Notes under the pieces: model-generated
Told to the model about the DNA's origin: nothing
Seen by the model: only the letters and a program-made list of their open reading frames with translations
Database searches by the model: none
Position numbers and translations under genes: made by a program
In this document: positions 1 to 64,000 of the stretch, piece after piece
Layout: each line of letters starts with the position of its first letter
Position numbering within the stretch: position 1 is the stretch's first letter
Source of the DNA: Massalongia carnosa
Taxonomy: Eukaryota
DNA: 64,000 nucleotides
Assembly: GCA_965645245.1 (NCBI GenBank)
Contig: OZ287077.1
Coordinates: 868,001 to 932,000, forward strand
Reading direction: 5' to 3'

Positions 1-760
1 TAGTTCCGGTTGACTAAACTCCTGTAGAACCGAAAAGGCTTTGGTCCATTTAGTTAGTAGGCGGCTTGTCAGCCTCTCACCAATTGGAGGTCGCCCCCAT
101 CAGAACTAGTGTTCTGGTGTGCTAGGGACCAGGGGGGAAACAGTCTGCGTTATGATTCTCAGATTTGTGTATATCTCGATACCTCATTATCAATAATCGA
201 CGGTGATACTTTTCGTGTCCTTGTCGTTGACTGAAGTCAGCAAAGTAGATGAACGTGTAATTACTTAGATATCTCGGCTAGGGAAATATTTTTTCGAGCT
301 GGTATAAAGAACGCCGTTGCAACGTAATATGCTTAACGTTGTCCTGCTCTACTTCCCTACAGCTGGGTTAGCTTCTTCAGTTCTCTAACTAAACCTTTTC
401 AACAAACGTCAGATCATACCTTTCCACAGATGTCCTCTCTAAGTTGGCTTTCCTATGTCTTTCCCAAAGCTCTAGCTAGATCACTTGTGATCCCTTCTAC
501 AGGTTTTCTTCCTGGAAATCCTGCGGTGCCATCAAGCCTCGGTTCGAGCTAGAATGGCTGTGATACCCACCCATAAGATGACGGGAAGGTAGCGATCAAC
601 CTTTGGAGCGGCGATGTATGAAAACTCTTAACTGTCTAAATCGAGCTGAATGGTCCCAAGCTCTTGTCTCGTAAGTGATGATCGCATACACTGATGTAGT
701 GGAGGTTCTTGGTGCTTCTCAACAAAGATTGCAAAGTCCACAACTCATCGTTCCTCCAAA

Positions 761-3272
761 TCATACGTGAATAATTAATCTGTCCTGACTTGGAGATATT
801 AACTCCCTTCCGCTGACAGCTCCATGTTTAATCAGTAAATGCTCGACTTCACGGTACCTAAATTCCCTCGCGAAATCTAATGGCGTCCACCTCCTGTCCC
901 AGCTGCTAGAATTGATCTGTGCATTCCTAGCCAACAATAGGCCAACAACAGTAATCTTGCCGTTGTGTGCGGCTATAGCTAATGGACTCATGCCCGACCA
1001 ACCCACACTCTCTATGTCTGCACCAGCGTTCAACAATAGCAGCACCACCGATTCATGGCCCTCACGAGATGCCTCATGGAGAGGGGATTCTCCATCAGGA
1101 GAGATGCAGGTTTTCGGGTCTGCACCATGTTCCAACAGAAGCTGTACGATTGTGTCGTTTCCCTGCTTGGCTGCTGTTATGAGGGCCGTCCATTCAACAG
1201 TGTTGCCTACCCTTCCTTCAACGAGCGCCCCCTGTTCCAACAGTATCGCAGCAACCAACTTACGGTTTCCCTTAATGGCCATGACCAACGGAATTTCATC
1301 TTCAGGGACGCAGGGATTTAGCGGCGCGACTATATGTCGTTTTCTTGGCTTCTTGATTCCCAATATGTTCCTAGCATCAACTTCCACATCAAACCCTTGT
1401 GCGAGGTATAAGACGACTAAAGCATTATTATGCCGAATGGCCCATGGAAGTGGCCCTGAACGTTTCCAGTCTGTATGAGTCATGGAGTAACCTCGGAGAA
1501 TAAGCGCTTCCACCACAAGCTGCTTATCCGCTTCAGTAAGCCTACACTTAAGTTCTTGTAGCTGCGACTTAACCATCTCAACTTTATTCGTTGGGGTTCG
1601 AGCAACAGAGACGCTCCTATCGCGAACAACGGAATCGGCATTGTTGAATCTGCTGTTTGTACCTTCAGATTAGCACTTTATCCTTGTTGCTGCCAAATGA
1701 GAGCTTTACATGTCATCCTTAAGCATGCATCCGACTCTTCGTAATTTCAGTGAACTAAGAACCTTAGAGGGTATCATATCTATATAGGCACCGGCTTCTA
1801 TCGAATCCCCTTTGCCCTCACATATTCTCGATAGCAATTCGAGTGACTCGTAATAGGAGATATGCTCCTTTCCGAGCGTACGCCGACGTCCAATCATAGC
1901 TTTTTGACAGTATCTCTCTGCAGCGTCACAATCTCCTTTTTCTAGTTGAAACTCGGCGAGAAAATGAGAAGCCGAGAGGATGCGCTCTGCATCTTCAGTT
2001 GCGACTGCATGTTCGTTCGTTACAGCAAATAGTAATTCTTCTGCTTCTTTCAATTTTCCCAACCGAAACAAGGACATAGCAAGTTTTAGCTCAAGATCTT
2101 GCATTTTTATTAGTTTCCTTCTCTTCATGGGCAGTCTCTGTAGACGTTGTAAGACACGCCGAAGAAGTGGAGCGGCCTCGGCATAATTACCCTCAGCGTA
2201 CCTAACTTTCGCTTTCGCAAGAAGCTTCTCAATGAGCTCCACTTCAACATCGTTGTCAGAGTCAGATCCGCTGTGCATATCTCCCTTGTCTGAGCTACGC
2301 AGGTGAGACCTCATAGGTAACGCATCATGGGGCGCCCTAGCCGAGCTTAAAAAGTCCATGTTTGACAGTGAAGTCGACGAAGAGGTTTCCGTTTCAACCG
2401 TGGGCAGAGGTATCCAGGTTGATATGCGATCCTGCTTCTCGAAACTTAACGGTGAACCATACACAGAGCCATGCACCGTTGATCCAGCTTCCACAACAGT
2501 AGCTGCGCTTGAGAGTACCTTTCTCGCTGATAGTTTCAGTGGATCAATACTGCGAAGAGCGTCTCTGGCGCCGAGAATGGCTTGACCATGAGTAGAATCA
2601 AGTCGAGCTATCATTTGGACCAATAAGTCAATCTTCGGACTTAGATCTGCGATGACGATTACAGGTGCCGCGGAACTAACGTATCTGCAAAAACGTCAGC
2701 AAATATTGCAATTAGACAACAGCGGCAAACTTTACATTCGGATTGATGAGGGCAGGAACGGGACGGGGCAGGAAGCAAAGATTGTGGTTACATTTTCGTT
2801 AACTGTTCGGAACGACTCACAGATTAATGGTCTGCAAAGCAATCTGCAAAGCCATGTTATGCGTTTTGAATTGTGAGCGGAGCGCATTAATATCATCTTC
2901 CTTTAGAGTCAGCCTGAATTGACGGATCATCTGCTGCACAACATTTTGGCCCTTCATTTTAACACTTTGCAAGGTCTTCTCAAGATTTTCCACAGCATCG
3001 CGGCAATCTGTAAGAGAGCCGTAAACAGCTTGCCATAACCCGCGGGTATCATCCGTAGTTCCAGATGCCCCTTGGGCAGCAAGGGTGGGGGTTCGGAGGA
3101 CGGCACCAATCGTGTTAAGAATTTGTATAAGGCCATTGACTTCTGCGTAGAGCGCATTGACTGTATTGTCGACCTTTCGAGTTGCATCGACAAAGACGTA
3201 GAGAGAGCTCGAGAGTTGGAGAACCATAGTGCCAAGGGCAGTCACAGATGCCGCGACTGAAAGAGGATCCAT
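761..3272 (-). CDS. Multi-exon protein: fungal HeLo-like N-terminal domain, TPR repeats, C-terminal ankyrin repeats
   Basis: Three same-strand ORFs joined by plausible introns (GTGAGT donor at 2820, GCTGAC...TTGCAG acceptor at 2685; GTAAAG donor near 1709). ORF 2817-3272 begins MDPLSVAASVTALG, typical of fungal STAND N-terminal domains. ORF 1706-2623 has TPR-like helices (AERYCQKAMIGRRRTLGKEH). ORF 761-1576 has ankyrin motifs (SPLHEASREGHESVVLLLLNAGAD). Confidence 0.75.
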
Positions 3273-4580
3273 GCCGAAGTCTGAGCAAATGCTCCTCTAC
3301 CAGTAGCTATCTTCAAATATACGTACGTAGCAATTAGTAGTAAAGCCATGCACAACTCTTTCGTGATATAGCCCACTGGAGTACTCTATTGTGCGTACTC
3401 TGTCGTTGGTCGTAAATGCTGTGGTAGTCGTACTCTAATCAATCAAAATCTCAGCGTCTTAACTAGTTCAAGGCGACAATTTGAGTTCACGATTGTAACG
3501 TACTTCCTGCAATCCATGAAGACTTGATTCAAGTGTCCGATTGCAGGTTGAAGATGCTTAGCTGCCATCGGAAACTATGTTATGACAATTCAAAATCAAA
3601 CATAATTGGATTTACGATGCAGATGTTCATGCGATGATCGCGCTTTTCAATGCTAGGAGTTAGGCTTCCCGAATGTGATGGGAAACGATGAGGGAGACGA
3701 TGGCACATTTGAACGCCGAAAAGCAACCTAAGCTCAGCAGAACCGAGGCTTCAAGACAGTGGCAAGACGAGATCCAAAAAGATATCTAGTAGTGGAGAAT
3801 CTGTATTTTAACCAATGTAAATGTGCAAGGTTACCCATCACAGAGTCGCCACGTCGACTCCAAGTCTTTAATGCCTCAAGCTCGCTACTTAAAGAAGCCC
3901 CTTTCTAACCAAATTGGATTCCGAAATAAACCCTTTCATGCCTCTACCCATTTCCTTAGAATACAGCAATCTTCAATCTCAATCAGCCAGTAACCCGAAA
4001 CAAGAAAACTTAGTTAAAATAAAGGCGAAGCAGCGACAAGCGGGGTGAAGAAAGAATAGCCTTCAGCGGATTGTATTAGCTCCAGGGAGGGTTCTGTGAG
4101 CCGTATATAAATCGCGGTTGCAGGAACTCCTTGGGTGTCTTGACGAAGAATTAGGGAGGCGAGTAAGGACCGCTGAGGACCAAAGCTGAAGATGATTGAT
4201 AGTGGGTAACGGCATAGTGGAGAAAGTTTTTCTTCCGTTAGAGTGTTTCATATTATATTCCTTGGTGTTTAGCTCTATGCAAGCTTGAGGCCCTCTCCAC
4301 CTTTCATCGGTAACCATCCATCTGGATGCCCATAAGTTCAAAGGACATAGAAAATAGCGGATGAAGTTTCGGTGTTTTGAGGCTCAATAAATGGTGGAAA
4401 CATCCGTAAAAGGTATGAACAGTTATTAGTAAAACAGCAAAACGAAAGTCTTAATACAAGAGCGGAGAAAATATATTACGATGAGCCTTGAGTGTCAGGC
4501 TTCGAACCTCCCTTCATCCCAATTAGCCGGGTATTTATGCACCCAAACGCCTGATAAAGTGACATAGTCGTTGTATATCT

Positions 4581-5625
4581 TCAAGCCGAAGGATTATCTC
4601 GTGCTCTTGCGCCACTAGCTCGATACCAAACGTCACCCCCCCAACGCATCATCCGCTCAGCAGCGGCGGTCGGCCCATCAATTGCCGGTCGAACATCTAA
4701 ATAAAACACTGGCTCTCCCGTAGGTTCCGGAGGCGCCGAGTAGTAATCTATCACATACCTGACCTCCCGTACTTCCCCTTGAGGGGTATATCGTTGTACA
4801 TACCAATCATGACGATCAAACGGAGGTTCGCAACTATGAAAAAGTCAGCTACCGAGCAAAGGGTTTTGCGAAGGTAGCTGTACTTACCTAAACTTGGCAG
4901 GGTAGACTCTCCCCATGAGTTCTAAAATCCTGGCTTTAGGCGTGATATCATTCGGCCTGCCCTGAAACCTCAAGAGTTTTGGTTTGGGGAAATGCGCCTT
5001 TCTCGCTGCAACATGACCGTTCTGCACATAGTCTTGCTCGCCCCTTCGACATATTTGCCAGCCGTAGCTTAACCCTCGACTAAATCTTGCTTCCCATCCT
5101 TCAATCTCTTCCCACGCGCCCTCGTTCAAAAAATTATGCACAGCAACCATAGACTCTACTGCGTCCTCCGGAGTATCGTCGTAACCCTTGCGGAGCATTG
5201 CGTTATACATTTGCTGCGGGGACGGGTATTCCCAGTTACGTTCAGCGTCCCCTCGAGGGATGGATGAAACCGTTCGTTCGACAGGTAAGGCTACCTTCTG
5301 GTGTGCTGCACGCGATTGCGAGATACTTGAAGGCATGTAGTTGAGAGGGTTGAGTTTCGAGAACGGTGATGGCGACTGGGAAGGTGTGAAGGGGACATTG
5401 GGCGCTTTGGCGGGGCAGCAATTATCGAGGGCAGATGCTGATGAAGTAGGTAGTGAAATCGAGAAGTTAGACGAGGGGCCATTATGCATGGGGCAGCCGG
5501 GCTGTACTACAGTTAGCTCAACGACTCGATACTGATAGAGATATACGCACAGGAGTGGCGCTCGAACTAGATGTAGGATGAGACGCAGGAGACCGAGGTG
5601 GTGTGTCTGCCCAAAACCAGCCCAT
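4581..5625 (-). CDS. CYC3: Cytochrome c heme lyase (holocytochrome c synthase), 3 exons
   Basis: N-terminus MGWFWAD; CPMH heme-regulatory motif; [27 protein letters not shown]; last exon PFDRHDW...RYVIDYY...[11 protein letters not shown] at 4581-4583. Confidence 0.95.
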
Positions 5626-6106
5626 GTCGAAGAATTCTCGAGATGGTTTATGAGGCCGCCAGTAGTAGAGAGCAGTCTTGAAACCGATCGAAAGAAGAAA
5701 AATCAACGGAATGGAATGAATTACGTAGCCCGACGAAAGATTTCGACAATAAGTTTCAACGATACGATGCTTAAATACATAGGCTAGGGCTGAAGGCAAG
5801 AGGTTGGTACGTAAACAAGTCTTGGCGATGCAATTCTATGATGTATGAAGTACGGAGTACTGATTACTCTGTACGGATGTAATAAAATTTACCTATCTAT
5901 ACTTGGTTGTAACATTATGATACGCGTATAGATTATCCAATGAGTTGACATCGCCAGGAGCAGTGTTCCTTTTCCAGAAGCTGAAATTGTAAAGAACTCG
6001 GCTCACGCCAATTAGTTCCAGACGCTTCAATTTATTTCGCGGTTTGCTGGCTAAATATGGACTACCTGTATCTCTCATCTGGGTGCTAGCGGGGTGGTAG
6101 CCTACA

Positions 6107-8493
6107 ATGAGAACTGCCTTCTCTTTTGGCCGCCTTTGCCTTCGCCATGGAGCCCCCCGAATTGCTCTCCTTCCCCGCCGTGGGAGGCCCTTCTCAAGAC
6201 TTTCGCAACCTCCAGTATCACGTGATCACACAAGAAGATTTCCGGGGGCGCGGCACACCCTTTGGGCCGTGTTGACACCCGCCGCATTTGTACGATTGAG
6301 CGAGGAAGACAACGGGGATGGCAAAACCCCGGAAAAACAAATGCTGGAAGCATCGCGGGCGGAGATCCAGAAAAGGGTGCCGGACGATGTTCATGGGCTA
6401 AAGAGAGCCTTGAGAAGCATCTATCTTTTTCTCGATACCTTCATCTACGAGCCCATTGCAACTGGATTAAGATTCCTACACTTAGTTGTCATATTTGTGC
6501 CCGTGATATTTACAACGCCCGTGGTGCGGTTTGGACGACGACAGAAGGATCGGGACAACGAGCGTATGGGTACGCTTTGGTGGTATGCTTTCCTGGTGCA
6601 TTCCATGGAGCGTGCTGGGCCTGCCTTTATCAAGGTACCATCCTTGAGGAGTGCCGCAATCTAGATTTAGACTGATCTAGCCTCCTAGCTGGGACAATGG
6701 GCTGCTTCCAGATCAGATATCTTTCCTTCGGAAATGTGCAACGTCATGTCCTCTCTCCATTCCAATGCTCCAGCCCACTCCCTTGCAGATACGGAGAGAA
6801 CCATAGTGAAAGCATTCAGTGGTCGGCCCTTTGAAGATATTTTCGAAGAGTTTCACGAGCAACCACTCGGCGTAGGGGCGATAGCACAGGTCTACAAAGC
6901 CAAACTAAAAGCCAACCTTGCAACGCCTGGCGATGTCGATTTGGAGGGGCCTCCAAAGAACATACGGCAAAGAGTTCGGAAGAATGTAGACGTTCTTGTG
7001 AAAAGGACTCCGCGGCGAGTTCCGTCATCATATGTGGCGATCAAGGTCTTGCACCCAAAGGTAGAACGCATCGTTCGACGAGATCTGCGAATCATGGGGT
7101 TTTTCGCATCCGTTCTGAACACCGTACCAACCATGGAATGGCTCTCACTCCCCGATGAAGTCCAACAATTTGGCGAAATGATGCGCCTCCAACTCGATCT
7201 CCGTATCGAATCCGCCAACCTAACACTCTTCCGCAAGAAGTTCAAAGACCGTACTACGGCCTGGTTTCCGTTCCCCTACTCTGAATACACCACCCGAGAA
7301 GTTCTTGTTGAGGAATTCGCCCAAGGGATCCCCCTCGCCCACTTCCTCGAGGACGGAGGCGGTGTCTTTCAGCAAGAAATTGCAGACGAAGGTCTTGACG
7401 CTTTTCTGCACATGCTCCTTATTGACAACTTCGTCCACGCCGATCTACACCCCGGAAATATCATGGTGCGCTTCTATAAGCCCGAGAAACTGAACTTAGC
7501 ATTTGGCCGGCAGAAACCCTCCCCCACGCCCGTTCACTCCATCGACGTAACCGAGCAAGTTCTCCAGCAACTGCGTCCGCATCGCCACCATCCGGAGGCC
7601 TGGGCAGCACAGTTGGCGCAAATTGATAAGGAGGGCTATCGCCCGCAGCTTATATTCATTGATACGGGTCTCGTCACGGCCCTTAACCAAACCAATCGCA
7701 CCAATTTCCTTGACCTCTTCAAGGCTGTGGCCGAGTTTGACGGATACCGGGCGGGCCATCTGATGGTTGAACGATGCCGACAGCCAGAGGCGGTTATCGA
7801 TAAGGAGGTTTTTGCTCTCAAGATGCAGCATCTTGTGCTCGGGGTCAAGAGCAGCACGTTTGCGCTTGGCAACATTCGCATTGGTGAGGTTTTGAACGAA
7901 GTCCTGACGATGGTGCGACGTCATCATGTAAGGATGGAAGGCGATTTCGTCAATGTGGTTATTAGTATCCTTTTATTGGAAGGAATCGGACGAAATCTAG
8001 ATCCAGATCTAGATCTTTTCAAAAGGCGAGTCCTTATCCACCACGTTGTTCCCAAATCGCTCGCATATCCACTTCCCTCTTTCCCTTTCAGTACCCTTGA
8101 CAGGACCCGTAAAAAATCCTAACCTAAGCTGCAGCGCTCTTCCTATCCTCCGCGAACTCGGCGCACAAGGCGGCGGCAGCTCACTATTAAAAAGCATTCG
8201 TGAAGGTGACACGTCAATACTGAAGGTGTGGGTTGGGCTCGAGGCGCGGCGGTATTTGCAGGCGTCGGCAGAATCGGTATGTCTCTCTCCTCTCCTACAA
8301 GTAACATACTTTTTTCTTTGGATGCTTCCTGTTGTTTGTTCTGTTTGTTTTGGCCCTCTGAGTGTGGATCTTAAGGTGAAGACGGGGTAAAGTAAGATAA
8401 AGTGGATGATTCCTCCGGATTGCTAACCCGTTGGTTCGCACGGTCTAGGTTGAGATGTGTGTCAAGTACGATCAGCTCTCGCCGAATTTTTAG
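6107..8493 (+). CDS. CQD1: Mitochondrial ABC1/UbiB atypical kinase (Cqd1/ADCK2-like), 4 exons
   Basis: AGPAFIK|LGQWAASRSDIFP (KxGQ motif), GVGAIAQVY, VAIKVLHP, HADLHPGN, FIDTGL; terminal exon VKYDQLSPNF*. Confidence 0.88.
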
Positions 8494-8735
8494 AGTACGT
8501 TAGCTAGCTCCCTAGAGGGATCAGGGGACCCAGGAAACTCTGACTCGAGGCGTTCTTTGTTCTCGAGCAAACCCTCACTTGATCGTACGGGGGTTTATCT
8601 TTCTCTTTCTCTCTCTCCTGTAAATAATCTCCAAGACCAATATAGATTATTATATATACACATACACAACCCATAATATCTACCCTTCTTCTCCATTCCT
8701 CCCTTTGCTCCATTCGCGTTCCTACCGAGCAAGCT

Positions 8736-8794
8736 AGTCAGTCATTCAGTCAGTCAGTCAGTCAGTCAGTCAGTCAGTCAGTCAGTCAGTCAGT
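8736..8794. repeat. (CAGT)n microsatellite
   Basis: About 14 tandem CAGT units with one variant. Confidence 0.95.
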
Positions 8795-9113
8795 ACTTGA
8801 GTACCTACATATCTAGCTCAACCCCCTTCAAAAACTTTCAAAAACTCCAAAAAATTCCAATGTGTATGTACGTATTGCCCGATATTCTTTTCGGGGGATT
8901 TTTGGTGGGGAGGAGGGGTTCTAGGTTTCTTCCCGGAAGAACTCCTACTCAACCCAACCCATCCACATCATACGGCATCTCTTGAGAATTTTACTATATC
9001 CCATTCATTCATTAATACATGCATTCGTTTTTCCACACATCCCTGTTCCTTCCTTCCATTCTCCGTTTCTTCTCGTTCATCGTCGTCCATCCCTTACTCC
9101 TCCCTTTCCTACA

Positions 9114-9143
9114 ACATACATACATACATACATACATACATAC
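9114..9143. repeat. (ATAC)n microsatellite
   Basis: Tandem ACAT units. Confidence 0.9.
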
Positions 9144-10271
9144 AAAAACCTTTCTCCCTTCCCTTTACTTCTTTCCCCAAACTTCCCCTTCAACCCCAGC
9201 CATCCCAACCACCTACAAAGCAAACACTGTTACTTACTTACTTTACGCGCAACACAACCCCAAACTAAAACCGAGGCAGGCCAGACCAGACCCAACAAAA
9301 GACCCGACAAAAGATCAATCACACAAAAAGCAGTAAATAAATAGTTTTCCGTTAATAGAAGAGGAGATTTCTCGATTTCCACGATACAACACGACTTCCT
9401 ACTCATTCACTCACTCACTCATCCACTCACTCATCCACCTAACTAACCCTCCTCCCGTATGAGTAAGTGGGTGGGTTGGTGGGTAGGTGATGAATGCCAC
9501 GCTGCGCTACGCTATAAAGCAATGCCGCGATGCACTGATACAGTGGATATGTGCCTAGGTAGTAGTTATACATATGAAAAAGCCCAAATTCTGATTCCGC
9601 CCCTCTCGCTAAAAGTCCAATCTATCTTTCTATTTAAGGCAATCTATCCCGTATTCCCATTCCCATTCCCATTCCCATTACCTCAATTGCCCCCTCCCCC
9701 CCCGGTCGCCTCAAAAGCAATGTCAGCAATAACAAGTCGGTGTGCATCCACCTCCTTCCGCTAGCTTCCACAAAACGAATACACTCAGAGACATGAGAAG
9801 ATGTTAATAGATTCTTCAAGCAGTCGAGGTTTGTTTTGGTTGTTTTTTTTTTGGTTAGGTTCATATGCAAGAGCGGCGAGTTGTTCCGTTTCCCTGAATA
9901 CCCCCTCTCCCCCCTTTTTCCTCCTTTCATATACAATATACATGGAACGTATGTCTAAAACGAGGAGAAGAAGAAACCCCGTCTAGAAAGGTAGAAGGTT
10001 GGGGAAAACCTAAGGAGCTGAAGGGGAACAAATAGTTACAGGAAAAGCCGGCGATAGGAGAAGATTACACATAGTACATTGGCCCTCCTTCCATGCAGAC
10101 ACGCGTGGATAAAGAAAGACCCTAAATGTCCACCTGCTCCTTTATGCCTTCCCAGCAGTTTCGTTAGTCTATTCCCTGTCTCTCACGGCTCGAGTCCGTT
10201 AAAAACGGGTGGTCAGATTCTGCAGCCTATACACCTAAGTAATCAAGCCGGGTCGGGTTTTCGAACCTTCA

Positions 10272-13200
10272 CTAATCTGAAAATATGTTCCGGCTAGCCA
10301 TCAGCTCGTTATAAAAACCCAGGCCGTTGGGGCGGGTGTAATCGTGATCCTTTCGGGCGTAGGGAGATTTCGGAATACGAGGGGTTTCGTCCCTTCGGTT
10401 CCATCGAAGGAAAGGATCGGTATCGGTCCTCTCTTGCGGAGGATAAGGATTCGAGGGAAATCTGACCTCTGAGCCCCACCTCCTACTCATACCAACGTCT
10501 GCGCCCTTAACGTTGAGATCCAATACGTCCACCAGGCCCGCCGCAAACAGCGACCGTACCCTGTCGTCCGCAAGATATGCATGCTCGCCATTTTCCGACC
10601 TGTTATCCTTGCCGGCCAAGTCGCGGAACGCGACAGACAGCAGGCGCTCGAGGGCCTGACGGAACTCAACAATAGTGCTTGCGGCACTGCGGTCCTGGCT
10701 CTTGACGTACCACGGCAGCCAGCCGTCCATTTCGATAATATTAGAATGGCTTCTATTTATGATCTTGCCACCAAAGAGCGTGGCCATGAGGGGGGTACTT
10801 TCGGTAGTGTCGCGCAGAAAGATGGATCGTCCGTCGGTAGAGTGCGCCATGGCGCTGTAGCTGAACAGGGTACCCTGCCTTATGCTATCGCCATCTTTAT
10901 CTTTGTCGCGCGGGGCATTCACCGATGAAGGGTGAATCATGGCGCCGATCTCGCCAGGGGTGCGCAAGGAGCGGCCGCTACTTTTAACGGCCAAATTTGG
11001 GTGAAGCCCAGCGAGCGTAAGAGCTTTGATAAGGGGGACTTTGTTAGAATTTTCGTTGAGAGAAGAGGGGCCGAACTCGGAGTTGTTGCGAGCATGAGCG
11101 TGTGTGGAGGGGATGAGACGATTTTGGACGAGGAGCTCTTCAATCTGCCGCGCCGTGTTGTCAATGGTCCTGAATGCACCAATATGGATAAAATTATCCA
11201 CGGCGCAATCCTTCATCGCCCGCTCCCCGGACTGATCACGACGAGCGCGCAACTCGCGAACAGCGTTGACAAGAGCGATATGATCACTTCCGGAACCTTG
11301 CACGAATTCGCGCTTTGCAGCGTGAGCTTGTGCGCGATGCTCTAGCGGTGACACAAAGATCTGACGCTCAGAGGCAGCTGCACCAATTACTAACATCGGG
11401 TCAAGGCAGCGGAAGATGACACCAAGCACTATCATTTTACCGAGGGAGGGATGCACTGGTAATTGAGCGAGCACCCTACCCAAGGGAGTAATCTCTTCGT
11501 TCCATGTAAGAGCGTCTAATTGCTGCAAATTTACCACCGAAGCGTCAACGGCTCTTTCTGGTGGTGGTTCGATGGCTCCCGCGAGAAATTCCCGAATTGG
11601 GGTTGTGAATGCCTGCGCTTTGATGGCAAGGCAAGTCTCTTGCAGATCCGAGCGAAGCATTTCTGGAAGGCCAATGGCACGCATGGAGTCATAGCGCGCC
11701 TTTGGGAACAGGGCGTAGTAGTTGCCATTCTGTATTCTTCCGGCCCGACCAGCCCGCTGCTTGGAGTTGGACTTGCTGATCCAAGAACACACAAGCTTGG
11801 TGATACGGCGGGCGTTGTCATATTGCTTTTCTCTCACTTTCCCAGTATCCACAACATACTTTACATCTGTGATGGTGATTGATGTTTCAGCAATGTTTGT
11901 AGCTAGGATTATTTTTCGGCAGCCAGAGGGAACAGCATCAAATACTTCGGTTTGTCCGGTGGGAATGGATGAGTGTAAAAGGCAAATCTTGAACTTGGAT
12001 TCGTTGTTGAAATTGACGTTGAGGGGGTTCGACTCGGTAAGATAGCTTCGGACTTTGGTTATTTCCTCCAGTCCTGGCAAGAAGACCAAGATTGCGCCGT
12101 CGTCACTTATTTTAGAGATATGCGCAACAGTCAATGCAACAAGCCCGAAAGGGATCAAAGCATCGTCTTTTTCGTTTGTCGTGATGATCTCGCCTTCCGC
12201 CGAGATCTTACGCTCTTTTTTCCAATCGATGACGAAGTCATCGGCTTGGTTAGCAGAACTCGCACCAACTTCATGATTTACCGGCTGCTCTTGACAAAAC
12301 CTCTCGCTGGCTTCGAGATAGTCTCTAGTTGGAACATCGCTACGGAGGAGTTGCAATGCTGAAGCCGGATACGAGTCTCTAAGCTGATCCACAATTGTAT
12401 CCAAGTACTGTTTTTCCACAGGAAAGGTTCGCCCGGGTACGCTGACAATAGGGCACTCCTTATCTTTACCACCAATGCTGTTTCCGAAATAAGACGCGAA
12501 CAGATCAGTGTCAATTGTGGCACTCATCAGCACAATCTTTGGAATCGATTGACCTGCAGCGGCTCTTCGCACCATAACTTTCTTTAATATCACAAGGAGG
12601 AAATCTGTCTCTATGCTTCGTTCGTGGACTTCATCGATAATTAAATGCGATACGCTATCCATGACATCATCCGGGGCATGCTGGAGTTGCCGCAGAAGAA
12701 TCCCTATAGTGCAGAATGATATGCTCCCGCGGGTCTTCGGTAGTTTGGAGTCGAAGCGTACTTGATACCCCACGCTATCTTGCAGCCTCTCAGCTCGTTC
12801 TTCGGCAACCCGTCGAGCAACGGACGTAGCTGCAATCCTGCGAGGTTGCGTACAAATTATGTTACAGTCCGAGCCCCGACCTTTTGCAATGGCTTCTTCA
12901 AGAAGTATTTGAGGCACCTGGGTGGTCTTGCCACTTCCCGTGGCTCCCACTATGATACAATAAGGGTTTTCCGTCACCATATTTAGCACTTTCTCACTAT
13001 ATTGATTCATTGGAAGTTCTGATCTTTTCTTCCGAAGCTCCGCGAGTCTAGGGTTTTGAAGATACGCAGCACGAGCGGATTTCATACGCAAGTTTCTGAC
13101 GTTAGCCTGCTCCTTCCTTAGGGGAGTAAGATACCGGTGCATAGCCTTGCTGGCCTCAGATAACGCATTATCCTCTTGCGAGTGATCAGCCTCATCCGGT

Positions 13201-14802
13201 AATCCAGCATCACGAGCGCTTTGTAACGTCTCGCGCATCGTAAGAACACAGCTAATATCGACGACCATATCACCCACTGGGACGGGCCTGAGAATGTCTC
13301 CCTTACTGGATTTCGATGCTTGAGCAAAGTCTGATAATAAGTCTGGATGCTCTTTGGTGAGTACGATGGCGGCGGTTAAAAAAGCCAGATCCTCGGCTTT
13401 CGTCTTTTTTGTCATCTCCACGGGTTCTCCAATAGGCCGTCCATCAAGGATCACTTGAGCTTTCTTGGGTTCTGCACCATATGCCCTTCTGTTGATAGTT
13501 TCGCAATTCACCACCACCGAGGCGCGTGGGTGAAGGATTCTATAATACTCGAATAAGTTTCTGCTATTAGCGGTAGTCAATGCCGTAGAGTCATTGATGA
13601 TAATAGACCCTTCCCCACGTTCGGCGTGATATCTCTCTGCTTGCACTTTGAAGCGCAAAGCTGCCGCGACTTCTGCAGACCTTAGGTCTGTACCTCTTCC
13701 TGCAACTTTGATATTTTGTTCAGATAACTCAATGGTGACTTCAATGATTTTTTTCTTGCTGCGCAGGGATCGTGTTAAAGCCTGCACGTTGTACGTAGGG
13801 ACGCATTTAAATCGCGCGGCATAATTGTAGACATCAATTTTTCCATCCGCCTCATCGGCGAGAGTTTGCTTACCAACGTTGTCTGTTCCGCTTTCAAAAA
13901 TTTCATTTAGCAGACCAAGTTCATGAAGCTTGGCTAGTAAACTAAGATACGCGGCTGTTGTAGAAGATTTCTGGGTTACAGTCAGCCGGTTCCTACTAGT
14001 TCCCACTCTTAGGAAACTACCTTGCTCCTGCCTTCACCCATCACATCAAGTGACTGCTCGTGTACATGGAATTTACATTTCAGAGTGCATCGAAATACCC
14101 CGTCCCGCCCCAATTGTACGATTTCGGAGCGCGTCATCGCAACCCTTTGTAATGCACTATACAAAGTGACCTTCAAATCTGAGAAAAGTAAAGGAGGTAA
14201 TCTAGGGTACTCTCCCGCAGTTGGTAAGGATACGTTTTTACGAATGTAAGCTTCATCTTTCAGTTCACCATTAAATCGCGACTGAACCGCACCGCGCAGC
14301 CGCTGGGCAGGGGGCGGCACTGGAGATTGCTCTGCTCGACGCTTTGAAAGCTTGTGGGTCGACTTTGAAAAGCCTTCGTTGCGGTTACGCCACTGACTGG
14401 AACTCTGGGGGCTTGAGCTTTGTTGAAAATGTTGTTCCATGTATGAGACTACTTGAGCCTGAGATGGCGGATTGACCGACGGGATACTCGCCTCATTACT
14501 TGACTGTGTTTGAGATTTGGGGTCTGCCCGAGAAAGTTTCGTCCCACCATATAACAATGCCGACGGTAAAGTACCGTCATCTCGTCCTCTCACCTCGTGG
14601 GCGGTCGACTTGAGGCGGTTCTGCTGCAAACTCCTTGGATCTCTCCACGATTGCAAAGCAAGGATTTCCCTTGAACTGAGAGCAGACGGCATCGTACGCG
14701 CTCGTAACGCCTGGAGGAAGACAATATCAGTAAGAGCCTCACCAGCCAGACGAAGATGAAAGGTAGGAAGGGAAGAGGAGGTCGAACCAAAGCCCGTTTC
14801 AT
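10272..14802 (-). CDS. DExH/DEAH-box RNA helicase (DHX30/DHX36-like) with dsRBD-like N-terminal region, probably mitochondrial
   Basis: GATGSGKTTQVPQ, TQPRRIAA, DEVHER, MSAT, ATNIAETSITI, QRAGRAGR, followed by HA2/OB-like region. Intron near 13970-14021. Probable short first exon MKRAL from ATG 14802 (start is inferred). Confidence 0.9.
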
Positions 14803-15220
14803 GGCTCTTCGTAAACATGAAAATCAAACTTTACACATGATTAAGTAGGTAAGGAACTTTTGAACAAGGGTAAATAAGATACTTGGAGGTGTAGCAGCCA
14901 TCAATTAACAGCGCTGTGTTACGGCAAGAGTGAAGGGACGGAGGTGTAGATATAGAACAGTCAAATTTAGGTAGGTAGTTTAACAAAAAAAAACTTTACG
15001 GAGTAGACCAATCAGGATTGATGTCCAACTTTGCGTGATAAGTTATTACACAACTACTCCGTATTCCTATTCTTATTCGATTCTTATTCGAAGCACAACC
15101 TCACTCTTCTTACGGTTAAGTGATGAAAGGTACTTGATCTACAGAGTAAAAAACCCTCTAACTTTTGGCATCTCTTCAGTCAATCCCAAGAGCCAAAATT
15201 AAAATGTAACATAAATGTAA

Positions 15221-15352
15221 TGGACGTACAGGGATTTGAACCCTGGACCTTTCACAGACGCGCAGATGCGAAGCGAAAATCATACCCCTAGACCTACAAT
15301 TTATTAATGAATATGTCAATAAATCTAGAAATCAGTATCTTACCATGCGCCC
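15221..15352 (-). tRNA. tRNA-Ala(CGC) with a 10-nt canonical intron (15257-15266) and a 50-nt GT-AG insertion (15294-15343) between positions 9 and 10
   Basis: Removing both inserts gives GGGCGCA TG GTCTAGGGGTATGAT T TTCGC TT CGC AT GTGAA AGGTC CAGGG TTCAAAT CCCTG TACGTCC A. This is a cloverleaf with the G3:U70 alanine determinant, A73, a perfect T-arm, one C6:A67 mismatch, and T-runs downstream. Confidence 0.88.
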
Positions 15353-18335
15353 CATTGCGATGAAGATTTGAAGAATGTTCAAATATACATTATTTCTCAA
15401 ATAAAAACTCCCACTGAAGTAGGTTATCACCCGCTAACCAATTTTCAGCTTTAAGATCTCTACCAAAATTACAGATATGAGCAATAGAGAAGAGTACTCT
15501 CATTTGGAAGAGAGTACATGGAAAGGATGCCTGAAGTGATATCCTTGGCTTGTTTCTCATGTTTACTCGTGTAACAACACACATAGGAAGGCAAGGAAAC
15601 TAAAGAGAAAAAAATAGGTGTCAGATGTGGAAAACGACGGCAGGGTGATCTGGACTTGTTCTCCGATACTTCTCTCTCTTATATTTCGAGCAGTGTACGG
15701 AAACACATTTATAACAATGCTCAATATTAATCGACACATGCAATCTCGGATATTTTATTCTAAGGTACTCATATATAAACAATTTATTTACTATTTACTA
15801 TTATTAGTTCTCAACTCTACTTTAAAACTGACCATACAAAACCTGAAGTCGAGATTACATTTGTGAACACCCTATACAAATATCTTCTCTCACCGATCCA
15901 GCCGAGATCGACCAGCTGTGGTCCCCAAGCGAGGTCCACAGGTGAAAGCATGGCAAATTTCGACGGTATCTCACAAGGGATTTTAACGGTGAACAAAGGC
16001 GATTAAGATGACAGTGTTGGACTACGGAAGTATAGAGCTCGACTTTACGAACATCTCAATTCTTTAAGGCTCTGAGTTGGACGTGCGTGCTCAATTTGAA
16101 CTGGATCCTGTTTTGCTGGAAATTCTTGACGGTATTTATATGGATGCATTATCTTACCTGAAGAGCATATCAGTAAGTGGACAGAAGCATGCGGGGGTTT
16201 TCCTCCCAAGATGATGATGAGAATTCAATGTACACGCAAGACACACTTAAAATTTGTACTTCAAGTCAAACCTCCTTATTTGGCGCACCAAAAAAAGGCT
16301 TGCGCTCAGGCAAAAGCGTCATAGGTTTCGTTCAAAGCAGAAGGCTATTTGTTATTGCCTCCGAAGGATACATCATCATCTTAGTCCTCGATCCCTGATT
16401 ATTCGATTTTTGATTCCTTGATCCTTGATTCCTTGATCTTTGAGTGCTCAAACAATACAAGAGCGAAAACGGCATCTTTTAAACGGAAGTAGAATCTTGT
16501 GTTGGTTCTCCCAGCGCCTGCAAAGGACAACGGCTTTGGAAAAGATGAGATTATCGAAAGCAGAACCATCTTGGCCTTAACAACTCATCGTGTCATGAGA
16601 CAAGACCTGGCGTATGCGGTGCGACAGCCGAATCTTTGCAAAAATCTAGGTATCACCACACGAAGTGCTCAGCTATCCGAACTTTCGCTAACACAAAGCT
16701 GTTGTCTCTTGTCTAAACGATGGTTTGGAGATATTATGATACAAGAAATAAAGGCTTGTCAATGACTCGCGGTTTTGAGTGTGATGATGTAGTTGAAACG
16801 AGTCAAACTTCGAAGACAACCTTTGACTAGCTAGTTTGAAGTACCTGCTGTCAGACCTTGAGTAATCATTTGTTGCATGGGTTGCCATACCGCATAACCG
16901 TATTCGAAACATACAGTTTACAAATCGAGGATGCAGTTGCTGAGCTCTGTTGAGATCCTAATCATATAACATGCAAGTGCGAAAGGTTGATTTCAAAAAT
17001 CTTGAACGGGATGGTATCAGTATCATTGTCAGGTCATCAGCTAACATCTACAACTGGGCATATGAATACAAGACTGACTGGTGATTAACTCATTTTAAAC
17101 GACAAACTTGAGATGGCACTCAAGGACCAAAAATGTTGCGACACCAAAAGTATACATCATTTCGATGCTCCGGGACAACCACATTGACCAATATAATGAT
17201 ATAAGAGTTGTATCGAGATGTGAATTGTATTTCAAATAACATAAAGTACCATAGTGTTTCAAGTGTGCTGATTATTGTGTAAAAAATCAGCAACAAATAC
17301 GTCTTCGAAATGGTTTAGCCGATCATGGTGCTTTGGTGTCGCAACTTTTTTGGTCCCCATCTGGATGTATCAGAACACCGCAAAGGACATCTTCGCGCAA
17401 ACTATTGCCGAGAACTGCAGCAAGACCATTTGCTTTTATCTCTTGCAAAGTTCTAGTTACGCCTTGAAAAGGAATGGACTGGTGAGTGTCATCCGGAATC
17501 GAACAGTTAGAAGCGGAGTGTCTTGGATAGAGTGGGCATTATGAGTTGCAGAGTTGCCATTCTTGTGTAGCTGAGATAGATATGTACGCCAATTTCTGGT
17601 TCATATTTCGGAACCATTTCTGCCGAAGCCCCGCAAAAATACTGTATTTTGTGCTCGTTACCGTAGTAAGAGAGGCTTGGCTTAAGGTTATATCGAGGTT
17701 TAGACACATGGCTAATCATTGGACGGCGTAAACGCACAAAGCTTTCAACCCGCGCTTCCCAAGCCGCGGCTTGGCAAAAAGCTCCCCTAAGTAAAAGTCA
17801 AGATAAAAGTATAAGAACCACGCCTATTGAAGGCAGTTTTTGGATACCAGCTCTTGAAACAGATATGTTATCCACTACGTAGGAAAAACATAGAGAGAAT
17901 AGTTAGTTTAGTAAAAGGCCTTAAATTCTATCCTTAACGTCTGATGAATCAAGAGAAAAATGCGAAAGGAGACAAAAGGCCAGCAGACTCAAGGCATACC
18001 ATAACTGTGCCTTAACAAGTTCTCCCCACTTATGGGTATCCCATTGACTATGCTTCTGCAACTGAGGCTGTGTTGTACAATCTTGCAGTCATTCCGTTCG
18101 TTCGGTGCTTAGATAAAGGGGTTTTTTTCTTTCTGAAGTAAGACAGTCATGAGTATGAGATGGGCAATGGAGGTGATATTTGCTAGCCTCTGGCTTGTAC
18201 TCGAAACTCGAGGGAACTTTGTAAGTTGGCAGCAGTGCAGTAAGCAGGACAGTACAAGAAGAAACCAGAGTGATAGACCTGTAAAGCAGTCAAAAGCACA
18301 AGTGCCATTTGATTAAGTGATGGTGGTTAGTAGAT

Positions 18336-18434
18336 GAAGAAGAAGAAGAAGAAGAAGAAGAAGAAGAAGAAGAAGAAGAAGAAGAAGAAGAAGAAGAAGA
18401 AGAAGAAGAAGAAGAAGAAGAAGAAGAAGAAGAA

Positions 18435-18466
<32 letters not shown>

Positions 18467-18467
18467 A
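18336..18467. repeat. Long (GAA)n microsatellite
   Basis: About 40 perfect GAA units plus a few degenerate ones. Confidence 0.98.
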
Positions 18468-18515
18468 AGAGCTAATAGTTTTTTTTTTTAAGAAAAAAAA
18501 GAGGTGAAAAAAGTA

Positions 18516-18550
18516 TGCCCGACTCGTGGATCGAACATAGGACCACTCCG
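18516..18550 (-). pseudogene. tRNA-like 3' half (B-box, acceptor-like strand, oligo-T terminator)
   Basis: Minus strand CGGAG TGGTC CTATG TTCGATC CACGA GTCGGGC A then TACTTTTTT. T-stem has two mismatches and no convincing 5' half was found. Confidence 0.4.
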
Positions 18551-19041
18551 TTTTAGTCTTGATTCGTCATTACAACCATCAATCCTTTCTCCCTTGCGTG
18601 TCTATTCTGTATGGATTCAAAAAGGCAAAAAGAAACAGGCGGTGTTGCTACCATGGGAAGGTTTGTTATTCACTAGACCTGGAGAAAATCCCTGATGGGG
18701 TTTTACTTGTATGAAGACCGCATGGGGGGTTCCTCGCACAGATAGAAGATATCCTAGACAGGGTTCCTTGCCGTTATCTAGGTATATCACCTAATGTAAA
18801 CGGTAAAGTAAATGTCCGAAAAATATCTTCCAGAGCCATGGAGGACTACGCCCGTAGTCTTCATTGAGAAATAGGGACTTATTATAAAATATAAAGACTT
18901 AATCAACAAATAAATAATAACTTACTATTTTCCATGCCCAGTGCCACCACATCATGTCCTCCTTTCCCCTATTCTTGCTCCTAAGCTATAACTTGTCGCA
19001 ACCTTTACTATCTTGCCAGCAACAATGAGCATCTACACGTC

Positions 19042-20625
19042 CTACCTAGGATGATTATCATCGAGTAATGACTCCTGACAACACCTTTCCAAGCCATCCA
19101 CCCCCATTTTCCTGATACTCTTGTCGAGTAACTTGCACTGACTTTAACTTCGAGTGGTCTGCTGCCATCAAGGCACCACCGAGCCAGGTTGATTTTATAG
19201 GACTTTGTCGAGTCAGCGCATGCAACGTCCAGAGGTGAAATTACAGGTTCATTCAACTCACTCTGGAGCTCTCGCAATACGCACTGTGCACTCTGCTGGC
19301 GCGAGCTGCCGAACCTCCGTCTCCCTACGCAACATAAATTGTTGTCTTCGTTGAGTCGAGGAAGGGTCTTACAGCCTCTCCATAAATCCATCCAGCTTCG
19401 CATTCCCTCCGACTACAAGAACATTGGCCAGCATGGCTGGCCACAAGCCAGCGGGAAGTCCAGAGAGACTCTGTACAACTGTCTCGGGTAGGCCAGCCTG
19501 CTTCATACCCACATCCCCTGGGTTGAATAAAAGTTCTGGTACAGAGAATCTTTCGTTGCCCAGTGTCATAAAATCTTCAACCGGTACACCGGCGCCTGCC
19601 ATCGCCCCCAGTTTCCGCGCTTTAGCGGTCAATGAAGGGTCATGAGGACGTATGAATCCTCGCTTATGGGCATTATAGTCAGGAAGCACATAATCAACAA
19701 CAACTTCTCTCCCATCCATGGTGGGCTTCTTACGATGCGCCGGAGCACCTTTCCAGGTCGCTTCGAGATCACTCTTGAAGTCATTACTGACATAGCATGC
19801 AGTTTCCTTGACCTCATTTATGAGATGGGTTTCGTCCAACATGTTATAATGCCGAATCGAAACAAGTTCCTTCAAGTAGTTGGTCAGGAATTTGCCTCCA
19901 ATATCAAGGCGACGGATAGCCTGCTGAATCGGTCGCCCCTTATACAAAGGAGTTACTGTTGTATGGGAATATCCCGAGTCAATCAAGAGCAAACATTCGA
20001 CAGGAAGAGCAATTGAAAGCTCCGACCGAGCAGGGATACCAAAGAGCCGAGCGATGTCATGATAGGCATTGAGAGATGGACCTACCTAGGGGATTAGTCA
20101 TTGCTCCGAGAAAAACGACTCTGCAATCCCCGATTACAGACCAATACATCTGCTGTAAGAGGCGAACTCGAATTCCTCAAAAATAATCTGGTCACAATTG
20201 CTTTGCAAGGCTGAAGGGGCATTCGGGGCCTCCGTGAGTATGAGATTTGTCTCGTGTGGATCACACTGCAGGTCTAGTTAAACCCCTTCCATGGCGGTCT
20301 TTTAAACTCAACTAGCCTTCAGCCTGGCTCCTTTATCAAAGAAAGTCGATTCCCAGATCCCCTTCTCGCCTTCCCAGTTCACCAGGTACCCCTTTTCTAC
20401 CGGTCGTCGAAAGGCCATTTCTCCAAAGTCGTTGCAAGTATTTAGTTGACTGCCCACCCAAACCTTCCTCTCCCGATCTCGAGCAATACAGTTAGGAACG
20501 ACATGGCAGTCATCTAGCTTAGGTGAAGGTTTGGCGAACCCAGCTTTAATGGTATAAGCACCATTGTCAACGATTAGAGTTTGCTCAGGCAGCACCTGTT
20601 CTACAGTTTTTGTATGACGAGGCAT
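19042..20625 (-). CDS. ARP6: Actin-related protein 6 (SWR1 complex), multi-exon
   Basis: LIVDNGAYTIKAGF, FRRPVEKGYLVNWE, LIDSGYSHTTVTP, KELVSIRHYNMLDET, LGNERFSVPELLFNP, last exon DPIKSTWLGG...VTRQEYQE. The exact stop is uncertain (19042 or 19058). Confidence 0.93.
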
Positions 20626-20900
20626 CTTGAGATATCTTATAAAAGCTAAGGGATCTGTAGACTCATGGTTGTATTCTTGTCATTACATCTTCACATACCA
20701 AACAGTATGACATTTTTCCGTGAATGGGACAATGAAGCTTTAGAAAGCGGTCATCCGCGGCAAACCCTCCAGAGCCGCCAACGTTAATTTCTCCACCTAC
20801 AGAGTACTCTAAAAACAGTACTCTAAAAACATTCCGTGCCATCTTCTCTCTTCAGTTTGCAAGCCAGCATCGAAACTGGAATTCTGTTCAAACCATTTCA

Positions 20901-21977
20901 ATGGCAACCTTAAAAGAAGTCAACAATCTCGCCGCTCTCCGCGCCTCTATCGCCTCCACAAACGCCCTCCTCCGAAACTTCGAAAAAGCGCTCCAAAACC
21001 CCCTCCAGCCCCTCTTGATCCCCTCTCCCCCAAACCCCCTCCAACTCCTTCTAGATGCCTCCTCGATCCTAAAAGCACAAAGCACAAAACTCTCTATCCT
21101 CCTTTTAAATAAACCCTTCACCCCTACCGCTATAACGTTCATCCTCACCTCCCTCTCCGGAGAATGCCTTCCCGCCCTCATGAGCGCGCTGGAACTTTGT
21201 CCGCCGCCCACCTACACGAACTTTCTGCACCAGCACATCCGTACGCTTCTTTCCCGCGCGTTCAGGGAGCTGCTGGCACTCCTCTCATCCATCCCGCATG
21301 ACGAGCATGGCATTGAGGGCCCCCGCGGTCGCGACACCCTCGCTTCCACGGGCGTGCTATGGGATACGTGCGATAATATGGCCAAGCTTGCTTCTACCGG
21401 TCTCGTCGCGCTCGCAGCTGAAAGAGTGGAACTCTACCACGGTCTGCTGAAAGATGCCATCGACGAGCTTGAAGAGTGGGATCCAAACGAAGACACCGAC
21501 TCCGAGGACACAAGCTCCAGCCCCAACTCCCCTTCGCTCGATCCTCCATCGTCCGCGAACCATAGCTCCAGCGCCACGACCATCGTCTCCCTCCGCGTCA
21601 AAACCCTCTCCCTCCTATGCCTGCTACGCCTTTTTTACCTCGCGATTAAGAAACACCGCGTCCGCTCCTTCCCCAACATCACCTCTACGACATCATCGGT
21701 CTTCCCCACCCGTTCTCAATGCGAATCCCTAGATCGTCTGCTCGCTTTGCTGCAGTCTTTTTCTGAACAAGCGGATGAGATTGCCGGAGCGCTGTACGAG
21801 GCCAATAGCACCGCGGCTGCGCGTCGGCTAGGGGAGCTGCGAGAGGGGGCCATTGATATAGTAGGGGATGTTAGGAGCGATTGGAATGACAAAGAGGATG
21901 GGTTTTCGGCCTGGGCGGGGAAATGGCTAGGGAGATTGGAAGAGATAGGTGGTCATGATGATGGTGGCTGCAGTTGA
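20901..21977 (+). CDS. Helical protein, probable GCIP/cyclin-D1-binding protein 1 family
   Basis: Single 358-aa ORF. LKAQSTKLSILLLNKPFT, LASTGVLWDTCD and LLKDAIDELEEW followed by an acidic tract resemble fungal GCIP-domain proteins. Confidence 0.6.
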   Translation: MATLKEVNNLAALRASIASTNALLRNFEKALQNPLQPLLIPSPPNPLQLLLDASSILKAQSTKLSILLLNKPFTPTAITFILTSLSGECLPALMSALELCPPPTYTNFLHQHIRTLLSRAFRELLALLSSIPHDEHGIEGPRGRDTLASTGVLWDTCDNMAKLASTGLVALAAERVELYHGLLKDAIDELEEWDPNEDTDSEDTSSSPNSPSLDPPSSANHSSSATTIVSLRVKTLSLLCLLRLFYLAIKKHRVRSFPNITSTTSSVFPTRSQCESLDRLLALLQSFSEQADEIAGALYEANSTAAARRLGELREGAIDIVGDVRSDWNDKEDGFSAWAGKWLGRLEEIGGHDDGGCS

Positions 21978-23388
21978 CTTGTTGTCGCCGGCACTAGGAC
22001 GTGGAGTTTCATCAGCATTCCGCGGAGTTCTGCTTTGTTTAAAACAATGATACCCCCTCTCCCTTTTTGTGTTCTACCAAACTGCAATAGTGCAGCGCAG
22101 CGCAGCGCAAACCCCTCTTTTCTCTCTTTGCTCTCCCTCATCAGTCCACTTATGTACCTACTTCCCCCCACCCCCTCAAGTAGTTAATCCATCCCTCCAT
22201 CCACCCATTCCCATAAACACTCCCCTTCAAAATCCTTTGCTCGTTTCCCGTCCACGTTTCGCTTCCCTGTCACATCTCTTGGGTGAACATTCTTCGGCGA
22301 ATCTTGTTTGATAGAAGTAGGTAGGGTAACGTAAAGTAGATAGGTAAACAGCCTATAGTGGCTTTTTTGGAGGGGGGGGAGAGGGAGAGGAGGTTGTGAA
22401 TGGGGTTTATGAATTAGGGAAGTAGGGAAGTAGGTAAGAAATTTTGCCTTTTTGGATAATTGATCTCCCAATCACCGACAAGCCAAAGGGAAGAGAAAGA
22501 GAAACTTCCACCGTAATCCTTACATACCTATCGAATCAATCAGTCTCTTTACTAACCTATGACCTCGACCTAGTTATCTACGTATCACGGTAACCTAATC
22601 CCAGTTTCTCATACATCCCTATCCTTTCCGTATTCAAACAAGTCACGTCCAGATTTAGTAACATAGGTATGGGAAGCAGAGAGGTGGGAGAATGATGGCG
22701 GGAAAGGGGCTGGAAATAAGGGGGGGCTTGAACTGGGTGGTGTGCAAGGTATTGGGATTGGGATAACGATTTTGTTTTTCCACAAGGTCATATCGTTGTA
22801 AACAAATTAGCTTTATACCCAAAGAAAGCTTTGAACCCCTCTCCCTCACTATGTAAAATAGCTACTAATTGTGGTTTGTTTAAGCCCCTGCTGAATGAAT
22901 CGTCGATGTCGTCGATCAAGACGTCCTCGGTGTGATAAACATTCTTCGCTTGTGGGTCAGATAGACATCGCTTTTGCGATTTTATCCTGACGAGTGAAGT
23001 CATTAATTTGCTGAATCATATTTAAGATGACAGTTTTTTGGATTCATTGACTGATATAAAGGTAGACGAGAACATTTTGACTGTGTATATGATGATTTTG
23101 GTTATCGTTATTTGTCTGAGAAAATAATCGATTCCACGTGATTAAATCGTTAAAGCCGAATATCGTTACAACCAAAATCGTTATAGCCAGGGTTGACTGT
23201 AGTCAGAGAAAGGTCAAGGGAGAAATTACGGAGATAATTCAGAATAGGGGCTGGATTCTCTGCCTTTGCGTATCGGACAAGACCTATCTAGCTCTCCACG
23301 GGGACCGAAAACCGGCGCCGAAGAGAGCAGATGCTGCTTCGGTTTTGCACAATAGTCGATACAGCCCCCAAAAAAACCCCTAAACAAT

Positions 23389-24456
23389 TTACTTCTTGCT
23401 AGCCTGCGCCTCATCCGCCTTCGCCTTCGCTCTCTTCTCCCTCACGCCCACCAACCTCGCCTCGCTTCTCGCCTCTCTTAGTACACGATACGCGTCCTTG
23501 GTCCCCTCACCTATTTCGCTTCTCTTAACTTCGCTGACCGCCTCTGCGCGCGCCAAGTCGATGATTGGTAGTGCGGCGTTAATTTTCCTCACGGCGGCGT
23601 TTTCGTTCTCCGAGGATTTCTTGTAGGCGGTTATGTCGTCCTTGGAGGCATCGAAGGCCTTATGGGCGCCGGCGCGGCGAGGGAAGAGGATCAGGCGGGA
23701 GCGGTAGGCGAGGAGGCGCTGGACATTAGCAGCGAGGGGGGCGGCGGAGAGGTTAGCACGGCGGGGGTCAACGCTAATGCCGATTGTTGGGGCGAGTTTG
23801 CGGGGGATTTTGGCTTCCTGATTAGATATAGACGTGGTTAGTAAACGTAGAGCTAGAACATTATGTAGAAAGTCGAGCCTATTGTTTATTTAATTGTGGA
23901 AAGTATACTAGGCAGCATTTCGAGGGTGATGTTAGAGACCGTATTACCTTGAGTTCCGCAAGAGAGAACCCACGCCCGGCGCGTACGCGACGGTTGTATT
24001 TGATTGTGGGGCAGCGGACTATGGGACGGAGCTTGTCGACGGGGCGGGGAGCTATGGCTGCCGCTTTAGTGAGACGAGCATTACGACGGCGAGACTTGCG
24101 GCCAGGCTATGAGATCAAACGTCAAAGTTAGATGGTTTTCTTTGGTAATGCTTCGCATCCAGAGGCAGCGAGGGTTAACAGTTAGAAAGTGGAGCTCGCC
24201 CGGGGCGAGAGAATCTGACCTGATCGAAATGCGTTCGAACACGTCGCTGCCAGTCCTTGCGGAAATCTTTGGGTGAAAATTAGCTGGAGCTGACTTCTTA
24301 TAGACAGAAAGCGCGGCTCACGGTTGTGTTGGATTTGCTGGTTATGTTTGATCGTCTATTTCGCCATTGGGCGATCAGTTCAGAGATACGTAGATATGCA
24401 AAAACGCAAGTGCTATAGCTTTAGATCTGATCTCAGAGAAGAAGAAGACATACCAT
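23389..24456 (-). CDS. RPL13: 60S ribosomal protein L13 (eL13), multi-exon
   Basis: ATG-only first exon with GTATGT donor; [79 protein letters not shown]. Confidence 0.97.
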
Positions 24457-25055
24457 GGTGGCGAATGGCGATCAGATTGTTGTGACCGTTGTGGTTTCCC
24501 TGCGATGGATTTTCTCAATATCAGATATCAAAACTCGCTAAATATGATTTAGTGGGCGGATCGCTCGCTTAAGTGCAGCCCTAGCCCTTGGCCCTTAGCC
24601 TTTAATCTATAAATCCCCTCATAGGATTAATCAATTCGTCAGTTCATGCAAAATATATCATCTTTGTGAATGTATATGTCTAGTCAAAGTCACTACTTGA
24701 ATCTATGAAGTAGAAGAGCTCAGAAAGGTTCTTGGATTCAGTATCATAAGCTTCATAGCATGCTAACTTTAAGGTATCTGACGCAGCAAGCCCAAGCTAG
24801 GGAGCAACTAAAATCAAGCCTGGACTGTTAAACTTAAAAGAGAGATCGGCAACGATCTCTATCTCCGATAAGAACACCCCCCCTAACCAGCAAGTCTTAA
24901 AGAAAGCACAAGACCAAACTGCCCATAGGTGCTTGTTATATGCCAGGAAAGCATGTAATAAGGAGCTAACCCAAGGCTGTCAAAAACCCTATAGCCAGCA
25001 AACATACCGCAAGGCAGTTGCTGACTTTCGAATGAGAACGACGATTACCTTAGTC

Positions 25056-26615
25056 TCAAGGCCCAGGACTAGGCCAGGTAGCGATACCCAGCCCAATTCT
25101 ACTAGAAGAAGCATCTCCGGTTCTAGCCTTTTTGTTGCTTCTTGCTACCCCATCATAAGCGTTAACATCGGTCCCACGCTTCTTTGGGCCTTCATTGCTC
25201 TCGATTCCTGTCTTCTTCAACTGACCATAGATCTTACCCTGCTTCATGCCTTTCGAGTCTGCTGAGCGTCCTGGTCTAGTCGTGCTGTCACTCTTTTGCG
25301 TTGAAGTTCGACGTAGCATACTGGTAGCCCTTTGGCTCGCTTGAGAGGCCGGAACATCGTAATCGGTGAAGGTTTCTTCTTCATTGTCGGAAGCAGAAAT
25401 AGTGCTATCACGGTCCTCCCGATGGCCTTCTTCGTCGTGAGGAAGTTGGGTGCTTTGCGCAGAAAGGCTGAGACGGGATTCTGCTGTTGCACGATTGACT
25501 GGTGTGAAAATGGCACCGTCCGCATTCATGGGCCGGGAACGAGTAGGCGTCGCTGGAAGTGAAGAAAGCGAATGGGCCCCGCGAACGTGAGATGAATGTA
25601 GCTTCTTAGGCTTTGTGCGAGATGGAGTCGTAGGAACGCTGTTTGTCTCGGCATTCAGAACTTGCCCTGCAAACAAAAGAGCGTCGAACGGATCTTGGCT
25701 TCCAGCATGACTTTTTACGCCTAGCGCTGTCTGAGAGCCTTTAGGAGTTTTCGGTGTACCCTTGTGAAGTGGGCTATTGAAATCTGTAAGTGGTGTACCA
25801 TTAAGCGAAAGGGCGCCAGATGATCGCATAGCATTAAAGTGGTCTCGGTTCTGCTTGATACGCTGTCGCAGCATTTGGGTGGTTTCCACCAAGTCAGTAT
25901 TTTTTCCGTCCAACTGAACGATCAACTTCTTCGCTTGCTGCAGGCGTCGCGTGAGGATAGCATTGTCTGCGTGCAATTCACGGCAACGCTTTAGGGCAAG
26001 ATCCAAATGGCGTTGGGTCGAGGACTGTGGGGAACGAGGACTCATGGCATTGCCCACACCACCACCGTGTAATTGCGCACATTCTTGGAGTACTTGGACC
26101 TCACGACGAGTCATCTCATGCTCTACCTCGGCTCGCTTCATTGACTCGGAGTTTTCGATGCTCAAAAGACTGTGTTGAAGTTTTGCATGCGCGGCGGACA
26201 TTCGAGCCTCACCAAGTGCCGGAAGTAGCTCCTCGACGAGACTTCGCAATTGTTCTTCGGTAAAATCTTGGACTGAGTCCACTGAAGGAATCTCACCAAA
26301 CAACCCAGCTGCATATGAGAGATTTCCATGTTTGAAAGCTGCAAGAGGTGATGCAACCAAAGCTTGTATCTTGCGGAAGGAATCGACCTGAACTACTTTG
26401 CTTGTGGATTCCGGAATCTGCGAAGACGGCGGGGGTGTCAAATCACTCGATGCAAGTGGAGGTGGAGAAGTATATTTGGCATCTGTCTTTTGGCTGTTAT
26501 CGGCCGTGCTAGAGTGGCTCACGGGCGTAGCACCAGAGCGGCAGTCGGGCTCCGGCGTCGGAGTATGCGGTATCAAAAGTCCCGACATATTGTACCCTAA
26601 GGAGCGGTCAATCAT
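25056..26615 (-). CDS. Hypothetical protein with central coiled coil and S/P/T-rich disordered ends
   Basis: 519-aa uninterrupted ORF; EARMSAAHAKLQHSLL...RAEVEHEMTRREVQVLQ heptad-like region. Confidence 0.75.
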   Translation of the reverse strand: MIDRSLGYNMSGLLIPHTPTPEPDCRSGATPVSHSSTADNSQKTDAKYTSPPPLASSDLTPPPSSQIPESTSKVVQVDSFRKIQALVASPLAAFKHGNLSYAAGLFGEIPSVDSVQDFTEEQLRSLVEELLPALGEARMSAAHAKLQHSLLSIENSESMKRAEVEHEMTRREVQVLQECAQLHGGGVGNAMSPRSPQSSTQRHLDLALKRCRELHADNAILTRRLQQAKKLIVQLDGKNTDLVETTQMLRQRIKQNRDHFNAMRSSGALSLNGTPLTDFNSPLHKGTPKTPKGSQTALGVKSHAGSQDPFDALLFAGQVLNAETNSVPTTPSRTKPKKLHSSHVRGAHSLSSLPATPTRSRPMNADGAIFTPVNRATAESRLSLSAQSTQLPHDEEGHREDRDSTISASDNEEETFTDYDVPASQASQRATSMLRRTSTQKSDSTTRPGRSADSKGMKQGKIYGQLKKTGIESNEGPKKRGTDVNAYDGVARSNKKARTGDASSSRIGLGIATWPSPGP

Positions 26616-27298
26616 GAATTCGTCAGTAAGTGTACCTATAACTACAGCAAAGGTGAAATATCACTCACTGAGTTGGCGTTTCTGAGCTAAGTGTTGATGA
26701 GCTTACTTCGGCTGGATAAATAAACAACCGAAACCGGCGGAATCCGTATTTCAGCAAGCGACAACTGCCAAATACTATGCGATCATGCACGGATAATTAA
26801 GTATGCACGCTACTGGACCTCTAGATGAAGTCCAGATCAGTCGTGGAGGTGAAGTGAAATGGAGAGCGGAGAGAGAGGTTGAAGAGGAGTTTGAGACTTG
26901 TCCACATGATGGTTGGATTCACTCGCTTAGCGCTAAGGTAGCTAAGTGCGGATGCTTCCGTAACTAACGTTAATCCGCTACCGTAATATTTGATCCCTAA
27001 CACATCTTTAGTGAACGCGTGCGCACGTGATTCGTTCGTGGGGTAACCAGACTGTTAAACGGTACCTCCTCCCCCTACAGAGCACCCTTTACCTATTAGG
27101 CTGTACTTATCCTCATCGACGTTTGTCAGCGTCGTCCTTAAAATTGACGGATTTAGATATTTGTTACACTGGATTCGAGACAGCGACAGCTTAAACCTAT
27201 TTGGTTTGACTGAGTTTCTGTACATGCAGCAAAGTTCTATGTCAAAAATCTAAAATCATGAGTTACATGTGAACGGTAAACCCCAATTCTCCTTCATA

Positions 27299-30200
27299 AT
27301 GGAGAAATCTGCGGATACCTCTCGTCTCCCAAGATCCTCAGGTATTTCGCGGTTGCCCAAATTTCCGATATCACGCATCCCGAGCAAGCCCTCCTCGTCT
27401 CAATTGCCGGAGAAGTACGGGTTGAGTGTGCCAAGATCACGACTTAGAGAAAAACCCACGACCTCTTTCACTCAAACAGCCCAAGGCCACACGGGCGTAG
27501 GTGATAATCCTAATGTACCTATTTCTAAGAACGAGGATCGAGGCTCTAGCAGCAATGTTGAGCTCAAGGAATCCTCACGAGATATTCTAGGCAACATGCC
27601 TGATCCTGATCCGATTAGGCAAGATGACAAGAAGGAAGAGAACGAGGCTGGTGCAGCAGGAAGTGTTGATTTGGACTCCCAGAGTTCTACTAAAAGCACA
27701 TATGCTATGCCTCATCGTCCTAGGATGTCATTGTCTGATCGAACTATCGAAACGCTCTCACAGATTCCCCCTTCTCCCTCACCTCGCCGGAGAAAGTCTA
27801 ACTTCTATCCTGCTGAACGACCACCGAGTAGTCTGTCACGTCCCGCATCATCCTTAAGCCAATCGCGTCCAGGTACGAGTAATGGGCTTCGTCCTTCCGA
27901 TTTTTCAACCCCAAGACGGCCATCTCCAACGAAACGACCAATTGATACGATGAATGGGAGCTACTCGGTGAAGCAAACCCCAAATCGAAGATCTATCAGC
28001 TCTTTTGTCCCGAGGAGCTTGACGCGCTCTCAAATGATATCACATGATAAAGCTGAAACCATTCCCACCAAGCTTCCTCCAGTCCCACAGCTGTCGGGAA
28101 ATCTAGTTGCCAAGTGGCCAAATAGTCAGCCGACAAAGAATGGATACGCAAATGGATCAGATACTACTAGTAAGATGGCAACCTCACATGTTAAATCATC
28201 TCAATCCTTCAGAAATGGCGCCGGGAATGATCAGGCAGTGAAGTCACAATTCAAAAGTAAAACCTATGCTCCGAAGTCTTCCAGGCAAAGACCTCCTGTA
28301 TCAAATCTGTTTCCCCAAACGCCGCCCAATGCGAACAAGGAGAAGAAGAATATAGTCAGTGTTCTGCCTCAGAAATTAGCAACCAACGTAACGATAAAAT
28401 CAAGACAGCCCTCATCGATGATTTCAGCTGTTGTCATGCCTTCTCGGACCGTTAGCGCATCTGATGGACCTAGTTCGTTAGCTTCAGGCACATCTTCTCT
28501 TAAAGAGTCGCCCAAGTCCTCTGCGGCTCTTCGCGAAACGATTGCCAAAGCTAAGGCAGCGCGTCGTACAGCTATGAAAGAACAGGGGAGCCAGTCAGTT
28601 GCGGAGTGCCGGGTCATTTCACCAAACAAGACCGTCGATAGTAACGGATTGTTTGGCCAAGCAGATCAAGCTCAAAATGTGCTACGTAAACGCATCAACG
28701 AAGCAAGAACTTCCGGTCGGCTGAATATTTCTGCAATGGGTTTAGCTGAGTTTCCAAAGGAGATCAATGAGATGTACAACTTTGAAAGAATTGAGTCTGA
28801 TCAAGGCGCATGGTACGAGAGCGTCGACTTGGTCCGAGTGATTGCTGCAGACAATGAACTCGAGGTTCTTGAAGACTGGATATTCCCTGACATTTCCATA
28901 GAGGAAGCTAAGGATTTAGATGATTTCTGTGGGAACACTTTTCGCGGCTTGGAAAGCTTAGATCTGCATGGAAACCGCCTAACCATGTTACCTGTAGGCT
29001 TGAGGAGATTGGAGCGTCTCACGACGCTGAATCTCTCTAGGAACCGACTTACAAACGAATGCCTCGATCTTCTGGGCCAAATTCATTCACTCCGGGAACT
29101 TCGCCTAGGTAAAAACCATTTGAATGGGGAACTTGTTGGGTTGCTGAGCGCTTGTCGAAGTCTTGAAGTCCTTGACCTGCACGACAATGCCATTAGCAAA
29201 ATCTCAAATGACCTAGCAGATCTTCTTAGATTACGGGTTCTGATTGTGGCTGGAAACGGGTTGACCTCATTACCGTTCCAGTCACTTCAAAAATTGCCAC
29301 TCGTCGAACTAGATGCTGCCAGGAATCGACTGGCCGGCACGCTCATACCAAAGGACATCGATGCATTGCCCAATTTGAAATCTTTGAACGTCTCCAGCAA
29401 TGCACTAACTAATCTACAAATCAGTACAGTCGCATTACCATCTTTACAGGTACTTAACGTTGGGGAAAATAGATTAGGCGCCCTCCCTATCCTTACGGAA
29501 TGGAAAAATCTTATAACCATCTCCGCAGGAGGCAATCAAATCACCTCGATTCCAGAAGGCCTGACCTCTCTTGAAAGTCTACGGAACCTAGATTTGGCTC
29601 GCAACAGCCTTAAAGCGCTCGACAACAACATTGGTCTCATGGATAGCCTGACAAACCTCCACATCGCAAACAACCCCCTCCGTGAACGCCGCCACCTAAC
29701 CCTACCAATCGACGACCTCAAAACCGAGCTTCGAGATCGCCTTCTCCCCCCACCAGAACCCTTGTCAGTCACTTCTTATGAGCAGAATGACAACCCCCTT
29801 TGTCAACCCCTCTCTCAGGACTCCAAACCCCTCAGTAAATGGCCTGTTACCCAAAGCGGAATTTTGGATCGCTCCGGCACCTCTCTCCAGACGCTAAATA
29901 ATATTGATCTTGAACCAGTCCTACATCCCACCCCCATCCGCTCCCTCATCCTCCACCACAACATCCTTACGCACATCCCCCCTGCTATATCTCTTCTCGG
30001 CGCAACCCTTACAAGCCTTGACCTCGCCCACAACCGCCTTTCCTCCACTACCCCGTCAAACCTACACCCCATAACCCTCCCCCACTTAACAAGCCTCTCC
30101 CTAGCCTCGAATGCCCTTTCCTCCCTCCAACCCCTCAAATCCCTTACGGCCCCTCTCCTCCAAACCCTAAATATAGCCCATAACCGCATCCCTTCTCTCC

Positions 30201-30487
30201 CCGCGCTGCGCCCCCAATACCCTTGTCTCACCATAATCCTCGCGTCTGAAAACACCATTACCAATTTGGAGATCGAGAGCGTCAGGGGCTTGGCGGTGCT
30301 GGACGTTACCGGCAACGAGATCACCAGCTTAAGGGCTGAACTCGGGTTGCTGGAGGCGAAGGGGCTAAGAGATTTTAGGGTTGGGGGAAACCGATTTAGG
30401 GTTCCGAGGAGGGAGGTGGTGGAGAGGGGGAGTGCGGCCGTTTTGGCCTGGTTGAGGGGTAGAATTGTTGAGGGGAATGGTGAATGA
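27299..30487 (+). CDS. Leucine-rich repeat protein (LRRC40-like C-terminus, long disordered N-terminus)
   Basis: Over 1060 aa ORF with many LxxLxLxxNxL repeats (LESLDLHGNRL, LEVLDLHDNAI); C-terminal GNRFRVPRREVVERGSAAVLAWLRGRI. Confidence 0.9.
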   Translation: MEKSADTSRLPRSSGISRLPKFPISRIPSKPSSSQLPEKYGLSVPRSRLREKPTTSFTQTAQGHTGVGDNPNVPISKNEDRGSSSNVELKESSRDILGNMPDPDPIRQDDKKEENEAGAAGSVDLDSQSSTKSTYAMPHRPRMSLSDRTIETLSQIPPSPSPRRRKSNFYPAERPPSSLSRPASSLSQSRPGTSNGLRPSDFSTPRRPSPTKRPIDTMNGSYSVKQTPNRRSISSFVPRSLTRSQMISHDKAETIPTKLPPVPQLSGNLVAKWPNSQPTKNGYANGSDTTSKMATSHVKSSQSFRNGAGNDQAVKSQFKSKTYAPKSSRQRPPVSNLFPQTPPNANKEKKNIVSVLPQKLATNVTIKSRQPSSMISAVVMPSRTVSASDGPSSLASGTSSLKESPKSSAALRETIAKAKAARRTAMKEQGSQSVAECRVISPNKTVDSNGLFGQADQAQNVLRKRINEARTSGRLNISAMGLAEFPKEINEMYNFERIESDQGAWYESVDLVRVIAADNELEVLEDWIFPDISIEEAKDLDDFCGNTFRGLESLDLHGNRLTMLPVGLRRLERLTTLNLSRNRLTNECLDLLGQIHSLRELRLGKNHLNGELVGLLSACRSLEVLDLHDNAISKISNDLADLLRLRVLIVAGNGLTSLPFQSLQKLPLVELDAARNRLAGTLIPKDIDALPNLKSLNVSSNALTNLQISTVALPSLQVLNVGENRLGALPILTEWKNLITISAGGNQITSIPEGLTSLESLRNLDLARNSLKALDNNIGLMDSLTNLHIANNPLRERRHLTLPIDDLKTELRDRLLPPPEPLSVTSYEQNDNPLCQPLSQDSKPLSKWPVTQSGILDRSGTSLQTLNNIDLEPVLHPTPIRSLILHHNILTHIPPAISLLGATLTSLDLAHNRLSSTTPSNLHPITLPHLTSLSLASNALSSLQPLKSLTAPLLQTLNIAHNRIPSLPALRPQYPCLTIILASENTITNLEIESVRGLAVLDVTGNEITSLRAELGLLEAKGLRDFRVGGNRFRVPRREVVERGSAAVLAWLRGRIVEGNGE

Positions 30488-30992
30488 GGGAGGTGCGGTG
30501 AGGAGGAGGGAGGATGTTGGGGGGAACAGACTAGGTGGGAATACATAGATAGGTCGGGGATCGAGGTCTAGTTGAGTCAACTCTAAATGAGCTGGGTTAG
30601 TTTAGACAAATAAATAGATGGCTATACCTACCTACCTACCTACCTACCTAGCTTAGTCTTGGAAGGCAGTGACTCCCGCCGTCACGTTGCTTGGAGAGAT
30701 GAGAAAAAATCCCATGCATGCATGCAAAGGGACTGATTTAGCTTCATCCAGTCCAGTTCGCTTCCATGCGTCGGCGTTGTCTATGTAGGTGACGACACCC
30801 TTCCCAGATATCTCCCTTATCCATCCATCCATCTGAAATGCTAGGCAAATAGGTACGTACACGGAGAACTTGTAGTAGGTAGGTATGCCCCCGAAAATGC
30901 AGGAAAAGGGAGTTCTATGGTCAGATTCCCGCCCCCCTGAGATAAGACCGACGTCAAAGGATTTACAGTTAATTACCACCGTTCCCTTCAAT

Positions 30993-33011
30993 TCACTCAT
31001 TCACCTCCATATCCTTCCCTCCCTTCCCCTTCCCCGACTCTTTCTCCCCCCCCCTCTCCCCACCGACAACCTCCCAAACCCGCCTCACCGCCTCAAAAAC
31101 GCCCACCTCCCCCACCAAAGGCTCAAACATCTCCGCCACCTTCCCCAGCGCCGCAGATCCATCACCGCCCCCAGCCGTCCAGGACTCGGGGAAGGTGGCG
31201 TGCGCGGAGAGCTGGCTGTGGAGGGCGCCAGCAGGGGAGATTGCGAGGCGCCAGGTTGTGAGGAGGGAGGTGGTGGTAGTGGTGGATGGATTTTTACGGC
31301 TTAGGAGAATGGATGGATAGAAGTGGTGGGAGGTGAGGGGTGCGGGGGTGGGGATTGTTGCATTGGTGGTGGAGCTCGACCGATTTGAAGATGGTTTGGG
31401 TGTAGCGATTGTTTGTGGGCTTCCCGGGGATTGTTGGGTGGAAGACGGAGCGGATTCCTGCAGTTCTTTGTTTGTTGCAGGTGAGGCGTTGTTGGTAGAG
31501 GAATTTGGCTTGAGCTCTTGTTCGCATCTCTGCCAGCACAAGGCCCTAGACCTGGAAAGTTTCCAGTAGTGAGAAATCGTTTTTTCGGTGATGGATCTGT
31601 CCAGGTTGACAGCTTCCCTTCGAAGCCATTGGCCTAATTCTTTGTCTGCCCAGGGGGAGATGTCTGAAATGATCAGACTAGTATTCTTTTGGGTGTTTTT
31701 GTCCACGATAAGTTGGAACTGAACCGTTAGGAATTCCTGCGGGGAGGTGATGGTAATTTTTTGGTGTTGGAGGATTAGGTTGTTCCGGCTGTCGTCTGAG
31801 GATAGACTTTCTATAATGGAGATTCCGAGTGCGCCAGGGGCATTTGGATTGGTGTGATCCCTGATTGGCGGGCCAGATTTGGTTGGGTCTATCTCTGAAG
31901 CAGGGGGTTTTGAGAAAGGTAGGAAGAGAGCAAGGCGATCTGCGAGGGATAGCGGCTTTGGTTGTGCTTTTATGGTCAGTGTTGAACCCGGAGCAGCTCT
32001 TTTATATCTAATTAGCTCTAGATGGTTCCCTCCGCCATATAGCGTTGCTTACACTTTGTTTTTAATATGATTTCGACCTGCCGCCTGTGCCTGTAAATGA
32101 AGCTTTGTATGGACAACTAGGATCCGAGGTCCAAAGGTCGACGAAGACGATTTTTCGATATCCTTCGATACTGTAATGGGAGCTCTAGGCTTCGAAGAGA
32201 AGTGTGGTTCTGTTTGTTTCCTCCTCTGCGGCCTCCGGCTGGGACTATCGAACAACGGGCCTTTGGGCGGACTAGGCTGTGCCTCAAGTCCGAGCTGGCT
32301 TGGTGTTGATGAAAGTCTTGGCATCACGCTATCGGTTGATTTATTTGTGGGCGTGGGGGATAATACTGGTTCTTGTTGATCTGCATGGTCCATATTATCT
32401 CGGCTTCCCTGCATTCTCTGGTTCATATGATGGAGAATGGTTTCTTGTGGAACTTCTAATTGATCTTTAAATACCTCGAGGATCGGTTGGGCCTCATTAT
32501 CCGTAGCTTGTGGAGGAGATGCTCGCGGATCCTGAGATGTGGCTAGTTGGATTTTTTCTGCACCTAAAGGTACGGTGGTTGGTACATGTAATATTCCCCT
32601 TGGAGGGGTATGGAGCTCATTCCCCGCAACTCTTGCCGTCGCCCCAGAGAACACCAATACCGATTCTTCAGGCATCCCCTTTGGCTCAATCATCATCTTT
32701 CCGTGTTCCGGTTTTTGTGAAAGAGCTATAGGAGAGCCAGTCACCATCTTCCGCCCAACATTTGATTCAGGTCGCTGCTCGTTCCCAATACTCTGGCTTC
32801 GTGAACTGCGGCGTGGGTTCTGCTCCACCAACACTGGCGGGGGTAAGAGATGGGGATTGAAGCGGGCGAGACTCGCTTTTGTCGGCGACATAAATGATGC
32901 TCGGAGGGGATTTCCATCATGGCTAGCTGATCTTGTGGGAGTTCGCGGGACTGTCAGGTCAGCCATGGTGTCTGTTGATGTTTTTTGCCGCTTTAATGGA
33001 GGCTCTTCCAT
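30993..33011 (-). CDS. Multi-exon protein; C-terminal half resembles kinetochore CENP-P/Ctf19
   Basis: ORFs 32049-33011 and 30993-31706 are joined through an intervening region with splice-like signals. PWADKELGQWLR and WRLAISPAG...FEPLVGEVGVFEAV resemble the CENP-P RWD pattern (recalled, not searched). Confidence 0.6.
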
Positions 33012-33167
33012 TTTGTGTTAAGATGTTGACACTATGACAGCGGGATGCTGATATTGAATTTCTGATATTCGATATTTCAAGCGCAAGGCATTATGGAGTA
33101 GCGAAATTGGTTGACGTAAAGTTTTGTTATCTCCACAGCGACAAGTAGATATGTACAGTACCCAATA

Positions 33168-35196
33168 CGAGACTGTGCCATCTCAGACCTGAGATTAATT
33201 TGCTACTACTTTTCATTTGCTTACTATTTGGCTTGCTATTTTTTCATGCGAATCTCAAAATATCTCGGATTTCTGCTCCGGACCTGCACCGCTTCGCTTC
33301 GCAACGGCCCTGCGCCATCTCCTTGCCACCCGTCAAGGCATCTGTCAAAGCATCTTTCAAATAGTCTCCCAGATAGCCTCCGCTGATTGTAATAATGCCC
33401 CACATCTAGCTCCTAAATAGCCTTCAAATAGTCTCTGCCGCTTTTCAAATAGCCTCCCTTTTTTCCCTGAAAATTCCACCTCGACATTTTTGTCTGCTAC
33501 CCAGAACACCGTTTATCTACCATCTAGACCACCTTTTGTCAATCATCCAAACCATCTCTTAATCACCGTCCTGACCACCTTTTGACCACCACCCTGATCA
33601 CACTTTGATCGTCACCCGTATTACTTTATGTCCACCCTCCAGACTATCTTCTCTACATCGTCCAGATCAACTGACAGATCATCGTCCAGACCACCCTTTA
33701 ATCATCACTCAGATCACCTTTTGTCCATCATTCAGACCTCTTTGATCACTATTCATATCATCTTTTGTCCATCACTCATATCATCTATTGACCAACGTTC
33801 ATATCATCTTTTGTCCACCTGCAAGACCACCTTTTGACCATCACTCAGACCACCTTTTGATCACTATTCAGATCCCCTTTTTTTCACCTCCCATATCATC
33901 TTTTGTCCACCTGTCAGATCATCTTTTGTCCATCGTCCATATCATCTTTTGTCCATCGTCTATATCATCTTTTGTTCATCGTCTTGACCTACTTCTGATC
34001 ATCACCCAGACCATCTTTTGTCCACCACTAATAACTTTTTTTTCACCTGTCGGGCCAACTTTTGTTCATCACCCAGATCACCTTTTGTCTATCGTCCAGA
34101 CCACCTTTTGACCACCTTTTGACCACCTTTTGTCCACCTTTTGTCCATCATCTAGACCACCTTTTGTCCACTGCTAATATAACCTTTTGTCCACCTGTCA
34201 GGCCACATTTTGTCCACCTGCCAGACCACCTTTTGTGCACCCCTCATATCACCTTTTGATCATCGTCCAGACCACCTGCCAGACCTCCTGCCAGACCACC
34301 TTTTGTCCACCTGCCAGACCACCTTTTGTCCACCTGCCAGACCACCTTTTGTTCACCTGTCAGACCACCTTTTGTCCATCCCTCATATCAACTTTTTATC
34401 ATAATCCAGACCACCTGCCAGACCACCTTTTGTCCATCACCCAGACCACCTTTTTTCTACCTGCCAGATAACCTTTTGTCCACCGCTAATATCTCCTTTT
34501 GTCCACCAGCCAGAACAACTTTTGTCCATCACTTATATCACCTTTTGATCATCCTCCAGACCACCTGCAAGACCACGTGCCCGACCACCTTTTGTCCATC
34601 ACCCAGCCACCCAGACCACCTTTTGTCTATCACCCAGACTACCTTTTGTCTATCACCCAGACCACCTTTTGTCCACCTGCCAGACCATCTTTTGTCTATT
34701 ACCCAGACCTCTTTTTGCCCATCACCCAGACCACCTTTTGTCCACCTGCCAGACCACCTCGTGTCCACCACTAAAATCATTGAATAGTCAGTAAATAATG
34801 ATAATTGAAATAAATTATGAAATAGATTAAGCAGATGATGAAGTAAAGGATGAAGTAGCAACGCGTTAACAAAACAATAATAATGTTGACATAATCGACA
34901 CTAAATTACATCGAGTCAACGTTAAACCGAATCGAGGTTTTTTGCAAGTTCGTTAGACGGACGGATTTAGCGCGGTTTTCGGGAACATCAAAACATGAGA
35001 ACCTCTAATGACCACCTCTCACGGCCCACAACGGGCGTAAAAGAACGTAGTTTTCGCGATACGGATTGATATCCACAGGATCAGTTGATCTACCAAGTTT
35101 GACGAAGTGAAACGGTCCGGTACGGTAGAGGCAAGAGGGGAGTTTTTGGTCCTGTCCGCACGACGTCCTCTCCGCATTAAACGGTAATTCAGTACT
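33168..35196 (-). mobile_element. Non-autonomous Helitron-family element with internal tandem array
   Basis: Shares both ends with the adjacent coding Helitron: CGAGACYGTGCCATCTCAGAMCTGAGATT (33168 vs 35204) and an approximately 280-bp segment (34919-35196 vs 38594-38875). No coding capacity. Confidence 0.75.
33520..34775. repeat. Degenerate minisatellite, unit about 23 bp (CCAGACCACCTTTTGTCCACCTG)
   Basis: Dozens of variants of CCAGACCACCTTTTGTCCA, more homogeneous toward the right end. Confidence 0.92.
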
Positions 35197-35203
35197 ATAT
35201 AGA

Positions 35204-38200
35204 CGAGACCGTGCCATCTCAGAACTGAGATTTTGTAATCGATTTCAAGTTTTTACGATCGATACAATTTATAAAAGGTTGTAAAGTCAAAACTACAGTA
35301 TTATCTATTTAATTTAATATTCGCAAGCTGTCACACTTGATTACCTAGACGGTAAATTTTGATAGCACAATAAAGTTGCTGCAATTGAATACAATTTCTA
35401 AGTGACATGATACCGTATATCATCATAAACTTACAGCAGGATTCGGAGGAACATAAGTTATCATGTCATGTTGCGATCGCAGAATTACTTCCGGATATAC
35501 AATGTTATCCGTTTTTCCGTCATTTCTTTCCGGAAACAACACACACAATCGAGACACATCCGTAACTCGAGATAATGCAACATATAACTGACCATGAGTA
35601 AAAGGAAGAGCTCGCAAATCGACTCCTACCGTTTCCAATCATTGACCTTGCGACTTGTTGTCAGTCATAGCAAAGCACAGTCGTATCGGAAATTGTTTGC
35701 GACTTATGATCCAGGGCAACTCGCTTTTCGTGGTATTAAGATAAATCCGGGGAATTAATCGCGTTTCACCGTTGAATTCTCCTCCAAAATCTTTCCCTCT
35801 AGACAGGTCCGCGAAATGTGAGTAAGACGTAATTGGGTGCCGTTACAGAGACCAAGTTTGGGATACAAATTCCGCAACAAAATGATTGGGGCTCCAAGTT
35901 TCAGTTGCAATTGTGAAGGTAGTAAAGACGATATTTGCAAGGGTTGTAAAAACTCGGGAGGAAGAAAGTCTCCTCGTTCCTGCGCCGTATCGTTCTCTAT
36001 TTGATCAACTGAGTTCAAGGTGTGCGAATCGCCCTGCAATTTATTCATTACTGCACCGTTTAACTCCGCGACGATATCGTTTCGCAAAGTCAAAATTGCT
36101 CGACTTGCGAAAGAATCCGCATCCAGATGAGCTTGCCGCATGCGATCCGAAGGAAAAACGGTGTCCACAAAACTGTCTAAGTTGTTCAATTGATTGACTT
36201 GTTCCGGAAGCTGAACACGACCGTAAAAAGCAGGATCATAAGAAATTTTCCCGATCTAGTCCGCAAACGCCTCATTGGCGACTTCGTTACGAATTCGCAT
36301 GTTTTGACGCAAAAACAGTTTTTGAAATCGCGGCCACAGAAAGGTCTTTTGAATGTTCGCCGCAACGATGCCTTCCCGATTTCCACGGGGAACAACGGGC
36401 AAGATTTGAGCGAAATCTCCGCCTAACACCATCGGAATACCTTCGAAAAGATCGTCATTGCCTAAAAGGTCCGTAAAAGTGCGATGTACGGCCATCAAGC
36501 ATTGTTTGTGTTGCATCGGCACCTTATCTCAAATGATTAATGCTGTGCGTTGCAAAAGACCGTGTAAATGCGTGTTGCAGGTGATATTACACATGCTGTC
36601 CTCATTTAAAATCAAAGGAATTTTAAAACGGGAATGTGAAGTCTGTCCGCCAGGAAGAAGTAAAGCCGCAATGCCGGAAGACGCAACGCAAAAGAACGGT
36701 TTATTCTCCGCCCGAAAATGATTGCAAAGAGTCTTATATAAAAAAGTCTTACCTGTTCCTGCAGGTCCGTGAACAAAAAAATGCGCCGTTCTAGGATAAT
36801 CTCTAACTCCCGCAACAATGGTATCAAAACAGTATTTCTGATCCGCATTCAATTGAGTATATCGTTCATTTCGTAACGTTGTTTCTTCGTTGAAATCGCA
36901 AGTCATTTCTGTAACGGTTCGACCATGCGTGGTGCGGACGGCAGGACCTACAGCGAACATAACAGGAGTCCCAGTTATAGTAGAATAGAGCTTGGTCTGC
37001 GGACTAAGTATTGTGCCTTTTGGTCGGGAGGACAGGTGGCGCAATGGTAGAAATCTATTCACTTCTCGCTTCGTCACAATTTCATTTGCGATCAACGGAT
37101 TTCCAGTACTCCGACCCCAATCGGTTGTAAACAGCGGCATATTATAATCCTCTAATCGTTTTCCCAAATCTGAAAGAACTCCGTTTAACAAATAAAGGCC
37201 GTAATCTAAATGCGGACTCATTAAATCGTCAGAAACATTAGTCATTGATCGTAATTGATGCGGTAAATCGTCACATATATCATTTGCGTATCGATTCCAT
37301 AAGGCCGTAGGATCCGTAACACGACGATCATCGGTTGTGGCCGCATTCTCCCGCAAAGCCTCGCTGGCGGTTTTGTAAAGCCTGATAAAGGGATTCATAT
37401 TGTGCAACATCTCTGTTAAACGTCGTACAATGTCGGGATCTAATTCTGTATGTTGTCGAGTACGAATCGCGGTTGCTTCGTCGGGATCGTAAAAAAACAG
37501 TTGAGCAAAGCGAGGAGAATCGTCAACGGGATGCAAAGAACCTTGCAGGTGATACAATTCTCCGTGAATTTGAAAACACACTGGTCCACGACCGTTGCGA
37601 GGAAGTCGGCGATCGGGTTTGTAGTTTACGGAGGTGAACGTCAACGCGGAATTATATTTTCGGAGGCTTTGCGAAATGTGCGGGTTCTAACATTCGTCAC
37701 CAATTAACAGTTGCCGTAAATAAGCAGGAGGAGGCTGAAACGGTGGCAACACGAAATCACCTCGCTTGCAACAGGATTCGTATACTCGATCTCGTCTTCT
37801 TTCACTCTGAACAGCTTCCGTTTCTCAATGCCACGCACCGCAGTGTCTGCAATGATCTGTCATGTGTTGAATTCGTTGTATCGCGGATTCCAAAGTGTAC
37901 TGACTTTTGAATGCGGCAGGAAAGTCACGAATTGCAGCCGTATGGTCACGGGCTGCAACAGTACGCTCGCGACGACGTGTTCGACGATTTCCTCGTGACT
38001 CACGATGATTAACAAGTAGAGAAACAGGTCTGTAACCGGAACGGATGGAGAAATACGTCCGAAACTCACCCTTACGGAACCGCGAGCTCGGTTGTGATGG
38101 TTCTGACCCGCTTCTGCTTCGTTGAGCAGCATTTCTTCCCAAATGTTCGGATTTTCCAACTCCAAATCATTTCGATTTGGCGGGCTTGGCGAATGGAAAG

Positions 38201-38875
38201 CCGACGATACTGGAGAAACGGAATTCGTCATTGAACTGTCAGGCGAACTCTGCAAAGACGGAAGAGTGACAGAAGATACAATCGAACTTCTTGGAGGAGC
38301 AGGCGGACGCAGGAAAAGACGAACAGGACGTTTCGGTCGTAAGATAAGACGAACGCGTTTTGCGGGAGGATTTTCCGGAGAATTCACTTCATTATGCGGT
38401 CTACGGGGAGAACCCGATTGTCGTAACGGAATGGGAAGTCGAGAAACGATTTCTCGCGGAGAAGAGTTAGGCGGCAAAGACATAGCGGTAGTCGTTGCTG
38501 TTGTTGCGAAGAGATCAGATAATTGTAAATGAATACAGACACGAAATGAAATAACGCGTTGGTATAAAGATTATCGTAAACCCAATTAAGACTACGTTAA
38601 ACCGAATCGAGGGTTTTCGCAGGTTCATTGAACGGACTGGTTTAGCGCAGTTTTCGGGAACAGCAAAACATGAAAAACGCGAACAACGACCACCTCTCGC
38701 GGCCCACAACGAACGTAAAAGAACGTAGTTTTCGCGATACGGACTGATATCAACAGGATCAGTTGATCTCCGAAGTTTGACGAAGTGAAACGGTCCGGTA
38801 CGGTCGAGGCAAGAGGGGAATTTTTGGTCCTGTCCGCAGGGAGGTCCTCCCCGCATTATTTGATAATTCAGTACT
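35204..38875 (-). mobile_element. Helitron (Rep/Pif1-helicase) element, defective
   Basis: Disrupted reading frame 35423-38483: CxxC/CC N-terminal region, FQIHGELYHLQG, PRFAQLFFYD, then Pif1 motifs GPAGTGKT, ASSGIAALLLPGGQTSHSRFKIP, GGDFAQILPVV, LRQNMR, NKSQGQ, FTHGQLYVALSRVT. It has stops and frameshifts, and the central Rep region is missing. 3' hairpin ATCTCAGTTCTGAGAT. Confidence 0.92.
36910..37078. mobile_element. Solo LTR (169 bp) inserted in the Helitron
   Basis: TGTAACG...CGTCACA termini flanked by the 5-bp direct repeat ATTTC (36905-36909, 37079-37083). Removal restores NPLIANEMTCDF. Confidence 0.85.
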
Positions 38876-40162
38876 GTTCCGCAAGCCGCGTTCCCTTTTT
38901 CGGGTTCAATCTAACCGAATAAGGTAGTGTTGCCCAAAGTAGCAGGGGAACTACTTCAGTATATTGGTAACGGATACTTCCTCCCTATTCCACTTCCCAT
39001 CTACCAAAATATTCCATCCAGTCTATCAATCACTTACCAACCTATGCAACTTATCCATCTACGTAATACGTACCTTATCTTTCTAACTTCTAACCCAGCT
39101 TGCTCATTCATCTCTCGCTATCCATGATAAAGCCTACTTAGCAGCTTACCCAGGGCGGAAATTTATGGAGAGTCGAGGCTGTTGAAGGGATTGGAGGTGT
39201 GGAGGGAGGAGAGGGAGAGGTTATAGATGGTAGGGGAAAGATGGGAGACGGTATAGGGGGGTTCCGGATTCCAAGCGCTTCTGCGGGCTTTTCTAAAGAA
39301 GACAGCATAGCCAGCATTAGGTTAATCCTTACACTATTTTCCTATGCGGCGGACTGCCATATGGTTTTTCCCGTACCCCAAGGGTAGTAAAGGACACACC
39401 CATCCCCAAACGTCATTATAGATAATGGAAAGAATGGAAGGCCCAAGGAGGGAAAAAGCCTTTTCAATTTCTCTAGTCTTGGGGTATTGTATTTATTTAC
39501 ACGAAAGCTGTCCAGGGTAGAGTGTCAAGAAGAAGAAAACAAGAGGAGAACAACAGAGTTATTAAAAAGGGTTCAGCTGTGCTTCCTTCCCCAGCGTCGA
39601 TGCCCAAAAAGAGTAGGGAGGGGGAGGTCCCTTTCTGTTGCTTCGGACCCCTCTCCACACACCGCTATAGCATCACCCGCATACACTCCTCCGAAGATAC
39701 CAAAGCTGGAGAAGTGGAGGAAAGAAGAAGGGAAAGAAAGATAGGAAAGCACGCCAAGCCCAACCGTCCCCATCGTTGAGGAAAGAAAGGAGAGAAAGAA
39801 AAAATCAAAATTACCCAGGCCTGCAAGCCTATGCTTCCGCAACCACCACGACTGTAAGCGACAACTAGCAGGCAGCGAGATAGTAGAGGTGGGTTCTTGT
39901 AGTATTCCGTAAAGGAAAATCTCCCAATCCATGATGCAAGCGAGAAAATCCTTTTTCGCGAGCGCGAGTAACCTTGATTTTTGTTGGTGAACGCCTGTGA
40001 AAAGAGCCCGACCGGTTACCGAGAAAGAAGGAACTTTTAAGACATGGTCTAAGTTGAAAAAAAGGCCTCACGAATGCGAAATTGCGCTCGTGCTCAGTCA
40101 TATGCACAGCGTATTAAATATGGTCACCGTGATTGTTATGTGGCTTGGAACCAATCGCCTTG

Positions 40163-43100
40163 CTATAATGCTGCGCCAGCATTGCCATCTGCTTTGTCAT
40201 CGGATTTCGGTGGTGACTTAGAGCGATGACGCTCAGAAGGCTTAGCCTTGACGTTCGGAGGTGATGAGGTAGCAGAAGGTGGAGAACCAGGTTCGCCAGA
40301 CGCGTCGGTAAGTCCTGCGAGAGCACTATGAAACCGTTAGCCTCCTGTCACGTATACTAAACCCACGATGACATCTTACCTAAACGCATTTGCGTGCTTT
40401 GCTGCTTCCTTTTCTTCTTTTTCCTTCTTCTCTTTCTGAGCAGGTGGGGTGCCTGTTCGACTTGAAGCGCCAGAGTCTTCGCCACCCTTCCCGATTCCGC
40501 TACTTCCCAAGGTCTTGCGGGTATTAGATCCCCTAGCACCGCCAAACATGGAGGTTGGGCCAAACACAGTACTGCCTTGAGAGCTAACCTGCCGAGATCC
40601 GCCGCGGCTTCCAAGTCTCCGAAGGTCTTCCATTCCAACCGTGTTCTTGTTATAATCTGGCGGGGGCATCATGCCGTACTGACCTCCAGAGAAGTTTCGA
40701 GCGTCACCACGACCAACAGGCATGCGACCACTTCCGCCACCTCCACCTCCTCTTCGTGAACCTGCATCTTGCATTCGTTGTACTTCCTTCTCGCGCTCAG
40801 CGGCAACAGTCTAGACTTAGTGAGCAAATTTTATTACCAAAATCATAGAAAAATCTTACTTGAGCCCGGACTTCATCTAGAGTGGTGGGACCTTTAATAG
40901 CTCCAGCTTTTCCATGCCAACCCTTCTTCCGCAAATCCACAATGTCCTATTAAATGTTAGTAAAACGCTAAGGACATTGAACCACCAAAAATTTACCATC
41001 AGCATGAAGCTCAATCGACTTGGTAGACCCGGTGTCTTTATCATGGTTTCTATCCGCTTGAAGTACGCATCCATCAAGTCTAAACCACGTTGTGTGCTGT
41101 CTAAGTTCTGCCCAATCGTCTTAAGCAGACTAGTCAGAGACTCGACTTCAGCTTCATCCGGTGTACCCTCGTAGTCCACGAGTTTCTTAACACATTCATG
41201 CATGATGCGTTCTGTAAGCATCCCCAGCTTATACAGTTCGCCGATAAATCTCACTAGGCCAAGCCCACGTCGTTTAGCGGCGGCAGCAATGTAATATTCA
41301 TCGGACAACATTGTTACTTCTTCAGATTCTCCATCAGGTTTTTGTGGAAGATTTGTCTTCCAACCACGCTCAAACTCTTCTTGACAACGAGTAAGAAGAT
41401 ACTTCCGGAATAATGCTCCCCCAACCACAACATTATCTTTCTTATCAAGGATACTCACGTCCTTGATCTCAGGACTCATAGACTCAAGCATTCGCTTGCA
41501 GAATTCGGCGTACATTTGAGCCCAGTGAGCTTCATCAGTCGCCTTCTCGAAAGTAAGTTGAATGACCTGCCGAAGAGTTCTTCCATCAGTTTCATCTTTA
41601 GACTGCCCGGCAATGGCAAGAATCTGATCCGATATCTTATCGAAGTTGTTTGGTGTCATCTTGTTGAGATTAGACTTGACTTTGCGCTGTACAACATCGG
41701 GTGCCATATGACCATCTCCGCCAGGAGCTGGACCTGCTATACCTGTTGCGTTCGCACCCACCGAGCGTGGTTTCCAGCCAGCAGCAGAAACTTCGATAGG
41801 TTTTAAATCCTTACCAGCGGTAAGAGGCATTTCCTTAGAAAGCTTATCATCCCCACGCACGGGTCGACCGCTTCGGCTACCCCGCATAGCTCCGCCGCGT
41901 TGACTAGGATTACCGCGTGGGGATGATAGATGAGTCGCAAGCGATGTTGAGGAGGATGTGCGTTCCATAGGCTTGGACATACCTACCGGAAATCCACCAG
42001 GACGGACCAAATTGGCCAGCGGATTTTGCATTGAGGGGCGCGGCGGTGTTGGCAATCCAATGGTAGATGCTTGATAACGGGCTTGGGAGGTTGTTCCAGA
42101 AGGCAGAGTCCTTCCGCCTGGGGCTCCAAAAGTACCCATCACCGGTTGAGCGGTACGATTTGAAGGTTGCCGAGCACTCATCGGTGGAGCCCCACGTGCC
42201 GAGGTAGCTCGAGCGGAAGCAGGTTCTGTAGTATCCCCTAACGTTTCCTTGATTCTATCGGTCCAGTTCTCAGATGGCTTCTCAACAAACGCTCGTTGAA
42301 ATTGCAAGAGGAACTCCTTGTCATATCTAAACTTGCCATTCGGTGCTGCGGTATTCAACGCCGGATTGGGTGACGCAACAGGCGCTGGATAAGAGACGTC
42401 CGTAATGGACGTAAGCCTGCGAGCGGATCGAAGAGAAAGGAGTTGTGCGCTTGGCTGGGCTGGTTCGATGGTCTTGGAGGTCTCGAGCTTTAGCGCAGCA
42501 GGTTTCTGCTTCCCGCTGGTTGTGCTTCGTAAAGGTGGAGCCATTGATGTGTCAGAAGCCGGCGTGGCAGTACCGCTTTCAACAGGGGTCTCTACGACGG
42601 CTGGCGTATCACTAGATGGGGTAGCTGGCCCATCCTTCTTAAGGGCTGTAAATAGATTAACTCGCTCCTTCTGGGAATCCTCACCTTCACTCTCCTCAAG
42701 CTTCTTCAACCGGGCATCTTCAGCCTCTTCCATTTCTCGTTCAGCCCTCTTTAAGTCTTCATCGGCCCTTGCAGCGGCTTCAGCTTCAAGGCGAGCCTTT
42801 TCCTCCTTCTCGGCTTGCTTCTTCTTTTGATATTTCTCCTCGGCCTCCTTCTCTAAGCGTTCGTACTCGGCTTCAAGGCGAGCAAATTCTTCCTCTTCTT
42901 CCTTCTCCTTTCGAGCTTTCTCGGCTTCCTCCCTGGCCTTAGCGGCGGCCTGCTCAGCTTCCTCAGCTTCGGCCTTTTCCCTCTTTGCTGCCTCTTCTGC
43001 CTCCAATTGCGCCTTAGCGGCTTCCAACCGTTTGATCTCAGCCTCTTCCTTTTCCTTCAAAATCTTAGCATCCGCCGCCTTTTCATCTTCTACGGCTTTG

Positions 43101-45109
43101 AGCTCCGCCTCTAATTTCAGTCGCTTTTCCTCTGCCTTTTCGGCTTCGATCTTCTTAGCAATGGCTTCTCTCATGTCATTTTTCTTCTCCTCGTATGACT
43201 TGACCGCTTTGCTGTCGGTACGTTGATGGGAGGAATCATTTGGCGTCCGAGGCGGAGGAGTAGGTGTTGACGATAAAATCGCAGGAGATCGTCTTGTAGG
43301 TGCAGGAGATGGAGGTTGCTTATCAAAATTCATTACAGCCCCACTGCTAGGGTCCTTGATTTGTATCCCTGCGCCTTTTCGCTGAGGAATCTTAAAGTCT
43401 ATAGTTTTAGGTGCGGGACTGATAGTTTGGCGACTAATGGGGTTGACGGCTGGAATTATGCTCGGCGTTTGCGATTTGCCAAGGCTTGAGCCTGGACGGT
43501 CGGAAGCTGACATGGCCGATGGATCGCGTGACATTTGTTGCGGTTGCGGTGGAGTGTTGTACTGGCCGGGGGTGTACTGCTGTTGTGGCGGCGGTTGTGG
43601 CATTTGATGAGGGGGGCGCGGGGAGCTCGGAGGCATGAACTGCATCGACGATGTATACATGGGGCCGTACTGATGATAGTATGCGGCAGCTTGGTTTGGG
43701 TCAAACCCAGGTTGCATGCCATATTGATTCTGGTTTCTTGTTGTCAGATAATGCTCAAAGTTACCACTGTGTGGAGAAAGATCTGGGAGAGGATGAGCAC
43801 GAAGAAGGTGTTGGAAAGAAAATGAAGCCAACTGGGGCTCCAGGATGGAGTTCTTTGGACGGGGAGATGAAGAAGATTGAGGCTTTACTTGTGGTACCAT
43901 GTTCGGAGGATAACCGCCATAAGGATGCTGGAACATTTGCGAATTCACCATGGGTACCTGACCCGGCTGCGGGTGAACAGGCTGTGAATTCGTCAGGTTG
44001 GGGCTGCGAGCCCCGGGATGTGGAGTTTGATATGGTGCCAGGCGACCCTGCTGTGATTGAAATGGAGCATTCATGCCCGGCCCGCGCGGCTGATTCGGCG
44101 GTGGTCGAAAGTTTGTTGCTGGAGAGTAAGACAGATGTTGCTGATAGGGTGGGCCATACGCTCTATTCCGACCTGGCTGCGGCTGTTGTGGTGGTGGGGG
44201 TTGTGGCACATACCCACCTCTCCCCGAGCCAGGTCCCATAGCCGGATTTCCCATATCACTATGCGTAGATTGCGATGATTCCCGACGTAGATGACCTACT
44301 TGCGGCCCTGGAGCCAGAGGACCTTGTGGAATGCTCGATGGTTTCATCTGTCGCTGTTGAGAGGTCAACAGTTGCGCTACTGAACAAGGTCTGTGACTTA
44401 TACTCACTTCCTCGCCTCCCAGACTCCCGAAATTTAGCCCATTACCTTGGCCTTGGAGACTTGAAGGGGGTCTACCACCGCTAGCAGGTGGTTGAGGGAT
44501 AGGTGATGGTGAAGTCTGAGGGGAGGTGATGCGTGGATCCGACGGATTCTGTACGGCTAAGGAGTTTGGCGATTGACCATGAAGATGCGCACTCTTTACT
44601 ATGGCTGGTGATCCACCTGCATTGATTTGGCCAAACTGAATGTTGTTCCCACCTGTAGGTTTTCCTGCTACTGGTCCACCATTCGGCATATGTCCCGAGG
44701 CACCAGCAGCACTGATGGTAACCGAGGGCTTACGGATATGATTGCCTGGTCCTGAGATCGGACTTACAGTAGGGTTGCCATTGACTATAGTAGGGGGTCC
44801 CAGGACTGGAACAGCCGGTGGGATAAACCCTTTGCTGTTCACCGAATCCGTTTTGCCATGGTGTGTTGATGATCCTCCCACACCCACGGGCGAGGACGAA
44901 GTGTTGCTTGTCGAAGTAGGCGAAATTTGCTTCTTCGACACACTGGCATAGCTTCGGGCCGTGGCAGTGGCAGGAGGAGTGGCCGTCGCGCCAGTCTGAG
45001 GCGTGGTCTTGCCACTGATCGAACCGGGGGGTAGATGCGCTTGGGCAGCTGTCTGCGATAAGTTGCTAGGTGCTTGCGGTGGTAGAACTGGTTGAGAGAT
45101 GCTTGTCAT
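40163..45109 (-). CDS. TIF4631: Translation initiation factor eIF4G, multi-exon
   Basis: eIF4E-binding motif YDKEFLL; MIF4G domain (VQRKVKSNLNKMT, FEKATDEAHWAQMYAEFC, RRGLGLVRFIGELYKLGML); further exons at 40376-40810 and 40163-40325. Confidence 0.95.
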
Positions 45110-48100
45110 TGAAAATTTGGTATAACACTTTACTAATTGTCTTTTTGGTGTGCGCCGAAATGTGTAGACGCAAGCTCAACTTGAGATCTGTATCATTAAC
45201 AACCGAATGTCAAATCCGGAGGGTAGGTTAAAGAAGTGTGAAAACCCGTTTGATTTTGGAGTGGAGTGGTTAACGAAAGCGACGAAAAAGTTGTCGCAGT
45301 TGAGGGAAATGGTCGAATTCAATCTGACTAGGTTGCTCCAAGAGCAAAGCCTTGCGGCCGGCGACCTTTGACGTCAAAGGAGCGTGTACTCAGCAGATGT
45401 GAGTGAAGGGTATCAAATAAGAAGTCTCTCTATTCTGAAGACAGCGATGGTCCCGTAGAACTCGCTGATGGTAATACGCTGGGTGTGTTGGTGTGGATTG
45501 TGTGGTTGTTGAGAAACAAAATTAAATTTTCGTAAAAGGAAATCTAATGTAAGGAAGGGTTCATACACTAACTACCATTACGGAATAGCCGATTACATCA
45601 GCAGCAGTCCTGGAGCACAAACAATAACTATGAGGAGGAATACTTTGTGCTCTTTACGGAGTACTCGGTACAGAGTACCATCAAGAGTATTTTGTGTTAA
45701 GCTATTGATGCTCACCTATAGAGTACCTCTGTGAGACTTTGAACCGAGTGAATAAGTTAGCTGCCATTGGGCTTTCCATCACAATCATACTGCCTACATG
45801 ATGCACAACACACTCGTCTTTTTCTGCTCCCAAGCTGAGAACGACTCGCCAGCCCTATGGGTTTATTTAGGTCATACATCCTCATCACAGATCCCACAGA
45901 GTAAAGGGCAAGAATGTGAACGTTTACAATGCTTTGTGTTTTTACTCCTCGTCCTTCGAATCGCCTCATTCCTACGAGCCATTGATATCCAATGCCTTCT
46001 CCGGTGTACATAGTCATTTCTTTCTCCCGTTCTGGTCTGAGCAAACAGGCTAAAGGAATTTGATACTAGCCCGACCAATGAAACGGATTGTTCCGCACCA
46101 ACCCGCCTTGAACTTCATACTACATTTTACAAAGAGAGAAAATAAATAATGAGGCGTAACTAGTTAGACAGTGAGAGAAAATATGAGAACCGATGGCATG
46201 GATCATCCAAAACGCGAAAATAGAAGGCTTGTTATGCAAGCAATGCGCACATCGGGGCAGACGTGCATGAGCCGATTGTTATTTCCGTCATTGGTAGTTA
46301 TGTCTAAAGTACGGAGTAGTATTTCTATTTTCATTTCTAACTAGACCTTACTTAGAACCAGTTACTACAGAATATAAAGCAGCCTATATCTACATCTCTT
46401 ACGTCTCATCAAGTCTAAACACTATCTTCAAAGTTTCCATCTATCTAATCACCTTTCTCGCTCAATCCGACGATCCGAAGTGGAAAATGAAAATTATCTC
46501 CCAAACAAATTCCTTAATCTGTGAACCGCTTGAATCCTACAATATTTATCTACACGGTACGGGCTAAGGATGACTCATTTTAACGACTTATCTACCTAGG
46601 GAGGTTCTTAGCGATTAAATGCACATAACAGAGGTGGGTTTTCAGATACGAATGAACGTTCTATGAGCTAGAGGATTTCAACATCTGTTTTCTTACAGGG
46701 GGGTTGTTTTTTCGATTCGATTTATCATTTTTAATGATCAACTCTATTGCGTTCCTTCATTTGCTAGACCGATCCTCTGAGGCATCTTGAACTCCCTCAA
46801 AACGTGTCAAAATAGGGCATCAGAAATAGTTTTACCTAGAGCTTGCTTCCATAGTACCGGTTGAATAGTCATGTATATCCCCCATGTTTTCCCTGTAAAG
46901 ACAGCTTCAAACCCTATTACTCTCTATCATAACTAGATTTGTTCGCCTCAGCTCTTGGTGCTCGCTTAACCCATATTAGCCCTAGCACAGCCTTAAGCGC
47001 AACATTGTTGAACAAAAAATCAACCAGGCATACGGCAGCGGGATGCAGGAGAAGAGGGTCTAGGGCTATCAAGGATAGGCAAAGAGAAGTGCTTGGCAAA
47101 CGTGATGCAGGTACTCCGTATTTCCAGTGAAGATACTCCAAATTTAGCTATCTGCTGAACTGAATTCTGAACGACTGAATAGCTAAATTACATGAGGAAT
47201 CACCGTCTCTTTATACTGCTTGAGGGCCTCCATCTCGGCCTATATCAAATGCATGAACCTGCTTCCTTTGAACCTTTTCAGCTGGGCAAAATACACCTTA
47301 TTGCTGACCGGAGACACCGAGACACTCAGTGATCATGAACAGCTGAATTGCCTCCGAAATGTAGCATTTTTGCTGCATACCTTTGCCTCCTCGTAATTGC
47401 CGAAGTCGTGCCGATATCTGCATATAGCATATGATTGCCTAATCTGGAAATTAGTAAGCAGGAAGCAAAAGAACCTCGGTCGCAAATTTTCAGGTATCTC
47501 GGCAAATTCCAATAAACATGATACCACTGGAAGGTCTTGGGTCATGGTTTTTTCAATTTGTGCGTTCAAATAGTAGCGTCAGTAAATATATTAAAAGCTG
47601 GTACCCATAAACGAATAGCTGGACTTTTAATTATCACGCCATGGCCATGCGGCCGCTGCAGAGACTCCTCTTTTAGCGTCAGTTAAGACGTTTAATGATA
47701 TACTACCCAGGTCCCCGATAACTAGAAAATTTCCAAAAATACGTTTTCTTGTCTTTATAGAAAGAAAACCATGCAAATCTACATTAAAATCTAATATATA
47801 TCTTCTAAATAATGTTAGAGGTTCTAAAGTTATATCCTCCGATCGAAGTGATCTAAATATTTCACTTCACATATTTTACAGGCCCTAGTTACATAGACGC
47901 ACAAGGTAGTTCCAGCGATCAAAAAGCACATGCTATAAACTCTGTTTCAATAACCATGTCGGAAGCCTCCTTCTACTTCGCTCTGACCCATTACCGCACT
48001 CATATCTCAATATGATGAAGCTCGCAGCGACCTAAAAAACCCATTATGCGAAACGCAACGAGCTCAGCTACAAGATCACCCAGGCTCAACCTGATATGTT

Positions 48101-49691
48101 CAGATTCTGCAGGAGTCACGGTCTGCTGAATACACAGCGCTTCAAATGATTCCGGGCCACCGCCCAAGCCAGCATTAGCTTGCTCGGCGTCGCGCCTGCT
48201 TCCTCGAAAGGGCGAAAGCTGGAGCTGTGGAAACGTCACTTCGATGCCCTCAGCAATGCGAATCGACACTGGGATGAGGATTTGCAACGTGGGCTCTACA
48301 AAACATGTATCAGCACATAGCAAGAAGTTGACCAATATTACCCTCGAAGAAAACACAGGCAGTAGATGTACTTAAGCCACACACCAAGGTGACAGATCTA
48401 ACGATTGGTAGTGATCGGGCTACCGATAGCAATTCTCGTTTGGGCGGCTCTCTGCTCGGGCTATTATGTCCGCTTCATTCCGTTTTTCATACTTCTCGCT
48501 TCAGTATCCTGCCAATTTTGGATGTTTTGTCATTAGCAGAGAGGTTTTCTGCGTCTTCTGTAGGCTTATGAATTAAGTTGTCATTTACTCACGAATATCA
48601 AGTTTCTTTTGGAGAAACAAATAGGATGTTCTGTAACTTTGTTTGAAGCTGTTGAATATCTAGTTTCTCACATCCCTTTTCATCTATTCAATTGTTCTAA
48701 ATGCTGACATTTATCATGATGCGATGTCTCTTGATTACGGATATAAATATGGAATACATATACACATACTGCTTCCCCCGTTCGCTTGAGTTAAATGGCC
48801 CTTTGTATTTTGGCTAGGGCTTTTCAAAGAGAATGATTTAGGAGGTGGGAACCACCTTCGGCAAGGCATTGAGCGAAGCTATGAGGTTTTCGAGCATGTA
48901 AAAAAGTTGAGAGTGAAGTACCAGGGAGCCACATCTTCTCTGAATGCGAACAGCCGTCACAAAATACTGAAGGGGTAGTGGATTGGCCTAGTTGTTACTC
49001 TTATTTATATTATTGCATCGGTTAGAGAAGATATCGGTGGAAGCTTGCCTGGGTCCGCATTTTGTACAATTACAAGCCGAGAAGGTTGAGGTCTAAACCT
49101 TACAAAGCAGGCCTGGTCCCCATCTTGGCCCTGACTTTCTCCTCTCATGTATCACAATAAAGGTCATCCAATCTTAACCGAAAGCCATACAACGATCTTA
49201 GGAGCGAATTTGATTACTTCTGCTACCTGTGCTAACGGTGATCGCTGTCTTTTCATACAACCATTGTCTGATATTTTATATGGGGCTCGGTAAGGTATTC
49301 ACTCTCTGAGTCGTATGAACCGAACCTAGGCTTGTATTTCAAGTGCTATCAAAAAGGAACAGATCAAACTCTGCGGTGTTGTCCATGACCTTTTTTTGCA
49401 TCTTACCAATCTCTAAATAGTTCCTTTGTAGAAAAACATGGAAGTTTCTATTGATATGATAAATAGACCGTAAGCTGAAGAGCCAATATGTATACACCCC
49501 TACCGTGTTAGTCCAAACTGAATGAACTGTTTTAGTAGTAGGGCATTACGTTTGAAGATATATAAACTGTACTCTAGAGTTTGCCTTTTACAAATAAATC
49601 TAAGACTCACGACAACTGCTACCCTGATAAGAAAGGAGATGTAAAGCGTATATTTTAGATTTTGAAGGTCAAGCTCGAAGTTTATAAAATA

Positions 49692-51707
49692 CAGTCAGCT
49701 CGGGTTATAAGAAACTGCTGATTAAGAAACCTCGGCTAGTAAGAAACTCGGACGAAAAGACCGGTTTTTTTCTGGTGAGAGATAAGAAACCTCGCTCTAT
49801 TAGAAAGTTTCTTAACTTTCTCTTAAAATTTTGCGGTGGTTACTTATAGTAAATATGACTTAACCTTCGACTTCTTTGAGATATAATAGTCAAAATCCGG
49901 AGACTCTATCTCGAAATCCTCGAAAACGTTCTACATCCCCGCTTTCTCCCAGAGAGAGAAGCAGAAAAAAGCGTGACGCCTTTATCGACGACCAACGACG
50001 AGCATTACGACAGCGTTACCAAGATCCTGCTGTATCCGGAGATGACAAGAAATACGAAAAACTGGTCGTTTGGTTTGACAATCTTTACCGTCATAAAATT
50101 GACAAAGGACAAGTTTCCAAAATCCTCTCACATAAATGGGCTCATCTGGATACATCTCACGCATTGCTACGCCCGAATCTGAAGAAAATTCGAACTGCAC
50201 ATTGGTCTGAATTAGAAACGGCCTTATTTGAGTGGCAACAGCGCATGCAACGCAAAAGAGCGCCTTTGTCGGGCGATTTGTTAAAAGAAATGGCCTTGAA
50301 ATTTTGGAAACGATTGCCTCTGTACCGTAATCAATCCTCTTTCAGGTTCTCTATTGGATGGCTGAATTCTTTCAAAAGAAGATACAAGATTACAAAACAT
50401 AAACAACACGGCGAGCTCGATTCCGTCAAGCGCGTGGAGGTTGAAGAAGAGTTAGAAGTAATACGGGTACAGCTATTATCATAAGATCAGGAAGATATCT
50501 ACAACATGGATGAAACTGCGTTATTTTGAAAGGCTACACTCAGTACTACATTAGCTACGGAACAGCTCCCAGGCGGCAAGGTGGAAAAAGCGAGAATTAC
50601 TGCAAATTTCTGTTGCAATGCTACTGGAACTTACAAGCTTCTCATATGGTTCATTGGGACGGTCAAAAATCCGCGTGCTTTTGGTTCACAGGGTGTTCAC
50701 GCTTGTAACCTGCATATGATATGGCGCAGTAACAGTAGAGCTTGGATGTCGGGCGATATATTTCGGGAGTATTTACGCTGATTTAATGGCAACGTAAGTC
50801 GTAAGGTTGTATTGTTAATTGACAATTTTTCAGCTCAGCAAAAGCGGCTGGGATATCATAGTTGCTGAAGGTGGTTTATCCCATGTTAGCGTTATATTTC
50901 TGTCAGTCAATGCTATCAGCTTATGCCAGCCGCCTGATCAGGGTATTATAGGCGCTTTCAAGGCTCATTACAGACAACGCTGACTAGAATACATGACCTC
51001 CGAATACGACGCAGATAGGGAGCCGTTAAAAACCATCAACGTACTGATGGCAATACGTTGATGCGTAGCCGCCTGGAATTACGGTGTTACTCAGTTAACT
51101 ATCTCTAATTGTTGACTGAAATCTCGTGTAATCGGGACAAAACATGGGCCAATGACTCGAGAAGGGGCAGAGAAATATGACTATCTCAATGAGACTCGGA
51201 CGCAAGAGCAAGAAATGGAGCAACGACTACAGATACAAGCTACAATACGGCGTTTGAAAGACCGTGATCATATACAAAGCGTCATGCGTATTGACGAGTT
51301 TCTGAACCCTGTTGAAGAGGTGGTAGAGATACCGAAGAGGATTTGGAGGATCACATCGTTGCTATATATGATGGCCATGAAAGAGAATACGAGACGGAGG
51401 AGGAGGTCATTGTATCACGTGTTCAAAACAAGGACGCTCTACGAGCTCTTGAAACGTTACGGTTATATGAGGAGCAACGAGAGGTCGGTGACGATGATTT
51501 GATACGTCGTCTGAATCGTAAAGAGTGGGATATCAAGACCTCAATGGCGATTAGCTCTAGGCAAGTTGTAATGACGGATTTCTTTGCCATTAGGTAGTCG
51601 ATAGGTATAGTCTTGAAAATATGCCAAGAATTTTGATATTAGAAACCTCGCTTAATAAGAAACCTAGGTGCTACGATTTTGGAGTTTCTTATAACCCGAT
51701 CTGACTG
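49692..51707 (+). mobile_element. pogo/Tigger-like Tc1-mariner DNA transposon, full length, transposase inactivated
   Basis: 25-bp TIRs CAGTCAGMTCGGGTTATAAGAAACT (1 mismatch), TA on both sides, subterminal TAAGAAAC repeats. CENP-B-type HTH (ELETALFEW, FSIGWLNSFKRRY) and DDE_1 motifs (IYNMDET, LLIDNFS, CQPPDQGII) are broken by stops and frameshifts. Confidence 0.95.
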
Positions 51708-51768
51708 TAGAGGCTATTAGGGTATTTCGGGCCGCCATACCGACGCTAAATCTTCACTAGGTAGCATA

Positions 51769-51809
51769 ACGCGCTACAGGGATACACGACTTGGTTTTAT
51801 TGCACGCGA
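51769..51809 (+). promoter_or_regulatory. MCB-like ACGCG elements upstream of POL1
   Basis: ACGCGC at 51769 and ACGCGA at 51804, 140-180 bp before the ATG of a DNA replication gene. Confidence 0.4.
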
Positions 51810-51948
51810 TTTATAGTACGCCTAAGTTTGTACTCTGTACGCTGATTCCTCTCTACTTAAGTTAGCACAATTCAATTTCTGAACAACCTGATGGAAAAAC
51901 CGAATTCCTCTACTTGATTTCTGCTTGTTACTTCCTCCATCTACCATC

Positions 51949-54900
51949 ATGCCCTCAAAAGCTTCCCGTCTCGCAGAGCTCAGAGCACTGCGCGCCTCTG
52001 GCAAGACACGCCTTTCAATTTATAAAGTTGAGGAAGCGGAGGATATTTATGATGAACATGATGAGACAGCCTACAACAAAGTTGTGAGAGCTCGTTTGGA
52101 CCAGGACGACTTCGTTATCGATGATAATGGAGAGGGCTATGCCGACGATGGACGAGAAGAGTGGATGGAAGAGCAGATATATGACAGCGGCAGCGGAAGT
52201 GAGCTGGATTTACCATTGAAGGGTAAAGCTGGTATGTCTGTGTCAGCAATATGATTTTCAGGAAACTAATGCAATCGAAGCCAAGAGAAAGCGTGAAGAG
52301 GACAAGGAGAAAGCAGAAAAGACTACCAATAACATCAACAAGTATTTTAGCAATGGCCCTGCTGCGGTAGCGCCGAAGTCGAAAGTATATGAGCAATTTC
52401 CTTTATCTATGAGGAGGCTAACTTTTCCTGCAGACGATTGCAACTGTTGAAGATGCTGCCTTCATGGCAGATTTGCTTGGTGAAGTTGATACAAACATAC
52501 CCTCCCATCAGCCTTTGAAAACCGTTAAAATCGCTGCCCGCCGGAAGATGCGTGTACTATCACCACCTATCTCTCAGAATCGGACCGTGTCAATTTCCAA
52601 ACCTAGGGCTAATGAACATTCTACCCACTTGTTGAATACGCCTCCGCTTGAAACAGCTTACGATGAAGATATGGCTTTTGCTGGGGGTCTCGATGATGAA
52701 GATTTCCCTCAAAACGACGAAATACCATCCTCCCCTATCACCAAAGCGGTTGAGCGCAAGAACCAACTACGCATTAAAGCCGAGGATGAGGATGACGAAG
52801 ACGTGATGGAAGTCGCTCAAGCCATTGGCGATCATAATGTCCAATCTGCTACAGTTAACATATCGGGTTCCCGCCCTGCGCTAAAGACAATCAAGAATGC
52901 TCCGTATCCTTCGCCCGAGAGCTCATCACCAACCCGCCCGCCTGCTGATATGATTGATCCGTCCGCTTGGAACCAGGTTACTTCGAAACTGAACGTATTA
53001 AGTGCTCAAGCGCCAGACACTGTTACCTATGGCAAGCTCAAGCTGGAAGATGCGATTGAGGATGATGGTGCTGTGCGCATGTTCTGGACAGATTACACCG
53101 AAGTCAATGGAAGCCTGTGCCTATTTGGTAAGGTGAAGGATAAAAATAGTGGTCTGCATGTCAGCGCCTTTGTGAAAGTGGACAACATTCTGAGGAAGCT
53201 CTATTTTCTTCCCAGAACATATCGTCAACGTGAGTTTGGGTTGAACATTTTCGATATATAGCTGATTTATTTAGGACATGGCCAAGACACCTCTGAGGAA
53301 ATAGAAATGGGAGATGTCTACACAGAAGTAGACGAAATTATGACCAAGCTTCGAGTTGGAATGCATAAGATCAAACCTGCATCGAGAAAGTATGCATTTG
53401 AGTTACAAGATGTACCAAAAGAAGCAGACTACCTCAAGTTGATGTATACATATGAAAGTAGGTAAAACTATCGAAGAGATTATTATGATTCTCTAACAAA
53501 ACTTAGAGCCTGCCTTGTCCCTAGGACTAAAGGGAGATACGTTCTCTCATGTGTTTGGAACAACCACTGCGCTGTTCGAGCAGTTTGTTCTTTGGAAGAA
53601 CATCATGGGGCCTTGTTGGCTCAAAATCGATGGTGCTGATCTAACCCAGCTTCACAACGCATCTTGGTGTAAGTTCGAGGTTGCGATTACCTCTCCAAAA
53701 GCTCTTGCTACTGTGCCAAACTCAGAAAGCATTGAGGCGCCGCCTCTAACGTTCATGAGTGTTGCCTTACGGACGGTCTTGAATGCCAAGGAGAACAAGC
53801 AGGAGATCCTCGTTGCTAGTGCTCGAGTCTACGAAAATGTCTTGATTAATGACACGACACAGCCAGAGCGGTTGCCTTGCAAGACATTTACGATCATAAG
53901 GCCCATTGAAAGTTCGTTCCCGGCAGGTTTTGATGCAGCAACCAAGAAGGAACGCGGCAGTATCATTCTGGCGAAGAGCGAGCAGTTGCTGTTGGCACAA
54001 TTTCTTGCTCTTATGGAGAAGATTGATCCAGATGTACTCATGGGTCATCAACTGCAAGATGTCGACTATCCTATCTTGCTGAGCAGGCTAAGGGAGAGAA
54101 AAACCCCTGGTTGGCATAGAATAGGGCGACTGAGGCGAAGCGAGTGGCCCAAGAACATGGGAAAGGGCGGAGGAAGCTTTTATGCTGAGAGACAGCTAGT
54201 GTCCGGGAGGCTACTATGTGACATCGCTAACGACATGGGAAAGGTATTGTTCTGTGCAGGCCTTCGAGTGTGATTGCTGACAGAAGTTACAGTCTCTTAT
54301 GACAAAATGTCAGTCTTGGAGTCTTACCGAGATGTGCGAGCTTTATTTAGGAGAAGGCAGTCCACGGCGTGAAATTGACAATGAAGTGGCACTCAAGACA
54401 TGGGCGACCTCGAGAGAAGGCCTCTTAAACTACGTTAATCACTGCGAGGCAGATACTTTCTTCATTACTGCAATTGCTCTGAAAGTGCAGATGCTGCCCT
54501 TAACGAAAGTTCTTACAAACCTGGCAGGTAATTCATGGGGAAGGACACTAAGCGGTACTCGCGCAGAGCGTAACGAGTATATTCTACTGCACGAATTCCA
54601 TAAAAACAAATACATATGCCCCGACAAGATATTCGGCAAAGGAAAAGTCAAGATCGAAGAGGACAATCCTGAGGGAGAGGAAGGCGTTGATGTGAGAAAG
54701 AAAGATAAGTTCAAGGGTGGTCTGGTCTTTGAGCCTGAAAAGGGGCTCTATGATAAGTTCATCCTAGTCATGGATTTCAACAGTCTGTATCCAAGCATTA
54801 TCCAAGAATACAACATATGCTTCACAACAGTGGATAGGTCGGAACAGGTATGGAACTTAGCCTACCTATTGACCGTCCAGAGCAAATATTGACTGCGTGT

Positions 54901-56705
54901 AGAATGATGGCGATGATAAAGTCCCAGATGTCCCTGAGGGCCAGAATCAAGGGATTCTACCTAAACTCATCGCTACCCTAGTCAGCCGGAGAAGGCAAGT
55001 GAAGAGCAATATGAAAGACAAAAGAGCTACTGCGGATCAACTTGCAACATGGGACATCAAACAACTTGCCCTTAAGCTAACAGCTAACTCTATGTATGGC
55101 TGTCTTGGATACACGCAGTCAAGATTCTATGCAAGGCCCCTCGCTATGCTCACTACCTTTAAGGGACGTGAAATCTTACGGAGTACCAAGGACCTTGCAG
55201 AAAGCGCTCAGCTTCAGGTCATTTACGGAGACACTGATTCCGTGATGATAAATACCAATGTAGATAATATGGAAGAAGCGCTCAAAATTGGCAAAGATTT
55301 CAAGCGCTCGGTCAACGATCGATACAAGCTCTTAGAAATCGACGTGGATAATGTCTTCCGGAGACTCTTATTACATGCCAAGAAAAAGTATGCTGCTATC
55401 AACATGGTTGAAGTAGACGGGAAATATGTCGATAAGCTTGAGGTTAAGGGCCTTGATATGAAGCGAAGGGAGTATTGTGCTTTATCGAAAGAAGCATCTT
55501 CGCGGTTGCTGAATGAGATTTTGTCCGGGGAAGATCCGGAGGTGGTTGTATCCAAAGTTCACGAATACCTTCGGGAGCTGTCACAAAAGATGAGAGAGGA
55601 AAAAATCCCTGCTCATAAATACATCATCTTTACTGTAAGCTTTCTGAACATCCTGTTTACCTGGTGGAAGACAAACTGATGGACCCTTCAGAAACTGGGC
55701 AAAAACCCGAAGGATTACCCAAACCCCGATAGCATGCCTCAAGTCCAAGTGGCTCTAAGATCGCTCGCACAGGGCAAATCAGTCCGGATCAACGACGTGA
55801 TCTCCTACATTATGACCTCAGCCGCCTCCTCCAATATCTCCCCTTCAGAATCAACAGCCAAACGAGCATACGCCTCTGCGGACGTCACAACTTCCTCTTC
55901 GACCCTAAAACCAGACATAGAGTGGTACATCTACAAGCAAATCTTCCCTCCCATCGAGCGCCTCTGCGCCCCTATTCCCGGTACCGACGCTACCCAACTT
56001 GCCGAATGCCTTGGCCTCGATACCCGCAAATACGCCATCGGCTCTATCTCATCCTCTAATCAAGCGCAGGAAATCTCTCCTCTGGAAAGCCAGATCCCTG
56101 ACTCGGTCCGCTTCAAGGACGCCGCACGTCTGACGCTTCAATGCCGTCACTGCAAGCACGCCTTCGCGTTTGAGGGCCTGCTCCCGTCCATCAACATAGT
56201 TACTCCTGAGGGCATCGTCTGCCCCGCTGACACCTGCAAGCGCGTCTTCTCGACCCTCACCGTTGTCGCGCAGCTCGAGCACGCCATCCGCCTTCAAACG
56301 TCACGATACTACTCCGGTTGGCTTGCGTGTGACGACCCCGCATGCGGCAACCGCACTAGGCAGTTGAGCGTCTACGGGCACCGCTGCCTAGGGCCGCAGG
56401 GCCGCGCCACGGGCTGCTTGGGGAGGATGGCATACGAGGCGTCGGAGAAGGCACTGTATAATCAGTTGCTATATTTCCGCGGCTTGTGGGACGTGGAAAA
56501 CATGCTGAGCGAGAAGGGGAGGCCGAAATTGGGGAAGCTCAGCAGCGGCGACGGCACCGAGACCGAGGAGAAGGTGAAGGCGGTAGCGGAGTGGAATCGG
56601 GAGAGGTTCGGGACTTGTCGGGAGGTGGTAGAGGGGTATTTGAAGAGGTGCGGGCGGGTGTGGGTGCAGATGGATGCGCTGTTCGGGTTCGCGATGGGGC
56701 GTTAG
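51949..56705 (+). CDS. POL1: DNA polymerase alpha catalytic subunit, about 8 exons
   Basis: [17 protein letters not shown]-terminus; family B motifs [39 protein letters not shown]-terminal Zn-finger cysteines. Confidence 0.97.
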
Positions 56706-57196
56706 GGAGGGAGACGGCTAGGGGGCCTCGTTTTTGGGGATGAAGGATGAGAGAGAGGAATTGGATAGGTGTTTTTTGTTATCGTCGAGTTTGGGTTGGT
56801 TATTTGCCGGCAACGAATGGAAATAGGGGAATTTTGAAGATTGCCCTTTAAGAAAGATGAGATGGGCGCTTCGGTTGTACTTATTCGAGTGCCTTGCATG
56901 CATGCATGTATGTAAGTATGGTTCTTCTTGATACGGTCATATATTCGAGGTATGTTCCAGGTCGGACTCTTGGGGAGGGGGGGTTGCAAGTACTTTAGAG
57001 GTTACCATATTCTATATAACTCTCAGCCTCCTAGCTTTGCTTTACTTTTCTATTTATTCTCTTGTTATTCCTTCATTTAAATATCTTTCCCCCTTTTTTT
57101 GCCCCAACCAGCCACAGCCACAATAATCCCCCCCTCCTTCTACCTTGTTCTGTCTATCCGTCATCTTTCCTCATCCACTGTCCTTTCATCAAATAT

Positions 57197-57236
57197 TCCA
57201 TCCATCCATCCATCCATCCATCCATCCATCCATCCA
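57197..57236. repeat. (TCCA)n microsatellite
   Basis: About 10 tandem TCCA units. Confidence 0.9.
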
Positions 57237-58309
57237 TCTCCCCATATCTCATCATCTCCCATCTCACCTCAGAAGCTTTGCAAGTCTGCACGGAGGATCT
57301 TTTCCTCGTCCATGTTTATGTTCATGTTCGTGTTTATTTTCCTTGTTGACTGGACGTTTTCGAGGAAGAAATTGAATGAATGGAAGGAATCCATGAATGA
57401 ATGCATACGAGAGAGAGGGGTGGATGAAAGAAGGGTAGAAAGGTAATTAAAGGCAATATAGAAATGGAGTTTGGGGAACCAAGGATGTATATGGCCCGGC
57501 CCCCACAGGGATATCATCGGGGGGGGGGGGAAATAAGGCAACTTACCACTTACCTGCCTACCTACACCCATTCACACCTCTGAATCCTCCCTATCGGCAA
57601 CCCCCCCTCCGGACGGTGGGCCCATCGTCTCCAATCAGCAATATAAGGGTGTTTCTAAATGAGGGGATGCGAAATACCTTTCTACCTATTTTATAAATCC
57701 CTCTTAGACGTACGTCTCGTCTCTCTCTGTCCGCCTTTGTCGGGGTTAAATTCGGAGTGGGATGTGTAGGTTTTTGAAGGAAGTAGGATGAGATAGGGAT
57801 TTACCTTCGTCTAGATACTTTTAGTGACTATAGTGGGGAGGTTTAGGGGGAGGGGTGGTATTGGTGTTGGCTTGAAGGAACATGTATATGTATTCTGGTG
57901 GGTTCTTCGACACTAAGGGGAACCTTAAGGATTCTGACAGTCTTTTGCTTTCATGTAGAGACCGATGAGCAAAGTGGATGGAAAAGTTTCTGGTGAAAAG
58001 AGAGAAGGGTTTAGGATTGTGGTGAATTTTATTTGGGATGGATGAGCTGTGCATTAGTCATGGGGTGAGGTGGATGGAGTGAGGAATATTGATGAGGGCC
58101 GGGAAAGCAAAGGAGGAAGAGCGATTGATGATGGAAAAGTGAGACATAGGGGAGATCAAAGGGCGATTGATAGCTGCTACTATGGAGATTCGGAGAAATG
58201 GAGCTAAAATAGTAGCTATAGCTGCAGGAATTCCCTTTCAACAGAGTCTGCTTTCTCACCAATCGCTTCTTCGGCCTTTTTTGGTGCAGGAAGGCACGCA
58301 CGCATCCTT

Positions 58310-59902
58310 CTAATTCATCTGCTTGATCAATGCATTGATCTTATCCTCCCGATTTCCCAAGTCTCCACCCTCCACAAAATGCTTGAACTTGCGCGGGCGG
58401 AACCCCCCGGTAGGATTACTTAGCTTGAAGGGCCATAAGAAGTTGTTGGCCTGCTTGAAATTAGGGCCGACGGTAAAAATTTCATGGATCAGGTCCTCAA
58501 TGCAGACGATGCCGTACTGGCCCAAGTTGTCCTCAACCAGTTGGTTGTCGGTAAGAGGGATGCGCTGTTTGTCGATCTTGCCGTAGCCGCGTTTATAGAC
58601 GAGGTCACGCACCGTCTTGACGGACGGGAAACCGTACGCAATATAGGGTTCCACCACCTTGAGCATTTCCGATGTCGCTTTTGTTAGTCGTACGAAGACA
58701 CCATTGTTGATCTGCAGGAGGCGGAGTAGCTGGAGGATCTTGCGGGGTTTGGGGGCAATTTTGTTAATGCTGTAAATGGTGTTAGTTGAGCAGAAGAGCG
58801 GAGGAGGGGTGGGAAAGGCGAAGGAACGTATGAGTTTACCCTTTGATGCGGACGACGAAGACGAGTTTGGGCTCAGCAGGGACGTAGAAAGTGCCTTCTT
58901 GTTTGCTCAGACGGGACAGGCGGATTTTCTCGCGCTCGGCATCGCGGTACTCCTTGACGTAGGATTCGGCGCGCTTGAAGATCACGCCACGCTTTTCTTT
59001 CTGAGCCTATACAAACTATACTTCAGCGTCAAATCAACCAGGTATTGGTGGTATAGTTTTCGCTAATTGTGATTGACTCAGACCCGAAAGATGGTTAATA
59101 AGTGCGACACCATCGACCAGAAGGTCTAGTCACGCGATATCGTGTGTCATCAAAGTCATCGACGGCTCTACGGCATAGGCAGGACAAAAGATTATGGCCT
59201 TACCTTCTTCTTTTTCTGAAGCTCGGCTGAGCGTTCCTCACGCTGTTTTTCCTGGCTCTTGCGCTTCTTCAATAGGGTTTCCGGGACCAGGATTTGATCC
59301 TCTGTTGGCACAGACCTGCAAGTGCCCAGGGAAAGAAGAGGTCAGCATAATCTGTCCGTTAATGAGAAATAGATAAGTACGCCGAGCAAAGAATTGCAGC
59401 TAAAGCGCAGCATTCTCGGACTGGAGCTTGAACTCGACGGAATGTATTTGATCGGTGAGTTTGATGCAGCGCGCTACTAAGATAGATGCTTGGGGAAGCG
59501 GATCGAGCTTTTGACACGTTGCATCATAGTTCTCATCCAACAAAACCTCAAGCAAAGCTCAAGAGATATGCCTGTACCATTTAGAGTCTTTATTGAGCCA
59601 GAGCGAGTAGGGACAAGCTGTTGGTAAAGACTCCGATGCGGCACTGTTTTTCAAGGAGAAGACCAGGGTCTTCAACCTCAATACCCCAGTTTCCCCACCA
59701 AGAGCTAACCAGGGTGATTGAGCTGATGATGAAGAAGTACGGGAAAATCGAGCTGACATTAAGGAAGTCAAGCTTGAATCAACGTTTCCAGCTAGCCAGT
59801 AGATACAACTATTCCTTTTGCATAGCGAACGGGCATCGATGAAAAGAAGATCGAAGGAGGTGCATACGTCTTGGCTACAGCTTGGTGCTTCTTTGGAGGC
59901 AT
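58310..59902 (-). CDS. RPL7: 60S ribosomal protein L7 (uL30), 4 exons
   Basis: Exon 1 [12 protein letters not shown] with GTATGC donor; [24 protein letters not shown]...[24 protein letters not shown]...[14 protein letters not shown]. Confidence 0.96.
59073..59159 (-). ncRNA. Intronic box C/D snoRNA of the snR39/snR39B/snR59 group
   Basis: Lies in RPL7 intron 2. C box TTGATGA (59147-59153), D box CTGA (59078-59081), terminal TGAC/GTCA stem, and guide ACCATCTTTCGGGT complementary to the conserved LSU rRNA ACCCGAAAGAUGGU. Confidence 0.9.
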
Positions 59903-60366
59903 CTCGACGGCCTGGTGGTTGTCGAGCCAGCGTAAGGTCGCGTTGGGGGAGGAATGAGAAGATTTTTTTGTACTCTGTATGTGTGTGTAGAAGAAGCGAT
60001 TAAAGTAACTAGGTAAGCGAATATCGCTTAGATACACTAGGGTTATGCACTTCGCTAAAACAGGGGACGACTTAGGGCTATGGATTTGTTTCCCGCTGTG
60101 CAATTTCTAAGGTTAAGACATCAGGAAAACAAGGAGGGAGAGAGAGGGGATGGATAACAATGATTCAACTCGATTGGTTATTTAGGCCACACGGAGGGAA
60201 AACATATGGGAGGCCGTCAGGTGATCACGTGTACTTAGCAAAAGGTGAATGCAGGCTCGCGTCAATTACATTTCTTCGTCCATCCTCCTCATCTCTCCCT
60301 CAACCCCACCTCACTAAGGTGATCTTTTCTTTTTTTTCTCTAGCAGAGCCTCCTATCCCTTCGGCC

Positions 60367-62418
60367 ATGGGTCAACGACATCAACTGTTCGTGATTGCCA
60401 AAATTGCTGGCCGTTATCGTACTCTCTGTGTTATCCATCATCAATGGCTCTATGGTGCTACGGCTCTCAAATGCTGCCTGCAATTGGGGAAGATCTTCCA
60501 AGCAGAGGAGAATAGAATCCCACTCCAGCAAGAACTGATTGCGGCACGGAGCAAGGACGAGTCCTTCTGGTGTCAAAAGGTAGACTATAGATCATCTAGC
60601 CGCTATAGTTTCCCATACATCCTCACCTGTCTCATCCATGGAGCCTCGTTCAGCGCGAAAAGAGGCTATTACCATCAGGTTCAGGTCGAGCCATTTAACT
60701 TGGAATTCGACGGCGGTGATAACAACAATGGCATCACCATCCTAGACATAACTGAATTAAATTCTGTCCGCTACTGCTTTGTCGACTTTCAGGGCATGGA
60801 AAGCGCGAGAGAGGTTCAATTGATGAGCCCTCTCTCTGCCGCCGATTACCTGTGGGCATACTATGACAAGGATGATAGTAAATCTCAAGAGCAATTCGGA
60901 ACCCTTGTTGAAGAACTCATGGCATGGCCACTGGTGGATGTTGACAGCCTAAGCAGTACCTGGCCCTCGGGTGACTGGAAGCATAACACTGAAGATGTGG
61001 AAAGCAGCGATGTCGTTCATGATACCCTGACAGCGCCGTCCGGTCAACCCACCTCTCTCCGGACCTCTGCCATGGATACTTTAGTGCGAGAAATGCTTAA
61101 ACAGTCCGAACCGGATTTGGTTTTGTTATCCGAAGCAGAGCTCCTTTCCGACTTTACGGCCAAGTTGCGGCTCAAACTTGACGAATACGCCGATGAGCTG
61201 AAATCATCGTCAGCAAGTTTACAGATTGTGCGCAAGGTCCTTAAACAATCACCAGGGTTCAATCTTGGGCTGCTTCACAAGTTCGGGATCGAGGACCTGT
61301 GCAAGCTAATCTCGGAGCTTCAGAGCGAACAAAAGGTGACGTTGTTAAACATTTCAAGTTCTCCGGTCATCAACGAGGGTGGTCTTCGAAAGATCCTTCA
61401 GATTACCCCGGATCTAAAGAAGTTATATCTGATGGAGACCCCTAATCTTCCAATTCATTCTGTGCTAGCTCAGCTTCAGAGTTGTTCTGTCACGCTGGAG
61501 GACCTTTATCACTCCGATCTATTCCTCCGACCTCTGAAATCGCTCGAATCACGCAAGTATGACGATGGGCTCAAGTTTCCAGTTGGGACCAAGACGAGAA
61601 GCCCCGTCGTGGAGCTGCTTTGGGTTGCAGCCGGGGTCAAGGGGCTTCGTCAGAAAGCGCAACAGTCCGATGGACGGATTGACTGGGGGTTGGTTTCAAA
61701 TATTATAGATAAAGAAGAATTCCGTGGCTGGAACTATGGAGCTTTTCCTTTAGACGACGTTTTTCTTTCGCCAAGGAAGCTCGTCACCGGACTTCTGAGT
61801 TTCGCTAACTACATTCTACACGAAGACGGGTATTCTACCAATATATCAGATTTTGCAAAGGCAGCGGCCTTTTCGTTTTCAATGGCACCAGCGCGCGTCC
61901 CCGGGTCTGGACACATGATCTCGCCAATACCTTCGCGCCTTTGGTGGTCTAGCCATGTTATCGCCAGGCGGGAAGGGTGGTCGCTTTCAAGTATGCGCCA
62001 TTTAAGGCCTGGCGACTGGGCAATTGTGATCTTGCACAGAAAGATTAGCCTTGGAGAAAAGGATGAAGGAGATCCAAGGTTCGAGTATGCCTTCATTACC
62101 CCTCGGAATGCCGGCTCCAGCGGGTCGGGTCCTGGATTTTTAATCATGGACATAAGGTCTTTCCTCGTAGAGATAACGGACGCTACTGAAACGAAGCAGT
62201 TGACAAAACATTGGGAGCGCACCCTGGGTGACAACAGTGTCATTCACCCATGTGACGAGCATGACGTACAGGGTATGATACGCTCGCTCTTTACCAAAAA
62301 GCCCGATCCGCCAAAGAAAGCTGGCAGTGATGGCGGCCAGCCTACGGAGAATTCCAGGCTAGAAGCAGGCATAGTCTCACTTAAAGGTGATAATACCGGT
62401 GAAGATCCAGCTCCTTGA
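60367..62418 (+). CDS. Hypothetical fungal protein with a few LRR-like repeats
   Basis: Long ORF from MGQRHQLFVIAKI; motifs HHQWLYG and DNNNGITILDIT; LKKLYLMETPNL LRR-like segment. Confidence 0.75.
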   Translation: MGQRHQLFVIAKIAGRYRTLCVIHHQWLYGATALKCCLQLGKIFQAEENRIPLQQELIAARSKDESFWCQKVDYRSSSRYSFPYILTCLIHGASFSAKRGYYHQVQVEPFNLEFDGGDNNNGITILDITELNSVRYCFVDFQGMESAREVQLMSPLSAADYLWAYYDKDDSKSQEQFGTLVEELMAWPLVDVDSLSSTWPSGDWKHNTEDVESSDVVHDTLTAPSGQPTSLRTSAMDTLVREMLKQSEPDLVLLSEAELLSDFTAKLRLKLDEYADELKSSSASLQIVRKVLKQSPGFNLGLLHKFGIEDLCKLISELQSEQKVTLLNISSSPVINEGGLRKILQITPDLKKLYLMETPNLPIHSVLAQLQSCSVTLEDLYHSDLFLRPLKSLESRKYDDGLKFPVGTKTRSPVVELLWVAAGVKGLRQKAQQSDGRIDWGLVSNIIDKEEFRGWNYGAFPLDDVFLSPRKLVTGLLSFANYILHEDGYSTNISDFAKAAAFSFSMAPARVPGSGHMISPIPSRLWWSSHVIARREGWSLSSMRHLRPGDWAIVILHRKISLGEKDEGDPRFEYAFITPRNAGSSGSGPGFLIMDIRSFLVEITDATETKQLTKHWERTLGDNSVIHPCDEHDVQGMIRSLFTKKPDPPKKAGSDGGQPTENSRLEAGIVSLKGDNTGEDPAP

Positions 62419-62835
62419 AAAGGTTACAAAGACTTATGGAAGCGTTGGCCTGCCTCGAGCTTCTCCATAGATAAAGTAGCTAAAGCACTGCAGTTAATAA
62501 CTAGCTTAGACAGCCTTACCAGTTATAGATTATGATAGGGTCAATATTTTCATGCATGATGAATTTTATGTGCTCCCCCAAATGCGAAAGATACTTGCCT
62601 GTGAGCTTGAAGCTCATAAGAGTCCAATCAGGGAGCTCACCTTTCAAATGACGAAAAGTGGCCCGACGAGAAGCCGAAGCGGAAATGCGCTCCAACATTA
62701 TTACTCCACCCTCCCTCATGAGCATTATCCTCGTCATTACCCCCCGGCGCTAATACCATCCCCCCACTACCAATCCCCGCACTAAAACAACCAACCCACC
62801 AACGAACCAACCAAATCCCTCTCAAACCCCCTCAA

Positions 62836-63821
62836 ATGTCCACCCGCCGCGGCGTCGGCCTCTCGGCCTTCCATAACCACAGCTCGGTCTCCACCTCGTA
62901 CGCCACGCACGGGGCATCCCTCCGCAGCACGCACCTCTCCGCCCTGCGTACGCAACTCTCCGTCTTCCAGTCCCAGCTGCATGCCTTCGCTCTGCAACAC
63001 GCCGACGCGATTCGCTCGCAGCCCGCCTTCCGTGCCGAGTTCACGCGCATGTGCGACGCCATCGGCGTCGATCCCCTGGCTGCGAGAGTCAGCGACGCGA
63101 ATCTCGAGAAGCGACCGGAGGGGGGGGGGGGGGGGAGGAGGAGGGGGGGGGTGGTGGGGGGGCGGTGGAAGTGGTGGTGGTGGAGGGGGGCTTTTGTTGG
63201 CAGCGGCGGGGAAGAGGAGAAGGAGCAGGTGGGGGCAGGGAAAGGGAGGAGGGGAGGCCGGGGATTTGCAGCTGAGGCTGGCGATGCGCGTGGTGGAGAT
63301 TTGTCGAAGGGGCAGGGCCGAGAATGGTGGATTGTTGGCTGTGGGCGAGTGTCGGGAAATGGTCAAGAGCCGGCAGGCGATTGGTGGTGAGGCGGAGGTT
63401 ACCGAGTACGTTTCCCCTACCTCCCTCTGCACGCTAGTCTTCGCCATAGTGGGGCGTTATCGGGAAAAAAAGAGCTGATTCCGTGGTTCCCTCCTTGGTT
63501 TTGCCTTGCAGCGAAGATATCCTGCAGGCGGTGGAATCGCTCCGCCCGCTCGGCTCGGGCTTCTCGATCGTGACGGTCGGCAGCCGGCAGATGATCCGGT
63601 CGATTCCCAAGGAGCTTGGTACCGATCAGGCGACGGGGCTAGAGGCTATCCAGGCGCTTGGCTTCATCACGGCGCGCATGCTGGAGAATAATCTTGGGTG
63701 GGAGCATGAGCGGGCGGAGACGGTGTTGGAGGATCTGTTGGCGGACTCGCTGGTGTGGGTGGATCTTCAGACGGAGCAGAGGGAATACTGGGCGCCACCT
63801 ACGGACACCGGGGAGGACTGA
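62836..63821 (+). CDS. SNF8: ESCRT-II subunit Snf8/Vps22, with apparent frameshift in a poly-G tract
   Basis: RRGVGLSAF, LRTQLSVFQSQL, FRAEFTRMCDAIGVDPLA, LAMRVVEIC...NGGLL, EDILQAVESLRPLGSGF, IRSIPKEL, LVWVDLQ; intron near 63406-63510. Confidence 0.92.
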
Positions 63822-64000
63822 GATGAGGGTTTAAGAGGTTGTTGGTATAGTGAAAAATGCATTCATTCGTGTAGGCTTACATACTTTCCTGTCCATATGT
63901 TTCCAGCCAGCTCGGCGATTTAAGGCGCTACAGAGCAGTGCCCCTTGCCTAATCAAAGGTATCCGTCGACAGCCGCAGCTCGCAAACGCTAGACCCTCAA

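Follow-up and report, generated by a model that had tools for sequence, protein, structure and literature searches.

A putative spliceosomal GT-AG intron between positions 9 and 10 of a nuclear tRNA-Ala(CGC) gene in a lichen-forming ascomycete

The stretch of DNA analysed here (the window) is 64 kb long. The genes neighbouring the tRNA gene described below are eukaryotic (DEAH helicase, eIF4G, LRR protein). The best protein matches of the DNA polymerase alpha and of the helicase are from Lecanoromycetes; those of the polymerase are from Mycoblastus (76%), Alectoria (77%, part of the protein), Psora and Lecanora. By these matches, the host is a lichen-forming ascomycete of the Lecanoromycetes, and a run containing the locus is labelled as lichen metagenome. 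The polymerase gene pol1 (51952-56705, plus strand) has seven introns, all short (45-57 nt). A naive ORF scan splits the gene, since the introns at 53230-53274 and 55635-55691 keep the frame and each contain a stop codon. The DHX36-like DEAH helicase (10272-14692, minus strand, 1456 aa) has one 50-nt intron (14020-13971); the helicase call P0121 (1244 aa) does not include the first exon. Location of the tRNA inside the helicase gene was considered and rejected: the N-termini of the homologues are found at about 14692, about 530 nt downstream of the tRNA 3′ end on the same strand, and no helicase coding exon was found by homologue alignment upstream of about 14692.

The tRNA-Ala(CGC) gene extends from 15352 to 15221 on the minus strand and includes five pieces (132 nt). 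The 5′ exon (15344..15352, 9 nt; ARAGORN, Rfam) encodes the 5′ strand of the acceptor stem (positions 1-7), U8 and G9. It is followed by a 50-nt GT-AG insert of spliceosomal type (15294..15343), located between tRNA positions 9 and 10. Positions 10-37 (15267..15293, 27 nt) include the D arm, the 5′ strand of the anticodon stem and the anticodon CGC (15270-15268). A 10-nt canonical tRNA intron (15257..15266; ARAGORN i(37,10)) is found at 37/38; its TGCG is complementary to CGCA of the anticodon region, so that the two could pair. The 3′ exon (15221..15256, 36 nt) encodes positions 38-73: the T arm, which carries an intact B box (15242-15232), and the 3′ strand of the acceptor stem with U70, A67 and the discriminator A73. 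All these features are on the minus strand. Re-reading of this strand gave the sequence and coordinates of the gene and of the insert, and a 10-nt intron at 37/38, as written in the original prediction.

Once the insert is removed, the stems of the cloverleaf pair, and G3:U70, U8, A14, the D-loop GG, the T loop and A73 are present. The acceptor stem includes a single mismatch, C6:A67. The predicted spliced junction (position 9|10) is GGGCGCATG|GTCTAGGGG. The insert starts with GTAAGA, ends with TGTAG, has a GC content of 0.22 (42% T) and contains no TTTT. Two branch motifs are found: TTAAT, whose A is located 10 nt from the 3′ end, and TTGAC, at 22 nt. GGT is repeated at both junctions; four cut registers, only one of which (1/4) is GT-AG, therefore lead to an identical product. 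The G3:U70 pair, U8-G9, the D arm, C6:A67 and the lack of TTTT had all been claimed before and read likewise here.

No tRNA was called in the native window, either by ARAGORN with introns allowed or by Rfam at gathering thresholds. Scripted removal of 15343-15294 leads ARAGORN to call tRNA-Ala(cgc) with the intron i(37,10). With lowered thresholds, ARAGORN proposes for the native stretch only an implausible 'Asn(att)' with a 56-nt intron. At a permissive threshold, 15221-15352(-) is covered by the full-length Rfam tRNA model (model 1-71), the alignment having a 61-nt insertion in the D region and one of 15 nt within the anticodon loop; the score of the native gene (23.1 bits, E 0.015) is below the gathering score of 29. 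As a control, every GT...AG segment of 30-150 nt upstream of the 33 B-box-like sites of the window was deleted, which gave 2271 variants. Only one deletion (1/2271) yielded a tRNA, namely the tRNA-Ala(CGC) gene without 15343-15294. No further tRNA gene, and no second one with such an insert, was thus found in the 64-kb window (2271 deletion variants, 33 sites). Taken together, the effect of insert removal, the control deletions and the span of the Rfam alignment confirm the observation. Exact GT-AG removal had been predicted to restore the tRNA, and ARAGORN indeed calls Ala(cgc) only once the 50 nt are gone. Standard scans had also been predicted to miss such a gene, and ARAGORN and Rfam at default settings are both blind to this one. 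The B-box-anchored GT...AG search that had been suggested, run here within the window by means of the control deletions, led back to the same gene (1/2271).

The insert was compared with mRNA introns of the same window. The reference set includes eight introns, seven in pol1 and one in the DEAH helicase gene; their validation rests on spliced translations that align with homologues without gaps. Prediction from reading frames alone had given 258 noisy candidates, and EM refinement had converged on nonsense; both were replaced by the homologue alignments. The validated introns are 45, 49, 49, 49, 49, 50, 55 and 57 nt long (insert: 50 nt). All eight start with GTA or GTG (insert: GTAAGA) and carry a YTRAY motif whose branch A is located 9-12 nt from the 3′ end (insert: 10 nt, TTAAT). 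Seven end with YAG and one with AAG (insert: TAG). Their GC content is 0.29-0.50, and that of the insert (0.22) is below all eight. TTTT is found in 3/8 and not in the insert; its absence from a sequence with 42% T has P = 0.34 by shuffling and is weak evidence. TTAAT is a weak variant of the branch motif; TTGAC, the other motif of the insert, is the sole well-placed branch motif in one pol1 intron. The donor of the insert scores 5.42 bits, versus 0.7-7.6 for the seven pol1 introns (leave-one-out), and is at the 95th percentile of 6706 GT sites. The acceptor scores 5.55 bits, within the range of the seven pol1 introns, and is at the 93rd percentile of 8375 AG sites.

The signals were also tested jointly on 50-mers (GTRNG, YTRAY with its A at 9-12 nt, and terminal AG). 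The joint test was passed by 2 of the 127,900 50-mers of the window, insert included, and by 3 of 200,000 random sequences having the composition of the insert. With all four registers counted, these rates exclude a chance insert at a level of about 1 in 10,000 or better. The other 50-mer of the window that passes (521-570, minus strand) probably belongs to the gene located at the left end of the window, as a genuine mRNA intron. Introner-like and other multi-copy intron-generating elements leave many near-identical copies in a genome; no second copy of the insert was found in the 64-kb window (blastn-short; only the self hit exceeded 16 nt). The original description of the insert as a GT-AG sequence with donor, branch and acceptor and with the length of an mRNA intron thus agrees with features found in all eight validated introns. 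The insert is very probably an intron of spliceosomal type, by both sequence and origin.

The insert is real DNA. Contigs of three runs (X1, X3 and X4) from two studies span it unchanged, which rules out an assembly artefact; the insert is fixed in the samples from the two studies. Upstream of the gene, the most divergent sample (run X4) shows two base differences and a 1-nt deletion, and these three are the only differences in 801 nt. The gene itself is identical, and three sites are too few to show constraint. Contigs of run X5 cover only 13/30 bins and show no differences. In the contigs of all four runs, no joint was seen across the insert.

An insert-free homologue is carried by a low-depth contig of X1 (record 2; depth 2 vs 438). 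It has an identical tRNA 5′ half and lacks the insert: it matches 15265-15294 and continues directly with the reverse complement of the first 8 nt of the gene. The insertion point is therefore fixed. The identity of the 5′ half shows that C6 is no recent change. The 37/38 intron of this homologue differs from that of tRNA-Ala(CGC). T-stem positions 49-50 also differ, yet the T stem is fully paired in tRNA-Ala(CGC). Another tRNA-Ala is found on a low-depth contig of X3 (record 4; depth 4.3 vs 844): its acceptor strand differs, it is longer by about 70 nt at 37/38, and a T8 run follows the gene immediately. The low-depth tRNA-Ala contigs of X1 and X3 probably belong to other fungi of the lichen thallus. 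No contig of comparable depth carrying a close paralogue matched the tRNA in X1 or X3, contig filters being applied; tRNA-Ala(CGC) may therefore be the only copy in the genome, a weak indication given these filters.

Insert-bearing orthologues were searched for in metagenomes with a pattern in which the 5′ exon is separated by 35-65 nt from the beginning of the D arm. Two loci were found (L001 789-861 and L002 1223-1295), neither of which is a tRNA gene. Both were rejected as orthologues, as no tRNA was found by eye or by ARAGORN in the native sequences or after removal of the gap (0/4 sequences). They are located on near-identical metagenome contigs, are chance pattern matches and look like a T-rich spacer downstream of the end of a coding region. 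In prokaryote genomes, a scan with a 27-nt word from the gene gave 0 matches.

The features flanking the gene include putative transcription signals. A TATA-like TATATTT (15381..15387, minus strand) is located 35-29 nt upstream of position 1 and could direct initiation. TATA[AT] is found at such a placement for 2% of the window positions and for 5% of the local intergenic ones (p about 0.02-0.05). Two T4 runs (TTTTAATTTT; 15195..15204, minus strand), 17-26 nt past the tRNA 3′ end, could possibly act as a Pol III terminator. An 11-mer made of the last AG of the insert and positions 10-19 (15285..15295, minus strand) is A-box-like, judged by the A-box consensus, and differs from the spliced A box at position 8 only. 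The insert had been proposed to split this box. It does interrupt it, but 10 of its 11 positions are retained 3′ of the insert, where AG replaces T8-G9. The A box is thus intact from position 9 onward, at a distance of 59 nt from position 1, and its relation to the B box is the normal one.

TFIIIC-directed initiation by Pol III generally occurs about 10-20 bp upstream of the A box. Given the usual placement of the A and B boxes, this rule would put the start inside the insert, and exon 1 would be skipped. Such a start is expected to be an obstacle to a full precursor, one that the original prediction had missed. TATA-directed starts occur in fission-yeast Pol III genes. A full precursor would therefore need either a TATA-directed start or transcription by Pol II.

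The explanation that we propose is that this nuclear tRNA-Ala(CGC) gene of a lichen-forming ascomycete is a working gene whose U2-type GT-AG intron at 9/10 is spliced, a reading that we put close to, and somewhat short of, an even chance. Its precursor would be transcribed from upstream of exon 1, by Pol II or under the direction of the TATA-like element at -35. In the nucleus, the 50 nt would then be removed by the spliceosome, and folding of the D arm and of the tRNA core would become possible only at that point. The tRNA would be completed by enzymes that require the mature fold, namely RNase P, RNase Z and the tRNA splicing endonuclease and ligase. The original prediction was that two splicing machineries may be needed. 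We hold tentatively the possibility that maturation to a working nuclear tRNA requires the spliceosome and, after it, the tRNA splicing endonuclease. The intron would most likely have arrived by reverse splicing or by intron transposition into a G|GT site, the same route as proposed for the introns of fungal U6 snRNA and lichen rRNA genes. The TATA-like motif upstream, the T4 runs downstream and the intact state of the other features of the gene count in favour of a working gene; the very short 5′ exon (only 9 nt plus leader) counts against it.

Two other origins of the insert have little probability. Chance filler DNA or a small mobile-element remnant, intron-like by accident, would be AT-rich like the nearby intergenic DNA (GC 0.22 for the insert vs 0.39 locally) and could leave the 3-nt direct repeat seen at the insert ends. 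This origin is nevertheless highly improbable, given the few 50-mers that pass the joint test in the window (2/127,900) or among composition-matched sequences (3/200,000), the lack of another copy in the window by blastn-short and the lack of terminal inverted repeats visible in the fold. It is very unlikely, too, that the insert is a non-canonical BHB-type intron cut by the tRNA endonuclease, as in Cyanidioschyzon merolae and nucleomorphs, with a coincidental GT-AG. The fungal tRNA endonuclease measures from the folded mature domain, which the insert prevents from forming. A search by simple script rather than by a dedicated BHB finder gave no 4-of-4 match to the 4-bp central BHB helix in any of the four cut registers, and neither junction is in a 3-nt bulge in the minimum-free-energy fold of the precursor; removal by the tRNA endonuclease is therefore unlikely. 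The full set of spliceosomal signals would moreover be a coincidence of about 1.5 in 100,000. These points outweigh the precedent of D-arm introns in nuclear tRNA genes of C. merolae (PMC3978253, PMC3728597) and the fact that the 37/38 intron of the same gene already needs the endonuclease.

The alternative that deserves most attention concerns the state of the gene. The insert would be of intron type, but it would have landed in a dispensable tRNA-Ala(CGC) and recently disabled it, the full precursor being lost or the insert retained. We regard this as plausible, at clearly less than an even chance. The insert would have arrived by reverse splicing and recombination, by intron transposition or by break repair, and the exons would be intact because the event is young. 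tRNA-Ala(CGC) can be dispensable where Ala(UGC) reads GCG, as in budding yeast; a dead copy could therefore persist. The Pol III start expected within the insert by the general rule agrees with a disabled gene, as do the GGT direct repeat at both ends, compatible with an insertion event, and the GC content of the insert (0.22), outside the range of the eight working introns. The C6:A67 acceptor mismatch could reflect decay, but position 6 is not newly mutated, the 5′ half being that of the insert-free homologue. Nothing else is damaged: the stems, G3:U70, A73, the B box and the pairing of the 37/38 intron with the anticodon are kept, and the T stem is fully paired despite the differences at 49-50 from the insert-free homologue. 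All splice signals are present and TTTT is absent. A disabled gene would also agree with the comparative data: a single insert-bearing tRNA was recovered from the window (1/2271 deletion variants, 33 B-box-like sites), neither the metagenome pattern scan nor the prokaryote word scan gave an orthologue showing conservation, and the divergence among samples is too low for constraint to be seen (X4: 3 sites/801 nt). Against a dispensable copy, the gene may be the only one of the genome, as X1 and X3 gave no close paralogue of comparable depth (weak, contig filters applying).

Spliceosomal introns are known in U6, U1, U2 and U5 snRNA genes and in rRNA genes, and reverse splicing is suspected, as described in PMC5855946; tRNA genes are not among the snRNA and rRNA hosts given there. 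Spliceosomal introns of Pol II transcripts and endonuclease-cut introns of tRNAs are presented as unrelated classes in PMC12530127. In lichen rDNA, ectopic spliceosomal introns are described as removed by the mycobiont, and Pol I transcripts carrying such an rDNA intron as being spliced in yeast (Armaleo and Chiou 2021, PMC8527467). The full-text literature searched, with subscription journals mostly outside it, gave no title or abstract reporting that a tRNA gene carries a spliceosomal intron. The insert would thus be an mRNA-type intron located ectopically in a gene for a non-coding RNA; the fungal group is known for such introns, but the class of host gene would be new.

The closest known systems differ from the tRNA-Ala gene in several respects. 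The fungal U6 introns (Schizosaccharomyces pombe and others; Tani and Ohshima 1989, 1991, in PMC5855946) are likewise short GT-AG introns with a branch site in a structured Pol III non-coding RNA gene. They are reported there to be removed by the spliceosome, their origin being put down to reverse splicing, whereas splicing of the tRNA-Ala insert is predicted. Unlike U6, a tRNA is not a component of the spliceosome, and proximity to the catalytic centre therefore cannot explain insertion in a tRNA. The tRNA-Ala gene also carries a second intron of a different class. As a tRNA promoter is internal, the insert shifts exon 1 away from the A box, unlike in U6. The introns of lichen rRNA genes (Bhattacharya et al. 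2000 as cited in PMC8527467) are also from Lecanoromycetes, short, of mRNA type and located in a gene that is not transcribed by Pol II; as in tRNA-Ala, the ectopic mRNA-type intron is described beside introns of another class in the same gene. These rRNA genes are multi-copy and transcribed by Pol I, and intron removal is documented; the tRNA-Ala gene is of Pol III type and maybe single-copy, and removal is predicted from its sequence. In Cyanidioschyzon merolae (Soma et al. 2013, PMC3728597; PMC3978253), nuclear tRNA genes with more than one intron, including one in the D-arm region, are likewise described, and standard tRNA finders likewise miss genes with such ectopic introns. These are BHB introns cut by the endonuclease, whereas the tRNA-Ala insert has no BHB and carries the full spliceosomal signals.

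If it is spliced, tRNA-Ala(CGC) would be the first demonstrated case of a spliceosomal intron in a tRNA gene. The spliceosome of lichen-forming fungi would then serve all three polymerase classes (mRNA, rRNA and a tRNA gene), and the exceptions beyond snRNA and rRNA genes would reach the most abundant class of Pol III genes. Such a gene would raise two questions: how a promoter located 3′ of the intron allows exon 1 to be transcribed, and how splicing copes with a first exon of 9 nt. It would also provide a dated, single-locus intron gain in a gene without reading frame. Insertion-blind finders would undercount tRNA genes in lichen-fungal genomes; the failure of the ARAGORN and Rfam defaults on tRNA-Ala(CGC) would account for the lack of annotation of such genes. 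Were the gene dead, the insert would still show that intron-type sequences can land in tRNA genes.

Insert positions 12-25 (15319-15332) are paired, in the minimum-free-energy fold of the precursor, with the 3′ splice site and the D arm (15284-15297, minus strand). The pairing involves 14 pairs, 6 of them G·U, and runs through a common TCTAG. Until resolved, it would in this model keep both the D arm and the 3′ splice site inaccessible, and it may reflect either chance or regulation.
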